33,743 bases of DNA. Source: an uncultured Planctomycetia bacterium. GTDB taxonomy: Bacteria; Omnitrophota; Gorgyraeia; Taenaricolales; CAZCCH01. This document shows positions 1-33,743 of this stretch, one piece after another. The notes under the pieces were generated by a model that was not told the origin of the DNA, did not search any database, and worked only from the letters and a program-made list of their open reading frames with translations. Numbering within the stretch: the first letter of the stretch is position 1; every line of letters starts with the position of its first letter. The stretch lies in contig CAZCCH010000015.1 in assembly GCA_964497315.1 (NCBI GenBank), positions 1 to 33,743 on the forward strand, read 5' to 3'. A program made the translations under genes and the position numbers.

Positions 1-243
1 ACCCTTTTGCATTTTAGCTCAAGCTGAATTTACACACAATATGATACACTACCGCTTAGCTATTTTTTCTTGCTTAGCGGCTAATTATACTATATAATAT
101 ATGACTGTAATTCACATCATTTTTTGACCTACAAACTACCCGTCTAATAGCTAATTTACACTTAAAGAAAAAGTTTTCGTAGGAGGAGGAGATGTCGCAG
201 TTTATCAATATGGCACAGTTGTCAAAGCAGGTGGTTTTTTAAT

Positions 244-1137
244 ATGTGGTTTGCATTTGCGCTTTTGTGTGCATTTTGTATGGCGACAGCAAATGTGCTG
301 ACGAAAGCTATCTTAATAAAAGATGCAGATGAATATTTCGTAGGATGGCTTAAGCTCCTTTTTGCCTTACCTATATTGTTGGTATTTTTGTTTTTTAATC
401 CTTCCAGTGCAGATGCAACATTTTATAAAGTAATAGCGATTATTTTACCGCTCGAAGTATGTGCTTATGTCTTGTTTTTAAAGGCATTGAAGATTTCGCC
501 TATGTCGACTACCTTACCCTTTCTTGCCTTAACACCAGTGTTTTCTATATTTATAGGCTTTTTTCTTTTAGGGGAGACCCTTACAAGTATTGGCATAGTA
601 GGTATTTTATGTGTTGTCATAGGCGCATACGTATTAAATGCTGATGTTGTAAAATCAAGCGGCTTACTTGAACCCTTCAGGCAAGCCGTTAGAGAAAAAG
701 GCTCTAAATTTATAATCGTTGTTGCTTTTATTTATGCCTTTACCTCAGCCGCTGGCAAGGTGGCAATCTTGCATTCCAGTCCTTCCTATTTTGCAGCAGT
801 ATATTTTTTGATATTGACGTTAGCCTGGCTACCACTTTTAGCAGCGAGGACCTTTTATTTGGGTAAGAAAAAAAAGAGGGGTTTGTTTAAAAATATATCA
901 GGCAAGCGAAATTTAGTGATGTTTCTTTGTTTGGGATTGCTTTTTGGTATGGGCATTATCTTTCATTGCTTGGCTATTGCAAGAGCTAATGTGGCATATA
1001 TGATTGCAATAAAAAGGTCTGGAGTTGTTTTTTCTGTTATATACGGAGGCTTGTTTTTTAAAGAAAAGAATATTCATGTTAAACTTGCTGGTGTGTGCTT
1101 AATGTTTGTAGGTGTTTTCTTAATTGCCTTAGCGTAA
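244..1137 (+). CDS. EamA/DMT-family membrane transporter
   Basis: 297 aa, about 10 predicted hydrophobic helices in two halves, the usual EamA architecture. An uORF with a strong SD lies upstream. Confidence 0.55.
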   Translation: MWFAFALLCAFCMATANVLTKAILIKDADEYFVGWLKLLFALPILLVFLFFNPSSADATFYKVIAIILPLEVCAYVLFLKALKISPMSTTLPFLALTPVFSIFIGFFLLGETLTSIGIVGILCVVIGAYVLNADVVKSSGLLEPFRQAVREKGSKFIIVVAFIYAFTSAAGKVAILHSSPSYFAAVYFLILTLAWLPLLAARTFYLGKKKKRGLFKNISGKRNLVMFLCLGLLFGMGIIFHCLAIARANVAYMIAIKRSGVVFSVIYGGLFFKEKNIHVKLAGVCLMFVGVFLIALA

Positions 1138-1143
1138 AAAGTT

Positions 1144-1575
1144 ATGAATATAGTTATTCAAAGAGTAAAGAAAGCGAAAGTTTCAGTCAAAGGTAAAGAA
1201 GTTTCTAATATTACAAAAGGCTTGGTAATTCTTGTCGGAGTCAGAAAAGGAAACTCCTCGAGTGATGCTAAGGCCCTAGCTTTGAAAGTTTCTGACCTTA
1301 GGATATTCGATGATGAAAAAGGCAAGATGAATTTATCGATTAAAGACATAAAAGGAGAAATTCTTACGGTATCGCAATTTACATTGTGTGCTGCCCTAGA
1401 TAAGGGCAAGCGGCCTAGTTTTGACCCAGCTGCAGCTCCAGAAGATGCCAGGGGTATTTTTGCGGATTTTGTAAAAGCGTTGAAAAATGAAGGCATTACG
1501 GTTAAAGAAGGTACATTTGGTGCCTATATGCAAGTAGATATTCAAAATGATGGACCCGTGACTTTTGTTTTATAA
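1144..1575 (+). CDS. dtd: D-aminoacyl-tRNA deacylase
   Basis: 143 aa with Dtd hallmarks: N-terminal MNIVIQRV, SQFTL motif, GKRPSF, NDGPVT near the C-terminus. Confidence 0.85.
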   Translation: MNIVIQRVKKAKVSVKGKEVSNITKGLVILVGVRKGNSSSDAKALALKVSDLRIFDDEKGKMNLSIKDIKGEILTVSQFTLCAALDKGKRPSFDPAAAPEDARGIFADFVKALKNEGITVKEGTFGAYMQVDIQNDGPVTFVL

Positions 1576-1593
1576 AAGCTTAAGGACTAAAAA

Positions 1594-2409
1594 GTGACAA
1601 AAGAACCAACTCAACATAAAAAAGTTATGATAGAAGCTGCTTTGAGCGCAGGTAAGCTCATTGCCTCAAGAGTAGGGAAGATAAAAAGGGTTTCATATAA
1701 GGGCAAGATAAATCTCGTTACTGATGTGGATAGGTCTGCAGAAGAACTTATTAAACGCAAACTCAAGGCTAATTTTTCAGATTATCAGATACTTGCAGAG
1801 GAAACTCCTAGCAAGATTTCAGGGTGTGGCTATCGTTGGATTATTGATCCCTTAGATGGCACTACAAATTTTGCCCATAGTTTTCCATTTTTTTGCGTAT
1901 CTATAGCGCTAGAACATAACCGTAGACCCATTATGGGTGTTGTGTATGATCCAATGAGAGGCGAGCTATTTTGGGCTCAAGAAAAAAAAGGTGCGCATTT
2001 AAATGGGAAAAGGATTAAAGTTTCTGATACATCAAGGCTTTCCAGTAGTTTACTTGCTACAGGGTTTGCGTATGAATTTGAAAAATCAAGTAGTACCAAC
2101 ATAGGTAATTTCGTGAAGTTTTTGATGGTTTCGCAAGCCATTAGAAGGGCAGGTTCTGCTGCACTGGATTTATGTTATGTTGCCTGTGGTCGTTTTGATG
2201 GTTTTTGGGAATTGGATTTACACCCTTGGGATACAGCAGCGGGCAGCCTTATTGCGCAAGAGGCCGGTGGAAAACTAACTGCGCTCTCAGGAAGCAAATA
2301 CAGCCATTATAATAAAGAGATTTGTGCCTCAAATGGAAAAATTCACAAACAAATGCTTAAGGTGTTTGATAAAAGAATAGACTCAGTTTTAAGGAAAGTA
2401 GCCCTTTAG
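1594..2409 (+). CDS. Inositol monophosphatase family protein (SuhB-like)
   Basis: IMPase signature WIIDPLDGTTNF and WDTAAG motif; GTG start. Confidence 0.85.
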   Translation: MTKEPTQHKKVMIEAALSAGKLIASRVGKIKRVSYKGKINLVTDVDRSAEELIKRKLKANFSDYQILAEETPSKISGCGYRWIIDPLDGTTNFAHSFPFFCVSIALEHNRRPIMGVVYDPMRGELFWAQEKKGAHLNGKRIKVSDTSRLSSSLLATGFAYEFEKSSSTNIGNFVKFLMVSQAIRRAGSAALDLCYVACGRFDGFWELDLHPWDTAAGSLIAQEAGGKLTALSGSKYSHYNKEICASNGKIHKQMLKVFDKRIDSVLRKVAL

Positions 2410-2422
2410 AAGAGGAGGCAGC

Positions 2423-3454
2423 ATGAGAAAAGCCACATTAATTTTTATAACATTGAACTTAATGCTTTTTTTAACTATTTCTTTATATGCAGCAGAGCCA
2501 AAAGAATATCAGCCCTATGGTCCGTTACCTGTGAAAAATCAGATGCCGCTCTATATCTTCTTTTTATCTTTTTCCCCAGATAAAGCAGAAGTTGTTAATG
2601 AAGGAAAATTTACCTATGATTTTGGCTATCAGGTATCAAATGGGGTATTAGACAAAGTCACAACCGGTACAGAAGACTATATAATTCAGATAGATACAGA
2701 AGTAAATAGATTCCATGTGGATTTAAGGTATGGCGTCCATGAAAATGCCGAAGTGGCGTTGGAGGTTCCATATATAAGATTTTCCAGAGGGTACTTGGAT
2801 GGGTTTATTGAAGGCTTTGAAGAGACGTTTAATTTCACAACCCCGGGTGCAAGAGAAAACTCCGACAGGAATAGCTATAAATATGAAGTACGAAAAGGGG
2901 GTGTCTACGCCATACGTTCGAATACACCCCATGGTACACTTGGGGATTCACTGCTGAGCTTTAAATACAAGTTGCTTGATGAATGCGATAATTATCCTTG
3001 GCCAACGTTTTCTGTTAAAGGAACACTAAAAATCCCCACTGGATCAAAAAGCAAATTGACAGGGAATGAGGAATGGGAAGGGGGTATTTCTTTATTGGCT
3101 GATAATTCTTTTTCAGATAGATGGTTTGGATATTTAAATTTCAACACAGCGTTTATACAAGAACCATCATTTTTTGAAGGTTGGGACATAGATAGCTATA
3201 TCATATCAGGGACCGTTGCCACTGAGTACTTTTTTACAAAAGGTTTGTCTACTATTTTGCAGCTATCTATAAACACAACCCCATATCCCTCAAGTGGAAC
3301 CGATCCCCTTGATAACGATGCATACGATGTGGCATGGGGATTTAACTATAAGTATACTGATTCAATAGAAGGACGTATATACGCAACTGAGAATCTAGAG
3401 ACAGATTCTTCTCCGGACTTTGGTCTTGGTGGTGGGTTTAAATTGAAGTGGTAA
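2423..3454 (+). CDS. Putative outer-membrane beta-barrel protein (secreted, unknown function)
   Basis: Sec signal peptide (MRKATLIFITLNLMLFLTISLYA-AEP), alternating amphipathic pattern, aromatic C-terminus (GGGFKLKW). Confidence 0.45.
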   Translation: MRKATLIFITLNLMLFLTISLYAAEPKEYQPYGPLPVKNQMPLYIFFLSFSPDKAEVVNEGKFTYDFGYQVSNGVLDKVTTGTEDYIIQIDTEVNRFHVDLRYGVHENAEVALEVPYIRFSRGYLDGFIEGFEETFNFTTPGARENSDRNSYKYEVRKGGVYAIRSNTPHGTLGDSLLSFKYKLLDECDNYPWPTFSVKGTLKIPTGSKSKLTGNEEWEGGISLLADNSFSDRWFGYLNFNTAFIQEPSFFEGWDIDSYIISGTVATEYFFTKGLSTILQLSINTTPYPSSGTDPLDNDAYDVAWGFNYKYTDSIEGRIYATENLETDSSPDFGLGGGFKLKW

Positions 3455-3455
3455 A

Positions 3456-4091
3456 ATGGATAGAAAAGAGCGTGCAGGAAAAATAATACCCATTCTAAAA
3501 AGAGAATACCCTAAACCTAAAATTGCCCTTGAATTTAATAATTCCCTGCAAATCCTAGTAGCCACAATTTTATCAGCACAATGCACTGATAAAAGGGTAA
3601 ATATCATAACCCCTGTTTTGTTTAAAAGATATAAAACAGCAAAAGATTATGCAAGCGCCAACCGAAAAGAACTTGAAGGTCAAATCAGATCAACAGGTTT
3701 TTATAAAAACAAAGCTAAAAATATAATAAACTGTTGCAAAAGAATAATCAAAGATTTTAAAGGTAGCGTTCCAGGCTCAATGGAGGAACTAACTTCTTTG
3801 CCTGGGGTAGCTAGAAAAACAGCCAATATAGTACTATATAGCGGTTTTGGTAAAACCGAAGGCATTGCAGTAGATACCCATGTAAAAAGATTGTCGCAAA
3901 GAATAGGGTTTTCAAAATACTCTGATCCCGTAAAGATAGAGCAAGACCTAATGAAATTAATTTCTAAAAAAGACTGGGGTGTATTTAGTCATCTTTTGAT
4001 AAATCACGGAAGAAAAATCTGTGATGCCAAAAAACCTTTATGTAAATCTTGCGTTATATCTAGTTATTGTGCTTCTAAATTTAAGTTTTAA
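3456..4091 (+). CDS. nth: Endonuclease III (DNA glycosylase/AP lyase, HhH-GPD with 4Fe-4S)
   Basis: LVATILSAQCTD, HhH GVARKTANIVL, C-terminal C-x6-C-x2-C-x5-C cluster (CDAKKPLCKSCVISSYC). Confidence 0.85.
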   Translation: MDRKERAGKIIPILKREYPKPKIALEFNNSLQILVATILSAQCTDKRVNIITPVLFKRYKTAKDYASANRKELEGQIRSTGFYKNKAKNIINCCKRIIKDFKGSVPGSMEELTSLPGVARKTANIVLYSGFGKTEGIAVDTHVKRLSQRIGFSKYSDPVKIEQDLMKLISKKDWGVFSHLLINHGRKICDAKKPLCKSCVISSYCASKFKF

Positions 4092-4501
4092 TGGTAAAGA
4101 AAAAGAATTATATATATGTTATCCAAAAGCACGCTGCTTCGCATCTTCATTATGACCTTAGGTTAGAAATAAAGGGTGTGTTGAAAAGCTGGGCTATCCC
4201 AAAAGAACCCAGCAATGACTCCAAAATCAAGCGTCTTGCTGTAGAGGTTGAGGACCACGAAATAGGCTATGAAGATTTTCAAGGAATTATCCCAGAAGGC
4301 TCATACGGTGCAGGAAAAGTGGAAATTTGGGATAAGGGAACCTTTCAGCCCTTAGAGGTAGATAGCAATAAAATGATAATAGAGATAAATGGCAATAAAC
4401 TAAAGGGTAGGTATTGTTTGTTAAGATTTAAATCAAACAATCCAAAAGGCAAAAACTGGTTGTTTTTTAAGGTTAAAGATGAAAAGAGCAGCAAACTATA
4501 A
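4091..4501 (+). CDS. Stand-alone LigD 3'-phosphoesterase (PE) domain protein
   Basis: VIQKHAASHLHYDLRLE...VLKSWAIPKEPS matches the LigD N-terminal phosphoesterase signature. ATG overlaps the nth stop (TAATG). Confidence 0.7.
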   Translation: MVKKKNYIYVIQKHAASHLHYDLRLEIKGVLKSWAIPKEPSNDSKIKRLAVEVEDHEIGYEDFQGIIPEGSYGAGKVEIWDKGTFQPLEVDSNKMIIEINGNKLKGRYCLLRFKSNNPKGKNWLFFKVKDEKSSKL

Positions 4502-5084
4502 ATTAAGCAAGATTTTATTAGTTGTGATTTTAGGATTTTCCCTAATAGGAGGTGAGGCAATGGCACAATTAGACTCTAAAAGGGTAGTTATGGTGATAGC
4601 TGAAACCAATTTTAGGGATGAAGAGCTTTTTGAGCCAAAGTCAGTACTAGAAAAAGAAGGAGTTAGGGTAGATATCGCATCTACCTCAATAAGCCCTGCC
4701 AAGGGTAAATTAGGGGCTATAGTTAACCCAGACTTGCTTCTTAGTGATATAAATATAGACAACTATGATGCTATAGTATTCATAGGGGGGTCTGGTTCTA
4801 TGCAATACTTTAATGATCAAAGGGCTCATTCATTAGCAAGGGAGGCTGTTACATCAGGGAAGATGGCAGCAGCTATTTGCATTGCACCTGCAATACTTGC
4901 AAATGCAGGCTTACTAAATGGCAAAAACGCCACTGTATTTAGCTCTGAGGCCGATACATTGCGTAAGAACGGTGCTTTTTATACCAAGGCGGGGGTGGAG
5001 ATAGATGGTAATATAATTACTGCTAATGGTCCGCAGAGCGCGACAAAGTTTGGTGAGGCAATATTGGAGGCACTTTCAAAATGA
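4479..5084 (+). CDS. DJ-1/PfpI family protein (class I glutamine amidotransferase-like)
   Basis: AICIAPAILANAGLL nucleophile-elbow region. Two candidate starts: 4479 gives a signal peptide ending AMA-Q; the internal ATG at 4560 has a strong SD (AGGAGGTGA) and would give a cytoplasmic form. Confidence 0.7.
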   Translation: MKRAANYKLSKILLVVILGFSLIGGEAMAQLDSKRVVMVIAETNFRDEELFEPKSVLEKEGVRVDIASTSISPAKGKLGAIVNPDLLLSDINIDNYDAIVFIGGSGSMQYFNDQRAHSLAREAVTSGKMAAAICIAPAILANAGLLNGKNATVFSSEADTLRKNGAFYTKAGVEIDGNIITANGPQSATKFGEAILEALSK

Positions 5085-5398
5085 GCAATGAGGCATATGT
5101 TAGGATTTGGCATTTAGTTAATCCTGATGAAGTAAAAAAACACTTATTGATAGTTGGGCATTTAAAGGGTGATTGTGCAAATTGTAAACATGTAGGAATA
5201 GATTACAAGATAACCAAATCTTGTCCTTCCTGTAAGACAGAATTTAGATATATAGCAACAAGAACAACCGAAGGCGTAAGGTACCAAGCTGGAACAGTTA
5301 AAAAGATACGCGATGTAAGAAGCGATTTAGTATTTATTGACCTGGAAGACTTTAAATATGCAAGCGAAAAAGACAAGGCAAAAAGATTTTTTGTATGA
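5081..5398 (+). CDS. Hypothetical zinc-ribbon protein
   Basis: CANCK...CPSCK pairs of CxxC; ATGA overlap with upstream gene. Confidence 0.4.
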   Translation: MSNEAYVRIWHLVNPDEVKKHLLIVGHLKGDCANCKHVGIDYKITKSCPSCKTEFRYIATRTTEGVRYQAGTVKKIRDVRSDLVFIDLEDFKYASEKDKAKRFFV

Positions 5399-5405
5399 TG
5401 CATTT

Positions 5406-5993
5406 ATGTTTGATCTAGGCAGGGTCATTGTAGATTTTGACCACTGGATTTCTGCTAGGAAAATTGCGCCTCTGTGCAATAAAGATCCAGAAGAAATCTA
5501 TAATATGTTTTTTGATTCAGAATTGACAGTTAAGTTTGATAGTGGAGCTATAACGCCACAGGAATTCTTCGTTGAGGTAGAAAAGATTTTAGGCCTAGAT
5601 ATAACATATGATGAGTTTATTGCAATTTGGACTAATATATTCTTTGAGAAAAAAGATATGTCTGAGTTTATAAGAGAGCTAAAGGAAGATTATTACATTG
5701 GGTTAATCTCAAATGTGAATATACTCCAATTTAGCCATATAAGAAATAAATTTCCTATAGTGAGTGAATTTGAAAAACCGATACTTTCATATGAGGTTGG
5801 GGCTATGAAACCAGACCCTAAAATCTATGAAGCTGCTATTAAGCTTTGCAATACTAGACCAGAGAAGATTATATATATAGATGACCGCCCGGAACTAGTA
5901 GAAGGGGGTAAAAGGATGGGACTGGAATCAATTGTGTTTAGGGATTTAACCCATCTCAAAACTCACCTTAAGGAATTAGGAGTAAAACTGTGA
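5406..5993 (+). CDS. HAD-superfamily hydrolase (subfamily IA-like)
   Basis: Motif I region FDLGRVIVDFD, motif II LISNVN, motif III K (KPDPKIY), motif IV YIDDRPE. Start chosen at ATG 5406 rather than the overlapping upstream ATG 5337. Confidence 0.6.
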   Translation: MFDLGRVIVDFDHWISARKIAPLCNKDPEEIYNMFFDSELTVKFDSGAITPQEFFVEVEKILGLDITYDEFIAIWTNIFFEKKDMSEFIRELKEDYYIGLISNVNILQFSHIRNKFPIVSEFEKPILSYEVGAMKPDPKIYEAAIKLCNTRPEKIIYIDDRPELVEGGKRMGLESIVFRDLTHLKTHLKELGVKL

Positions 5994-6520
5994 ACATTGA
6001 AAAGCAATGGCAGAAAGCACTAAAAAAGACTGAAATTTTAAGGGGAAGGTTAAGAAGCCTTCTCACATTTGAACATACAGAACTGCCTTATATTTTTCTA
6101 GCAGAATCTGTGGTAAATATTGGAGATGTAGTTGTCAGAAAAGGCAAGGTCTTAGTTGAAAAACCTTTAATAATTTTACCCGGTGATTTCCCTCAATTTG
6201 AAGGATTTGAGTTTAAAAAAGACTTTCACGTTGATAGTGAGTCTGTCACAACATTTTTATTAATGCGCGGTGTGTCATTCCCATCTTTAAAATACAGTAA
6301 TGAAGTCTCAACGATAGATGTTCAACCGGGACCTTTAACCAAGGTTATTAAGCGATTTTCAAGGGAATTAGAAAGAAGAGAAGACACGCATTCAGGTTTA
6401 ATTATATCTCCGGAAGATTGTTGGCAGTTGGCAATTCTCATTTATGTAGCCTCTCTTGCAGCAAAATCTATTCCCGATGATATAAAAAATATCCTTAAAC
6501 ACAAAAGAAGGGGGCGATGA
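5990..6520 (+). CDS. Hypothetical protein
   Basis: 176-aa ORF with GTG start overlapping the upstream stop (GTGA); no recognisable motif. Confidence 0.4.
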   Translation: MNIEKQWQKALKKTEILRGRLRSLLTFEHTELPYIFLAESVVNIGDVVVRKGKVLVEKPLIILPGDFPQFEGFEFKKDFHVDSESVTTFLLMRGVSFPSLKYSNEVSTIDVQPGPLTKVIKRFSRELERREDTHSGLIISPEDCWQLAILIYVASLAAKSIPDDIKNILKHKRRGR

Positions 6521-7086
6521 AAAAGATTAATTTACCAGAAGGAAAATATGGTAGGGTTTTAACTTCAGACCCAGTAATTATAATAACCACAGTTGATAAA
6601 GATGGTAACGTAAATGGAGCTGCCTTTGGTTCTTATGTTAGAATTTCACCTTATATCTTGGTAGCGATTTATCCAGGACACCATACTTATGAGAACATAA
6701 AGAAGACAAAAGAATTTGTGGTAAACCTACCAGGAAAGGATCAGCTTGAGTCTATAATGGTATTTGGTAGGTATTATCCAGAAGGTACCAATGAGGTAAA
6801 AGAGGCAGGATTGAAGTGCGTTCCATCTGTTAAAGTAGCTCCACCCAGGATTGCAGAATATAAGGCACACATAGAATGTGTGTTTAAATGGAAAAAGCAA
6901 GTAAGTTCACACATGCTTGTAGCAGGGGAAATGGTTGCTGCTTCTTGTGATGAAGGCTTGCTTGATAAAGATAATTATTTTGATGTGGTAAAAGCCGGGG
7001 TGTTACACATAGTCCGATATCCTAAGCCTATATATATATCTGCAGAAGGCTATATAGAAGGAAAGAATACCAAAGAGTTGCCATAA
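6517..7086 (+). CDS. Flavin reductase-like (FMN-binding split-barrel) protein
   Basis: VIIITTVDKDGNVNGAAFGSY...LVAIYP pattern typical of the flavin reductase-like domain; ATGA overlap. Confidence 0.6.
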   Translation: MKKINLPEGKYGRVLTSDPVIIITTVDKDGNVNGAAFGSYVRISPYILVAIYPGHHTYENIKKTKEFVVNLPGKDQLESIMVFGRYYPEGTNEVKEAGLKCVPSVKVAPPRIAEYKAHIECVFKWKKQVSSHMLVAGEMVAASCDEGLLDKDNYFDVVKAGVLHIVRYPKPIYISAEGYIEGKNTKELP

Positions 7087-7089
7087 CCA

Positions 7090-7929
7090 ATGAAAAGAAT
7101 TGCAGGGTTTGTTTTTTTAGCTATGTTTTTGATATTAGCACTAGGAGAGGCTACCTATTCAAATTATTCTTTCGGTCTATCTGATAAAAAAGAAGTTGAA
7201 ATAGGCCAAAGGGCAGATAAACAAGTAAGGCGTAAGTTTGGTGGGACATACAAAGATAAAGAACTACAAAAATACGTAGAGACAGTAGGGCTTAAACTGG
7301 TTTCTGTTTGCGAAAGACCAAATCTTTATTATCACTTTGTAATATTGAATAATAAAGAGCTTAATGCCATGGCGGTTCCAGGTGGATATGTCTATGTTAC
7401 TAAGGGTATGCTTAGAGTATTGCAGAACGAAGCCCAGCTTGCAGCAGTCTTAGGCCATGAAATCGCTCATATTGCACGAAGGCACGGTGCAGAAAAAATA
7501 GATCAGGATATGACAATGAATCTTTTATTTATGATAGCCGGTATCGTTGCCTCAAGGAGTTCCGAAAAGACTGCCAAGACTGCTACAAGGATTATGCGGG
7601 GGGTGAGGACAGCCTATAATTTTGCTGCCTTAGGTTATGGGCGGCAGCATGAGTTTGAGGCGGATTGGAAAGGCACCGAATATGCCTATAGGGTTGGTTA
7701 TGACCCACAAGGAGCTGTACAGGTACTAAATATCTTACAAGAGGAAGAGAAGAAAAACCCTACTTTGATGTTGGATTTCTTGCGCTCTCATCCAAAGACT
7801 ACTGAACGAATAGATAAAGTAAGACAGCTTATGTTTAACTTACAACTTGATCCAAGATATAGCAGGGTAAAGGGTAAATTTTATCCTGAGAGATACTTAA
7901 AAAAAATAGCCCCTCTTTATAGGGAATAA
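7090..7929 (+). CDS. M48-family zinc metallopeptidase (secreted or lipoprotein)
   Basis: Signal peptide; [12 protein letters not shown]xxH; downstream HEFEAD third ligand typical of M48. Confidence 0.8.
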
Positions 7930-7958
7930 AAATATTTAACCAAACAAGGAGGTATGAA

Positions 7959-8705
7959 ATGTCTTTATTTCATATGGTAATTGTTGTTATAGTTTTTTAT
8001 GTTGTCTCATGTATTAAAATCTTGAATGAATATGAGAGGGCAGTTATATTTCGTTTAGGAAGAGTGCTTAAAAGACCAAAGGGTCCAGGCCTTGTAATTA
8101 TATTCAGGCCAATTGACACTGCTGTTAAAGTAAGCCTAAGGACTGTTACCTTAGATGTTCCTCCGCAGGATATTATAACCAAAGATAATGTTTCTGTAAA
8201 AGTAAACGCGGTAGTGTATTTTAAGGTTATGGAACCAATAAAGGCCATAATAGAAGTTGAAGACTATAAGTTTGCTACTTCTCAAATGGCACAGACTACC
8301 TTACGAAGCATAATAGGCCAACTTGAGCTTGATGAACTTTTATCTGGAAGAGAGAAGATTAATAGCCAGCTTCAGTCGATATTAGACAAGCAGACAGACC
8401 CCTGGGGCATAAAGGTTTCAAATGTTGAAGTAAAACACGTTGATATAACAGAAGAGCTAAAAAGGGCCATGGCAAGACAGGCAGAAGCAGAAAGAGAAAG
8501 GCGTGCTAAGGTCATAGCAGCAGAGGGAGAGTATCAGGCAGCAGAAAAACTTGTTGCAGCCGCAGAAAAGATGAAAGATCACCCAATGGCGTTACAAATG
8601 CGCTATCTGCAGACCTTGGTAGAAGTTGGAACAGAAAACAACACGACTACGATATTTCCCGTGCCAGTGGACTTTTTAAAAACTTTTATGAAAAAAGATA
8701 AATAG
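7959..8705 (+). CDS. SPFH/band-7 (stomatin-like) membrane protein
   Basis: N-terminal TM, SPFH core, C-terminal coiled-coil [31 protein letters not shown] 5 nt upstream. Confidence 0.8.
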
Positions 8706-8716
8706 GTAGGTAAAAA

Positions 8717-9433
8717 ATGGTAAAATATAGACTATCTCCTACAGCACTAAACCTTTTTCTTGACTGCCCGCGTTGCTTTTGGCTTGATAAGAACAAACGC
8801 ATAAGAAGGCCAAGAGGAATTTTTCCTTCATTACCTGGAGGAATGGATGCTGTTATAAAGACCTATTTTGATAAATACCGCCTAAAAGGTGAAATGCCCC
8901 CAGAGATTGAAGGTAAATTGCCTGGGAAGCTTTTTGGCAATTTTCCGCTTTTGGAAAAATGGAGGGATTGGAGAAAGACTGATTTGCGCTGTGAAGACAA
9001 AGCATTGAATGCTTCCTTATCGGGTGCTTTAGATGATTGCCTCATAGAGGAAGATCGTTATATACCTCTGGATTATAAAACAAGAGGATATAAACTTATT
9101 GAAGACCCAAGACGATATTATCAAACTCAGCTTGATTGCTATTGTTTAATTTTAGAATCAGCAGGGTATAAAACTAAGGGATTGGCCTACCTGGCTGTTT
9201 ATTGGCCGCTTGAGGTTAGTGAAGGGGCAATGGTAAAATTTCATGTTGAGCCTTTAAAGATAGAAACAAATATAGATTCTGCCAAGACTATATTTAAAAA
9301 TGCTGTTACCGCATTAGGTAAGGACATACCCCCGGCTGCTGCTAAATGTGAATATTGTAATTTAGTTACAATCAGAGAAGATGAATCACAGCGAGGTTCT
9401 GAAGGCACAATAAAAGATGATTTGTTTTCATAG
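8717..9433 (+). CDS. PD-(D/E)XK nuclease, Cas4/RecB-like with Fe-S cysteines (DUF83-like)
   Basis: N-terminal LSPTALNLFLDCPRCFWL (Cas4/AddB-type CPR motif), IPLDYKTRGYK, C-terminal CEYC; four Cys in total. Confidence 0.5.
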   Translation: MVKYRLSPTALNLFLDCPRCFWLDKNKRIRRPRGIFPSLPGGMDAVIKTYFDKYRLKGEMPPEIEGKLPGKLFGNFPLLEKWRDWRKTDLRCEDKALNASLSGALDDCLIEEDRYIPLDYKTRGYKLIEDPRRYYQTQLDCYCLILESAGYKTKGLAYLAVYWPLEVSEGAMVKFHVEPLKIETNIDSAKTIFKNAVTALGKDIPPAAAKCEYCNLVTIREDESQRGSEGTIKDDLFS

Positions 9434-9448
9434 GGAGGCTGGTATAAA

Positions 9449-9928
9449 ATGAAATCTATTGTCATTTATTATTCTTATAGTGGAAACACGAAAAGAATAG
9501 CTGATATATTAGCGGAAGCACTAAAAGATAAAGGTGAGGTAGAGCAGTTAGAGCTAGCTCCTCTTGATGAAGTAGATTCTTTTCTAGGGCAGGCCAAGAG
9601 GGCATTTTTTAAAAAAAGGGCTAAGATACAGGAGGTAAAATTAGATTTATCAGAGTATGATTTGATTTGCTTTGGAACCCCTGTTTGGGCGTTTGGTCCA
9701 GCACCTGCAATAAATACATACCTTGATAAATGCTTTGGCGTAGAGGAAAAAAGAGGTGTTTTATTTACTACATACGGAAGTGGAGCTGGTAAGGAGCGCT
9801 GTATTGATTATATGCAAACTACATTGGCCAAAAAAGGGATAAAGGATTTTAAGAGGTTTTCTATACAGCAAGGTAAGGTTAAAGATAATGAATTCGTATT
9901 GCGTGAAATACAAAACATCTCAATATAA
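9449..9928 (+). CDS. Flavodoxin-like protein
   Basis: MKSIVIYYSYSGNTKRIA flavodoxin FMN-phosphate loop. Confidence 0.6.
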   Translation: MKSIVIYYSYSGNTKRIADILAEALKDKGEVEQLELAPLDEVDSFLGQAKRAFFKKRAKIQEVKLDLSEYDLICFGTPVWAFGPAPAINTYLDKCFGVEEKRGVLFTTYGSGAGKERCIDYMQTTLAKKGIKDFKRFSIQQGKVKDNEFVLREIQNISI

Positions 9929-9941
9929 CTAGAAGGCTGCT

Positions 9942-19011: not shown

Positions 19012-19033
19012 ATCTAAAAAATAGACTATTATT

Positions 19034-22000
19034 ATGAAACTATCAAACTCTAATATCCACAAAATTATATCAATAGCACTCCTTGTGACGTTTATGATGT
19101 CACTGATAGGGCCGGAGCTTGCCTTAGCTTCTTCTGAAACCCTTAGACCCCATGTTACATCAAGAAAAAAACCTCTTCTAAAAGAGATGATTGCAAGGTT
19201 TACTGAGTTGCAACGTCCTTCAGTAGCATCTAGTGCAGAAGACTTTAGAAAAGATGAAGTGCGCATAGTTAGAGAAATGACTGAAGCTGGACAGCTTTAT
19301 TTTCGCCATGAACCAGAAAAACCAAGTGCAATATACTATATACCATTTTTGCGATATAGAGCAAGGCTTACACGTTGTAGGGGTGTAGCTGATTATACCA
19401 GTGCTGTGTTGAATGAGAAAGATAGAAGGTTTTCTACATTTAAGAGTGAGCGCGATGGTTTTGAGCGTTGGTTTAGAACTTCCCAGGAAGGTTTTCCATC
19501 GGCAGCATTGTACGACATTGATGTTCATCCTCAAGACTTAAATGATGCCATTGCAGCACTCATAGAGCAGAAGACCAAAGAAAAGGACAATACCATTACT
19601 GTCAGGGCCTTCGGTTCTGGTTTACCGGCCTTACTTTTACCTGGAGATCCAGCTACACTTCTAGCAGGAGATGTTGAAATAGAAACTATTTTAAAGTTTA
19701 TATTATCAGGTCTAAGGCATACCAGGAATAAAGCAAAATGGACTGTGGTAGTTTATGTATATGATAAAAAGACAGCTTATTTAGGGCAACTGGAAAAGGT
19801 TCTTTTGGAAAAATTAGAAAACTCACCAATGCCATTTAATATTGTATTAAATCTTAGATATGGTGATATAGCAGATAGAGAGCAATACCCATATATGTTT
19901 GAAGAACAAAGTGACATTAATGTTTGCCGTAATATCACTCAAAGTGGTGAGAGTTTTTCTAAAGGAGATAGTATTTTTCATGGGCAATTAGTTAATAGCC
20001 TGTCACCTCATGGGTTTATTATACATGGTGCGCGTAGAAGGGGAGATAGGATTATATTAGCTTCTGATAGAGATGCTCTTAAGAGGTTAAGTGGCGATTT
20101 TCTGGATAGTAATTCTTCAGAAGATGAAGCTACTAGTAGGTTTTCAGAAATAGGTGCAATAGGTCACTTGGAAGAGGAAAGAAAAACAGAAGATCTTATT
20201 GCTGCATTGACTGCCTTTGATATTCCTTTTATACCCACAGAAAGCAATTGTGAATTTACAAGAATTTCCGCAGGTCATTCAAACCTTACGTATAATATTA
20301 AGCATAATGGCAAAAATAGGCATATTCTTCAACAAATGAGCACAATTTATGATGCAAATGCCCTTAATGCTAATCTGAACTTATTAGAACAGGCTCAAGA
20401 TGCATGGCTTAAGGAAGGCGCAGAAGATGAATACTGGCAGCCCGTTCATTATGTTAATGTCAAGGGCGCTTCTGATAAGCTATATTGTGATACAGCAGGC
20501 AGAATTTGGCGTTTAATGGATTATATTCCAGGAGAGGTTTTTGGAAAATTTAGTGATGTTCCTCAGAGTGATCGTAGAGAGATTGCCCAATCTCTTGGTA
20601 GGGCAATTGTTGTTTTTCGAAGAATGCTAGAATCAGTTCCTTTAGAAAGCTGGGAAAAGGATATGTCAGGTTTTCATGATCCACAATACTTTTATGCTTA
20701 TCTTCATTCTATTTGGCTGGGTCAGGAGGTGCCATTGAATTTTACTGATGGATCATCACATATGGTAGTTAGAGATCCTAGCGTAACAAGTGAATATTCA
20801 GAAAGAATAAATCTCTTAAAGAGAAAGATTGAAGATAGGAGACATATCTTAACTAGCTTAGATGAACTTGGCCAGGTTGTTTCACATGGAGATTTAAAGA
20901 TTGATAACCTATTCTTCCGAAAACACAAAGGCCGCTGGAAGTGCATATCTATTGCTGATTTAGATACGATACAACCTAGAAACGTCCTTACTGATCTTGG
21001 TGATGCACTGCGTTCTGCCGGCAACCCAGCTGGGTCAGAACCGAGAGCAATAGATGATGTAACAATAGATGTTGATGTGGTCACAAATATAATAAATGGA
21101 TACCTAGAAGCCACAGCAGGGTTTTATGATCACACAGAGGCAGAGCGCTTGAGACCACATACTATTGAGGCATTTAAACTTCTTCTGTATGGGCAGTCTA
21201 TGTGGTATTTAGCAGATGCACTTACTAATAGCGCATACTTTAATATAGGTGCAGAGAGAGCGCTATATAAGGCAGAGGTGCAGATGAGGGCATTGGAGCA
21301 GTTGGAAGAGTTAAGTCTAATTAAAGATGGCCCATTTGCTGATTTTGTCAAACCTGATGCCAGTAGGTTTGGGGAAAGGACTGCCGAAGAACGAATTGCT
21401 GCGCTGCGGGAAGATTTGGTGTATTATGAAGCAGCCGCGACAGCGTCTTCAGCACCTGATCAGGATTTTCCAGATGATATTTGTGATGTAGGTACAGGCG
21501 AAGCCCACCTGATGAATGAAGTCCACATTGCAGCTGATTCTGATGAGCGCCCTGAAAGAATAATTAGCGCATACACCGCTGGTCCTTGCCGGGCATATGT
21601 TATTAAAGGTAGAGTAAATGATGAGACAAGATTGTTTCTACGACATAGAGCTGCGGTAGAGGGCATACTTGATGATTTAAGAGAAGATATAGCCGCTTTA
21701 GAGAGAGCTGGCATGCAAGATAGAGAGGTTGTTTTTAAGCTTGATTTAAAGACGCAAGCCGGCCTGGAGGTCGTGAGGCTTGGATGGGTTTCTCCAGAAG
21801 AACTGAGGGAAAAAATTAAGGAAATATGCGGGCCTCGAATCTATACAGAAGAAGGCATTTTCCCACATGAAATTACTGATGTAATTGCAACCCAGGAAGG
21901 AGTAGTTATTTATTGCCCATATAATTCTAATGCCTCCAAGATTATCTTATGGCCAGAAAGCAAGGAAGGTGTATTCATGGATGCTGTATTGCCCAATGCA

Positions 22001-25000
22001 GAAGTCGTAGAGGATGAGGCATTTTCTGCTCAAAGCAGGTTTGGGGAAATGGCTGTTGATGCACTCAAGGGGAACATAAAGAGAGCGGTGTCTGTATTTA
22101 GGGATACGGCTATTGTAAAAAGTCCACAGTTAATAGAGGAAGACAAAAACAGAGTTTGGGTTATTAACAATATCTTTGAAGATAGATTCCTTCTAGATAG
22201 CGTAGTTTTAAAAGATCCAGACCCTAAACATGAAGAATATTTTTATGCTTCAAGAGAAGGGCTTGATATGTATGAGGCCCATTTTGAGAGTGACTATCCT
22301 CGCGTTGAAATAGCCCAAACAGTGATAATCGATAATCCGAAGGAAAATGATCTAGTTGGTACAAAAAGGGCATCACAGTGCCTTCCACTACTATTTGCTA
22401 ATATTCCTGATAACAAGCCCAACATGATAGGTTCTTCTCATATATTCACTTCGACAGACCCGACATTTTCATCCTTGGGTGATAAACTTCTTGACGCTGG
22501 ATATGAAAACCTAATTGTTGTAATTCCTCGTCCGAAAAAGCTTGGACGAACCGTAGCTCCATTCGCATTAAGAACATCTCAGTATGAGGAGGTGATAGCT
22601 AATATGCGAGCTAAAGGAATTACAGTATACGAGGTACCTTATCAAGACGTTTCAATAAGTGCTGCCGCAACAGCAGATGGTTTTGCGATATTCATAGAAA
22701 AATTCGTTGACCCCACAACAAAAAGGACAAAAGACATTGAAGAATTTGTTCTTCTTGAACCTATAAAAACATGGCAAGAATTCTCAAGTAGGTTTGGGGA
22801 GGTTGCTATTATTGAAGGTAATGCTGCACCGGAAGTTCTTCCGGCAACAGAGAATAGGATAGAGCTTGCGTTGAATATGCCTTCTGAAAGGGCTACGCAA
22901 ACAGGAACTGCCTGTATTAGACCCACGAAGGAAAGGGGATTTGCTGATGTATGGAGCCGCAGGGATTTTATGAAAGCCGGTGCTTTTGCTACGACTGTAG
23001 CAACTGTTTTTGGCAGTTTACCGAAGACCGGAGTTGCTGCTACGCCAGATGCTATTAAAGTCAAGGCAAAGGAGCTTTGTACACAATATTTAAAAGATGT
23101 TTGCGATGAGAAGATAACACTTGGACTAGATAATAGTTTAGGAACCTGGCGTGAAGTTCTCAAGGACAGGGAAGAATACGCCGACTTACTCAAGCCCGAT
23201 AATAATTATGCATTGCTTACTGCGTTTGTTTTTGACACGTTGTTTCCTGCGCTAGAGGAAGCTGCAAGCCGAACACGTGTCAGTGCCCATAACGCATCTA
23301 TAAATATAGAATTAGCCTTAATGAATCTCTTGGATAAAAAAGATGAAAAGGTCGAGGCATTTTTACGTCATACCTTAGCCAGGACCACTGACTCCTTGGT
23401 TAGAACAAGACGAATCCAGAATAAGGTAGAACGCGATAGACGAATTGGTATTGCACTGCAAAGACTGGAGAGCGCCTCTGCTTACATAGGGCCAGAGATT
23501 TCAGATAAGCTGGTTAGTATAGTCAAATTACACGATAGTTTAACGCAGCTTGGTCTGGAGCAAAAGGAAGAGATAGAAAGAGTATCCATGGAGATCAATA
23601 GTTTGATAATAGACCTAAATAAAATTCTAATTCCGCTTGGCTTATACTGCAGGGTTTCAATGAATGTAAGTCTGGGTGATGACAAAGAGCATATCTACAT
23701 CAAGTCGTTTAAAATAGAAAAAACCCGTTTATATAAAGCAACTGACGGCAAAGTTGTTAAGGTCTATATTGTAAAAGGGATAGATAACATAGCTATAACA
23801 AATGTCTTTGGTTTTCGCAGACTGGAAACAGACTATGCTGTAGTAATTTTAGATAATATAGAATCCAAAGCGAGAGACATAGAGGAAGTCCTAAAACATG
23901 GAAAATCTGATGCCCATAAGGATATAGAGAGCAGGCTGACTGCAATTGGGAAAGCAAGATTAGCAGACCTAAGGGTTTTACTTGTTGAGCTGGCAAAAAA
24001 GGAATTTAGTGGTTTGACCAGACAGCAAATAATGAATAAGATTCAAGTTTTAATCGAGACCCACGAGATAAGACATGTATTAGATAGGGGTAACTTTACA
24101 AGGGAAGAGCGCGATAAAAAAGAAGGTTCGGCTTTTATGGCAGAATTGATTCTGGCAGAATTGATTACAGGTACAGCTACATATTATAGTGTATTAAAAT
24201 GGGCTGAACATGTATTCAGAGGAGGAGAGCATGATTATGCCGCAAGGATGGTATTTGAAGGATTGATGAAAAAAGCAAAAGAGAAGGGATATGTAAATGC
24301 ATCCGTAAACCTGAAACATGTTAGCTTTAGAGAGTTGATAAAGACAGTAGAGACATTGCGCAGGCTAAGTAAGGGTGAAATTGCAGGTCTGGCAAGAGAG
24401 TCCTATAAAGAAATATTTGGTTTTGAATTTATAGATGCCTTGCCTGTCATTCAGCCTCCTGGTCGCTTTACCGAGCCAAAAAAGACAGCAACGTGTGAAA
24501 TAGCAATTAGAGGGAGAATGCATATTATACCCTCAGACTTGCTTGCCTATGAGCTATCAAACCTTTATAACGCAGTTAGGGGTAAGATTAATTTTACATT
24601 TAAGAAGGAGCTAGGAGACGATAGAGTTCTTGAAATGACTAATCCCGGGACAATAACTAATATTCTTAGCTTTGGACTGGGGCCTGGGGATATTCTAGAA
24701 GTTAGCGTGGAAGAGGACCTACCACGAGATGTGCAGGAAGAGGCATTGAATTACATTGAGGCTTTGTTTAATAGCTACCATATACTACAAGCAACTCAAT
24801 TGGCGCAGATGCATGGTGCTGAGCAGGCACGGATGGCTTTAGGTGGAACACCCTATGTTGATCTTGCCTCAGCAGAGCAGTATGGATTGGAGATAGTGCG
24901 TTCAGATCTATCTAGCAGTCTTTGGCCTGCATTAAGAAGACTAATAAGCATGTTGAAGCGTGATGTTGAGATTTCTCGTTTTACAGAAAGGGGAGATGAA

Positions 25001-28000
25001 ATACCCACTTCACCAGTCGATCCTGCAAGGTTTAGGGAAGATAGTAGGCTCATAGATGAGCGGGCAAGGGATATGCTGAAGGTGCTGTGTGAAAGCAGGC
25101 GCAGCCAGCCAACCAACACCAAAGCACGAAGGGCATTGGTGCGTTTAGAACACCTCGTGGATTCCAGATGGTCGTATGGTGAACAGTGGAGCGAAGTTAT
25201 CGATACATTGCGCGAAGCCGGACTCATCACCTCAGATACGGCAGGGTGGCTCGGCAGTTTGGATGATGAAGTTGTGCGCAGAACCATGTTCTATGTGACT
25301 GTGCGTTATCTTGACATAATGGAGCATGAAGTTTTATTTCACGGAACCTCACTGCATAACATAGACAGTATCAAGAAACATGGTCTGCACCCTGAGCATG
25401 TACCCCCGGGCAAAGAAGAACTTCAAAGGGTATTTGGCATAGTAGGCAAGGCGCTCGGAGAAGATCGCGCAATGGAGATTACAGAAGGTCAATTAAGTTT
25501 TGAATATGATCTAAGCCTTGCTAATTTTTACTTTGCTATCCTAGGCCCTGAGATGTTGCGAAGAGCGATAGGGGATTTACAAGAAATAAAGAAGCTAGGT
25601 TTTCCTGAAATTGATGAAGCAGATAGAAAATTTATAGAATATTTTCTTGAGCACTGGAATGATGGGTATCTTTCTTCAAACCAGCCATGCCTTCTGGCCG
25701 TACCGTTTAAGACAATCGTACAGTTTATGGATTTAGAGCAAGACGCTTACCAAAGGGATCGGACTAGGTTTCTGAAAAGGCCGCACGAATTTTTTAATGA
25801 TGTTATATTGCTTTACCTGTTTCCTTGGGAAACCTGGGTGGGGGAGGGTACATTGTTACCATTCCGCCTTCCAGCGCTTGATAAAATTGAAACAGCAATG
25901 CACGAACAAATGGCCGTTACCTTCCATGACGTGCATACATATTCCAGACCTAACTATGATCTGGGTGATATTTATGTTGTTACTGGTAAAAGAGATGCCC
26001 TCAATCTAGTACCGCTAAAACAAGTAGAAATAGATGAGCTTGAGAGAACCGCTGTTGTCCTCAGAGAAGTAAATCAAGAATGTCAAGAAAAACAAGGAGA
26101 AGTTTTCAATCGTAGCTTTTCTTCCCAGGAAGCACTTGATTTTTGCGCCGAGCTTCACAGCATTGCCCGGGAAGCCATTGCCAAGTCAAATTATGAGAGA
26201 ACCGATGGGTTATCAGGTGCTCGCTTTTCTGAGCAAGTTGAGTTTGTGGAGGATAAACTGGTCAGGGAACCAATAGAGGATGAAAATCTAACCTTGGACC
26301 AAGTGGAACAAATTGAAAGAGACAGACAGCAGATTGAAGCAGAATTGACTCGGCACTACGGGGATGCCGAGGCGTTTTTTGGAGAAGGACCACGTGATGG
26401 GATAAGAATTATTGCAACCACTGATGAAGAAGGCGAATTGATAGCAACTAGCCCCATTTATTATATAGCCCAAGGGGTAGCAATAAATGAGACCAGGCAA
26501 GAGGTATTGCTGAATTATCTTAATACGACTAGAGCGGGGATAGCAGAAGAAGGTTCGCGATATACGGTTTTTCATGAGATGGGTCACTGGGCTAATGAAA
26601 GTAGAGGTATTTCTAGTATAGTGCGGGAATTGATAGGTCCACAGATGGAGGAGATAGCGGCTTCGCATATTGAGAGGCATCCGGATGAATTGGGATTTTA
26701 CCTTGACTTGTATAATTCAAAGCTTAGAGAAGGTGAGATTCCTGTGGATAGGCTGCAAGAGTTACTGAAAGGCTGTTTAGTCGTCAAAGGCCTTACGCTT
26801 TTCGAGGATTGCTTGGTTGACAGGCAGTTATTAGAGTTAGCTCGCGCAGGAGATCTCGAAGGACTTGACAGAGAATTAATTGGTACAAGGAAAATACTTT
26901 TAGGCGATAAGCTAAAACAGCCAGATCTTTGTTGTCTCGCCATACTTAGATACAGGCTGCTTGAGGAAGTATATTCTCCAGATGATAGGACCAAGGTAGA
27001 TATTTTCCCGGATGACTTCAATCCAGAAAACTTTGGAATAAACGCAGAAATGATGAAGCAGATAGATGATGATGCGCGAGCGATGGCTGTGGCAATCAGG
27101 GGTGCGGAGCGCATGATAGCTAAATACGCGCCAGGAAAAATTGCGCCTCCAGGAGATTTGAGGGATTTAAAAGGCAGGCTGAAGTCATCTGTTGGAGATT
27201 TTATGCGACCATTGAAGAAATATCTTACCATTCCTGCGCTAATTTCTTATTTCAAGCTTAATCATACCCGAGTAGATCCCACGCGTTTCACCGAGGGTAC
27301 GGGTTCACTTAGTGCGGAGGGAAATTTGCCCGGCGATCAAACACTAGGTACTAGTGATTATTCCCCTGCCCGGTTTGTGGAAGGGGATGCCATTGCGCAA
27401 TGGCCTATTTCTATTGACGAGGCATTATTAAGAAGTGGTGAGTCTGCACGAGCTATTGCTGTAGAACCTGACTATGTTCCACCTTATGGAGTTTTAGCTC
27501 CTGGAGCTATTAATATTTCTGATTATCTCGCACTTGGCATGCTTGCTGCTTCAGGGATATCAAGTGAGCCGCAAGGGCAGGATGGGAAATTGAGCCGCAG
27601 GACGTTTCTTAAAGCTGCAGCCGCAGGAGCAGGCGTGGCAATTGGCAGCGCAGTAGTTCACAAGGTTCTAAAAAGCGATGATATAACACCGCGCATTTTA
27701 GATGATGCAGCCGATGAAAGATTAAGAAATGCTGGTAAGGCGATAAGTGCTAAATTCATGCATGTCTATGAAGAATACAAGGACAAAAATCCCGCCGAAA
27801 CAAAGCTGGTACGTGCACTTTTTAGAAAAATAAATGACCACAAGACAGAAAAGGAGATCATGCACCATCCTGAGCTTAAACACAAAAAAGATAACGTAGA
27901 CGTACTAATGGGTATAGGCGAACCTGCCGATGATAATGGTGAATCCCCTATCTATCTTTCATATAGCATACTGGGCCAACCCGATGAGATATTATGGGCA

Positions 28001-29113
28001 AAAATGGTCCACGAAGGATGGCATGCATATAATGAAATCCTCAAGAAGGCCAGTGGTGCAGCGGAGGCTATACGGCATGCACAAGATGAGATGCTTGCTA
28101 ATATAACCGAATGGGTTGAAAATCCCCAAAATCGCGATTCCATTAAAAGATATTTTAGCATTTGGGTAAATGAAGAGGAAATTGCCAATAGCTTGGAAAG
28201 AGCAGTTTTTGTTAGAGAAATAGGCGGTTCAGACAATGAGGCTATCGAAAGATTTGTGCAAAAAGCTATACAGCAAAATCCCAGGGCTCAGGCAGATACG
28301 GGCTCAGGCAGCAAAGAGAGAAAAGAGGCCTATGCGAGACATCTGAGAAGGTATGTAAGAGATCGAATACTGAGATATTATCGAATTCCCTCGTTACATG
28401 GTAGATTGCGATATATACTTAGTAGCTATTATTCACATGTAAAACCTGCTGTGTACATCGGGTTATTTCTAACAGAATTTTATGAAGGACGAGCTGATCA
28501 TCGAACTAGGACAACGAGCCCAGGCAGAAAGTTCTTCATAGGGCCAGATAGAATCGAACTAAATATAAGATCTCATGGAGCTAGTGGGCAGCAAAGGCTT
28601 ATTCTTACGCCTAAAGAGAATTTTTTAGAATGGGCATCGAACTGGGCAAATTCTGAGGAATATAAAAGATTGTTTGTGAAACCAGAAGGCCTTACGAAAA
28701 TGCGCGGTTCCCGCTTTTCCGAAGCCTCCCAAGCCATATTTGGCAAAATTGAGCAACCCACAGGCATAATAATGAAAGCAGATTTTGCTACTAAAATCTT
28801 TCCAGTTTTGCCAGAGTTAGCAGTCCACTTTGGCCAAAAGGTAACAATTGCTGTAGTGGGCCCTTCACAGCTAAAGGAGAGAATAACCAAAGTAAATGCA
28901 GTCTTGCCACATGATGTATCTATTATACTATGCGATACCATTGATGAAGCAGCCAAGGAGTTGTCTGAGAGAGGTATAGGCCTTATCAGATTACTCACCA
29001 GAAAAACAATAAAAGACCTTCCTTTGGTTCGTGAAACCCTCCTTATTACAGAGAAGACCCTACAGCTAATAGATGAGTTGAGATCCCGCAAAGAAATAGC
29101 TGGTGGGGCATAA
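19034..29113 (+). CDS. Giant secreted multidomain protein (3359 aa)
   Basis: Uninterrupted 10,080-nt ORF. Sec signal peptide (cleavage about ALA-SS). Kinase-like catalytic loop HGDLKIDN (residue 618) plus nucleotide loop SAGHSNLTYNI and IADLD. Internal SRRDFMKAGAFATTVATVFG (residue 1308) and SRRTFLKAAAAGAGVAIGSAVV (residue 2854). HExxH at residues 1677 (HEIRH), 2514 (HEMGH) and 2993 (HEGWH). EVLFHGTS...SIKKHGLHPEHV ART-clan motif at residue 2103. Confidence 0.8.
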   Translation: MKLSNSNIHKIISIALLVTFMMSLIGPELALASSETLRPHVTSRKKPLLKEMIARFTELQRPSVASSAEDFRKDEVRIVREMTEAGQLYFRHEPEKPSAIYYIPFLRYRARLTRCRGVADYTSAVLNEKDRRFSTFKSERDGFERWFRTSQEGFPSAALYDIDVHPQDLNDAIAALIEQKTKEKDNTITVRAFGSGLPALLLPGDPATLLAGDVEIETILKFILSGLRHTRNKAKWTVVVYVYDKKTAYLGQLEKVLLEKLENSPMPFNIVLNLRYGDIADREQYPYMFEEQSDINVCRNITQSGESFSKGDSIFHGQLVNSLSPHGFIIHGARRRGDRIILASDRDALKRLSGDFLDSNSSEDEATSRFSEIGAIGHLEEERKTEDLIAALTAFDIPFIPTESNCEFTRISAGHSNLTYNIKHNGKNRHILQQMSTIYDANALNANLNLLEQAQDAWLKEGAEDEYWQPVHYVNVKGASDKLYCDTAGRIWRLMDYIPGEVFGKFSDVPQSDRREIAQSLGRAIVVFRRMLESVPLESWEKDMSGFHDPQYFYAYLHSIWLGQEVPLNFTDGSSHMVVRDPSVTSEYSERINLLKRKIEDRRHILTSLDELGQVVSHGDLKIDNLFFRKHKGRWKCISIADLDTIQPRNVLTDLGDALRSAGNPAGSEPRAIDDVTIDVDVVTNIINGYLEATAGFYDHTEAERLRPHTIEAFKLLLYGQSMWYLADALTNSAYFNIGAERALYKAEVQMRALEQLEELSLIKDGPFADFVKPDASRFGERTAEERIAALREDLVYYEAAATASSAPDQDFPDDICDVGTGEAHLMNEVHIAADSDERPERIISAYTAGPCRAYVIKGRVNDETRLFLRHRAAVEGILDDLREDIAALERAGMQDREVVFKLDLKTQAGLEVVRLGWVSPEELREKIKEICGPRIYTEEGIFPHEITDVIATQEGVVIYCPYNSNASKIILWPESKEGVFMDAVLPNAEVVEDEAFSAQSRFGEMAVDALKGNIKRAVSVFRDTAIVKSPQLIEEDKNRVWVINNIFEDRFLLDSVVLKDPDPKHEEYFYASREGLDMYEAHFESDYPRVEIAQTVIIDNPKENDLVGTKRASQCLPLLFANIPDNKPNMIGSSHIFTSTDPTFSSLGDKLLDAGYENLIVVIPRPKKLGRTVAPFALRTSQYEEVIANMRAKGITVYEVPYQDVSISAAATADGFAIFIEKFVDPTTKRTKDIEEFVLLEPIKTWQEFSSRFGEVAIIEGNAAPEVLPATENRIELALNMPSERATQTGTACIRPTKERGFADVWSRRDFMKAGAFATTVATVFGSLPKTGVAATPDAIKVKAKELCTQYLKDVCDEKITLGLDNSLGTWREVLKDREEYADLLKPDNNYALLTAFVFDTLFPALEEAASRTRVSAHNASINIELALMNLLDKKDEKVEAFLRHTLARTTDSLVRTRRIQNKVERDRRIGIALQRLESASAYIGPEISDKLVSIVKLHDSLTQLGLEQKEEIERVSMEINSLIIDLNKILIPLGLYCRVSMNVSLGDDKEHIYIKSFKIEKTRLYKATDGKVVKVYIVKGIDNIAITNVFGFRRLETDYAVVILDNIESKARDIEEVLKHGKSDAHKDIESRLTAIGKARLADLRVLLVELAKKEFSGLTRQQIMNKIQVLIETHEIRHVLDRGNFTREERDKKEGSAFMAELILAELITGTATYYSVLKWAEHVFRGGEHDYAARMVFEGLMKKAKEKGYVNASVNLKHVSFRELIKTVETLRRLSKGEIAGLARESYKEIFGFEFIDALPVIQPPGRFTEPKKTATCEIAIRGRMHIIPSDLLAYELSNLYNAVRGKINFTFKKELGDDRVLEMTNPGTITNILSFGLGPGDILEVSVEEDLPRDVQEEALNYIEALFNSYHILQATQLAQMHGAEQARMALGGTPYVDLASAEQYGLEIVRSDLSSSLWPALRRLISMLKRDVEISRFTERGDEIPTSPVDPARFREDSRLIDERARDMLKVLCESRRSQPTNTKARRALVRLEHLVDSRWSYGEQWSEVIDTLREAGLITSDTAGWLGSLDDEVVRRTMFYVTVRYLDIMEHEVLFHGTSLHNIDSIKKHGLHPEHVPPGKEELQRVFGIVGKALGEDRAMEITEGQLSFEYDLSLANFYFAILGPEMLRRAIGDLQEIKKLGFPEIDEADRKFIEYFLEHWNDGYLSSNQPCLLAVPFKTIVQFMDLEQDAYQRDRTRFLKRPHEFFNDVILLYLFPWETWVGEGTLLPFRLPALDKIETAMHEQMAVTFHDVHTYSRPNYDLGDIYVVTGKRDALNLVPLKQVEIDELERTAVVLREVNQECQEKQGEVFNRSFSSQEALDFCAELHSIAREAIAKSNYERTDGLSGARFSEQVEFVEDKLVREPIEDENLTLDQVEQIERDRQQIEAELTRHYGDAEAFFGEGPRDGIRIIATTDEEGELIATSPIYYIAQGVAINETRQEVLLNYLNTTRAGIAEEGSRYTVFHEMGHWANESRGISSIVRELIGPQMEEIAASHIERHPDELGFYLDLYNSKLREGEIPVDRLQELLKGCLVVKGLTLFEDCLVDRQLLELARAGDLEGLDRELIGTRKILLGDKLKQPDLCCLAILRYRLLEEVYSPDDRTKVDIFPDDFNPENFGINAEMMKQIDDDARAMAVAIRGAERMIAKYAPGKIAPPGDLRDLKGRLKSSVGDFMRPLKKYLTIPALISYFKLNHTRVDPTRFTEGTGSLSAEGNLPGDQTLGTSDYSPARFVEGDAIAQWPISIDEALLRSGESARAIAVEPDYVPPYGVLAPGAINISDYLALGMLAASGISSEPQGQDGKLSRRTFLKAAAAGAGVAIGSAVVHKVLKSDDITPRILDDAADERLRNAGKAISAKFMHVYEEYKDKNPAETKLVRALFRKINDHKTEKEIMHHPELKHKKDNVDVLMGIGEPADDNGESPIYLSYSILGQPDEILWAKMVHEGWHAYNEILKKASGAAEAIRHAQDEMLANITEWVENPQNRDSIKRYFSIWVNEEEIANSLERAVFVREIGGSDNEAIERFVQKAIQQNPRAQADTGSGSKERKEAYARHLRRYVRDRILRYYRIPSLHGRLRYILSSYYSHVKPAVYIGLFLTEFYEGRADHRTRTTSPGRKFFIGPDRIELNIRSHGASGQQRLILTPKENFLEWASNWANSEEYKRLFVKPEGLTKMRGSRFSEASQAIFGKIEQPTGIIMKADFATKIFPVLPELAVHFGQKVTIAVVGPSQLKERITKVNAVLPHDVSIILCDTIDEAAKELSERGIGLIRLLTRKTIKDLPLVRETLLITEKTLQLIDELRSRKEIAGGA

Positions 29114-29165
29114 TAAAGACAAAGTAAAATCCCCAAAGAAAAATAATTTATTAAAAGAAAAGCCC

Positions 29166-29194
29166 TTGACAGAAGGGAGTTTCTGGTATATACT
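29166..29194 (+). promoter_or_regulatory. Near-consensus sigma70 promoter for the DUF134 gene
   Basis: TTGACA (29166-29171), 17-nt spacer, TATACT (29189-29194), with upstream TGG. Confidence 0.55.
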
Positions 29195-29254
29195 ATTAAC
29201 GAGCATATGCTCATAATAAATAGGGGGTTTATAGAGAGAGTAGTTGGAGGAGGC

Positions 29255-29554
29255 ATGAAACCCAAAGGAAGACCCAGGAAGATACGGTATATAAAAGGAG
29301 AGCCTAAAATAGCTCAATTTAGCCCTAGAGGAAGGCCTGGAAGGCCGGATGAAGTTGAGCTTACAATAGATCAATATGAGGCTATAAGGCTTGCAGATTT
29401 TAGGAATATGAGCCATAAGCAGGCTGGCAAGATGATGGGAATATCTAGACAAACCTTTGAAAGGATTTTAAAAGAGGCCCGCAAAAGGCTTGCTGAGGGT
29501 GTCATAGTTGGTAAGATTATACGGTTTCAAGGAGGTTGTTTTAAAGTAGGATAG
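29255..29554 (+). CDS. DUF134/UPF0251-family putative DNA-binding protein (sigma-70 region 4-like HTH)
   Basis: MKPKGRPRKIRYIKGEPKIAQFSP...LTIDQYEAIRLADFRNMSHKQAGKMMGISRQTFERILKEARKRLAEG. ATG 29255 preceded by GGAGGAGG SD; the longer ORF from 29207 is rejected. Confidence 0.65.
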   Translation: MKPKGRPRKIRYIKGEPKIAQFSPRGRPGRPDEVELTIDQYEAIRLADFRNMSHKQAGKMMGISRQTFERILKEARKRLAEGVIVGKIIRFQGGCFKVG

Positions 29555-29910
29555 TTTTTAAAAACCCACCAAAATATTACCAAATTTAGCCTAAAAAACC
29601 CCGAACCTATATAAACATATATCAGATACTATTAGATACAGGTGCTTGTGGGGCGTATTCTCCACAAATTCCCAATGTCCTATAATATATCTTATGTAAA
29701 CTACGATATTTAAAAGAAATAAGCCTAACTTGTTATAATTAAAGAAGTTACGTGAATTAGTGGAAAACTTGTGGATAACTGATCTTAACTATGCTGGCGC
29801 CATCATTGGGTATTTGCTTTTATATATAATTAAGCACGAAATAACCTATTACTGGAATCAGATCATACTTGTTTAAATACAGCCAACTCATAAATACATT
29901 AAGAAATCTT

Positions 29911-29938
29911 TTGCTTTTCTGTCAAAATCTAGTATAAT
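29911..29938 (+). promoter_or_regulatory. Putative promoter for dus, possibly leaderless
   Basis: TTGCTT, 16-nt spacer, TATAAT (29933-29938); ATG at 29945 only about 7 nt downstream. Confidence 0.4.
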
Positions 29939-29944
29939 CTATTC

Positions 29945-30952
29945 ATGATAAAAATAGGTTCTCTAACGCTTAAAAGCAGGCTAATTTTAGCCCCTCTCTC
30001 TGGTACATCTGATTTGCCATTTAGAAGGCTTACTAGGGATCATGGCTGTAGATTTGCCTTTTATGAAATGCTAGATTCTTCAGCCCTTGTGCATGCTCAC
30101 AAGCGCACTCTAAAAATGCTTGAAAGTAATTCAAATGACGAACCTATTGGAGCTCAGATTTTAGGTTCAGATCCTGGCCAAATTTTGGATGCATGTCAGG
30201 TAATTTTAGCCAATTCAACCCCCCACTTAATTGATCTAAATTGTGCTTGTCCTGCCAAGAAAATACTACGTAAAAAAGCGGGTGCTTATTTTTTAAGAGA
30301 GCCCAAAAAAGCAGGCAAAATCATCAAAAAATTAGCCTCTCTTCTTCCTATACCTGTCACAGTTAAGGTTAGGCTTGGGCTTGACAAAAACAGTGCCTCA
30401 GAAGGCCTGAAATTGGCTAAGATGGCCCAGGAAAATGGGGCTTCAGCTGTTTTTTTTCATGGGAGAACTGTAGAACAAGGCTATGCTGAAAGAGTTAATT
30501 ATGAGGCTATAAAGGAGACAAAGCAAGCTCTTGAAATACCGGTTTTTGGTAGCGGAGATATCCTAAGTGAAAAACTAGCAAAAGAAATGCTGGATAGGAC
30601 TGGCTGTGATGGCCTGTTGGTAGCCAGGGGAGCCATAGGAAGTCCTTGGATTTTTAGGCAAATTGAAACTTACCTAAGAGACCCAAGTGCCCCTATTTTT
30701 TCACCTTCTTATGAAGAAATTACAGCTATTGCCAGAAAACACCTTGAACTATATATAGACTGGAGGGGTGAAAAAGTAGCCCAAAAATACTACCTCGGCC
30801 ACATTCGAAAAATAGCTATATGGTACTCAAAAGGTCTGCCTTACTCCAAAAGAGCTCGAGAAGCCATATCCAAGGCTAGCAGTTCTAGTGAAGTTATAGA
30901 AGTGTTAGGCAGGTTAAATCGAGATTATGATAAGAGTTGGTTTAAAAAATGA
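29945..30952 (+). CDS. tRNA-dihydrouridine synthase
   Basis: LAPLSGTSDLPFRRL, DLNCACPAKK catalytic Cys region, VTVKVRLG, FFHGRT. Confidence 0.85.
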   Translation: MIKIGSLTLKSRLILAPLSGTSDLPFRRLTRDHGCRFAFYEMLDSSALVHAHKRTLKMLESNSNDEPIGAQILGSDPGQILDACQVILANSTPHLIDLNCACPAKKILRKKAGAYFLREPKKAGKIIKKLASLLPIPVTVKVRLGLDKNSASEGLKLAKMAQENGASAVFFHGRTVEQGYAERVNYEAIKETKQALEIPVFGSGDILSEKLAKEMLDRTGCDGLLVARGAIGSPWIFRQIETYLRDPSAPIFSPSYEEITAIARKHLELYIDWRGEKVAQKYYLGHIRKIAIWYSKGLPYSKRAREAISKASSSSEVIEVLGRLNRDYDKSWFKK

Positions 30953-30989
30953 AATTATAATGAAAAATTGGTGGTTTTTTGGTGGGAAG

Positions 30990-31439
30990 TTATTTCAGCT
31001 TGTATCTTTTTCGATATGCTTCTTCATTAATTAGCTTTTTATGGTCAAATCCTACCTTGTATCTATAAATTAAAGAATAAGCACCAGGGTGGGTTTTATT
31101 AACTATTTGATCAAGTAAGATATGCAGGGATATACCCATTCCGATACCTAACCATAGCCCTCCTTTCTGCAACAAGACTATGGCTATGAGATAACCTAGT
31201 ATAAATTCGTAAGAATGCAATAAAAAGTATATTTTTTTAAGCTTTAAGTTCTGACAGACATAAATGGTTTTTCGAATGTCAAATTTAGGTCCAAAATTCA
31301 TATAGCAGTCTAGTACATGGTCCAAGTCTAAAAAAATACCTCCTAGAAAGGCCCCAATTGTCATGGGGATAGACCTGAACAGGTAAAATAAAACTCCGCT
31401 TAAAACAGCACTTGTTGCTATGTGAGCAGGTAAACGCAC
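30990..31439 (-). CDS. Membrane-bound metal-dependent hydrolase-like protein (YdjM/DUF457-like)
   Basis: 149 aa, 4 TM, His-rich loops (HVLD, HSYE, HILLD). Confidence 0.4.
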   Translation of the reverse strand: MRLPAHIATSAVLSGVLFYLFRSIPMTIGAFLGGIFLDLDHVLDCYMNFGPKFDIRKTIYVCQNLKLKKIYFLLHSYEFILGYLIAIVLLQKGGLWLGIGMGISLHILLDQIVNKTHPGAYSLIYRYKVGFDHKKLINEEAYRKRYKLK

Positions 31440-31463
31440 CTTTACTCCTCTTCTTTTGTGTGA

Positions 31464-31505
31464 AATTATATGGAAAATCCCCCAAATTAAAACTTATATT
31501 CGGGG
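31464..31505 (-). terminator. Intrinsic terminator downstream of csp
   Basis: On the minus strand AAAAAATCCCCC - 18 nt loop - GGGGGATTTT; A-run/stem/U-run architecture. Confidence 0.55.
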
Positions 31506-31528
31506 GATTTTTTAGCTAAAAAAACAAC

Positions 31529-31732
31529 TTATTCTACTTTTTTGACGTTAGTTGCCTGTTCGCCTTTAGGGCCTTGAGTTACCTCAAATTCTACCTTCTG
31601 GCCTTCTTCGAGCGTTTTGTAACCTTCAGCTTCTACAGCTGAAAAGTGTACAAATACGTCCTTACCTTCATCTGTAGTAACGAAGCCATAACCTTTCTGG
31701 TTACTAAACCATTTCACTGTTCCTGTTGCCAC
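31529..31732 (-). CDS. csp: Cold-shock protein, CspA family
   Basis: [19 protein letters not shown]...VHFSAV RNP1/RNP2 motifs; 67 aa. Confidence 0.9.
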
Positions 31733-31915
31733 TTGCCTCTCCTCCTTTCCTATGTTTATTTTGGAGAGCTAACTTCGAAGGTATAAAAAAACCGCAATAT
31801 CCTAAAGAAAAATAAGACTTGCGGCTTTATTTTCGTAGTTCTTTATTATATTGTATGTTGCGTTTGTTGCGCATACTACAAAACCCTTAAAAGCTTATTC
31901 TCCAACTGCAAGCTA

Positions 31916-31945
31916 AATATACCATTTTTTTGGCATATTTGTCAA
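31916..31945 (-). promoter_or_regulatory. Putative csp promoter with long 5' UTR
   Basis: Minus-strand TTGACA (31939-31944), then TGgTATATT extended -10 (31916-31924); implies about 175-nt 5' UTR, typical for csp genes. Confidence 0.4.
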
Positions 31946-31955
31946 GGTTTTTTGC

Positions 31956-33743
31956 TTACCAGCTGCTAGTAAATGTCAAGAATGTATCTATGCTATGCTG
32001 GGTGTCAGTTTGCTCATCTTTTGCTGAAAGAGACATGTATTTAGTACCATATTCATCAAGGCGATACCTGCATAAGCCTTCTATGTCGTATCCCCCTGTT
32101 TGGTTATTTAATGCAAGCCTAGAAGATAGCTCTAAAGAATCATCTAGGTTAAAACCAAGCCCTATTTCTTGTTCGCAGACCTGCCAAATGCCTTGATTCT
32201 GCCAGTTTAGATTAGCTAGCCAAAGATTAAATGATTTTTCCCCTATATTATACCTTAGGTCTGTACCATAGCGCATAAGGCTGCGCCCCAAGTCATTTTC
32301 TAGGAATAACTCTGCATTCAACCCCAATATATCAAAATTTGTAAATCCCTTTATATGATTGAAACTAAAAGAATCATTCATGTGTAGTTGACTACCCAAT
32401 CTTAACCATGGCATAACTTCAATAGAGGGTGATACCTCAAAGCCATTATTTACATCTCTAGATAGGTATAAATCCAATTTCCTATCCCATATTTGTCTTT
32501 TGATTTCTGCTTCTATCTTGCTTGCAAAACGCAGTTCCATCATCCTATCAAGAGAGCTTTTGCCTGAGCCAACTAATTTAATCTTATAATCATTCCTGTC
32601 AAGTTCAACAGGTATATATGGATAGAAGTATTGGCTTAGACGCCAACCATAGGTAGGATTATCTATAGTAACGCCGAATTTTCCTCCAGGAATAAATACC
32701 CCATTATCTTCGAGCTCTTCTGTGTAAAGAGCGTTATTAGAAAGGCTTTTGTTTATTCCAATGTCTATATCCTCATCAAGATAATATAAATACGCCAATC
32801 CATCAAAGGAAATGAAATTCCCAGATATACTAAAAAGATCCCTGTGGTACTTTCCATAGATACGATGTGCAGAAGTGCTGGCCCACAAGTGAGTTTGGCT
32901 GTATGAATCTAGGAAAAGAGGCATATCCAATGCCAACTTACCATATTCCTGGCCTATAACTCCATCCTGGTATTCTCCTTGATAGCTTGCCTCAGGTGTG
33001 AAGTAGACCCCAGGGCCTTCCATTCCCTCTTCTCCTCCACTTCCCTCTATGGAATCGCCTAATTCTTGCACCAGTTGCCTTTCAGCAGCTTGCATATAGG
33101 AATCTACCCCTTCGTACCTTAAGGCATCAAAGAATTCCCACAGCCTCCCCTGAGGAGTGTCTGCATCAATTATGTCAATACAGTCATAAGATGAAAGGTT
33201 TATCTCTTTTAGATCAATAGCAAGCGAATGTATAACATCATCCCATTCAGGATTTCCAGTAGTTAGATATTTTTCCAATTCGCGCGGGTTTATCCTTACT
33301 TCTTTTAAGCTAGCATGAATGGTCTGATTTCGAACATCTTTACCTATACGCCTTGTCTCATAATTACTGAATACCTCTTCTAAGGTATCTGCAATTTCAT
33401 CTTCTGGGTATGTTTCTACCTCTATTATATAAACATCGTTATACAAACCACCTACATTTGTATATTTGTTAAAATCTACTCTCGCGCCAGTAACATCAAG
33501 CAACACGTCATTAAACCTGAATCTACCATCTCTCAAGGTATCTTCGCCTTTTGCCCAGGCTACGTTAGTTTCTATTGCACCATCTTCAGATATACTATGC
33601 CATTGCCCTCCATCTTCTTCAAGGTTCAATTCAAATATATTACCATTATAATCGGCCCTAAGTAGTTTTTCCAGCTCATCGTATTCAGCAGGTAATGTCA
33701 ATTAAATTGTGTAAATTCCTTTAAGGGTTTATCCTCCCACTTG
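31956..33743 (-). CDS. Hypothetical protein, acidic N-terminal region plus probable C-terminal outer-membrane beta-barrel; 5'-partial (runs off window)
   Basis: Reading frame is open to the window edge; the listed start is a TTG with no signal peptide. C-terminus FLTFTSSW with alternating beta-strand pattern. Confidence 0.5.

What the first reader, a model, noticed from the sequence alone, without database searches (positions are those of the whole stretch)
19034..29113. Single 10-kb ORF encoding a 3359-aa secreted protein that combines kinase-like, zincin-like and ART-like modules
An uninterrupted 10,080-nt ORF in an AT-leaning genome cannot arise by chance. The product starts with a Sec signal peptide and carries an unusual mix of modules. 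There is an APH/CotS-type kinase core (SAGHSNLTYNI, HGDLKIDN, IADLD). There are three HExxH motifs, where chance expectation is about 0.15 for this length and composition. There is an H-G-T strand motif of the ADP-ribosyltransferase/Tpt1 clan and two internal twin-arginine segments. No repeats typical of adhesins (Ig-like, cadherin, RTX) were seen, so this is not a standard giant adhesin. It looks more like a polymorphic-toxin or effector-like or surface enzyme-array protein. The combination is not one I recognise as a described family.
Basis: partly seen in the sequence, partly recalled or inferred. Interest (0 to 1): 0.85.

Follow-up and report, generated by a model that had tools for sequence, protein, structure and literature searches.

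The report
Motif-punctuated bacterial polyprotein-like giant gene
A real 10-kb bacterial gene, switched by a c-di-GMP riboswitch, strings together about ten unrelated protein units separated by the same five-residue "punctuation mark". This looks like a virus-style polyprotein that is cut into separate enzymes, an arrangement I could not find described for bacterial chromosomes.

Summary
The ORF (19034-29113, 3359 aa) is real. The identical protein recurs in independent assemblies, and chance is about 1e-109. The kinase module is confirmed as APH/NahK-like. Both internal Tat signals are confirmed. The zincin call rests only on HExxH motifs, and the ART call only on sub-threshold hits.

First, [A/S/T]-R-F-x-E occurs 12 times (0.89 expected) and splits the protein into a leader plus about ten unrelated modules. 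Second, at least seven paralogous genes in related metagenome genomes share the Sec-type leader, a roughly 60-nt promoter block and the same punctuation: 44 sites against about 4 expected. They carry different modules, including sigma-54 AAA+, receiver, HEAT and P-loop modules. Homology blocks start and end exactly at the motif. Third, internal modules carry their own targeting signals (Tat, TM anchors) just after a motif. Fourth, an Omnitrophota MAG has the same architecture punctuated by GDG[V/L] instead, including around the ortholog of one module. Fifth, a c-di-GMP-I riboswitch with terminator lies directly upstream.

Best reading: a c-di-GMP-induced precursor cut at the punctuation sites, possibly by its own HExxH modules. 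Cleavage is inferred, not shown. The family appears undescribed.

The parts
18795..18855 (+). Family-specific promoter block: UP-like box AAAACAAAAAGTAAGATTT, -35 TTGCTT (18825-18830), 16-nt spacer, extended -10 TGGTATACT (18844-18852)
   Evidence: The same block lies upstream of the family genes in L002 (two genes), L005, L006 (two genes) and L010, and more weakly in L009. Function as a promoter is inferred from the consensus.
18901..18985 (+). c-di-GMP-I (GEMM-I) riboswitch aptamer
   Evidence: Rfam RF01051, 43.5 bits against a gathering score of 35, full-length model match. A homologous aptamer (RF03167, 68.6 bits) lies upstream of paralog P0013 in L006.
18975..19012 (+). Intrinsic terminator (12-bp stem, T7 run). 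Its 5' arm overlaps the 3' strand of the aptamer, giving a predicted ON-switch expression platform
   Evidence: MFE forms the hairpin; z = -3.75. The same arrangement, with compensating stem changes, occurs in L006. The ON logic is inferred.
19034..29113 (+). Giant ORF, 3359 aa plus stop
19034..19195 (+). Leader, aa 1-54: Sec-type signal peptide (aa 1-33, ...PELALA/SS), then the conserved ETLRP propeptide that ends at the first punctuation site
   Evidence: Conserved in giant, P0004, P0006, P0015, P0017, P0013/P0023 and L006b. Hydropathy.
19193..19207 (+). Punctuation site 1, ARFTE (aa 54-58)
19196..20137 (+). Module 1 (aa 55-368), unassigned
   Evidence: No profile hit. Bounded by motifs.
20135..20149 (+). 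Punctuation site 2, SRFSE (aa 368-372)
20138..21364 (+). Module 2 (aa 369-777): APH-fold kinase resembling N-acetylhexosamine 1-kinase (domain aa 408-762)
   Evidence: Pfam APH E 2.2e-10. PDB 4ocu/4wh1 NahK E 4.5e-9, near full length, with catalytic motifs aligned.
21362..21376 (+). Punctuation site 3, SRFGE (aa 777-781)
21365..22036 (+). Module 3 (aa 778-1001), unassigned
   Evidence: No profile hit.
22034..22048 (+). Punctuation site 4, SRFGE (aa 1001-1005)
22037..22789 (+). Module 4 (aa 1002-1252), unassigned
22787..22801 (+). Punctuation site 5, SRFGE (aa 1252-1256)
22790..24463 (+). Module 5 (aa 1253-1810). It has its own Tat-type signal (aa 1305-1340, SRRDFMK...VAA/TP; nt 22946-23053) and HEIRH (aa 1677; nt 24062-24076)
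   Evidence: Second stretch of TIGR01409. Motifs.
24461..24475 (+). Punctuation site 6, GRFTE (aa 1810-1814)
24464..24976 (+). Module 6 (aa 1811-1981), unassigned
24974..25039 (+). Double punctuation: SRFTE (aa 1981-1985) and ARFRE (aa 1998-2002), with a 12-aa hydrophilic spacer between them
   Evidence: Similar tandem sites occur in P0006, P0013 and P0023.
25028..26221 (+). Module 8 in the numbering, called 'M7' in the text (aa 1999-2396). LFHGTS lies at aa 2101. ART/Tpt1-like only at sub-threshold level. Ortholog in Omnitrophota protein P0007
   Evidence: P0007, E 2.7e-4, 29% identity. Alignment. Weak PARP/KptA/Tpt1 hits.
26219..26233 (+). Punctuation site 9, ARFSE (aa 2396-2400)
   Evidence: It aligns within about 5 columns of the GDGVG site of P0007.
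26222..27283 (+). Module 'M8' (aa 2397-2750) with HEMGHW (aa 2514). Homolog is module 5 of P0004, 35% identity over the whole module
27281..27382 (+). Double punctuation: TRFTE (aa 2750-2754) and ARFVE (aa 2779-2783), with a 24-aa spacer
27371..28711 (+). Module 'M10' (aa 2780-3226). It has its own Tat-type signal (aa 2850-2882; nt 27581-27679) and HEGWHAYN (aa 2993). Homolog is module 3 of P0017, 61% identity, aligned residue 1-447 to 1-447
   Evidence: Pfam TAT_signal above threshold..
28709..28723 (+). Punctuation site 12, SRFSE (aa 3226-3230)
   Evidence: Invariant in all four M11 copies.
28712..29110 (+). C-terminal module 'M11' (aa 3227-3359): small Rossmann-like alpha/beta domain, shared as the C-terminal module by P0003/P0015, P0005/P0013 and P0006

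Best explanation
The gene encodes a modular precursor, a 'polyprotein', belonging to a small and apparently undescribed family found in uncultivated diderm bacteria. The only named relative is from Candidatus Omnitrophota.

Every family member has three fixed parts:
1. A conserved promoter.
2. A Sec-type leader that ends about 25 residues after its AxA site.
3. A five-residue punctuation mark, [A/S/T]-[R/H]-F-x-E, before every module.

The modules themselves are unrelated to each other and are exchanged between paralogs exactly at the marks.

Here, transcription of the giant is gated by a c-di-GMP-I riboswitch. The ligand-bound aptamer competes with a terminator, so high c-di-GMP is predicted to turn the gene on.

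I infer that the 3359-aa chain is cut at the 12 marks, most simply just before the conserved Phe, which would be a hydrophobic P1' residue. The HExxH modules embedded in the family are the best protease candidates, acting in cis or in trans.

Cutting would release about ten separate products:
- a NahK-like kinase
- three HExxH proteins, two of which then use their own Tat signals
- a possible ART/Tpt1-like protein
- several unknowns
- a small alpha/beta C-terminal domain

What is shown: the gene, the kinase, the Tat signals, the riboswitch, the motif, the family, the motif-delimited shuffling, and the alternative GDG[V/L] punctuation in another lineage.

What is inferred: cleavage, the protease, the ON logic, and where the products act. 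Possible sites of action are the producer's cytoplasm or envelope, or a prey or host bacterium. The conserved Sec leader, the c-di-GMP control and the presence/absence variation lean towards an exported effector cocktail.
For: (1) Motif enrichment. The giant has 12 RFxE sites against 0.89 expected (P 2e-10). Eight family proteins have 44 sites against about 4 expected. Position -1 is A/S/T in 40 of 44 sites, and the flanks are unconserved. Only 2 single sites occur in about 40,000 aa of other six-frame ORFs from the same loci.

(2) Selection is on the peptide, not the DNA. Arg is encoded by both CGN and AGR, and Phe and Glu by both of their codons.

(3) Modules are the evolutionary units. BLAST blocks between paralogs run from residue 1 of a module to its end, for example 1-447 against 1-447 at 61% identity and 1-252 against 1-258 at 66%. 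The exhaustive phmmer search of 1.84 billion proteins returned only proteins that share single modules.

(4) All Pfam domains lie inside modules: APH, HEAT, receiver, sigma-54 AAA+, CsrA and NAGPA.

(5) Internal modules carry N-terminal-type targeting signals shortly after a mark. Tat motifs lie 56 and 75 aa after a mark in the giant, and the second is conserved in P0017. Two K/R-flanked TM anchors lie about 20 aa after RFAE in P0004. An uncleaved chain has no TM segment between the leader and the first Tat motif, so its topology would not work.

(6) Marks sit in hydrophilic linkers. The hydrophobic fraction is 0.26 there against a background of 0.33. Tandem marks are separated by short hydrophilic spacers.

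(7) An Omnitrophota MAG (GC 55%) has the same architecture punctuated by GDG[V/L/M]: 8 sites against 0.56 expected, and 4 against 0.47. The ortholog of module M7 is 396 aa between GDG marks, against 398 aa between RFxE marks. This is what co-evolving protease and site pairs would look like.

(8) HExxH is enriched family-wide, 7 observed against 0.57 expected. Both punctuation types contain one conserved hydrophobic residue. From general knowledge, many zincins prefer a hydrophobic P1' residue.

(9) Riboswitch: RF01051 above its gathering score, an overlapping terminator, and the same design in paralog P0013.
Against: - There is no direct evidence of cleavage. No proteomics was possible.
- No module matches a peptidase profile, and the AF2 model of two modules failed.
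- P0013, P0015, P0023 and L006b have no HExxH, so processing would have to occur in trans.
- Some stretches of 800-1350 aa carry several domains without a mark. Examples are the two sigma-54 AAA+ units in P0015 and aa 61-1417 of L006b.
- In the confident M11 model, RFSE starts an alpha-helix rather than a loop.
- A Sec leader in front of ATP-dependent, DNA- or RNA-binding and Tat-routed modules is not explained by any single compartment.
- The riboswitch is present at only 2 of about 8 family genes.
- The N-terminal 2160 aa were never searched exhaustively. The word-index searches failed even to find the protein itself.
Confidence: 0.5

Rival explanations
1. The protein is an uncleaved, exported multi-enzyme 'array'. 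It stays in one piece in the periplasm or on the surface, and RFxE is only a favoured linker, hinge or helix-cap element between independently folding domains.
For: The Sec-type leader is conserved. Omnitrophota are known for very long multi-enzyme proteins whose processing has never been demonstrated. In the M11 model, RFSE begins a helix. Some multi-domain stretches lack marks.
Against: A passive linker does not need an invariant R/H-F-x-E with unconserved flanks, and it would not be replaced wholesale by GDG[V/L] in another lineage. Kinase, sigma-54 AAA+ with HTH, receiver and CsrA modules would have no ATP, DNA or RNA substrates outside the cytoplasm. Internal Tat signals and TM anchors placed right after the marks would give an impossible or pointless topology in one chain.
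Confidence: 0.2
2. RFxE is a short docking motif rather than a scissile site. Each module would be tagged for recognition by a chaperone, secretion or packaging adaptor, or modifying enzyme, for example one of the Fic proteins that recur nearby. The chain may or may not be cut elsewhere.
For: The motif has the properties of a short linear motif: short, in hydrophilic segments, with unconserved flanks, and sometimes in tandem. Fic genes lie within 3.5 kb of family genes in the window, L006, L010 and L013.
Against: Neither variable position is reliably a hydroxyl residue. Position -1 is Ala in 20 of 44 sites, and position +2 is A/G/V in 19 of 44, so Fic-type modification is unlikely. Docking does not explain why homology blocks begin exactly at the motif, or why N-terminal-type targeting signals follow it. 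No partner was identified.
Confidence: 0.15
3. The internal twin-arginine motifs serve dual Sec/Tat insertion of a single polytopic protein, as in actinobacterial Rieske proteins (recalled from general knowledge; not retrieved from the paper library here).
For: Both Tat-like signals pass the curated thresholds.
Against: There is no hydrophobic segment (KD above 1.35 over 17 aa) between the leader (aa 11-27) and aa 1309, and only one weak segment before aa 2855. The RR motifs therefore could not be returned to the cytoplasmic side. The protein is otherwise soluble.
Confidence: 0.03
4. The ORF is a conventional giant adhesin, or an artefact such as an assembly chimera or adjacent genes fused by sequencing errors.
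For: Only its length, its leader and the c-di-GMP control, which often regulates adhesins.
Against: There are no repeats of any kind. The identical sequence occurs in several assemblies and samples, with fragments breaking at different places. Paralogs show the same stop-free junctions.
Confidence: 0.02

Closest known systems
MARTX toxins (multifunctional-autoprocessing repeats-in-toxin) of Vibrio and relatives (general knowledge)
   Same: One very large exported precursor carries several unrelated effector modules. The modules are shuffled between strains and released by proteolysis between them.
   Different: MARTX toxins have long glycine-rich repeat regions, an InsP6-activated C80 cysteine protease domain that cuts after Leu, and type I secretion. 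None of these is present here: no repeats and no C80 or RTX profile hit. This protein instead has a Sec leader, a fixed RFxE mark, internal Tat and TM signals, and bacterial regulator modules.
Viral polyproteins with embedded proteases (for example picornavirus 3C, potyvirus NIa, nidovirus Mpro) (general knowledge)
   Same: A short conserved site lies at every junction. The site differs between lineages. Candidate protease modules sit inside the chain. Products would be routed separately after cutting.
   Different: This is a chromosomal bacterial gene in multiple paralogs, next to housekeeping genes. It has a Sec leader and riboswitch control. Cleavage is not demonstrated.
Giant multi-enzyme proteins of Omnitrophota ('archaeovorins' and others; bioRxiv 10.1101/2023.11.21.568195; 10.64898/2026.06.07.730766; PMC10066038)
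   Same: The lineage is probably related; one module and the whole architecture recur in an Omnitrophota MAG. Both have signal peptides, a mix of enzymatic and regulatory domains, and suspected post-translational cleavage.
   Different: Those proteins are 10,000 to 147,000 aa, with many TM helices, beta-helix regions and C39 or S8 peptidase domains. The authors state that cleavage points are unknown. Here the proteins are 0.9-3.4 kaa and soluble, and they show an explicit punctuation motif, a shared leader and a shared promoter.
Polymorphic toxin systems (CdiA VENN, Rhs PxxxxDPxGL demarcation motifs) (general knowledge)
   Same: A short conserved peptide marks the border at which variable modules are swapped.
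   Different: Those systems have one border per protein, a single C-terminal toxin, an adjacent immunity gene, and FHA or RHS repeat scaffolds. Here there are up to 12 borders, no scaffold repeats and no recognisable immunity gene; DUF134 lies downstream.
c-di-GMP-riboswitch-controlled surface proteins and the ZmpI protease of Clostridioides difficile (general knowledge)
   Same: A c-di-GMP riboswitch lies in the 5' leader of genes for exported proteins, and a zinc protease cuts repeated short sites in them.
   Different: Those are sortase-anchored adhesins cut at Pro-Pro sites by a separate enzyme. No homology was detected.
N-acetylhexosamine 1-kinase NahK / APH family (PF01636; PDB 4ocu, 4wh1)
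   Same: Module 2 aligns over nearly the full enzyme, with the catalytic loop and the Mg-binding DxD conserved.
   Different: NahK is a stand-alone cytoplasmic enzyme of about 360 aa. Here it is one module of twelve, behind a Sec leader. The substrate is unknown.

Membership tests
APH / NahK-like phosphotransferase (PF01636), module 2 only | Profile score above Pfam gathering threshold | tested here: met
   41.2 bits against 23.2, E 2.2e-10, aa 408-672.
APH / NahK-like phosphotransferase (PF01636), module 2 only | Catalytic loop HxDxxxxN and Mg-binding Asp (DxD) | tested here: met
   SHGDLKIDN aligns to THNDTKLNN, and IADLD aligns to IIDLD of NahK.
APH / NahK-like phosphotransferase (PF01636), module 2 only | Kinase activity and substrate | not testable with these tools
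   Needs an enzyme assay.
c-di-GMP-I riboswitch (RF01051) | Covariance-model score at or above the gathering score, full-length match | tested here: met
   43.5 bits against 35, model positions 1-87 of 87.
c-di-GMP-I riboswitch (RF01051) | Expression platform coupled to the aptamer | tested here: met
   Terminator 18975-19005 plus T7 run overlaps the aptamer 3' strand. The design is conserved in L006.
c-di-GMP-I riboswitch (RF01051) | Binds c-di-GMP | not testable with these tools
   The paralog's aptamer scores best as the GGC variant RF03167. Ligand specificity is unverified.
Tat signal peptide (TIGR01409 / PF10518) | Profile above threshold (S/T-R-R-x-F-L-K plus h-region) | tested here: met
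   TIGR01409 25.1 bits against 16.7, two stretches. PF10518 23.9 bits against 22.7 at aa 2852-2869.
Tat signal peptide (TIGR01409 / PF10518) | Located at the N-terminus of the exported polypeptide | tested here: not met
   The signals lie at aa 1309 and 2855 of the primary product. They would be 56 and 75 aa from a new N-terminus only if the chain is cut at RFxE.
Zincin metallopeptidases | HExxH in a helix preceded by hydrophobic residues | tested here: met
   Three sites. Two are conserved in homologs P0004 and P0017.
Zincin metallopeptidases | Profile or fold match to a peptidase family, with an identifiable third zinc ligand | tested here: not met
   No peptidase family in Pfam, NCBIfam or PDB sequence searches.
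Zincin metallopeptidases | Zincin fold in a structure model | tested here: inconclusive
   AF2 of aa 1999-2750 gave mean pLDDT 41.8, which is unusable.
ADP-ribosyltransferase / Tpt1 (KptA) clan | Profile score above threshold | tested here: not met
   PARP 13.8 bits against 26.7. KptA 16 bits against 231. Tpt1 structures at E 0.14-1.4 with a two-sequence profile. All hits fall on the same ~30 residues around LFHGTS.
ADP-ribosyltransferase / Tpt1 (KptA) clan | Catalytic residue set (H-Y-E, R-S-E, or the Tpt1 Arg/His tetrad) and split beta-sheet fold | tested here: inconclusive
   Only H-G-T is alignable. The model was unusable.
MARTX toxins | Glycine-rich A/B/C repeats, C80 cysteine protease domain, type I secretion genes | tested here: not met
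   No repeats. No C80 or RTX hit. No T1SS genes in the window.
Giant repeat adhesins (Ig-like / cadherin / RTX) | Tandem arrays of adhesin repeat domains | tested here: not met
Polymorphic toxins (CdiA / Rhs) | TPS/FHA or RHS scaffold, one demarcation motif, downstream immunity gene | tested here: not met
   No such domains. Twelve borders. The downstream gene is a DUF134 regulator.
Omnitrophota giant proteins (archaeovorin type) | More than 10,000 aa, many TM helices, C39 or S8 peptidase domains | tested here: not met
   3359 aa. Only the leader and one weak internal hydrophobic segment. No C39 or S8 hit. Criteria taken.
Proposed new family: RFxE-punctuated modular precursors | Conserved Sec-type leader ending in the first mark; at least two [AST][RH]FxE marks at module borders; shared promoter block | tested here: met
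   Giant: 12 marks, leader 38-55% identical over the aligned stretch to those of P0004, P0006, P0015 and P0017, and the promoter block present.

The most novel reading that the evidence does not exclude
These are true bacterial polyproteins, in effect operons at the protein level. One chain is translated and then cut at lineage-specific punctuation sites (RFxE here, GDG[V/L] in another Omnitrophota lineage) by zincin modules carried in the chains themselves. Each product is then routed by its own signal: Tat, a TM anchor, or none.

Because a Sec leader, c-di-GMP control and rapid module turnover accompany bacterial-type regulators (sigma-54 activators, CsrA, receivers) and Tat-routed hydrolases, the cocktail may be delivered into prey or host bacteria, where the victim's own Tat and Sec systems would sort the products.

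The same punctuation logic could supply the missing cleavage map of the 10-150 kaa Omnitrophota giants.
Probability: 0.3. Interest if true: 0.95.

Novelty: categorically new. Interest (0 to 1): 0.85.

Why it matters
Bacteria are thought to coordinate genes through operons, not polyproteins. The few processed multi-effector toxins, such as MARTX, are built on repeat scaffolds with a dedicated protease domain.

This case is different. A chromosomal gene family joins arbitrary enzymes and regulators behind a common leader and separates them by a fixed, lineage-specific peptide mark. If the chain is cut, that is a new way of packaging and exchanging functions.

It would also give a concrete handle, in the form of candidate cleavage sites, on an open question: whether the giant proteins of Omnitrophota act as one chain or as many products. 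The authors who described those giants say the cleavage points are unknown.

The internal Tat signals offer a built-in test of processing. The riboswitch links expression to c-di-GMP, the second messenger that commonly governs attachment (general knowledge). That fits the proposed predatory or parasitic lifestyle of the phylum (PMC10066038).

Even if the chain is not cut, the punctuation motif and the motif-delimited shuffling are a new rule of protein architecture.

Tried and rejected
- **Phage origin.** My first guess was a crAss- or N4-like giant virion protein. There are no PHROG hits and no phage DNA match, and the neighbours are housekeeping genes.
- **Internal repeats or an adhesin.** None found.
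- **Word-index homolog searches.** The first timed out. The other three (aa 1-1253, aa 1253-2397, and the M11 alignment) returned nothing beyond a fragment of the giant itself. They missed proteins known to be in the collection, so they say nothing about absence.
- **GTDB genome scans and JGI metagenome scans**, with the giant and with the M11 alignment: no relatives, and not even the source contig in the JGI set.
- **Taxonomic assignment.** Cluster names, sample IDs in the literature and NCBI record names all failed. Only P0007 carries a name, Candidatus Omnitrophota.
- **DNA-level explanation of the motif** as a recombination site: rejected because the codons are heterogeneous.
- **A universal C-terminal domain.** The four C-terminal module types show no detectable homology by hhalign. 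The M11 fold is generic.
- **Riboswitch at every family gene.** It is present at only two. The others have 5' UTRs too short to hold an aptamer.
- **Group I ribozyme upstream of P0015 as an allosteric leader**, as in C. difficile: rejected, because it interrupts a tRNA gene.
- **Structure-based test of the ART and zincin claims:** the AF2 model was too poor to search.
- **Signal peptidase I or rhomboid recognition of the mark:** the -3 and -4 positions do not fit (general knowledge of those specificities).
- **Autoproteolysis of the Nup98 HF/S type:** position +2 is often A, G or V, so there is no nucleophile.

Full report
**1.

- The window contains one ORF from 19034 to 29113 on the + strand, with an ATG start and 3359 codons.
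- At this base composition a stop is expected every ~14 codons. The chance of 3359 open codons is about 1e-109.
- The surroundings are an ordinary bacterial chromosome: D-Tyr-tRNA deacylase, inositol monophosphatase, endonuclease III-type glycosylase, Dus, SIR2, a patatin-Omp85 fusion and DUF134. It is not a phage.
- The contig is JGI metagenome 3300009311, Ga0117906_1000949.
- The identical 3359-aa product is recorded from NCBI, JGI and ENA assemblies. Contig-end fragments start at different residues (aa 1, 1702, 1973) and agree with it. An assembly chimera is therefore excluded.
  - The APH kinase core is confirmed. Pfam gives E 2.2e-10. NahK structures give E 4.5e-9 over almost the whole enzyme, with catalytic motifs aligned.
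  - There are three HExxH motifs against 0.16 expected.
  - There are two internal twin-arginine signals that pass the curated thresholds.
  - The H-G-T segment is present.
  - There are no repeats.

**2.

- The pentapeptide [A/S/T/G]-R-F-x-E occurs 12 times, at aa 55, 369, 778, 1002, 1253, 1811, 1982, 1999, 2397, 2751, 2780 and 3227 (position of the Arg). Only 0.89 RFxE are expected (P about 2e-10).
- The marks cut the chain into:
  - a 54-aa leader
  - ten modules of 133-558 aa
  - two short hydrophilic spacers
- The modules have no detectable similarity to one another.
- The only strongly hydrophobic segments are the leader and the second Tat h-region.

**3. It belongs to a family**

- An exhaustive phmmer search with aa 2160-3359 against 1.84 billion representative proteins returned six non-self proteins. 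Each shares exactly one module.
- Reading these proteins and their loci shows at least seven further genes with the same design: P0004, P0006, P0023, P0013/P0005, a 1584-aa neighbour in L006, P0015/P0003 and P0017/P0002.
- The shared design is a Sec-type signal peptide with an AxA site, then a short (E)TLRP or LRTP propeptide, then the first A-[R/H]-F-x-E, then unrelated modules each preceded by the mark.
- Across eight proteins there are 44 marks against about 4 expected:
  - Position -1 is Ala (20), Ser (15) or Thr (5).
  - Phe and Glu are invariant.
  - Arg is present in 41 sites and His in 3.
  - The flanks are not conserved.
- In about 40,000 residues of other ORFs from the same loci the pentapeptide occurs twice.
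- Arg is encoded by both CGN and AGR, and Phe and Glu by both of their codons. Selection therefore acts on the peptide.
- Module-level BLAST shows homology blocks running from the first to the last residue of a module:
  - giant M10 against P0017 module 3: 1-447 to 1-447, 61% identity
  - P0013 module 4 against P0023 module 2: 1-252 to 1-258, 66% identity
  - giant M8 against P0004 module 5: 35% identity
  - M11 recurs as the C-terminal module of four proteins
- All Pfam domains fall inside modules: APH, HEAT, receiver and two sigma-54 AAA+ units with lids.
- The marks lie in segments depleted of hydrophobic residues, 0.26 against 0.33.
- All family genes also share a roughly 60-nt promoter block: an UP-like box, -35 TTGC and an extended -10 TGGTATACT.
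- A related genome is syntenic on both sides but lacks the giant at this position. It carries P0017 a few genes away. These genes come and go.

**4. Targeting signals inside the chain**

- The two Tat signals of the giant lie 56 and 75 residues after a mark. The second is conserved in P0017, together with the peptide between the mark and the RR motif.
- P0004 has two strong TM segments, each about 20 residues after an RFAE and preceded by Lys/Arg. That is the shape of an N-terminal signal anchor.
- In an uncut chain these signals make no topological sense. After the Sec leader there is no stop-transfer segment that would bring the RR motifs back to the cytoplasm.
- They make sense if each module becomes a separate polypeptide.

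**5. A second punctuation in another lineage**

- The only named relative is P0007 (MBI2870978.1), from a Candidatus Omnitrophota MAG with 55% GC.
- It shares module M7 at 29-35% identity.
- It has no RFxE enrichment. It carries GDG[V/L/Q] four times against 0.47 expected.
- Its neighbour, a 1126-aa protein, carries GDG[V/L/M] eight times against 0.56 expected. That protein has a signal-peptide-like N-terminus, TPR, two CsrA domains, a receiver and a NAGPA domain. Every Pfam domain lies between marks.
- The M7 ortholog is 396 aa between GDG marks, against 398 aa between RFxE marks. The downstream marks align within about five columns.
- So the architecture is older than the motif, and the motif is lineage-specific. 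This is the pattern seen for protease and site pairs in viral polyproteins (general knowledge).

**6. Regulation**

- Directly upstream lie, in order:
  - the family promoter
  - a c-di-GMP-I aptamer at 18901-18985 (43.5 bits, gathering score 35)
  - a 12-bp terminator with a T7 run at 18975-19012, whose 5' arm uses the 3' strand of the aptamer
- Paralog P0013 has the same layout, with a c-di-GMP-I-GGC variant aptamer (68.6 bits). Its terminator has different but still complementary arms.
- I infer an ON switch, in which ligand binding prevents termination.
- The other paralogs have short 5' UTRs. These keep only the first ~12 nt of the aptamer (CGACAAAGG) just before the ATG.

**7. How it most likely works**

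Shown:
- a real gene
- a kinase module
- Tat signals
- a riboswitch
- a punctuation motif
- a family with motif-delimited module exchange
- an alternative motif elsewhere

Inferred:
- The chain is a precursor cut at the marks.
- The best protease candidates are the HExxH modules. They are enriched family-wide (7 observed, 0.57 expected; five unrelated module types).
- Both punctuation types contain one conserved hydrophobic residue (Phe, or Val/Leu). This could be P1', the position many zincins select (general knowledge).
- Members without HExxH would have to be cut in trans.

Where the products act is open:
- The Sec leader, the c-di-GMP control, the rapid turnover and the genomic neighbourhood (Fic and toxin-antitoxin-like genes) point to an exported effector set.
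- The kinase, sigma-54 activator, CsrA, receiver and Tat-routed modules need a bacterial cytoplasm.
- That cytoplasm could be the producer's own, with processing before export. Given the proposed predatory or parasitic lifestyle of Omnitrophota (PMC10066038), it could instead be that of a victim.

My estimates:
- about 0.5 that the chain is cut at the marks
- about 0.95 that the punctuated, shuffling family is real
- about 0.7 that the riboswitch is an ON switch

**8. Limits**

- No peptidase profile matches any module.
- The AF2 model of aa 1999-2750 was unusable, with pLDDT 41.8.
- The ART/Tpt1 idea has only consistent sub-threshold support.
- M11 folds confidently (pLDDT 88.7) into a generic Rossmann-like domain with no specific match. 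The different C-terminal module types are not detectably related.
- Long stretches in P0015 and L006b have no marks.
- The N-terminal 2160 residues were not searched exhaustively. The word-index searches were uninformative.
- Genome and metagenome scans found nothing.
- The taxon of the window is unassigned.

**9. Comparison with what is known**

- The closest analogies are:
  - MARTX toxins
  - viral polyproteins
  - polymorphic toxins with demarcation motifs
  - the giant Omnitrophota proteins
- Defining features of each were tested and are not met, so this is not a member of any of them (see the membership table).
- The two Omnitrophota giant-protein papers I could read suspect cleavage but state that cleavage points are unknown. 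They mention no junction motif, polyprotein or riboswitch.
- A full-text search for polyprotein together with Omnitrophota found nothing relevant.
- I therefore rate the architecture as new. The mechanism is plausible but unproven.

Noticed in passing
L013 3773-7150 (-) and L013 1-2956 (+) (NCBI GCA_016190205.1, JACPQZ010000045.1): Two multi-module proteins of a Candidatus Omnitrophota MAG are punctuated by GDG[V/L/M]: 8 sites against 0.56 expected, and 4 against 0.47. One combines CsrA x2, a receiver, NAGPA and TPR behind a signal-peptide-like N-terminus.
   Followed up: partly
window 15490-16407; L010 3717-4778; L006 1924-3087; L013 2965-3360: Fic/DOC-domain genes of different architectures lie within about 3.5 kb of a family gene in four loci, including the distant Omnitrophota MAG. 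Whether this is a functional link or just a variable-island context is unknown.
   Followed up: no
L009 9436-9715: A tRNA gene is interrupted in its anticodon loop by a compact 205-nt group I intron (RF00028, 76.3 bits). ARAGORN does not call the tRNA. It lies between pheT and the family gene P0015.
   Followed up: partly
L006 4629-4705: A c-di-GMP-I-GGC variant aptamer (RF03167, 68.6 bits) with its own terminator lies upstream of paralog P0013. The ligand specificity of this variant was not checked.
   Followed up: partly
window 19034-29113: Composition shifts within the gene. GC3 is 0.24-0.29 in modules 1, 2 and 4, and 0.33-0.40 in the remaining modules including all from module 5 on. Neighbouring genes are at 0.28-0.33. 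This would be consistent with modules acquired at different times or from different sources.
   Followed up: no
window 29075-29110 (last 12 codons) against P0009 and P0015: In another assembly the giant ends ...ELKSRKETETGA, identical to the end of paralog P0015, instead of ...ELRSRKEIAGGA. This suggests gene conversion between M11 copies.
   Followed up: no
L010 6886-7852 against window 18763-29206: A related genome is syntenic on both sides (the 132-aa Zn-ribbon gene and DUF134) but has a 173-aa ORF and a LAGLIDADG homing-endonuclease ORF where the window has the riboswitch and giant gene.
   Followed up: partly
L002 6921-9497 and 10001-14137; L006 4747-8136 and 8305-13059: Family genes occur as tandem pairs, each with its own copy of the promoter block. 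Fusion of such pairs is an obvious route to longer members like the giant.
   Followed up: no
window 12235-14562: Patatin-like phospholipase fused to an Omp85-type barrel (PlpD-like autotransporter architecture). It indicates a diderm envelope.
   Followed up: no
window 31956-33701 (-): A 581-aa ORF with no Pfam or PHROG hit. At the corresponding position, L010 has a 979-aa unannotated ORF next to an N_methyl (pilin-like) gene.
   Followed up: no
L005 8566-8632: A group II intron domain V/VI hit (RF00029, 56.2 bits) among tRNA genes, downstream of paralog P0004.
   Followed up: no
window 24138-24166: A perfect 15-nt direct duplication (TGGCAGAATTGATTC x1.9) inside module 5. It encodes the repeated AELI of FMAELILAELITG, 20 residues after HEIRH.
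   Followed up: no

Follow-up and report, generated by a model that had tools for sequence, protein, structure and literature searches.

The window, by which we mean the whole stretch of 33,743 nucleotides analyzed here, contains an uninterrupted open reading frame (ORF) of 3,359 codons from an Omnitrophota bacterium (Table 1). Copies that are 100% identical occur across independent JGI, ENA and Logan assemblies, which rules out an assembly chimera. In ENA contigs the gene is split into pieces of 940 and 1658 aa; we rejected this split as a natural boundary because it equals a scaffold gap of 10 Ns at residue 1700. GC content is higher in the giant ORF (41–45% vs. 35–39%), and the ORF is absent from the syntenic site in relatives. 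For the neighboring Dus, nearly all named top matches are Candidatus Omnitrophica/Omnitrophota, at no more than 66% identity. No tat genes were found among the ORFs of the 33.7-kb contig. An antisense ORF at 22642–23193 is without a family match and was not accepted as a real gene.

A hydrophobic leader close to the N-terminus is the most hydrophobic stretch of the protein, and the first copy of a recurrent motif, [S/A/T/G]-R-F-x-E (hereafter RFxE), follows about 25 residues downstream of it. Residues 412–762 match Pfam APH (E = 2e-10), and this kinase region also matches an N-acetylhexosamine 1-kinase in the PDB (E = 5e-9). The entire NahK-like kinase fits inside the span between the RFxE copies at residues 369 and 778. 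A short stretch further on weakly resembles ADP-ribosyltransferases (ART) and RNA 2'-phosphotransferases, with matches to PARP (E = 0.04) and Tpt1 models (E = 0.007–0.016) that are all far under the cut-offs; a region homologous to it is present in two homologs, P0008 and P0011. The ORF holds three HExxH modules, and an M48 peptidase gene lies 11 kb upstream. Neither that gene nor the HExxH modules could be linked to RFxE.

Table 1. Features of the giant ORF; positions are counted from the first letter of the window.
Feature	Residues	Position	Strand	Remarks
Multi-cassette protein ORF, 3,359 codons	1–3359	19034..29113	+	Uninterrupted
N-terminal hydrophobic leader	8–32	19055..19129	+	Sole TM/Sec-grade segment of the protein
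RFxE junction 1, A-RFTE	55	19196..19207	+	
RFxE junction 2, S-RFSE	369	20138..20149	+	
APH-fold kinase cassette core, NahK-like	412–762	20267..21319	+	Between junctions 2 and 3
RFxE junction 3, S-RFGE	778	21365..21376	+	
RFxE junction 4, S-RFGE	1002	22037..22048	+	
RFxE junction 5, S-RFGE	1253	22790..22801	+	Opens first Tat-bearing cassette
51-residue spacer, junction 5 to RR motif		22802..22954	+	Two in-frame start codons (see text)
Tat-type signal: SRRDFMK, h-region, c-region PKTGVAATPDA	1308–1340	22955..23053	+	Translation, TIGR01409, homologs
Helical and beta-sheet domain, ~470 residues	1338–1808	23045..24457	+	DPP-III-like zincin fold, predicted
HEIRH, the family's nearly invariant HExRH	1677–1681	24062..24076	+	Alignment A1
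E..AF.AE motif		24122–24148	+	Downstream of HEIRH
RFxE junction 6, G-RFTE	1811	24464..24475	+	Closes first Tat-bearing cassette; low pLDDT
RFxE junction 7, S-RFTE	1982	24977..24988	+	
RFxE junction 8, A-RFRE	1999	25028..25039	+	13 residues past junction 7; "empty" cassette
Weak ART/RNA 2'-phosphotransferase-like match, has FHGTS	2088–2121	25295..25396	+	Profile matches
RFxE junction 9, A-RFSE	2397	26222..26233	+	
HEMGH motif	2514–2518	26573..26587	+	Motif alone; cassette without export signal
RFxE junction 10, T-RFTE	2751	27284..27295	+	
RFxE junction 11, A-RFVE	2780	27371..27382	+	Exact start of L017 homology
Sister Tat-type signal, SRRTFLKAAAAGAGVAIGSAVVHKVLKS	2854–2881	27593..27676	+	Pfam TAT_signal, TIGR01409
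HEGWH motif	2993–2997	28010..28024	+	Second Tat-bearing cassette; invariant in relative
RFxE junction 12, S-RFSE	3227	28712..28723	+	Exact end of L017 homology

Two internal twin-arginine signals and the domains behind them

Translation of 22955–23053 on the forward strand gives SRRDFMKAGAFATTVATVFGSLPKTGVAATPDA. The first-pass annotation had proposed a near-consensus Tat segment at about residue 1308, and the translation agrees with it exactly; it placed the start correctly and the end, at 23050, 3 nt short. It had also pointed out a purine-rich stretch, AAGGAAAGGGGA, which is indeed present at 22928–22939, and had reported that no in-frame start codon lies nearby. That is true of the 25 codons before the twin arginine (RR). 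Beyond them, TTG at 22871 and ATG at 22877 stand 28 and 26 codons upstream of RR, both without a well-spaced Shine–Dalgarno (SD) sequence, and an additional in-frame ATG encodes the M of RRDFM.

Against the Tat consensus S/T-R-R-x-F-L-K, SRRDFMK matches at 6 of 7 positions and the sister motif at residue 2854, SRRTFLK, at all 7. A strict pattern ([ST]RR.F[LMIVF][KRAGST] followed by 13 residues without D, E, R or K) has only two matches in the six frames of the window, at residues 1308 and 2854. When the protein was shuffled, at least one match arose in 3 of 20,000 shuffles and two or more in none of 20,000. TIGR01409 matched two stretches of the protein, the first segment being one of them (25.1 bits vs. 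a cut-off of 16.7). Pfam TAT_signal (PF10518), with a cut-off of 22.7 bits, recognized the second segment at 23.9 bits; the first segment stayed under the cut-off at 13.6 bits (E = 0.066).

The h-regions of the two signals are the second and third most hydrophobic 15-mers of the protein; AGAFATTVATVFGSL, from the first signal, is the third, is uncharged and has a positive insertion energy. On a Hessa-type scale the two h-regions score +2.3 and +2.5, which is unfavorable for Sec-type membrane insertion and typical for Tat h-regions. The two h-regions are Ala/Gly/Thr-rich with positive insertion energies, and basic residues are present in each c-region (K1331; H/K at 2877–2881), which makes both segments Tat-like rather than Sec signals or transmembrane (TM) segments. 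The c-region of the first signal, PK-TGVAA-TPDA, offers VAA or PDA as candidate small-x-small sites. In homologs, the RR stretch mostly ends more clearly, in small-x-A and then Q or A.

When 1.84 billion representatives were searched exhaustively, 19 relatives turned up besides the protein's own fragment. Eight of these (P0004, P0005 with two copies, P0006, P0007, P0012, P0013, P0017 and P0018) have [S/T/K/D]-RR-x-F/L and an uncharged stretch directly N-terminal of the domain. P0004 and P0006 come from Omnitrophota MAGs. The RR signals in the homologs are internal, at residues 86–1401. The domains behind them are just 22–37% identical. Apart from RR, F and its hydrophobicity the signal has diverged, and these features are therefore under selection. 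Replacement of RR in relatives, which the first-pass annotation had named as evidence against its proposal, was not seen; the relatives retain RR as well as the S/T-RR-x-F consensus. In these sequences the RR signal always accompanies the HExRH domain. The segment at residues 1308–1340 is, statistically and evolutionarily, a real signal. One distant relative, P0009, has the domain as a stand-alone complete ORF with its own N-terminal signal. Scans of genomes, metagenomes and viral contigs added no confirmed relative.

No Pfam family, PF03571 included, matches the domain at residues 1338–1808. In alignment A1, H382, E383, R385, H386, E402, A405 and F406 are nearly invariant and E414 is invariant; the second motif, E.RAF.AE in homologs, reads EGSAFMAE in the window. 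These sequence features would define a new HExRH peptidase-like family. AlphaFold2 (AF2) modeled the first Tat-bearing cassette with a pLDDT of 84, leaving residues 1–39 (the signal) and 513–520 (PPGRFTEP) unstructured. The fold starts directly after VAATPDA, and the model thereby shows the first RR signal outside the folded domain. The predicted fold is similar to that of dipeptidyl peptidase III (DPP III, MEROPS M49) at 8–11% identity, a link that is structural only. M49 enzymes have HExxGH/HExxxH spacing and EExR(K)AE(D), whereas the window domain has HEIRH, with HExxH spacing; DPP III is cytosolic, whereas the window domain carries an export signal. A Foldseek search of the PDB gave no match, and the alignment A1 profile matched only designed helical bundles among PDB sequences.

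For the second Tat-bearing cassette, a word-indexed search with residues 2750–3359 returned one relative only; a search of this kind with residues 1100–1900 gave no match, the protein itself included. The relative, L017, is 61% identical over residues 2777–3230. The shared stretch runs from SxxRFxE to GSRFxE and includes two 1-residue indels. Outside that cassette it shares only the N-terminal leader (52% identity), and its flanking cassettes are unrelated. The counterpart of the sister signal in L017 is NRRSFLK, and RR-x-FLK is thus kept between the two proteins at a dS of ~0.6. From its HEGWH motif this cassette is a putative zinc peptidase; an AF2 model from a two-row alignment had a pLDDT of 35.

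RFxE motifs as cassette boundaries

RFxE occurs 12 times in the protein, where 0.22 copies are expected. None of 5,000 shuffles gave more than 3, and the other ORFs, with 6,426 residues between them, have no copy. As judged from the sequence, these 12 copies delimit at least 10 cassettes. Two pairs of junctions are in tandem, with G/S/T/P/D-rich spacings of just 13 and 25 residues. A Tat signal is present in only two cassettes, and the remaining ones are cytoplasmic-type enzymes without an export signal. The first-pass annotation had instead drawn three blocks, with the two RR signals as their limits, and had suggested an ancestral fusion of three exported proteins. The boundaries fall at the RFxE copies, only two cassettes are of the Tat type, and cassettes have been swapped at the junctions, which does not fit a one-off fusion. 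It had asked whether the blocks are separate ORFs in relatives; the domain of the first signal is one in P0009.

The exact coincidence of the L017 homology with junctions 11 and 12 marks RFxE motifs as boundaries of cassette exchange between close relatives. Similarly, the homolog P0002 keeps T-RFAE in alignment with junction 6 and then continues into an unrelated module. We rejected homology of that C-terminal module to the window modules after residues 1814 or 3230, since BLAST finds none. We saw RFxE in just three lineages, all from the Cariaco Basin and closely related: those of the window, L017 and L015.

At the nucleotide level, AG[TC]AGGTTTGGGGA is common to three junction copies, and in the remaining nine the codons for R, x and E are different ones. 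Because the codons vary among copies, selection acts on the junction peptide; for the same reason we rejected the junction as a DNA- or RNA-level element or as a relic stop-SD-start. Prepilin-type sites have the form G|F-x-x-x-E and PEXEL-type sites R-x-L-x-E. RFxE was rejected as either one, since the spacing is wrong and no hydrophobic stretch follows. To our knowledge, [S/A]-R-F-x-E is not among the described junction motifs.

Proposed processing and export of the cassettes

Tat signals are defined as N-terminal, and the only accepted internal ones that we know of form the final helix in a small number of proteins that Sec and Tat insert together. The window signals share with Tat signal peptides (TIGR01409/PF10518) S/T-R-R-x-F-L-K, an h-region that is rich in Ala, Gly and Thr and only weakly hydrophobic, and a c-region with a basic residue and a candidate small-x-small site; immediately after the signal comes a passenger that resembles a metal enzyme. 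Canonical Tat signals are N-terminal, whereas 1,307 and 2,853 residues of the ORF precede these two. For the first, at residue 1308 of 3,359, an N-terminal position could arise only through processing. No segment between the RR signals reaches TM grade, and an uncleaved chain therefore cannot expose both of them to the cytoplasm.

The first-pass annotation had offered a fusion or a polyprotein, and this idea is still the best available reading. Several autonomous domains lie in one ORF with recurrent linker sites, as in a polyprotein. That the protein is processed at the RFxE linkers, and that its two HExxH cassettes are then exported by Tat in folded form, is a tentative proposal to which we give slightly less than an even chance. 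The ORF would consist of at least 10 autonomous cassettes on flexible linkers with [S/A/T/G]-R-F-x-E, and the precursor would be cut at or beside these linkers on the cytoplasmic side, possibly while the N-terminal leader holds it at the membrane. Cassette 1253–1814 would then be laid out as junction, 51-residue spacer, RR signal, ~470-residue DPP-III-like HExxH domain (a putative zinc peptidase) and next junction, with residues 1308–1340 as its functional, targeting part. Once cut free, both RR cassettes would be ordinary Tat precursors, folding and binding metal in the cytoplasm before export by TatAC. They might be released by signal peptidase at an A-x-A-like site or stay anchored through the uncleaved signal. 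Having no signal, the cassettes of the kinase and ART-like kind would go another route.

Several observations speak against this reading. After a cut at the upstream RFxE, RR would still be 55 residues (first signal) or 74 residues (second signal) from the new N-terminus, and the usual Tat n-regions are shorter than that. The model leaves the N-terminal Sec-like leader unexplained, the first segment is under the Pfam TAT_signal cut-off, and no cognate protease domain (CPD, 3C-like, etc.) is recognizable in the ORF.

The protein could instead remain an uncleaved membrane protein in which the RR segments are internal Tat-dependent signal-anchors (N-in/C-out), like the last helix of actinobacterial Rieske proteins; the HExxH domains would then lie outside, and those of the kinase type inside. 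We consider this decidedly unlikely. Insertion of a final helix by an internal Tat signal is an established mechanism (PMC7317946), and most long proteins of Omnitrophota are reported to be associated with membranes. Cytoplasmic-type domains stand directly upstream of RR in homologs, for example a histidine-kinase ATPase at residues 1228–1378 before RR at 1391 in P0017, and PGI/FBPase domains in P0004. However, with residues 8–32 as the one TM-grade segment, the chain does not return inside between 1308 and 2854, and the ~1,500 residues behind the first RR, including the weakly ART-like region, would need to cross by Tat. A single N-in/C-out leader would also put the first RR on the wrong side, and RFxE and the conserved small-x-A/Q sites after the h-regions would be left unexplained. 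The Rieske proteins themselves are polytopic and co-inserted by Sec and Tat (Keller 2012, Tooke 2017, reviewed in PMC7317946). Like the window protein, they have a twin-arginine segment inside the chain, through which a C-terminal domain that is folded and binds a cofactor is passed to Tat. In contrast, an even number of Sec helices precedes RR in those proteins, and the RR helix is the last, with a C-terminal passenger; the window protein has one leader, no return helices and two RR segments, with ~1,500 residues after the first, and its RR helix is followed by ~2,000 residues, six further junctions and a second RR segment.

Translation of the Tat cassettes also, or only, from internal starts, the ORF being merely without stops between former genes, is highly improbable. 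Possible starts are the ATG at 22877 in front of the first signal and a TTG at 27590, the L of L-SRRTFLK, which has AGGA 7 nt upstream and would yield M-SRRTFLK; a Met also sits two residues before RR in MDRR (P0004), MSRR (P0005) and MKRR (P0007). But P0006 and the second signal of P0004 have no in-frame ATG, GTG or TTG within 20 codons of RR, L017 has TTA where the window has TTG, and the ATG at 22877 is without a well-spaced SD, though many local genes lack one. Promoter-like sites are not enriched (22 vs. 26 expected) and none is just upstream of either RR, and we therefore rejected an internal promoter or terminator making separate transcripts. The frame stays open over 10 kb and a conserved peptide motif sits in the linkers, so the junctions are translated.

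It is likewise very doubtful that the RR segments are functionless leftovers of separate Tat precursors in a protein that stays in one piece, exported or not. The stand-alone, complete ORF of P0009 has its own N-terminal signal and the M-x-RR remnants in three homologs resemble former N-termini, yet S/T-RR-x-F, the uncharged h-region and small-x-A persist in at least nine internal copies despite the low identity of their domains, the consensus stays while the surrounding signal sequence has fully diverged, and RR-x-FLK is also kept in L017. Neutral relics would have decayed.

Flavivirus- and pestivirus-type viral polyproteins carry internal signal sequences. MARTX and polymorphic toxins are built from swappable modules, and VENN or DPxGL pre-toxin junction motifs are found in the polymorphic toxins. 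The window protein shares with these viral polyproteins and multi-effector toxins many autonomous domains, a boundary motif, exchange between strains and embedded export signals. It differs in being a cellular bacterial gene with a 12-fold junction motif and Tat-type rather than Sec-type signals. There is a slim chance that it is itself delivered by a presumably epibiotic Omnitrophota cell into a host or prey bacterium and cut there, its RR signals hijacking the victim's Tat to bring the peptidases to the periplasm and its kinase and ART-like cassettes acting in the cytoplasm. The kinases, the weak ART-like match and the three HExxH modules do recall polymorphic or multi-effector toxins; strain-to-strain cassette swapping, the raised GC content and the absence from the relatives' syntenic site would suit this, and predatory or parasitic lifestyles have been proposed for Omnitrophota (PMC10066038; 10.1101/2023.11.21.568195). 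However, the scenario is based on inference throughout: neither a delivery system nor an immunity gene nor a match to a toxin family came up (PADLOC gave no match and Pfam only weak ones), and the unit of RR and domain also stands beside housekeeping-type domains in other Omnitrophota proteins.

With the giant and long proteins of Omnitrophota the window protein shares the phylum and a mixture of domains for metabolism, regulation and hydrolysis, along with hydrophobic segments, but at 10.08 kb and 3,359 aa it is far smaller than the giant-protein size classes (ORFs of >20 kb; ≥10 kaa). Cleavage of giant proteins into several products has been speculated (10.1101/2023.11.21.568195; 10.64898/2026.06.07.730766; PMC10066038). 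Information on cleavage points was stated to be lacking (10.1101/2023.11.21.568195), and internal signal-peptide calls were dropped as chunking artefacts (10.64898/2026.06.07.730766). The full texts of these three reports make no mention of Tat or twin-arginine. Divergent Omnitrophota, as seen here, keep a full Tat consensus far into proteins of several thousand residues, always before one peptidase-like domain. If the junctions are processing sites, they would provide the first concrete, testable cleavage rule for Omnitrophota long and giant proteins. Topology pipelines that delete internal signal-peptide calls would then be discarding real biology.

Some Omnitrophota long ORFs may even be true cellular polyproteins, in which independently evolving, strain-swappable enzyme cassettes are joined by short lineage-specific linkers, cut post-translationally and sorted in part by embedded Tat signals. 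We regard this wider proposal as possible, if on the unlikely side. It would give Omnitrophota giant proteins the cleavage points missing so far, and the viral logic of a polyprotein with internal signals would extend to bacteria and to the Tat pathway. The Tat-sorted cassettes would cross either a membrane of the producer or, if the proposal is pushed furthest, one of a victim cell. Distant Omnitrophota proteins have internal RR signals without RFxE and must therefore use another solution. The linker in such trains would be [S/A]-R-F-x-E here and possibly KPWLV in another lineage: KPWLV occurs three times in P0004, a hint only of an alternative linker.

Two internal Tat-type signals in the giant ORF

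The segment under study lies within an uninterrupted ORF of 3,359 codons. Translation of window 22955-23053 gives SRRDFMKAGAFATTVATVFGSLPKTGVAATPDA (residues 1308-1340), confirming the internal twin-arginine (RR) and hydrophobic segment that the first-pass annotation had reported near residue 1308; the start it gave was right, and the end, 23050, was 3 nt short. The purine-rich stretch that it described before this segment is also present (AAGGAAAGGGGA, window 22928-22939). A second segment, more canonical than the first, begins at residue 2854 (SRRTFLKAAAAGAGVAIGSAVVHKVLKS). When all six frames of the window were scanned with a strict Tat-like pattern, these were the only two sites, and among 20,000 shuffles of the protein the pattern appeared at least once in 3 and twice in none. 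TIGR01409 matched two stretches of the protein; with Pfam TAT_signal, segment 2 scored above the cut-off and segment 1 below it (13.6 bits). Among the 15-mers of the protein, only the N-terminal leader (residues 8-32) exceeds the two h-regions in hydrophobicity. The h-regions still have positive insertion energies on a Hessa-type scale, a property expected of Tat and not of Sec or transmembrane segments, and hydrophobicity and Hessa-type scans found no transmembrane-grade segment in the protein besides the leader. A 183-aa antisense ORF (window 22642-23193, minus strand) overlaps segment 1; it matched no family and is probably not a real gene.

Conservation of the signal together with its domain

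An exhaustive HMMER search of 1.84 billion representatives with residues 1253-2400 returned 20 matches, one of which was the protein's own fragment. The approximately 470 residues behind segment 1 make up a family in which HExRH is nearly invariant and is followed by an E..AF.AE motif (alignment A1); Pfam yielded no matching family. Directly N-terminal of this domain, P0004, P0005 (two copies), P0006, P0007, P0012, P0013, P0017 and P0018 carry [S/T/K/D]-R-R-x-F/L-[LFIVM] plus an uncharged stretch; most of these end in small-x-Ala, with Gln or Ala as the next residue. The RR segment is internal in all of these homologs, lying between residues 86 and 1401 in proteins of up to 3,653 aa (the P0004 sequence is truncated by a contig end). 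Since, within A1, the domains are only 22-37% identical to that of the window (44% in the close relative P0002) and the signals have in common only the RR-x-F/L type consensus, the uncharged stretch and the small-x-Ala features, these features are under selection. Replacement of RR in relatives, which the first-pass annotation held would speak against the segment, was looked for, and RR-type features are retained in front of the homologous domains.

In a distant relative, P0009, the same domain forms a complete, stand-alone ORF of 533 aa behind its own N-terminal Sec-like signal, so signal plus HExRH domain is an autonomous exported unit. A confident AlphaFold2 model built from A1 (pLDDT 84, pTM 0.80) has a fold beginning immediately past VAATPDA. 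Unstructured in it are the RR signal (residues 1-39) and PPGRFTEP (513-520). Based on this model, the HExRH and the E-x-RAF-x-AE motif, we read the domain as a putative divergent zincin peptidase. Membership in M49 was considered and could not be demonstrated, as there was no profile match and the motif spacing differs. The second Tat-bearing cassette contains HEGWH.

RFxE junctions and cassette boundaries

R-F-x-E occurs 12 times in the protein against 0.95 expected. As [SATG]RF.E it also occurs 12 times, against 0.22 expected and a maximum of 3 in 5,000 shuffles, and it is absent from the other ORFs of the window (6,426 residues). The codons vary between copies, so the motif is a peptide-level one; the residues preceding it are rich in Pro, Ser, Asp, Gly and Thr.

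Positions of the ORF, its RFxE junctions and candidate internal starts near segment 1
Feature	Residue	Window position	Length	Strand	Remark
ORF		19034-29113	3,359 codons	+	translation
RFxE junction 1	55	19196	12 nt	+	
RFxE junction 2	369	20138	12 nt	+	
RFxE junction 3	778	21365	12 nt	+	
RFxE junction 4	1002	22037	12 nt	+	
RFxE junction 5	1253	22790	12 nt	+	
RFxE junction 6	1811	24464	12 nt	+	
RFxE junction 7	1982	24977	12 nt	+	
RFxE junction 8	1999	25028	12 nt	+	
RFxE junction 9	2397	26222	12 nt	+	
RFxE junction 10	2751	27284	12 nt	+	
RFxE junction 11	2780	27371	12 nt	+	
RFxE junction 12	3227	28712	12 nt	+	
In-frame TTG		22871		+	28 codons upstream of RR, no well-placed SD
In-frame ATG		22877		+	26 codons upstream of RR, no well-placed SD

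The RR motifs lie 55 (segment 1) and 74 (segment 2) residues past a junction. Together with the 12 RFxE positions, this gives at least 10 cassettes with the signals inside them, instead of the three blocks edged by signals that had been proposed; of the suggested ancestral fusion of three exported proteins, or polyprotein, the fusion or polyprotein stands and the number three does not. A NahK-like APH kinase (412-762) is complete between two junctions. Two tandem junction pairs (window 24977-25039 and 27284-27382), with gaps of 13 and 25 Gly/Ser/Thr/Pro/Asp-rich residues, look like 'empty' cassettes remaining from module loss. A third HExxH motif, HEMGH (window 26573-26587), lies in a cassette that has no export signal, and there is a weak ART/RNA 2'-phosphotransferase-like match (FHGTS, window 25295-25396); P0008 and P0011 contain homologs of both the HEMGH and the ART-like region.

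The boundaries can be compared with a relative of the same water-column origin (L017/L018; P0021 and the next ORF), whose N-terminal leader is 52% identical and which has four junction motifs (HFAE, SSRFGE, SSRFAE and GSRFAE). Exactly one cassette is common to both: it spans residues 2777-3230, and its alignment, 61% identical and broken by just two 1-residue indels, runs the full length from S-x-x-R-F-x-E to G-S-R-F-x-E. Leader excepted, the sequence on both sides is unrelated, and the relative has a P-loop module there. Its RR is kept (NRRSFLK, TIGR01409 17.7 bits); dN/dS estimates are about 0.15-0.24 for the domain, against about 0.5 for spacer plus signal. In P0002, the closest protein to the cassette of segment 1 (44% identity in A1), the domain end T-R-F-A-E aligns with G-R-F-T-E, and an unrelated 165-residue module follows. 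Homology thus breaks exactly at RFxE at three independent junctions. Distant relatives with internal RR signals lack RFxE.

The HEGWH cassette of L017 is interrupted midway by an in-frame TAG (2293-2295), the same in L018 and so in two independent assemblies, corresponding to window K3005 (~28046-28048). Sequence past it is still conserved (dN/dS ~0.24, 64% identity); this could reflect readthrough, restart at TTG 2320 or a nonsense mutation of recent origin. In P0004 (L016, Omnitrophota MAG GCA_034376285.1) the exact 5-mer KPWLV occurs three times (residues 4, 58 and 2886), two copies lying 28 and ~64 residues upstream of an RR signal, and may be a lineage-specific counterpart of RFxE. P0004 additionally has PGI-like and FBPase-like regions.

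Export of the cassettes and genomic setting

The reading that fits most of the facts is that the ORF encodes a polyprotein, from which cuts at or close to the RFxE linkers would release the cassettes. After folding and metal binding, the two RR-bearing HExxH cassettes would be exported through Tat, and those of the kinase and ART-like type, which require ATP or NAD, would stay unexported. Within the window, two codons could serve for internal initiation of the Tat cassettes, ATG 22877 and TTG 27590, the latter with AGGA 7 nt upstream, and three homologs have M-x-RR. The first-pass annotation had seen no in-frame start near segment 1; two exist, 28 and 26 codons before RR, neither with a well-placed SD. 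Internal initiation cannot be general, however: no start codon lies near RR in L017, in P0006 or at the second signal of P0004, and no conspicuous internal promoter was seen. An intact chain with Rieske-like Sec/Tat topology is argued against (PMC7317946), because no hydrophobic segment between the two RR signals returns the chain to the cytoplasm and the intact protein could not use both in the normal N-in/C-out manner.

We rate the finding as a Tat signal lying inside one cassette of a multi-enzyme ORF whose cassettes are delimited by junction motifs. Segment 1 works like Tat signal peptides but fails their defining N-terminal position. The ORF architecture is reminiscent of viral polyproteins with internal signal sequences and of modular toxins with junction motifs (MARTX or VENN); to our knowledge, the RFxE motif, its 12-fold repetition and embedded Tat-type signals are not among known junction systems. 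Actinobacterial Rieske proteins have a similar internal Tat helix, but the present protein does not follow their topology rules (PMC7317946). Neither Tat nor twin-arginine occurs in the full text of three Omnitrophota papers (10.1101/2023.11.21.568195, 10.64898/2026.06.07.730766 and PMC10066038), of which the first, a 2023 preprint, states that cleavage-point information is lacking, and the second, a 2026 preprint, removed internal signal-peptide calls as chunking artefacts; further full-text literature searches listed no paper linking Omnitrophota to Tat signals or polyproteins. Conserved internal Tat signals would surprise specialists in secretion or Omnitrophota. The RFxE repeats are the key to understanding the finding, and their rule opens the polyprotein question to direct testing.

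The same contig, carrying the gene at 100% identity, is present in several JGI, ENA and Logan assemblies. One source sample is a marine oxygen-deficient water column (PMC12220078); from sample-name prefixes we infer the Cariaco Basin. On ENA scaffolds L009/L010 the gene appears as 940 + 1658 aa products; this division was rejected as a natural boundary, being caused by a 10-N scaffold gap (gene nt ~5100, residue 1700). Named best matches of the neighbouring Dus gene are nearly all 'Candidatus Omnitrophica/Omnitrophota' (identity up to 66%), homologs of the giant protein originate from Omnitrophota MAGs, and the genes around the ORF are of the ordinary chromosomal kind found in a Gram-negative bacterium. 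GC content is 41-45% in the ORF versus 35-39% in the flanks. The ORF is missing from the syntenic site, between a 132-aa gene and a DUF134 gene, in two relatives (L017 and L020), and is thus an accessory gene. Near the empty site L017 has a LAGLIDADG endonuclease gene, and a shorter cassette gene occupies another position in that neighbourhood. A strong terminator-like hairpin with T-run (window 18975-19005) sits 30 nt before the ORF ATG, and a sigma-70-like promoter match (11/12, window 29166-29194) lies just past the stop (29111-29113), before the DUF134 gene. Upstream of the giant ORF are a SIR2 gene (window 10811-11575), a patatin-Omp85 fusion (PlpD-like, window 12235-14562) and an HTH-Fic protein gene (window 15490-16407).

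Follow-up and report, generated by a model that had tools for sequence, protein, structure and literature searches.

Twin-arginine (Tat) signals are defined as N-terminal, and the internal ones that have been accepted lie only behind a small, Sec-inserted membrane domain. In such dual Sec-Tat proteins an internal RR is followed by a Tat-dependent transmembrane (TM) segment of low hydrophobicity and by positive charges (PMC5449189). Among long bacterial precursors, cleavage at S/T-X-F↓X-D/E has been demonstrated for the multi-fragment surface proteins of Mycoplasma hyopneumoniae (PMC3322551), and post-translational cleavage has been proposed for the giant membrane-associated proteins of Omnitrophota, which are 10-150 kaa long, with numerous TM helices and with SecA-like or C39/S8 peptidase domains (bioRxiv 10.1101/2023.11.21.568195; 10.64898/2026.06.07.730766). 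Nothing relevant on bacterial polyproteins that carry Tat signals came up in a literature search. Here we describe a 3359-residue protein of about 370 kDa, from a family, not described before, of proteins built as strings of modules, whose sequence holds deep inside it a genuine and conserved twin-arginine signal, one of two in the chain. We consider it more likely that this signal serves the export of its own module once the chain has been cut than that it marks the start of a protein translated separately.

The giant gene lies in the window, by which we mean the whole stretch of 33,743 nt that was analysed, and is chromosomal, with housekeeping genes on either side and Fic and patatin genes nearby (Table 1). 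The identical protein was found on five contigs, and an ENA scaffold that is 99.92% identical reads through the Tat site; the ORF is unbroken in independent assemblies, and the five contigs and the scaffold together rule out an assembly chimera. The protein opens with a Sec-type leader, conserved across paralogues, whose n-region is basic and whose h-region spans about 16 residues, with Pro at -6 and A-L-A at -3 to -1; it looks cleavable rather than anchor-like. A profile search with this leader, which is too short a query, gave no matches. Omp85 is encoded in the window and a secretin at a related locus from the same samples, from which the host appears to have an outer membrane. SecA from the related locus L003 matched proteins of many phyla at only 48-65% identity, and the highest-ranking matches (about 58-59%) came from MAGs of Omnitrophica, Nitrospirae and Methylomirabilota.

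The giant ORF is preceded, at a distance of 49 nt, by a c-di-GMP-I riboswitch aptamer, which scores 43.5 bits (gathering score 35, E=1.8e-5). The terminator-like hairpin that follows overlaps the 3' end of the aptamer and is thus probably the expression platform of the riboswitch. The paralogue P0005 has a variant of the c-di-GMP-I riboswitch upstream (RF03167, 68.6 bits).

Table 1. Features of the giant gene and its upstream region, in positions of the window.
Feature	Residues or detail	Position	Strand	Basis
c-di-GMP-I riboswitch aptamer		18901..18985	+	Rfam RF01051
Terminator-like hairpin	12-pair stem, then TTTTTTT	18975..19005	+	
Giant ORF	3359 aa	19034..29113	+	ORF call
Sec-type leader MKLSNSNIHKIISIALLVTFMMSLIGPELALA	1-32	19034..19129	+	by eye against standard signal-peptide rules
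Junction motif 1, A-RFTE	R55	19196..19207	+	
Junction motif, R codons of the other 11 copies, part 1		20138, 21365, 22037, 22790, 24464, 24977	+	
Junction motif, R codons of the other 11 copies, part 2		25028, 26222, 27284, 27371, 28712	+	
APH / N-acetylhexosamine-1-kinase-like kinase domain	408-672	20255..21049	+	PF01636, PDB 4ocu/4wh1
First internal Tat-like signal SRRDFMKAGAFATTVATVFGSLPKTGVAA	1308-1336	22955..23041	+	TIGR01409
HEIRH	1677, in module 1255-1812	24062-24076	+	
HEMGH		26573-26587	+	
Junction motif A-RFVE	R2780, opens the Tat module	27371..27382	+	
Tat module	2782-3228 (447 aa)	27377..28717	+	junction motif at each end; L001 alignment
Proposed internal start	AGGA 27579-27582 and in-frame TTG 27590-27592 (L2853)	27579..27592	+	
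Second internal Tat-like signal SRRTFLKAAAAGAGVAIGSAVVHKVLK	2854-2880	27593..27673	+	PF10518, TIGR01409
HEGWH, zincin-like motif	2993-2997	28010..28024	+	motif search
C-terminal "type A" module	3229-3359	28718..29110	+	39-85% identity to three paralogues

An earlier note, made from the letters of the window, had read a twin-arginine signal at residues 2854-2880, and profile cut-offs and shuffles confirm it. The segment is made up of SRRTFLK, the h-region AAAAGAGVAIGSAVV and HKVLK, with the consensus S-R-R-T-F-L-K at residues 2854-2860, and scores 23.9 bits with Pfam TAT_signal (PF10518, cut-off 22.7) and 24.9-25.1 bits with NCBIfam TIGR01409 (cut-off 16.7). The site had been placed correctly at 27579-27670, but the end falls 3 nt short, the codon of S2854 beginning at nt 27593 and that of K2880 ending at 27673. 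The pattern RR.F[LMIV]K occurs twice in the giant protein, against 0.009 times per shuffle, and followed by an uncharged 16-mer it is expected 5e-5 times per shuffle; since shuffled sequence fails to yield it, the signal is beyond chance. A further internal Tat-like signal, which the note had overlooked, lies at residue 1308 (SRRDFMKAGAFATTVATVFGSLPKTGVAA; TIGR01409, 19.5 bits, cut-off 16.7).

The h-region of the signal at residue 2854 fits the Tat type, being uncharged and less hydrophobic than those of Sec signals. Rough sums over 19-mers on the Hessa scale give +4.7 for this segment and +4.7 to +7.0 for the Tat-like segments overall, compared with +1.0 to +1.9 for the TM helices of the family member P0004 and -1 to +3 for the family leaders. 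This very low hydrophobicity weakens the suggestion that the segment is a plain TM anchor. After the h-region comes a c-region of H-K-V-L-K, and a G-S-A stretch, conserved in the homologue L001, is a possible -3/-1 site, with no clear A-x-A. The charges of both internal signals follow an N-in/C-out pattern, and the stretch from one to the other contains no hydrophobic segment, so the two cannot both work in an uncut chain. No tat genes were found within the roughly 100 kb of lineage DNA covered, and no closely related genome among the GTDB representatives scanned.

The signal at residue 2854 begins 74 residues into a 447-aa module, and this module aligns end to end with residues 461-907 of L001 (positions 2-447 of both) at 61% identity. 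Comparison with L001, the only homologue, showed no loss of the twin arginines: RR-x-F-L-K, the Ala/Gly-rich h-region, G-S-A and a basic K-x-L-K tail are all kept, and the L001 signal is equally internal, at residue 533 of at least 1126. Identity is 49-54% in the signal region and 63-68% in the domain after it, a difference that is usual for signal or pro-regions. The 70 residues before the RR are conserved as in-frame protein (49% identity to L001) and belong to the same module. HEGWH follows the signal within the module and is invariant in L001; the region that bears it had no family match in Pfam or PDB, and no cofactor-binding domain was detected there. An AF2 model of the module, with a pLDDT of 37, was too low for use.

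Searches for further relatives of this module returned only P0001, both in a word-indexed search of 5.8 billion clusters and by full phmmer against 1.84 billion representative proteins, and neither set contained a free-standing, Tat-exported relative. Residues 2779-3359 gave no matches in genome contigs or metagenome contigs, and the alignment of the C-terminal module gave none in metagenome contigs.

The modules are delimited by a junction motif, [S/A/T]-R-F-x-E ([S/A/T/G] at its widest), of which the giant protein has 12 in-frame copies where 0.9 are expected, and the nine family proteins together have 45 where about 3 are expected. At least eight paralogues with the same plan occur in the same metagenome set. 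They combine modules differently, and BLAST homology blocks between them begin and end exactly at junction motifs. The motif is conserved at the protein level, as its Arg codons vary (AGG, CGC, CGT and CGG); because the codons differ and tandem repeats are absent, we rejected the alternative that the junctions mark a repeat or recombination site in the DNA itself. All five internal signal- or TM-like segments of the family lie 16-75 aa past a junction motif and none lies mid-module. The pairs of motif and segment are 1253 and 1308 (55 aa apart, in module 1255-1812) and 2780 and 2854 in the giant protein, 459 and 533 in L001, and 254 and ~272, and 445 and ~464, in P0004.

A kinase domain (Pfam PF01636, E=2.2e-10; PDB 4ocu/4wh1, E~5e-9) lies within module 371-779, and besides this NahK-like kinase there are sigma54-interaction AAA+ modules with GAFTGA loops, a Fis-type HTH and a receiver domain. 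Such cytoplasm-type modules (kinase, sigma54 AAA+, receiver) lead one to expect that the chain is exposed to the cytoplasm, the site of Tat recognition. There are three HExxH motifs in the giant protein (HEIRH, HEMGH and HEGWH), and hhalign among the modules bearing them found no relationship except the Tat motif itself. The two modules with Tat-like signals share no homology, so that the arrangement arose twice; no homologue of module 1253-1981, which holds the first signal, was found in database searches. Searches of the giant protein with PADLOC, NCBIfam and PDB recovered the kinase domain, the Tat signal and, weakly, profiles of the PARP/RNA 2'-phosphotransferase ADP-ribosyltransferase type, and nothing else. 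A C-terminal module is conserved in every paralogue; that of the giant protein has a generic Rossmann-like alpha/beta fold and is not a known secretion domain.

Based on these observations, we suggest that the giant protein may be a precursor that is cut at its junction motifs, after which the module would be exported or anchored by Tat, a reading to which we give somewhat less than an even chance. The chain consists of the Sec-type leader followed by a series of modules that are unrelated to one another and have the junction motif at their borders. Cutting there would free module 2782-3228 with its twin-arginine signal about 74 residues from the new N-terminus, and the freed module would then be exported by Tat or anchored N-in/C-out, which would leave its zinc-protease-like HEGWH domain extracytoplasmic. 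The same would hold for module 1255-1812, where the other Tat-like signal and HEIRH are found, and the kinase-type modules would remain cytoplasmic. We infer cleavage, its location and the use of Tat from the arrangement of motifs and signals. The proposal of a processed polyprotein, which the earlier note held in reserve, is thereby favoured, with the 447-aa module as the unit and not a 506-aa C-terminal protein. By extension, the family may form a polyprotein system of giant chromosomal ORFs, some of them riboswitch-controlled, in which a dedicated protease would cut [S/A/T]-R-F↓x-E and the products would be sorted to cytoplasm, membrane and Tat by signals that cleavage activates; we regard this wider scheme as possible and, on balance, doubtful.

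Several points count against cutting followed by Tat export. With about 74 residues still ahead of the RR after the cut, the n-region would be unusually long by the standard of Tat signals, and the Sec-type leader might thread the whole chain out unfolded, so that the Tat receptor would never encounter the RR motifs. An AF2 model of the C-terminal module puts the junction motif at the start of a helix rather than in a free linker. RFxE shows no significant depletion in 68 proteins from the same organisms that are not members of the family (1 observed, 2.85 expected, P=0.21), and conservation of the Tat signal, as read from the alignment, comes from a single homologue.

Were the polypeptide to stay uncleaved, the Tat-like segment could anchor the intact giant, through Sec as a weak TM helix or through Sec-Tat cooperation of the kind known from actinobacterial Rieske proteins, leaving the HEGWH and Rossmann-like parts near the C-terminus outside the cytoplasm. 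The RR, the segment of low hydrophobicity (+4.7) and HKVLK are indeed three features of dual Sec-Tat proteins (PMC5449189), and the two hydrophobic segments upstream, the leader and the first Tat-like segment, are formally an even number. Yet that count requires the first segment to insert in opposition to the charge bias of its RR, both segments are far less hydrophobic than the P0004 helices, the leader does not resemble an anchor, and a cofactor-binding domain was not detected; in L001 only the leader lies upstream of the signal, an odd number, so that its RR would face the periplasm. We judge this anchoring of an intact chain unlikely, and we give the same low weight to the signal being a fossil, in a module captured from a once-independent gene for a Tat-exported metalloprotease and no longer targeting anything, for instance because the whole chain leaves by way of the Sec leader. 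Modules that resemble captured ordinary genes (kinase, bEBP, receiver), two non-homologous modules each with a signal near its start, the GC content of the family genes (0.41, against 0.37 in the flanks) and a leader that is a good Sec signal would all suit such capture. Loss of function is harder to reconcile with the persistence of every diagnostic Tat feature at 61% overall identity, the uncharged h-region and basic tail among them, and with two internal signals that still exceed a curated HMM cut-off; the supposed ancestor was also not seen, as no free-standing homologue of the module occurs among the 1.84 billion representatives.

The modules might instead act in another cell, if the chain left through Sec and a further secretion step and were cut outside, with the Tat-like signals redirecting the two protease modules through the Tat system of a target bacterium. 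Every paralogue has a Sec-type leader and a conserved C-terminal module, and these, together with effector-like content (the kinase, the weak ADP-ribosyltransferase-type match and three HExxH motifs), the Fic and patatin genes nearby and the c-di-GMP riboswitch on the gene, are consistent with this; riboswitches of that class frequently regulate surface and lifestyle genes. Nevertheless, sigma54-activator and receiver modules that are intact would make poor effectors, and the generic fold of the C-terminal module does not point to secretion; we find such delivery quite improbable. Least probable of all is the translation start that the earlier note proposed at TTG 27590, which would yield a separate Tat-exported protein of 507 aa (about 506 in the note). 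The AGGA 7 nt before this in-frame TTG, one codon ahead of SRR, is present as claimed but is not distinctive, being one of 16 in-frame NTG codons in the giant ORF with an SD-like 4-mer 4-10 nt upstream. In favour of the start, the chance that one of the 16 falls within five codons upstream of the motif is only about 2-3%, by our own estimate from that count. These sites do not follow module boundaries, and many genuine genes in the window, the giant gene among them, have no SD. The TTG is TTA in L001 and L002, the SD-like AGGA belongs to Gln-Asp codons, and L001 has no ATG, GTG or TTG between its AGGA-like CAGGAT and the RR codons, hence no alternative start. The in-frame conservation of the 70 residues upstream also argues against a start here; no promoter-like site was found near the TTG, and no in-frame start codon closely precedes the first Tat-like signal.

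Two consensus-grade Tat signals deep in a 370-kDa chain would be new if functional. If our preferred reading of a cut precursor is right, export signals can be unmasked by proteolysis, and a cellular bacterium relies on polyproteins, a strategy that otherwise characterises viruses and a handful of toxins. The junction motif supplies testable cut sites, the lack of which is a stated obstacle in work on giant bacterial proteins, and gene callers and signal-peptide predictors that suppress internal signals would miss such products. Even if the signals are fossils, the family documents the capture and shuffling of modules at a defined peptide motif.

MARTX toxins and the polyvalent proteins of phages and conjugative elements are autoprocessed multi-effector giants that share with this protein a conserved head and tail and interchangeable internal enzyme modules, and by this comparison the peptidase-like HExxH motifs could do the processing. 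The giant gene differs in lying on the chromosome between housekeeping genes, and its product in having a Sec leader and transcription-activator and receiver modules and neither RTX repeats nor a CPD domain. Classical Tat signals (PF10518, TIGR01409) have the same S-R-R-x-F-L-K, weakly hydrophobic Ala/Gly-rich h-region and following basic residues; here the signal is internal (residue 2854 of 3359), there are two per chain, and a Sec-type leader is also present. The dual Sec-Tat proteins (the actinobacterial Rieske protein Sco2149, Sco3746 and polyferredoxins; PMC3471235, PMC5449189) likewise combine an internal RR, a segment of low hydrophobicity, C-terminal positive charges and a globular domain downstream. 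They have a small membrane domain upstream, with an even number of Sec-inserted TM helices that puts the RR in the cytoplasm, whereas the giant protein has thousands of residues there and, in place of such helices, only the leader and the weak first Tat-like segment; it also carries two signals in series, and no redox-cofactor domain was found in it.

The P97/P102 adhesin precursors (PMC3322551) are alike in being large, with an N-terminal signal and a repeated small-x-Phe-x-acidic motif, and the 12 [S/A/T/G]-R-F-x-E copies at the ends of homology blocks formally match the S/T-X-F-X-D/E pattern. In the adhesins that motif is a proven endoproteolytic site giving several fragments, whereas in the giant protein the match is one of pattern, from which cleavage would follow by analogy. 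Arg is fixed at X in the giant's motif, enzyme and regulator domains take the place of adhesin repeats, and a host with an apparent outer membrane that of a wall-less mollicute; Pfam and NCBIfam gave no P97/P102 match. With the giant proteins of Omnitrophota, for which neither a junction motif nor an internal Tat signal has been reported (bioRxiv 10.1101/2023.11.21.568195; 10.64898/2026.06.07.730766), the present family shares very long ORFs in uncultured, low-GC bacteria and the combination of a signal peptide with internal hydrophobic segments.

The giant protein carries two internal Tat-like signals (see table). One of them, SRRTFLKAAAAGAGVAIGSAVVHKVLK, scored 23.9 bits against Pfam PF10518 (curated cut-off 22.7) and 24.9-25.1 bits against NCBIfam TIGR01409 (curated cut-off 16.7). 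In 20,000 protein shuffles, the motif RR.F[LMIV]K, observed twice in the giant protein, arose 0.009 times per shuffle, and 5e-5 times when an uncharged 16-mer had to follow it. Because both model cut-offs are passed and shuffling almost never yields the motif, we regard the feature as real and beyond chance, and the Tat consensus that an earlier note had read within the giant ORF stands. The other signal, SRRDFMKAGAFATTVATVFGSLPKTGVAA, was missing from that note's list; its module is not homologous to the Tat module (residues 2782-3228), and it too contains an HExxH (HEIRH, residue 1677), while the HEGWH of the Tat module occupies residues 2993-2997.

Coordinates of the features discussed (window positions unless a locus is named; junction motifs are named by their Arg)
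Feature	Location	Strand	Details
Giant ORF	19034..29113	+	3359 aa, the one very long ORF of the window
Tat-like signal SRRTFLKAAAAGAGVAIGSAVVHKVLK	residues 2854-2880, nt 27593-27673	+	in giant ORF
Other internal Tat-like signal SRRDFMKAGAFATTVATVFGSLPKTGVAA	residues 1308-1336, 22955-23041	+	TIGR01409 19.5 bits, above cut-off 16.7
Junction motif	R55, 369, 778, 1002, 1253, 1811, 1982, 1999, 2397, 2751, 2780, 3227; 19196...28712	+
c-di-GMP-I riboswitch aptamer	18901-18985	+	RF01051, 43.5 bits vs gathering score 35
Terminator-like hairpin and T-run	18975-19005	+	overlaps c-di-GMP-I aptamer
c-di-GMP-I-GGC variant riboswitch	L090 4629-4705		precedes P0005; RF03167, 68.6 bits
Group I intron-like ribozyme	L003 9452-9656		~300 nt ahead of P0002 start; RF00028, 76 bits
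Family members			giant; P0001 (L001); P0002 (L003); P0004 (L084); P0005 and 1584-aa protein (L090); P0006 and 858-aa protein (L085)

An assembly artefact is ruled out by the identical 3359-aa product on five contigs and by a scaffold of 99.92% identity in another archive, which reads through the Tat site with a single indel near residue 1700. In that ENA scaffold (L089) the indel, at ~2812-2824 (window ~24140), splits the ORF into 940-aa and 1658-aa pieces and reflects either strain variation or an error in sequencing.

Conservation of the signal at residue 2854 could be followed in one homologue, P0001 of metagenomic locus L001, in which the RR-x-F-L-K core, the uncharged h-region, the G-S-A stretch and the K-x-L-K-S-D-D tail are all kept; the arginine pair, whose loss from homologues the earlier note had named as a counter-indication, is thus retained in this single relative. 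The signal region is conserved at 49-54% and the domain after it at 63-68%, a slight difference of the kind usually seen in signal or pro-regions. In L001 (2293-2295), and in L002 from an independent sample, an in-frame TAG directly after HEGWH breaks the module; it is a recent nonsense mutation or is read through, since the part downstream is still 63% identical to the giant protein.

The Tat-like segments are weakly hydrophobic (rough Hessa-scale 19-mer sums +4.7, +7.0 and +5.7), with basic residues after them (HKVLK, YKALK); the corresponding rough sums for the TM helices of the paralogue P0004 are +1.0 and +1.9. Dual Sec-Tat proteins show the same pattern of low hydrophobicity and then basic residues in their Tat-dependent helices (PMC5449189). 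Judged by sequence, the profile is that of Tat h-/c-regions and dual Sec-Tat helices, unlike ordinary Sec-inserted anchors, which weakens the proposed transmembrane anchor as an ordinary Sec-inserted helix.

The earlier note had further proposed that a TTG at 27590 behind an AGGA starts a separate Tat-exported protein of about 506 aa. Both elements are present (AGGA at 27579-27582), but 16 in-frame ATG/GTG/TTG codons of the giant ORF are preceded at 4-10 nt by an SD-like 4-mer, and many genuine genes of the window, including the giant gene, have no SD at all. In P0001 (L001 and L002), the sole homologue of this region, the DNA reads CAG GAT AAC AAT TTA AAC CGC AGA, with a TTA leucine codon and no alternative start ahead of the RR. 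No sigma-70-like site lies near the TTG, with no regional enrichment of such sites (28 found vs 29.2 expected), and SRRDFMKAGAFATTVATVFGSLPKTGVAA has no in-frame start directly upstream. In-frame conservation extends over the 70 residues ahead of the RR (49% identity to L001, including W-P-I-S-I and D-Y-V-x-P-Y-G-V), which are therefore protein and not leader RNA. Internal initiation is, on these grounds, most improbable.

The peptide [S/A/T/G]-R-F-x-E, here called the junction motif, occurs 12 times in the giant protein vs 0.9 expected, and is conserved as peptide rather than DNA, as its Arg codons vary between copies (AGG, CGC, CGT, CGG). Exhaustive homologue searches returned few relatives, which together with their neighbours make up a family of at least eight paralogues, all of which come from a single set of JGI and ENA metagenomes and are located at different housekeeping loci; database searches found none beyond one narrow lineage. 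Nine family proteins hold 45 junction motifs vs ~3 expected. Their common plan begins with a conserved Sec-type leader, (E/D)TLRP or LRTP, and A-R/H-F-x-E, and continues with variable modules each ending in the motif, then a C-terminal module, for which there are at least two alternatives; paralogues have these in common in differing combinations. All-against-all BLAST of the junction-delimited pieces tested where homology begins and ends: giant 2782-3228 and L001 461-907 align over positions 2-447 in both (61% identity), giant 2399-2752 matches P0004 777-1153, and P0005 671-927 matches L085 436-694. Because homology begins and ends at the motifs, they mark where the modules of a shuffled architecture are joined. 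Pfam, NCBIfam, PADLOC and PDB assigned individual domains only and no family, and the architecture of the family may itself be new.

Family genes lie ~4 GC points above their surroundings (0.41 vs 0.37; giant ORF against its flanks, and likewise in L001, L003 and L085), which hints at a separate origin or at an amino-acid composition of their own. The giant ORF begins 49 nt past the end of the c-di-GMP-I aptamer, whose expression platform is probably the terminator-like hairpin; with both directly upstream, the gene gives the impression of a separate transcription unit under c-di-GMP control. A search ahead of the two paralogues in L085 found no riboswitch. Window neighbours on the + strand encode a patatin-Omp85 fusion (12235-14562), an HTH-Fic protein (15490-16407) and a Sir2-family protein (10811-11575); Fic genes also adjoin paralogues in L001 and L090. 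A 581-aa ORF at 31956-33701 (-) has no Pfam match, and its position is conserved in L089.

The giant protein appears to open with a typical Sec-type signal (residues 1-32: K2 and K10 in the n-region, an h-region of ~16 residues, Pro at -6, A-L-A at -3 to -1), and the contents of its family's recognisable modules are of cytoplasmic type. The giant protein has an APH/N-acetylhexosamine-kinase-like domain and HExxH in three modules, among which no relationship was detectable; a module with a distant relative, P0007, weakly matches PARP/RNA 2'-phosphotransferase ADP-ribosyltransferase-type profiles. P0006 combines HEAT repeats with a receiver domain. P0002 (L003 10001-12874) places two sigma54-interaction AAA+ domains (intact GAFTGA/GSFTGA loops) and a Fis-type HTH behind a Sec-like leader, an odd combination that suggests a tethered transcription activator freed by cleavage.

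All internal signal-like segments in the family lie near the N-terminal end of their module: SRRTFLKAAAAGAGVAIGSAVVHKVLK 74 residues past R2780 in a 447-aa module, its L001 homologue 74 residues past R459, SRRDFMKAGAFATTVATVFGSLPKTGVAA 55 residues past R1253 in module 1255-1812, and two strongly hydrophobic helices of P0004 ~20 residues past R254 and R445. Both Tat-like segments have an N-in/C-out charge bias with no hydrophobic stretch between them, so they could not act together in an intact chain, which would also put ATP-dependent and DNA/sigma54-directed modules behind a Sec leader. We tentatively favour a modular precursor cut at the junction motifs, a reading plausible though short of probable, because it removes both conflicts. 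The pieces would be sorted individually, with module 2782-3228 taking the Tat route as an HEGWH protein that is either soluble or anchored at its N-terminus, and module 1255-1812 doing likewise. The processed polyprotein offered as one option in the earlier note is thus our preferred reading for the topology it resolves. The data establish the signal and its conservation, the junction motif, the modularity and the rule on where signals lie within modules, whereas cleavage, the compartment in which it would happen and the use of Tat are conjectural. Experiments have mapped an endoproteolytic site of this form, S/T-X-F|X-D/E, in surface proteins of Mycoplasma hyopneumoniae that are cut into several fragments (PMC3322551), which sets a chemical precedent and is no evidence of relatedness. 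Against this reading, the RR would still be separated from the new N-terminus by ~74 residues, the junction motif starts a helix in the AF2 model of the C-terminal module, and avoidance of the motif was not seen in 68 other proteins (1 vs 2.85 expected, not significant).

An uncleaved membrane anchor or Sec-Tat cooperation would fit the local features of the segment, but it requires an even number of upstream TM helices, which L001 does not have and the giant protein reaches only if the first signal is inverted; a cofactor domain was not found either, and we consider this reading unlikely. We are similarly doubtful that the signal is the fossil of a captured gene: the modules do look like captured genes and the GC content of family genes is raised, but both signals still score above curated thresholds and a free-standing ancestor is absent among 1.84 billion representatives. 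Export of the whole chain as a multi-effector protein, with the Tat signals acting in a target bacterium, is very unlikely.

Set beside known systems, SRRTFLKAAAAGAGVAIGSAVVHKVLK has the sequence of a classical Tat signal but not the position that defines one, and it is similar to the internal signals found in dual Sec-Tat proteins but departs from their topology. These comparisons are consistent with a Tat-type signal that a modular precursor may use, or at least has retained, at an internal position.
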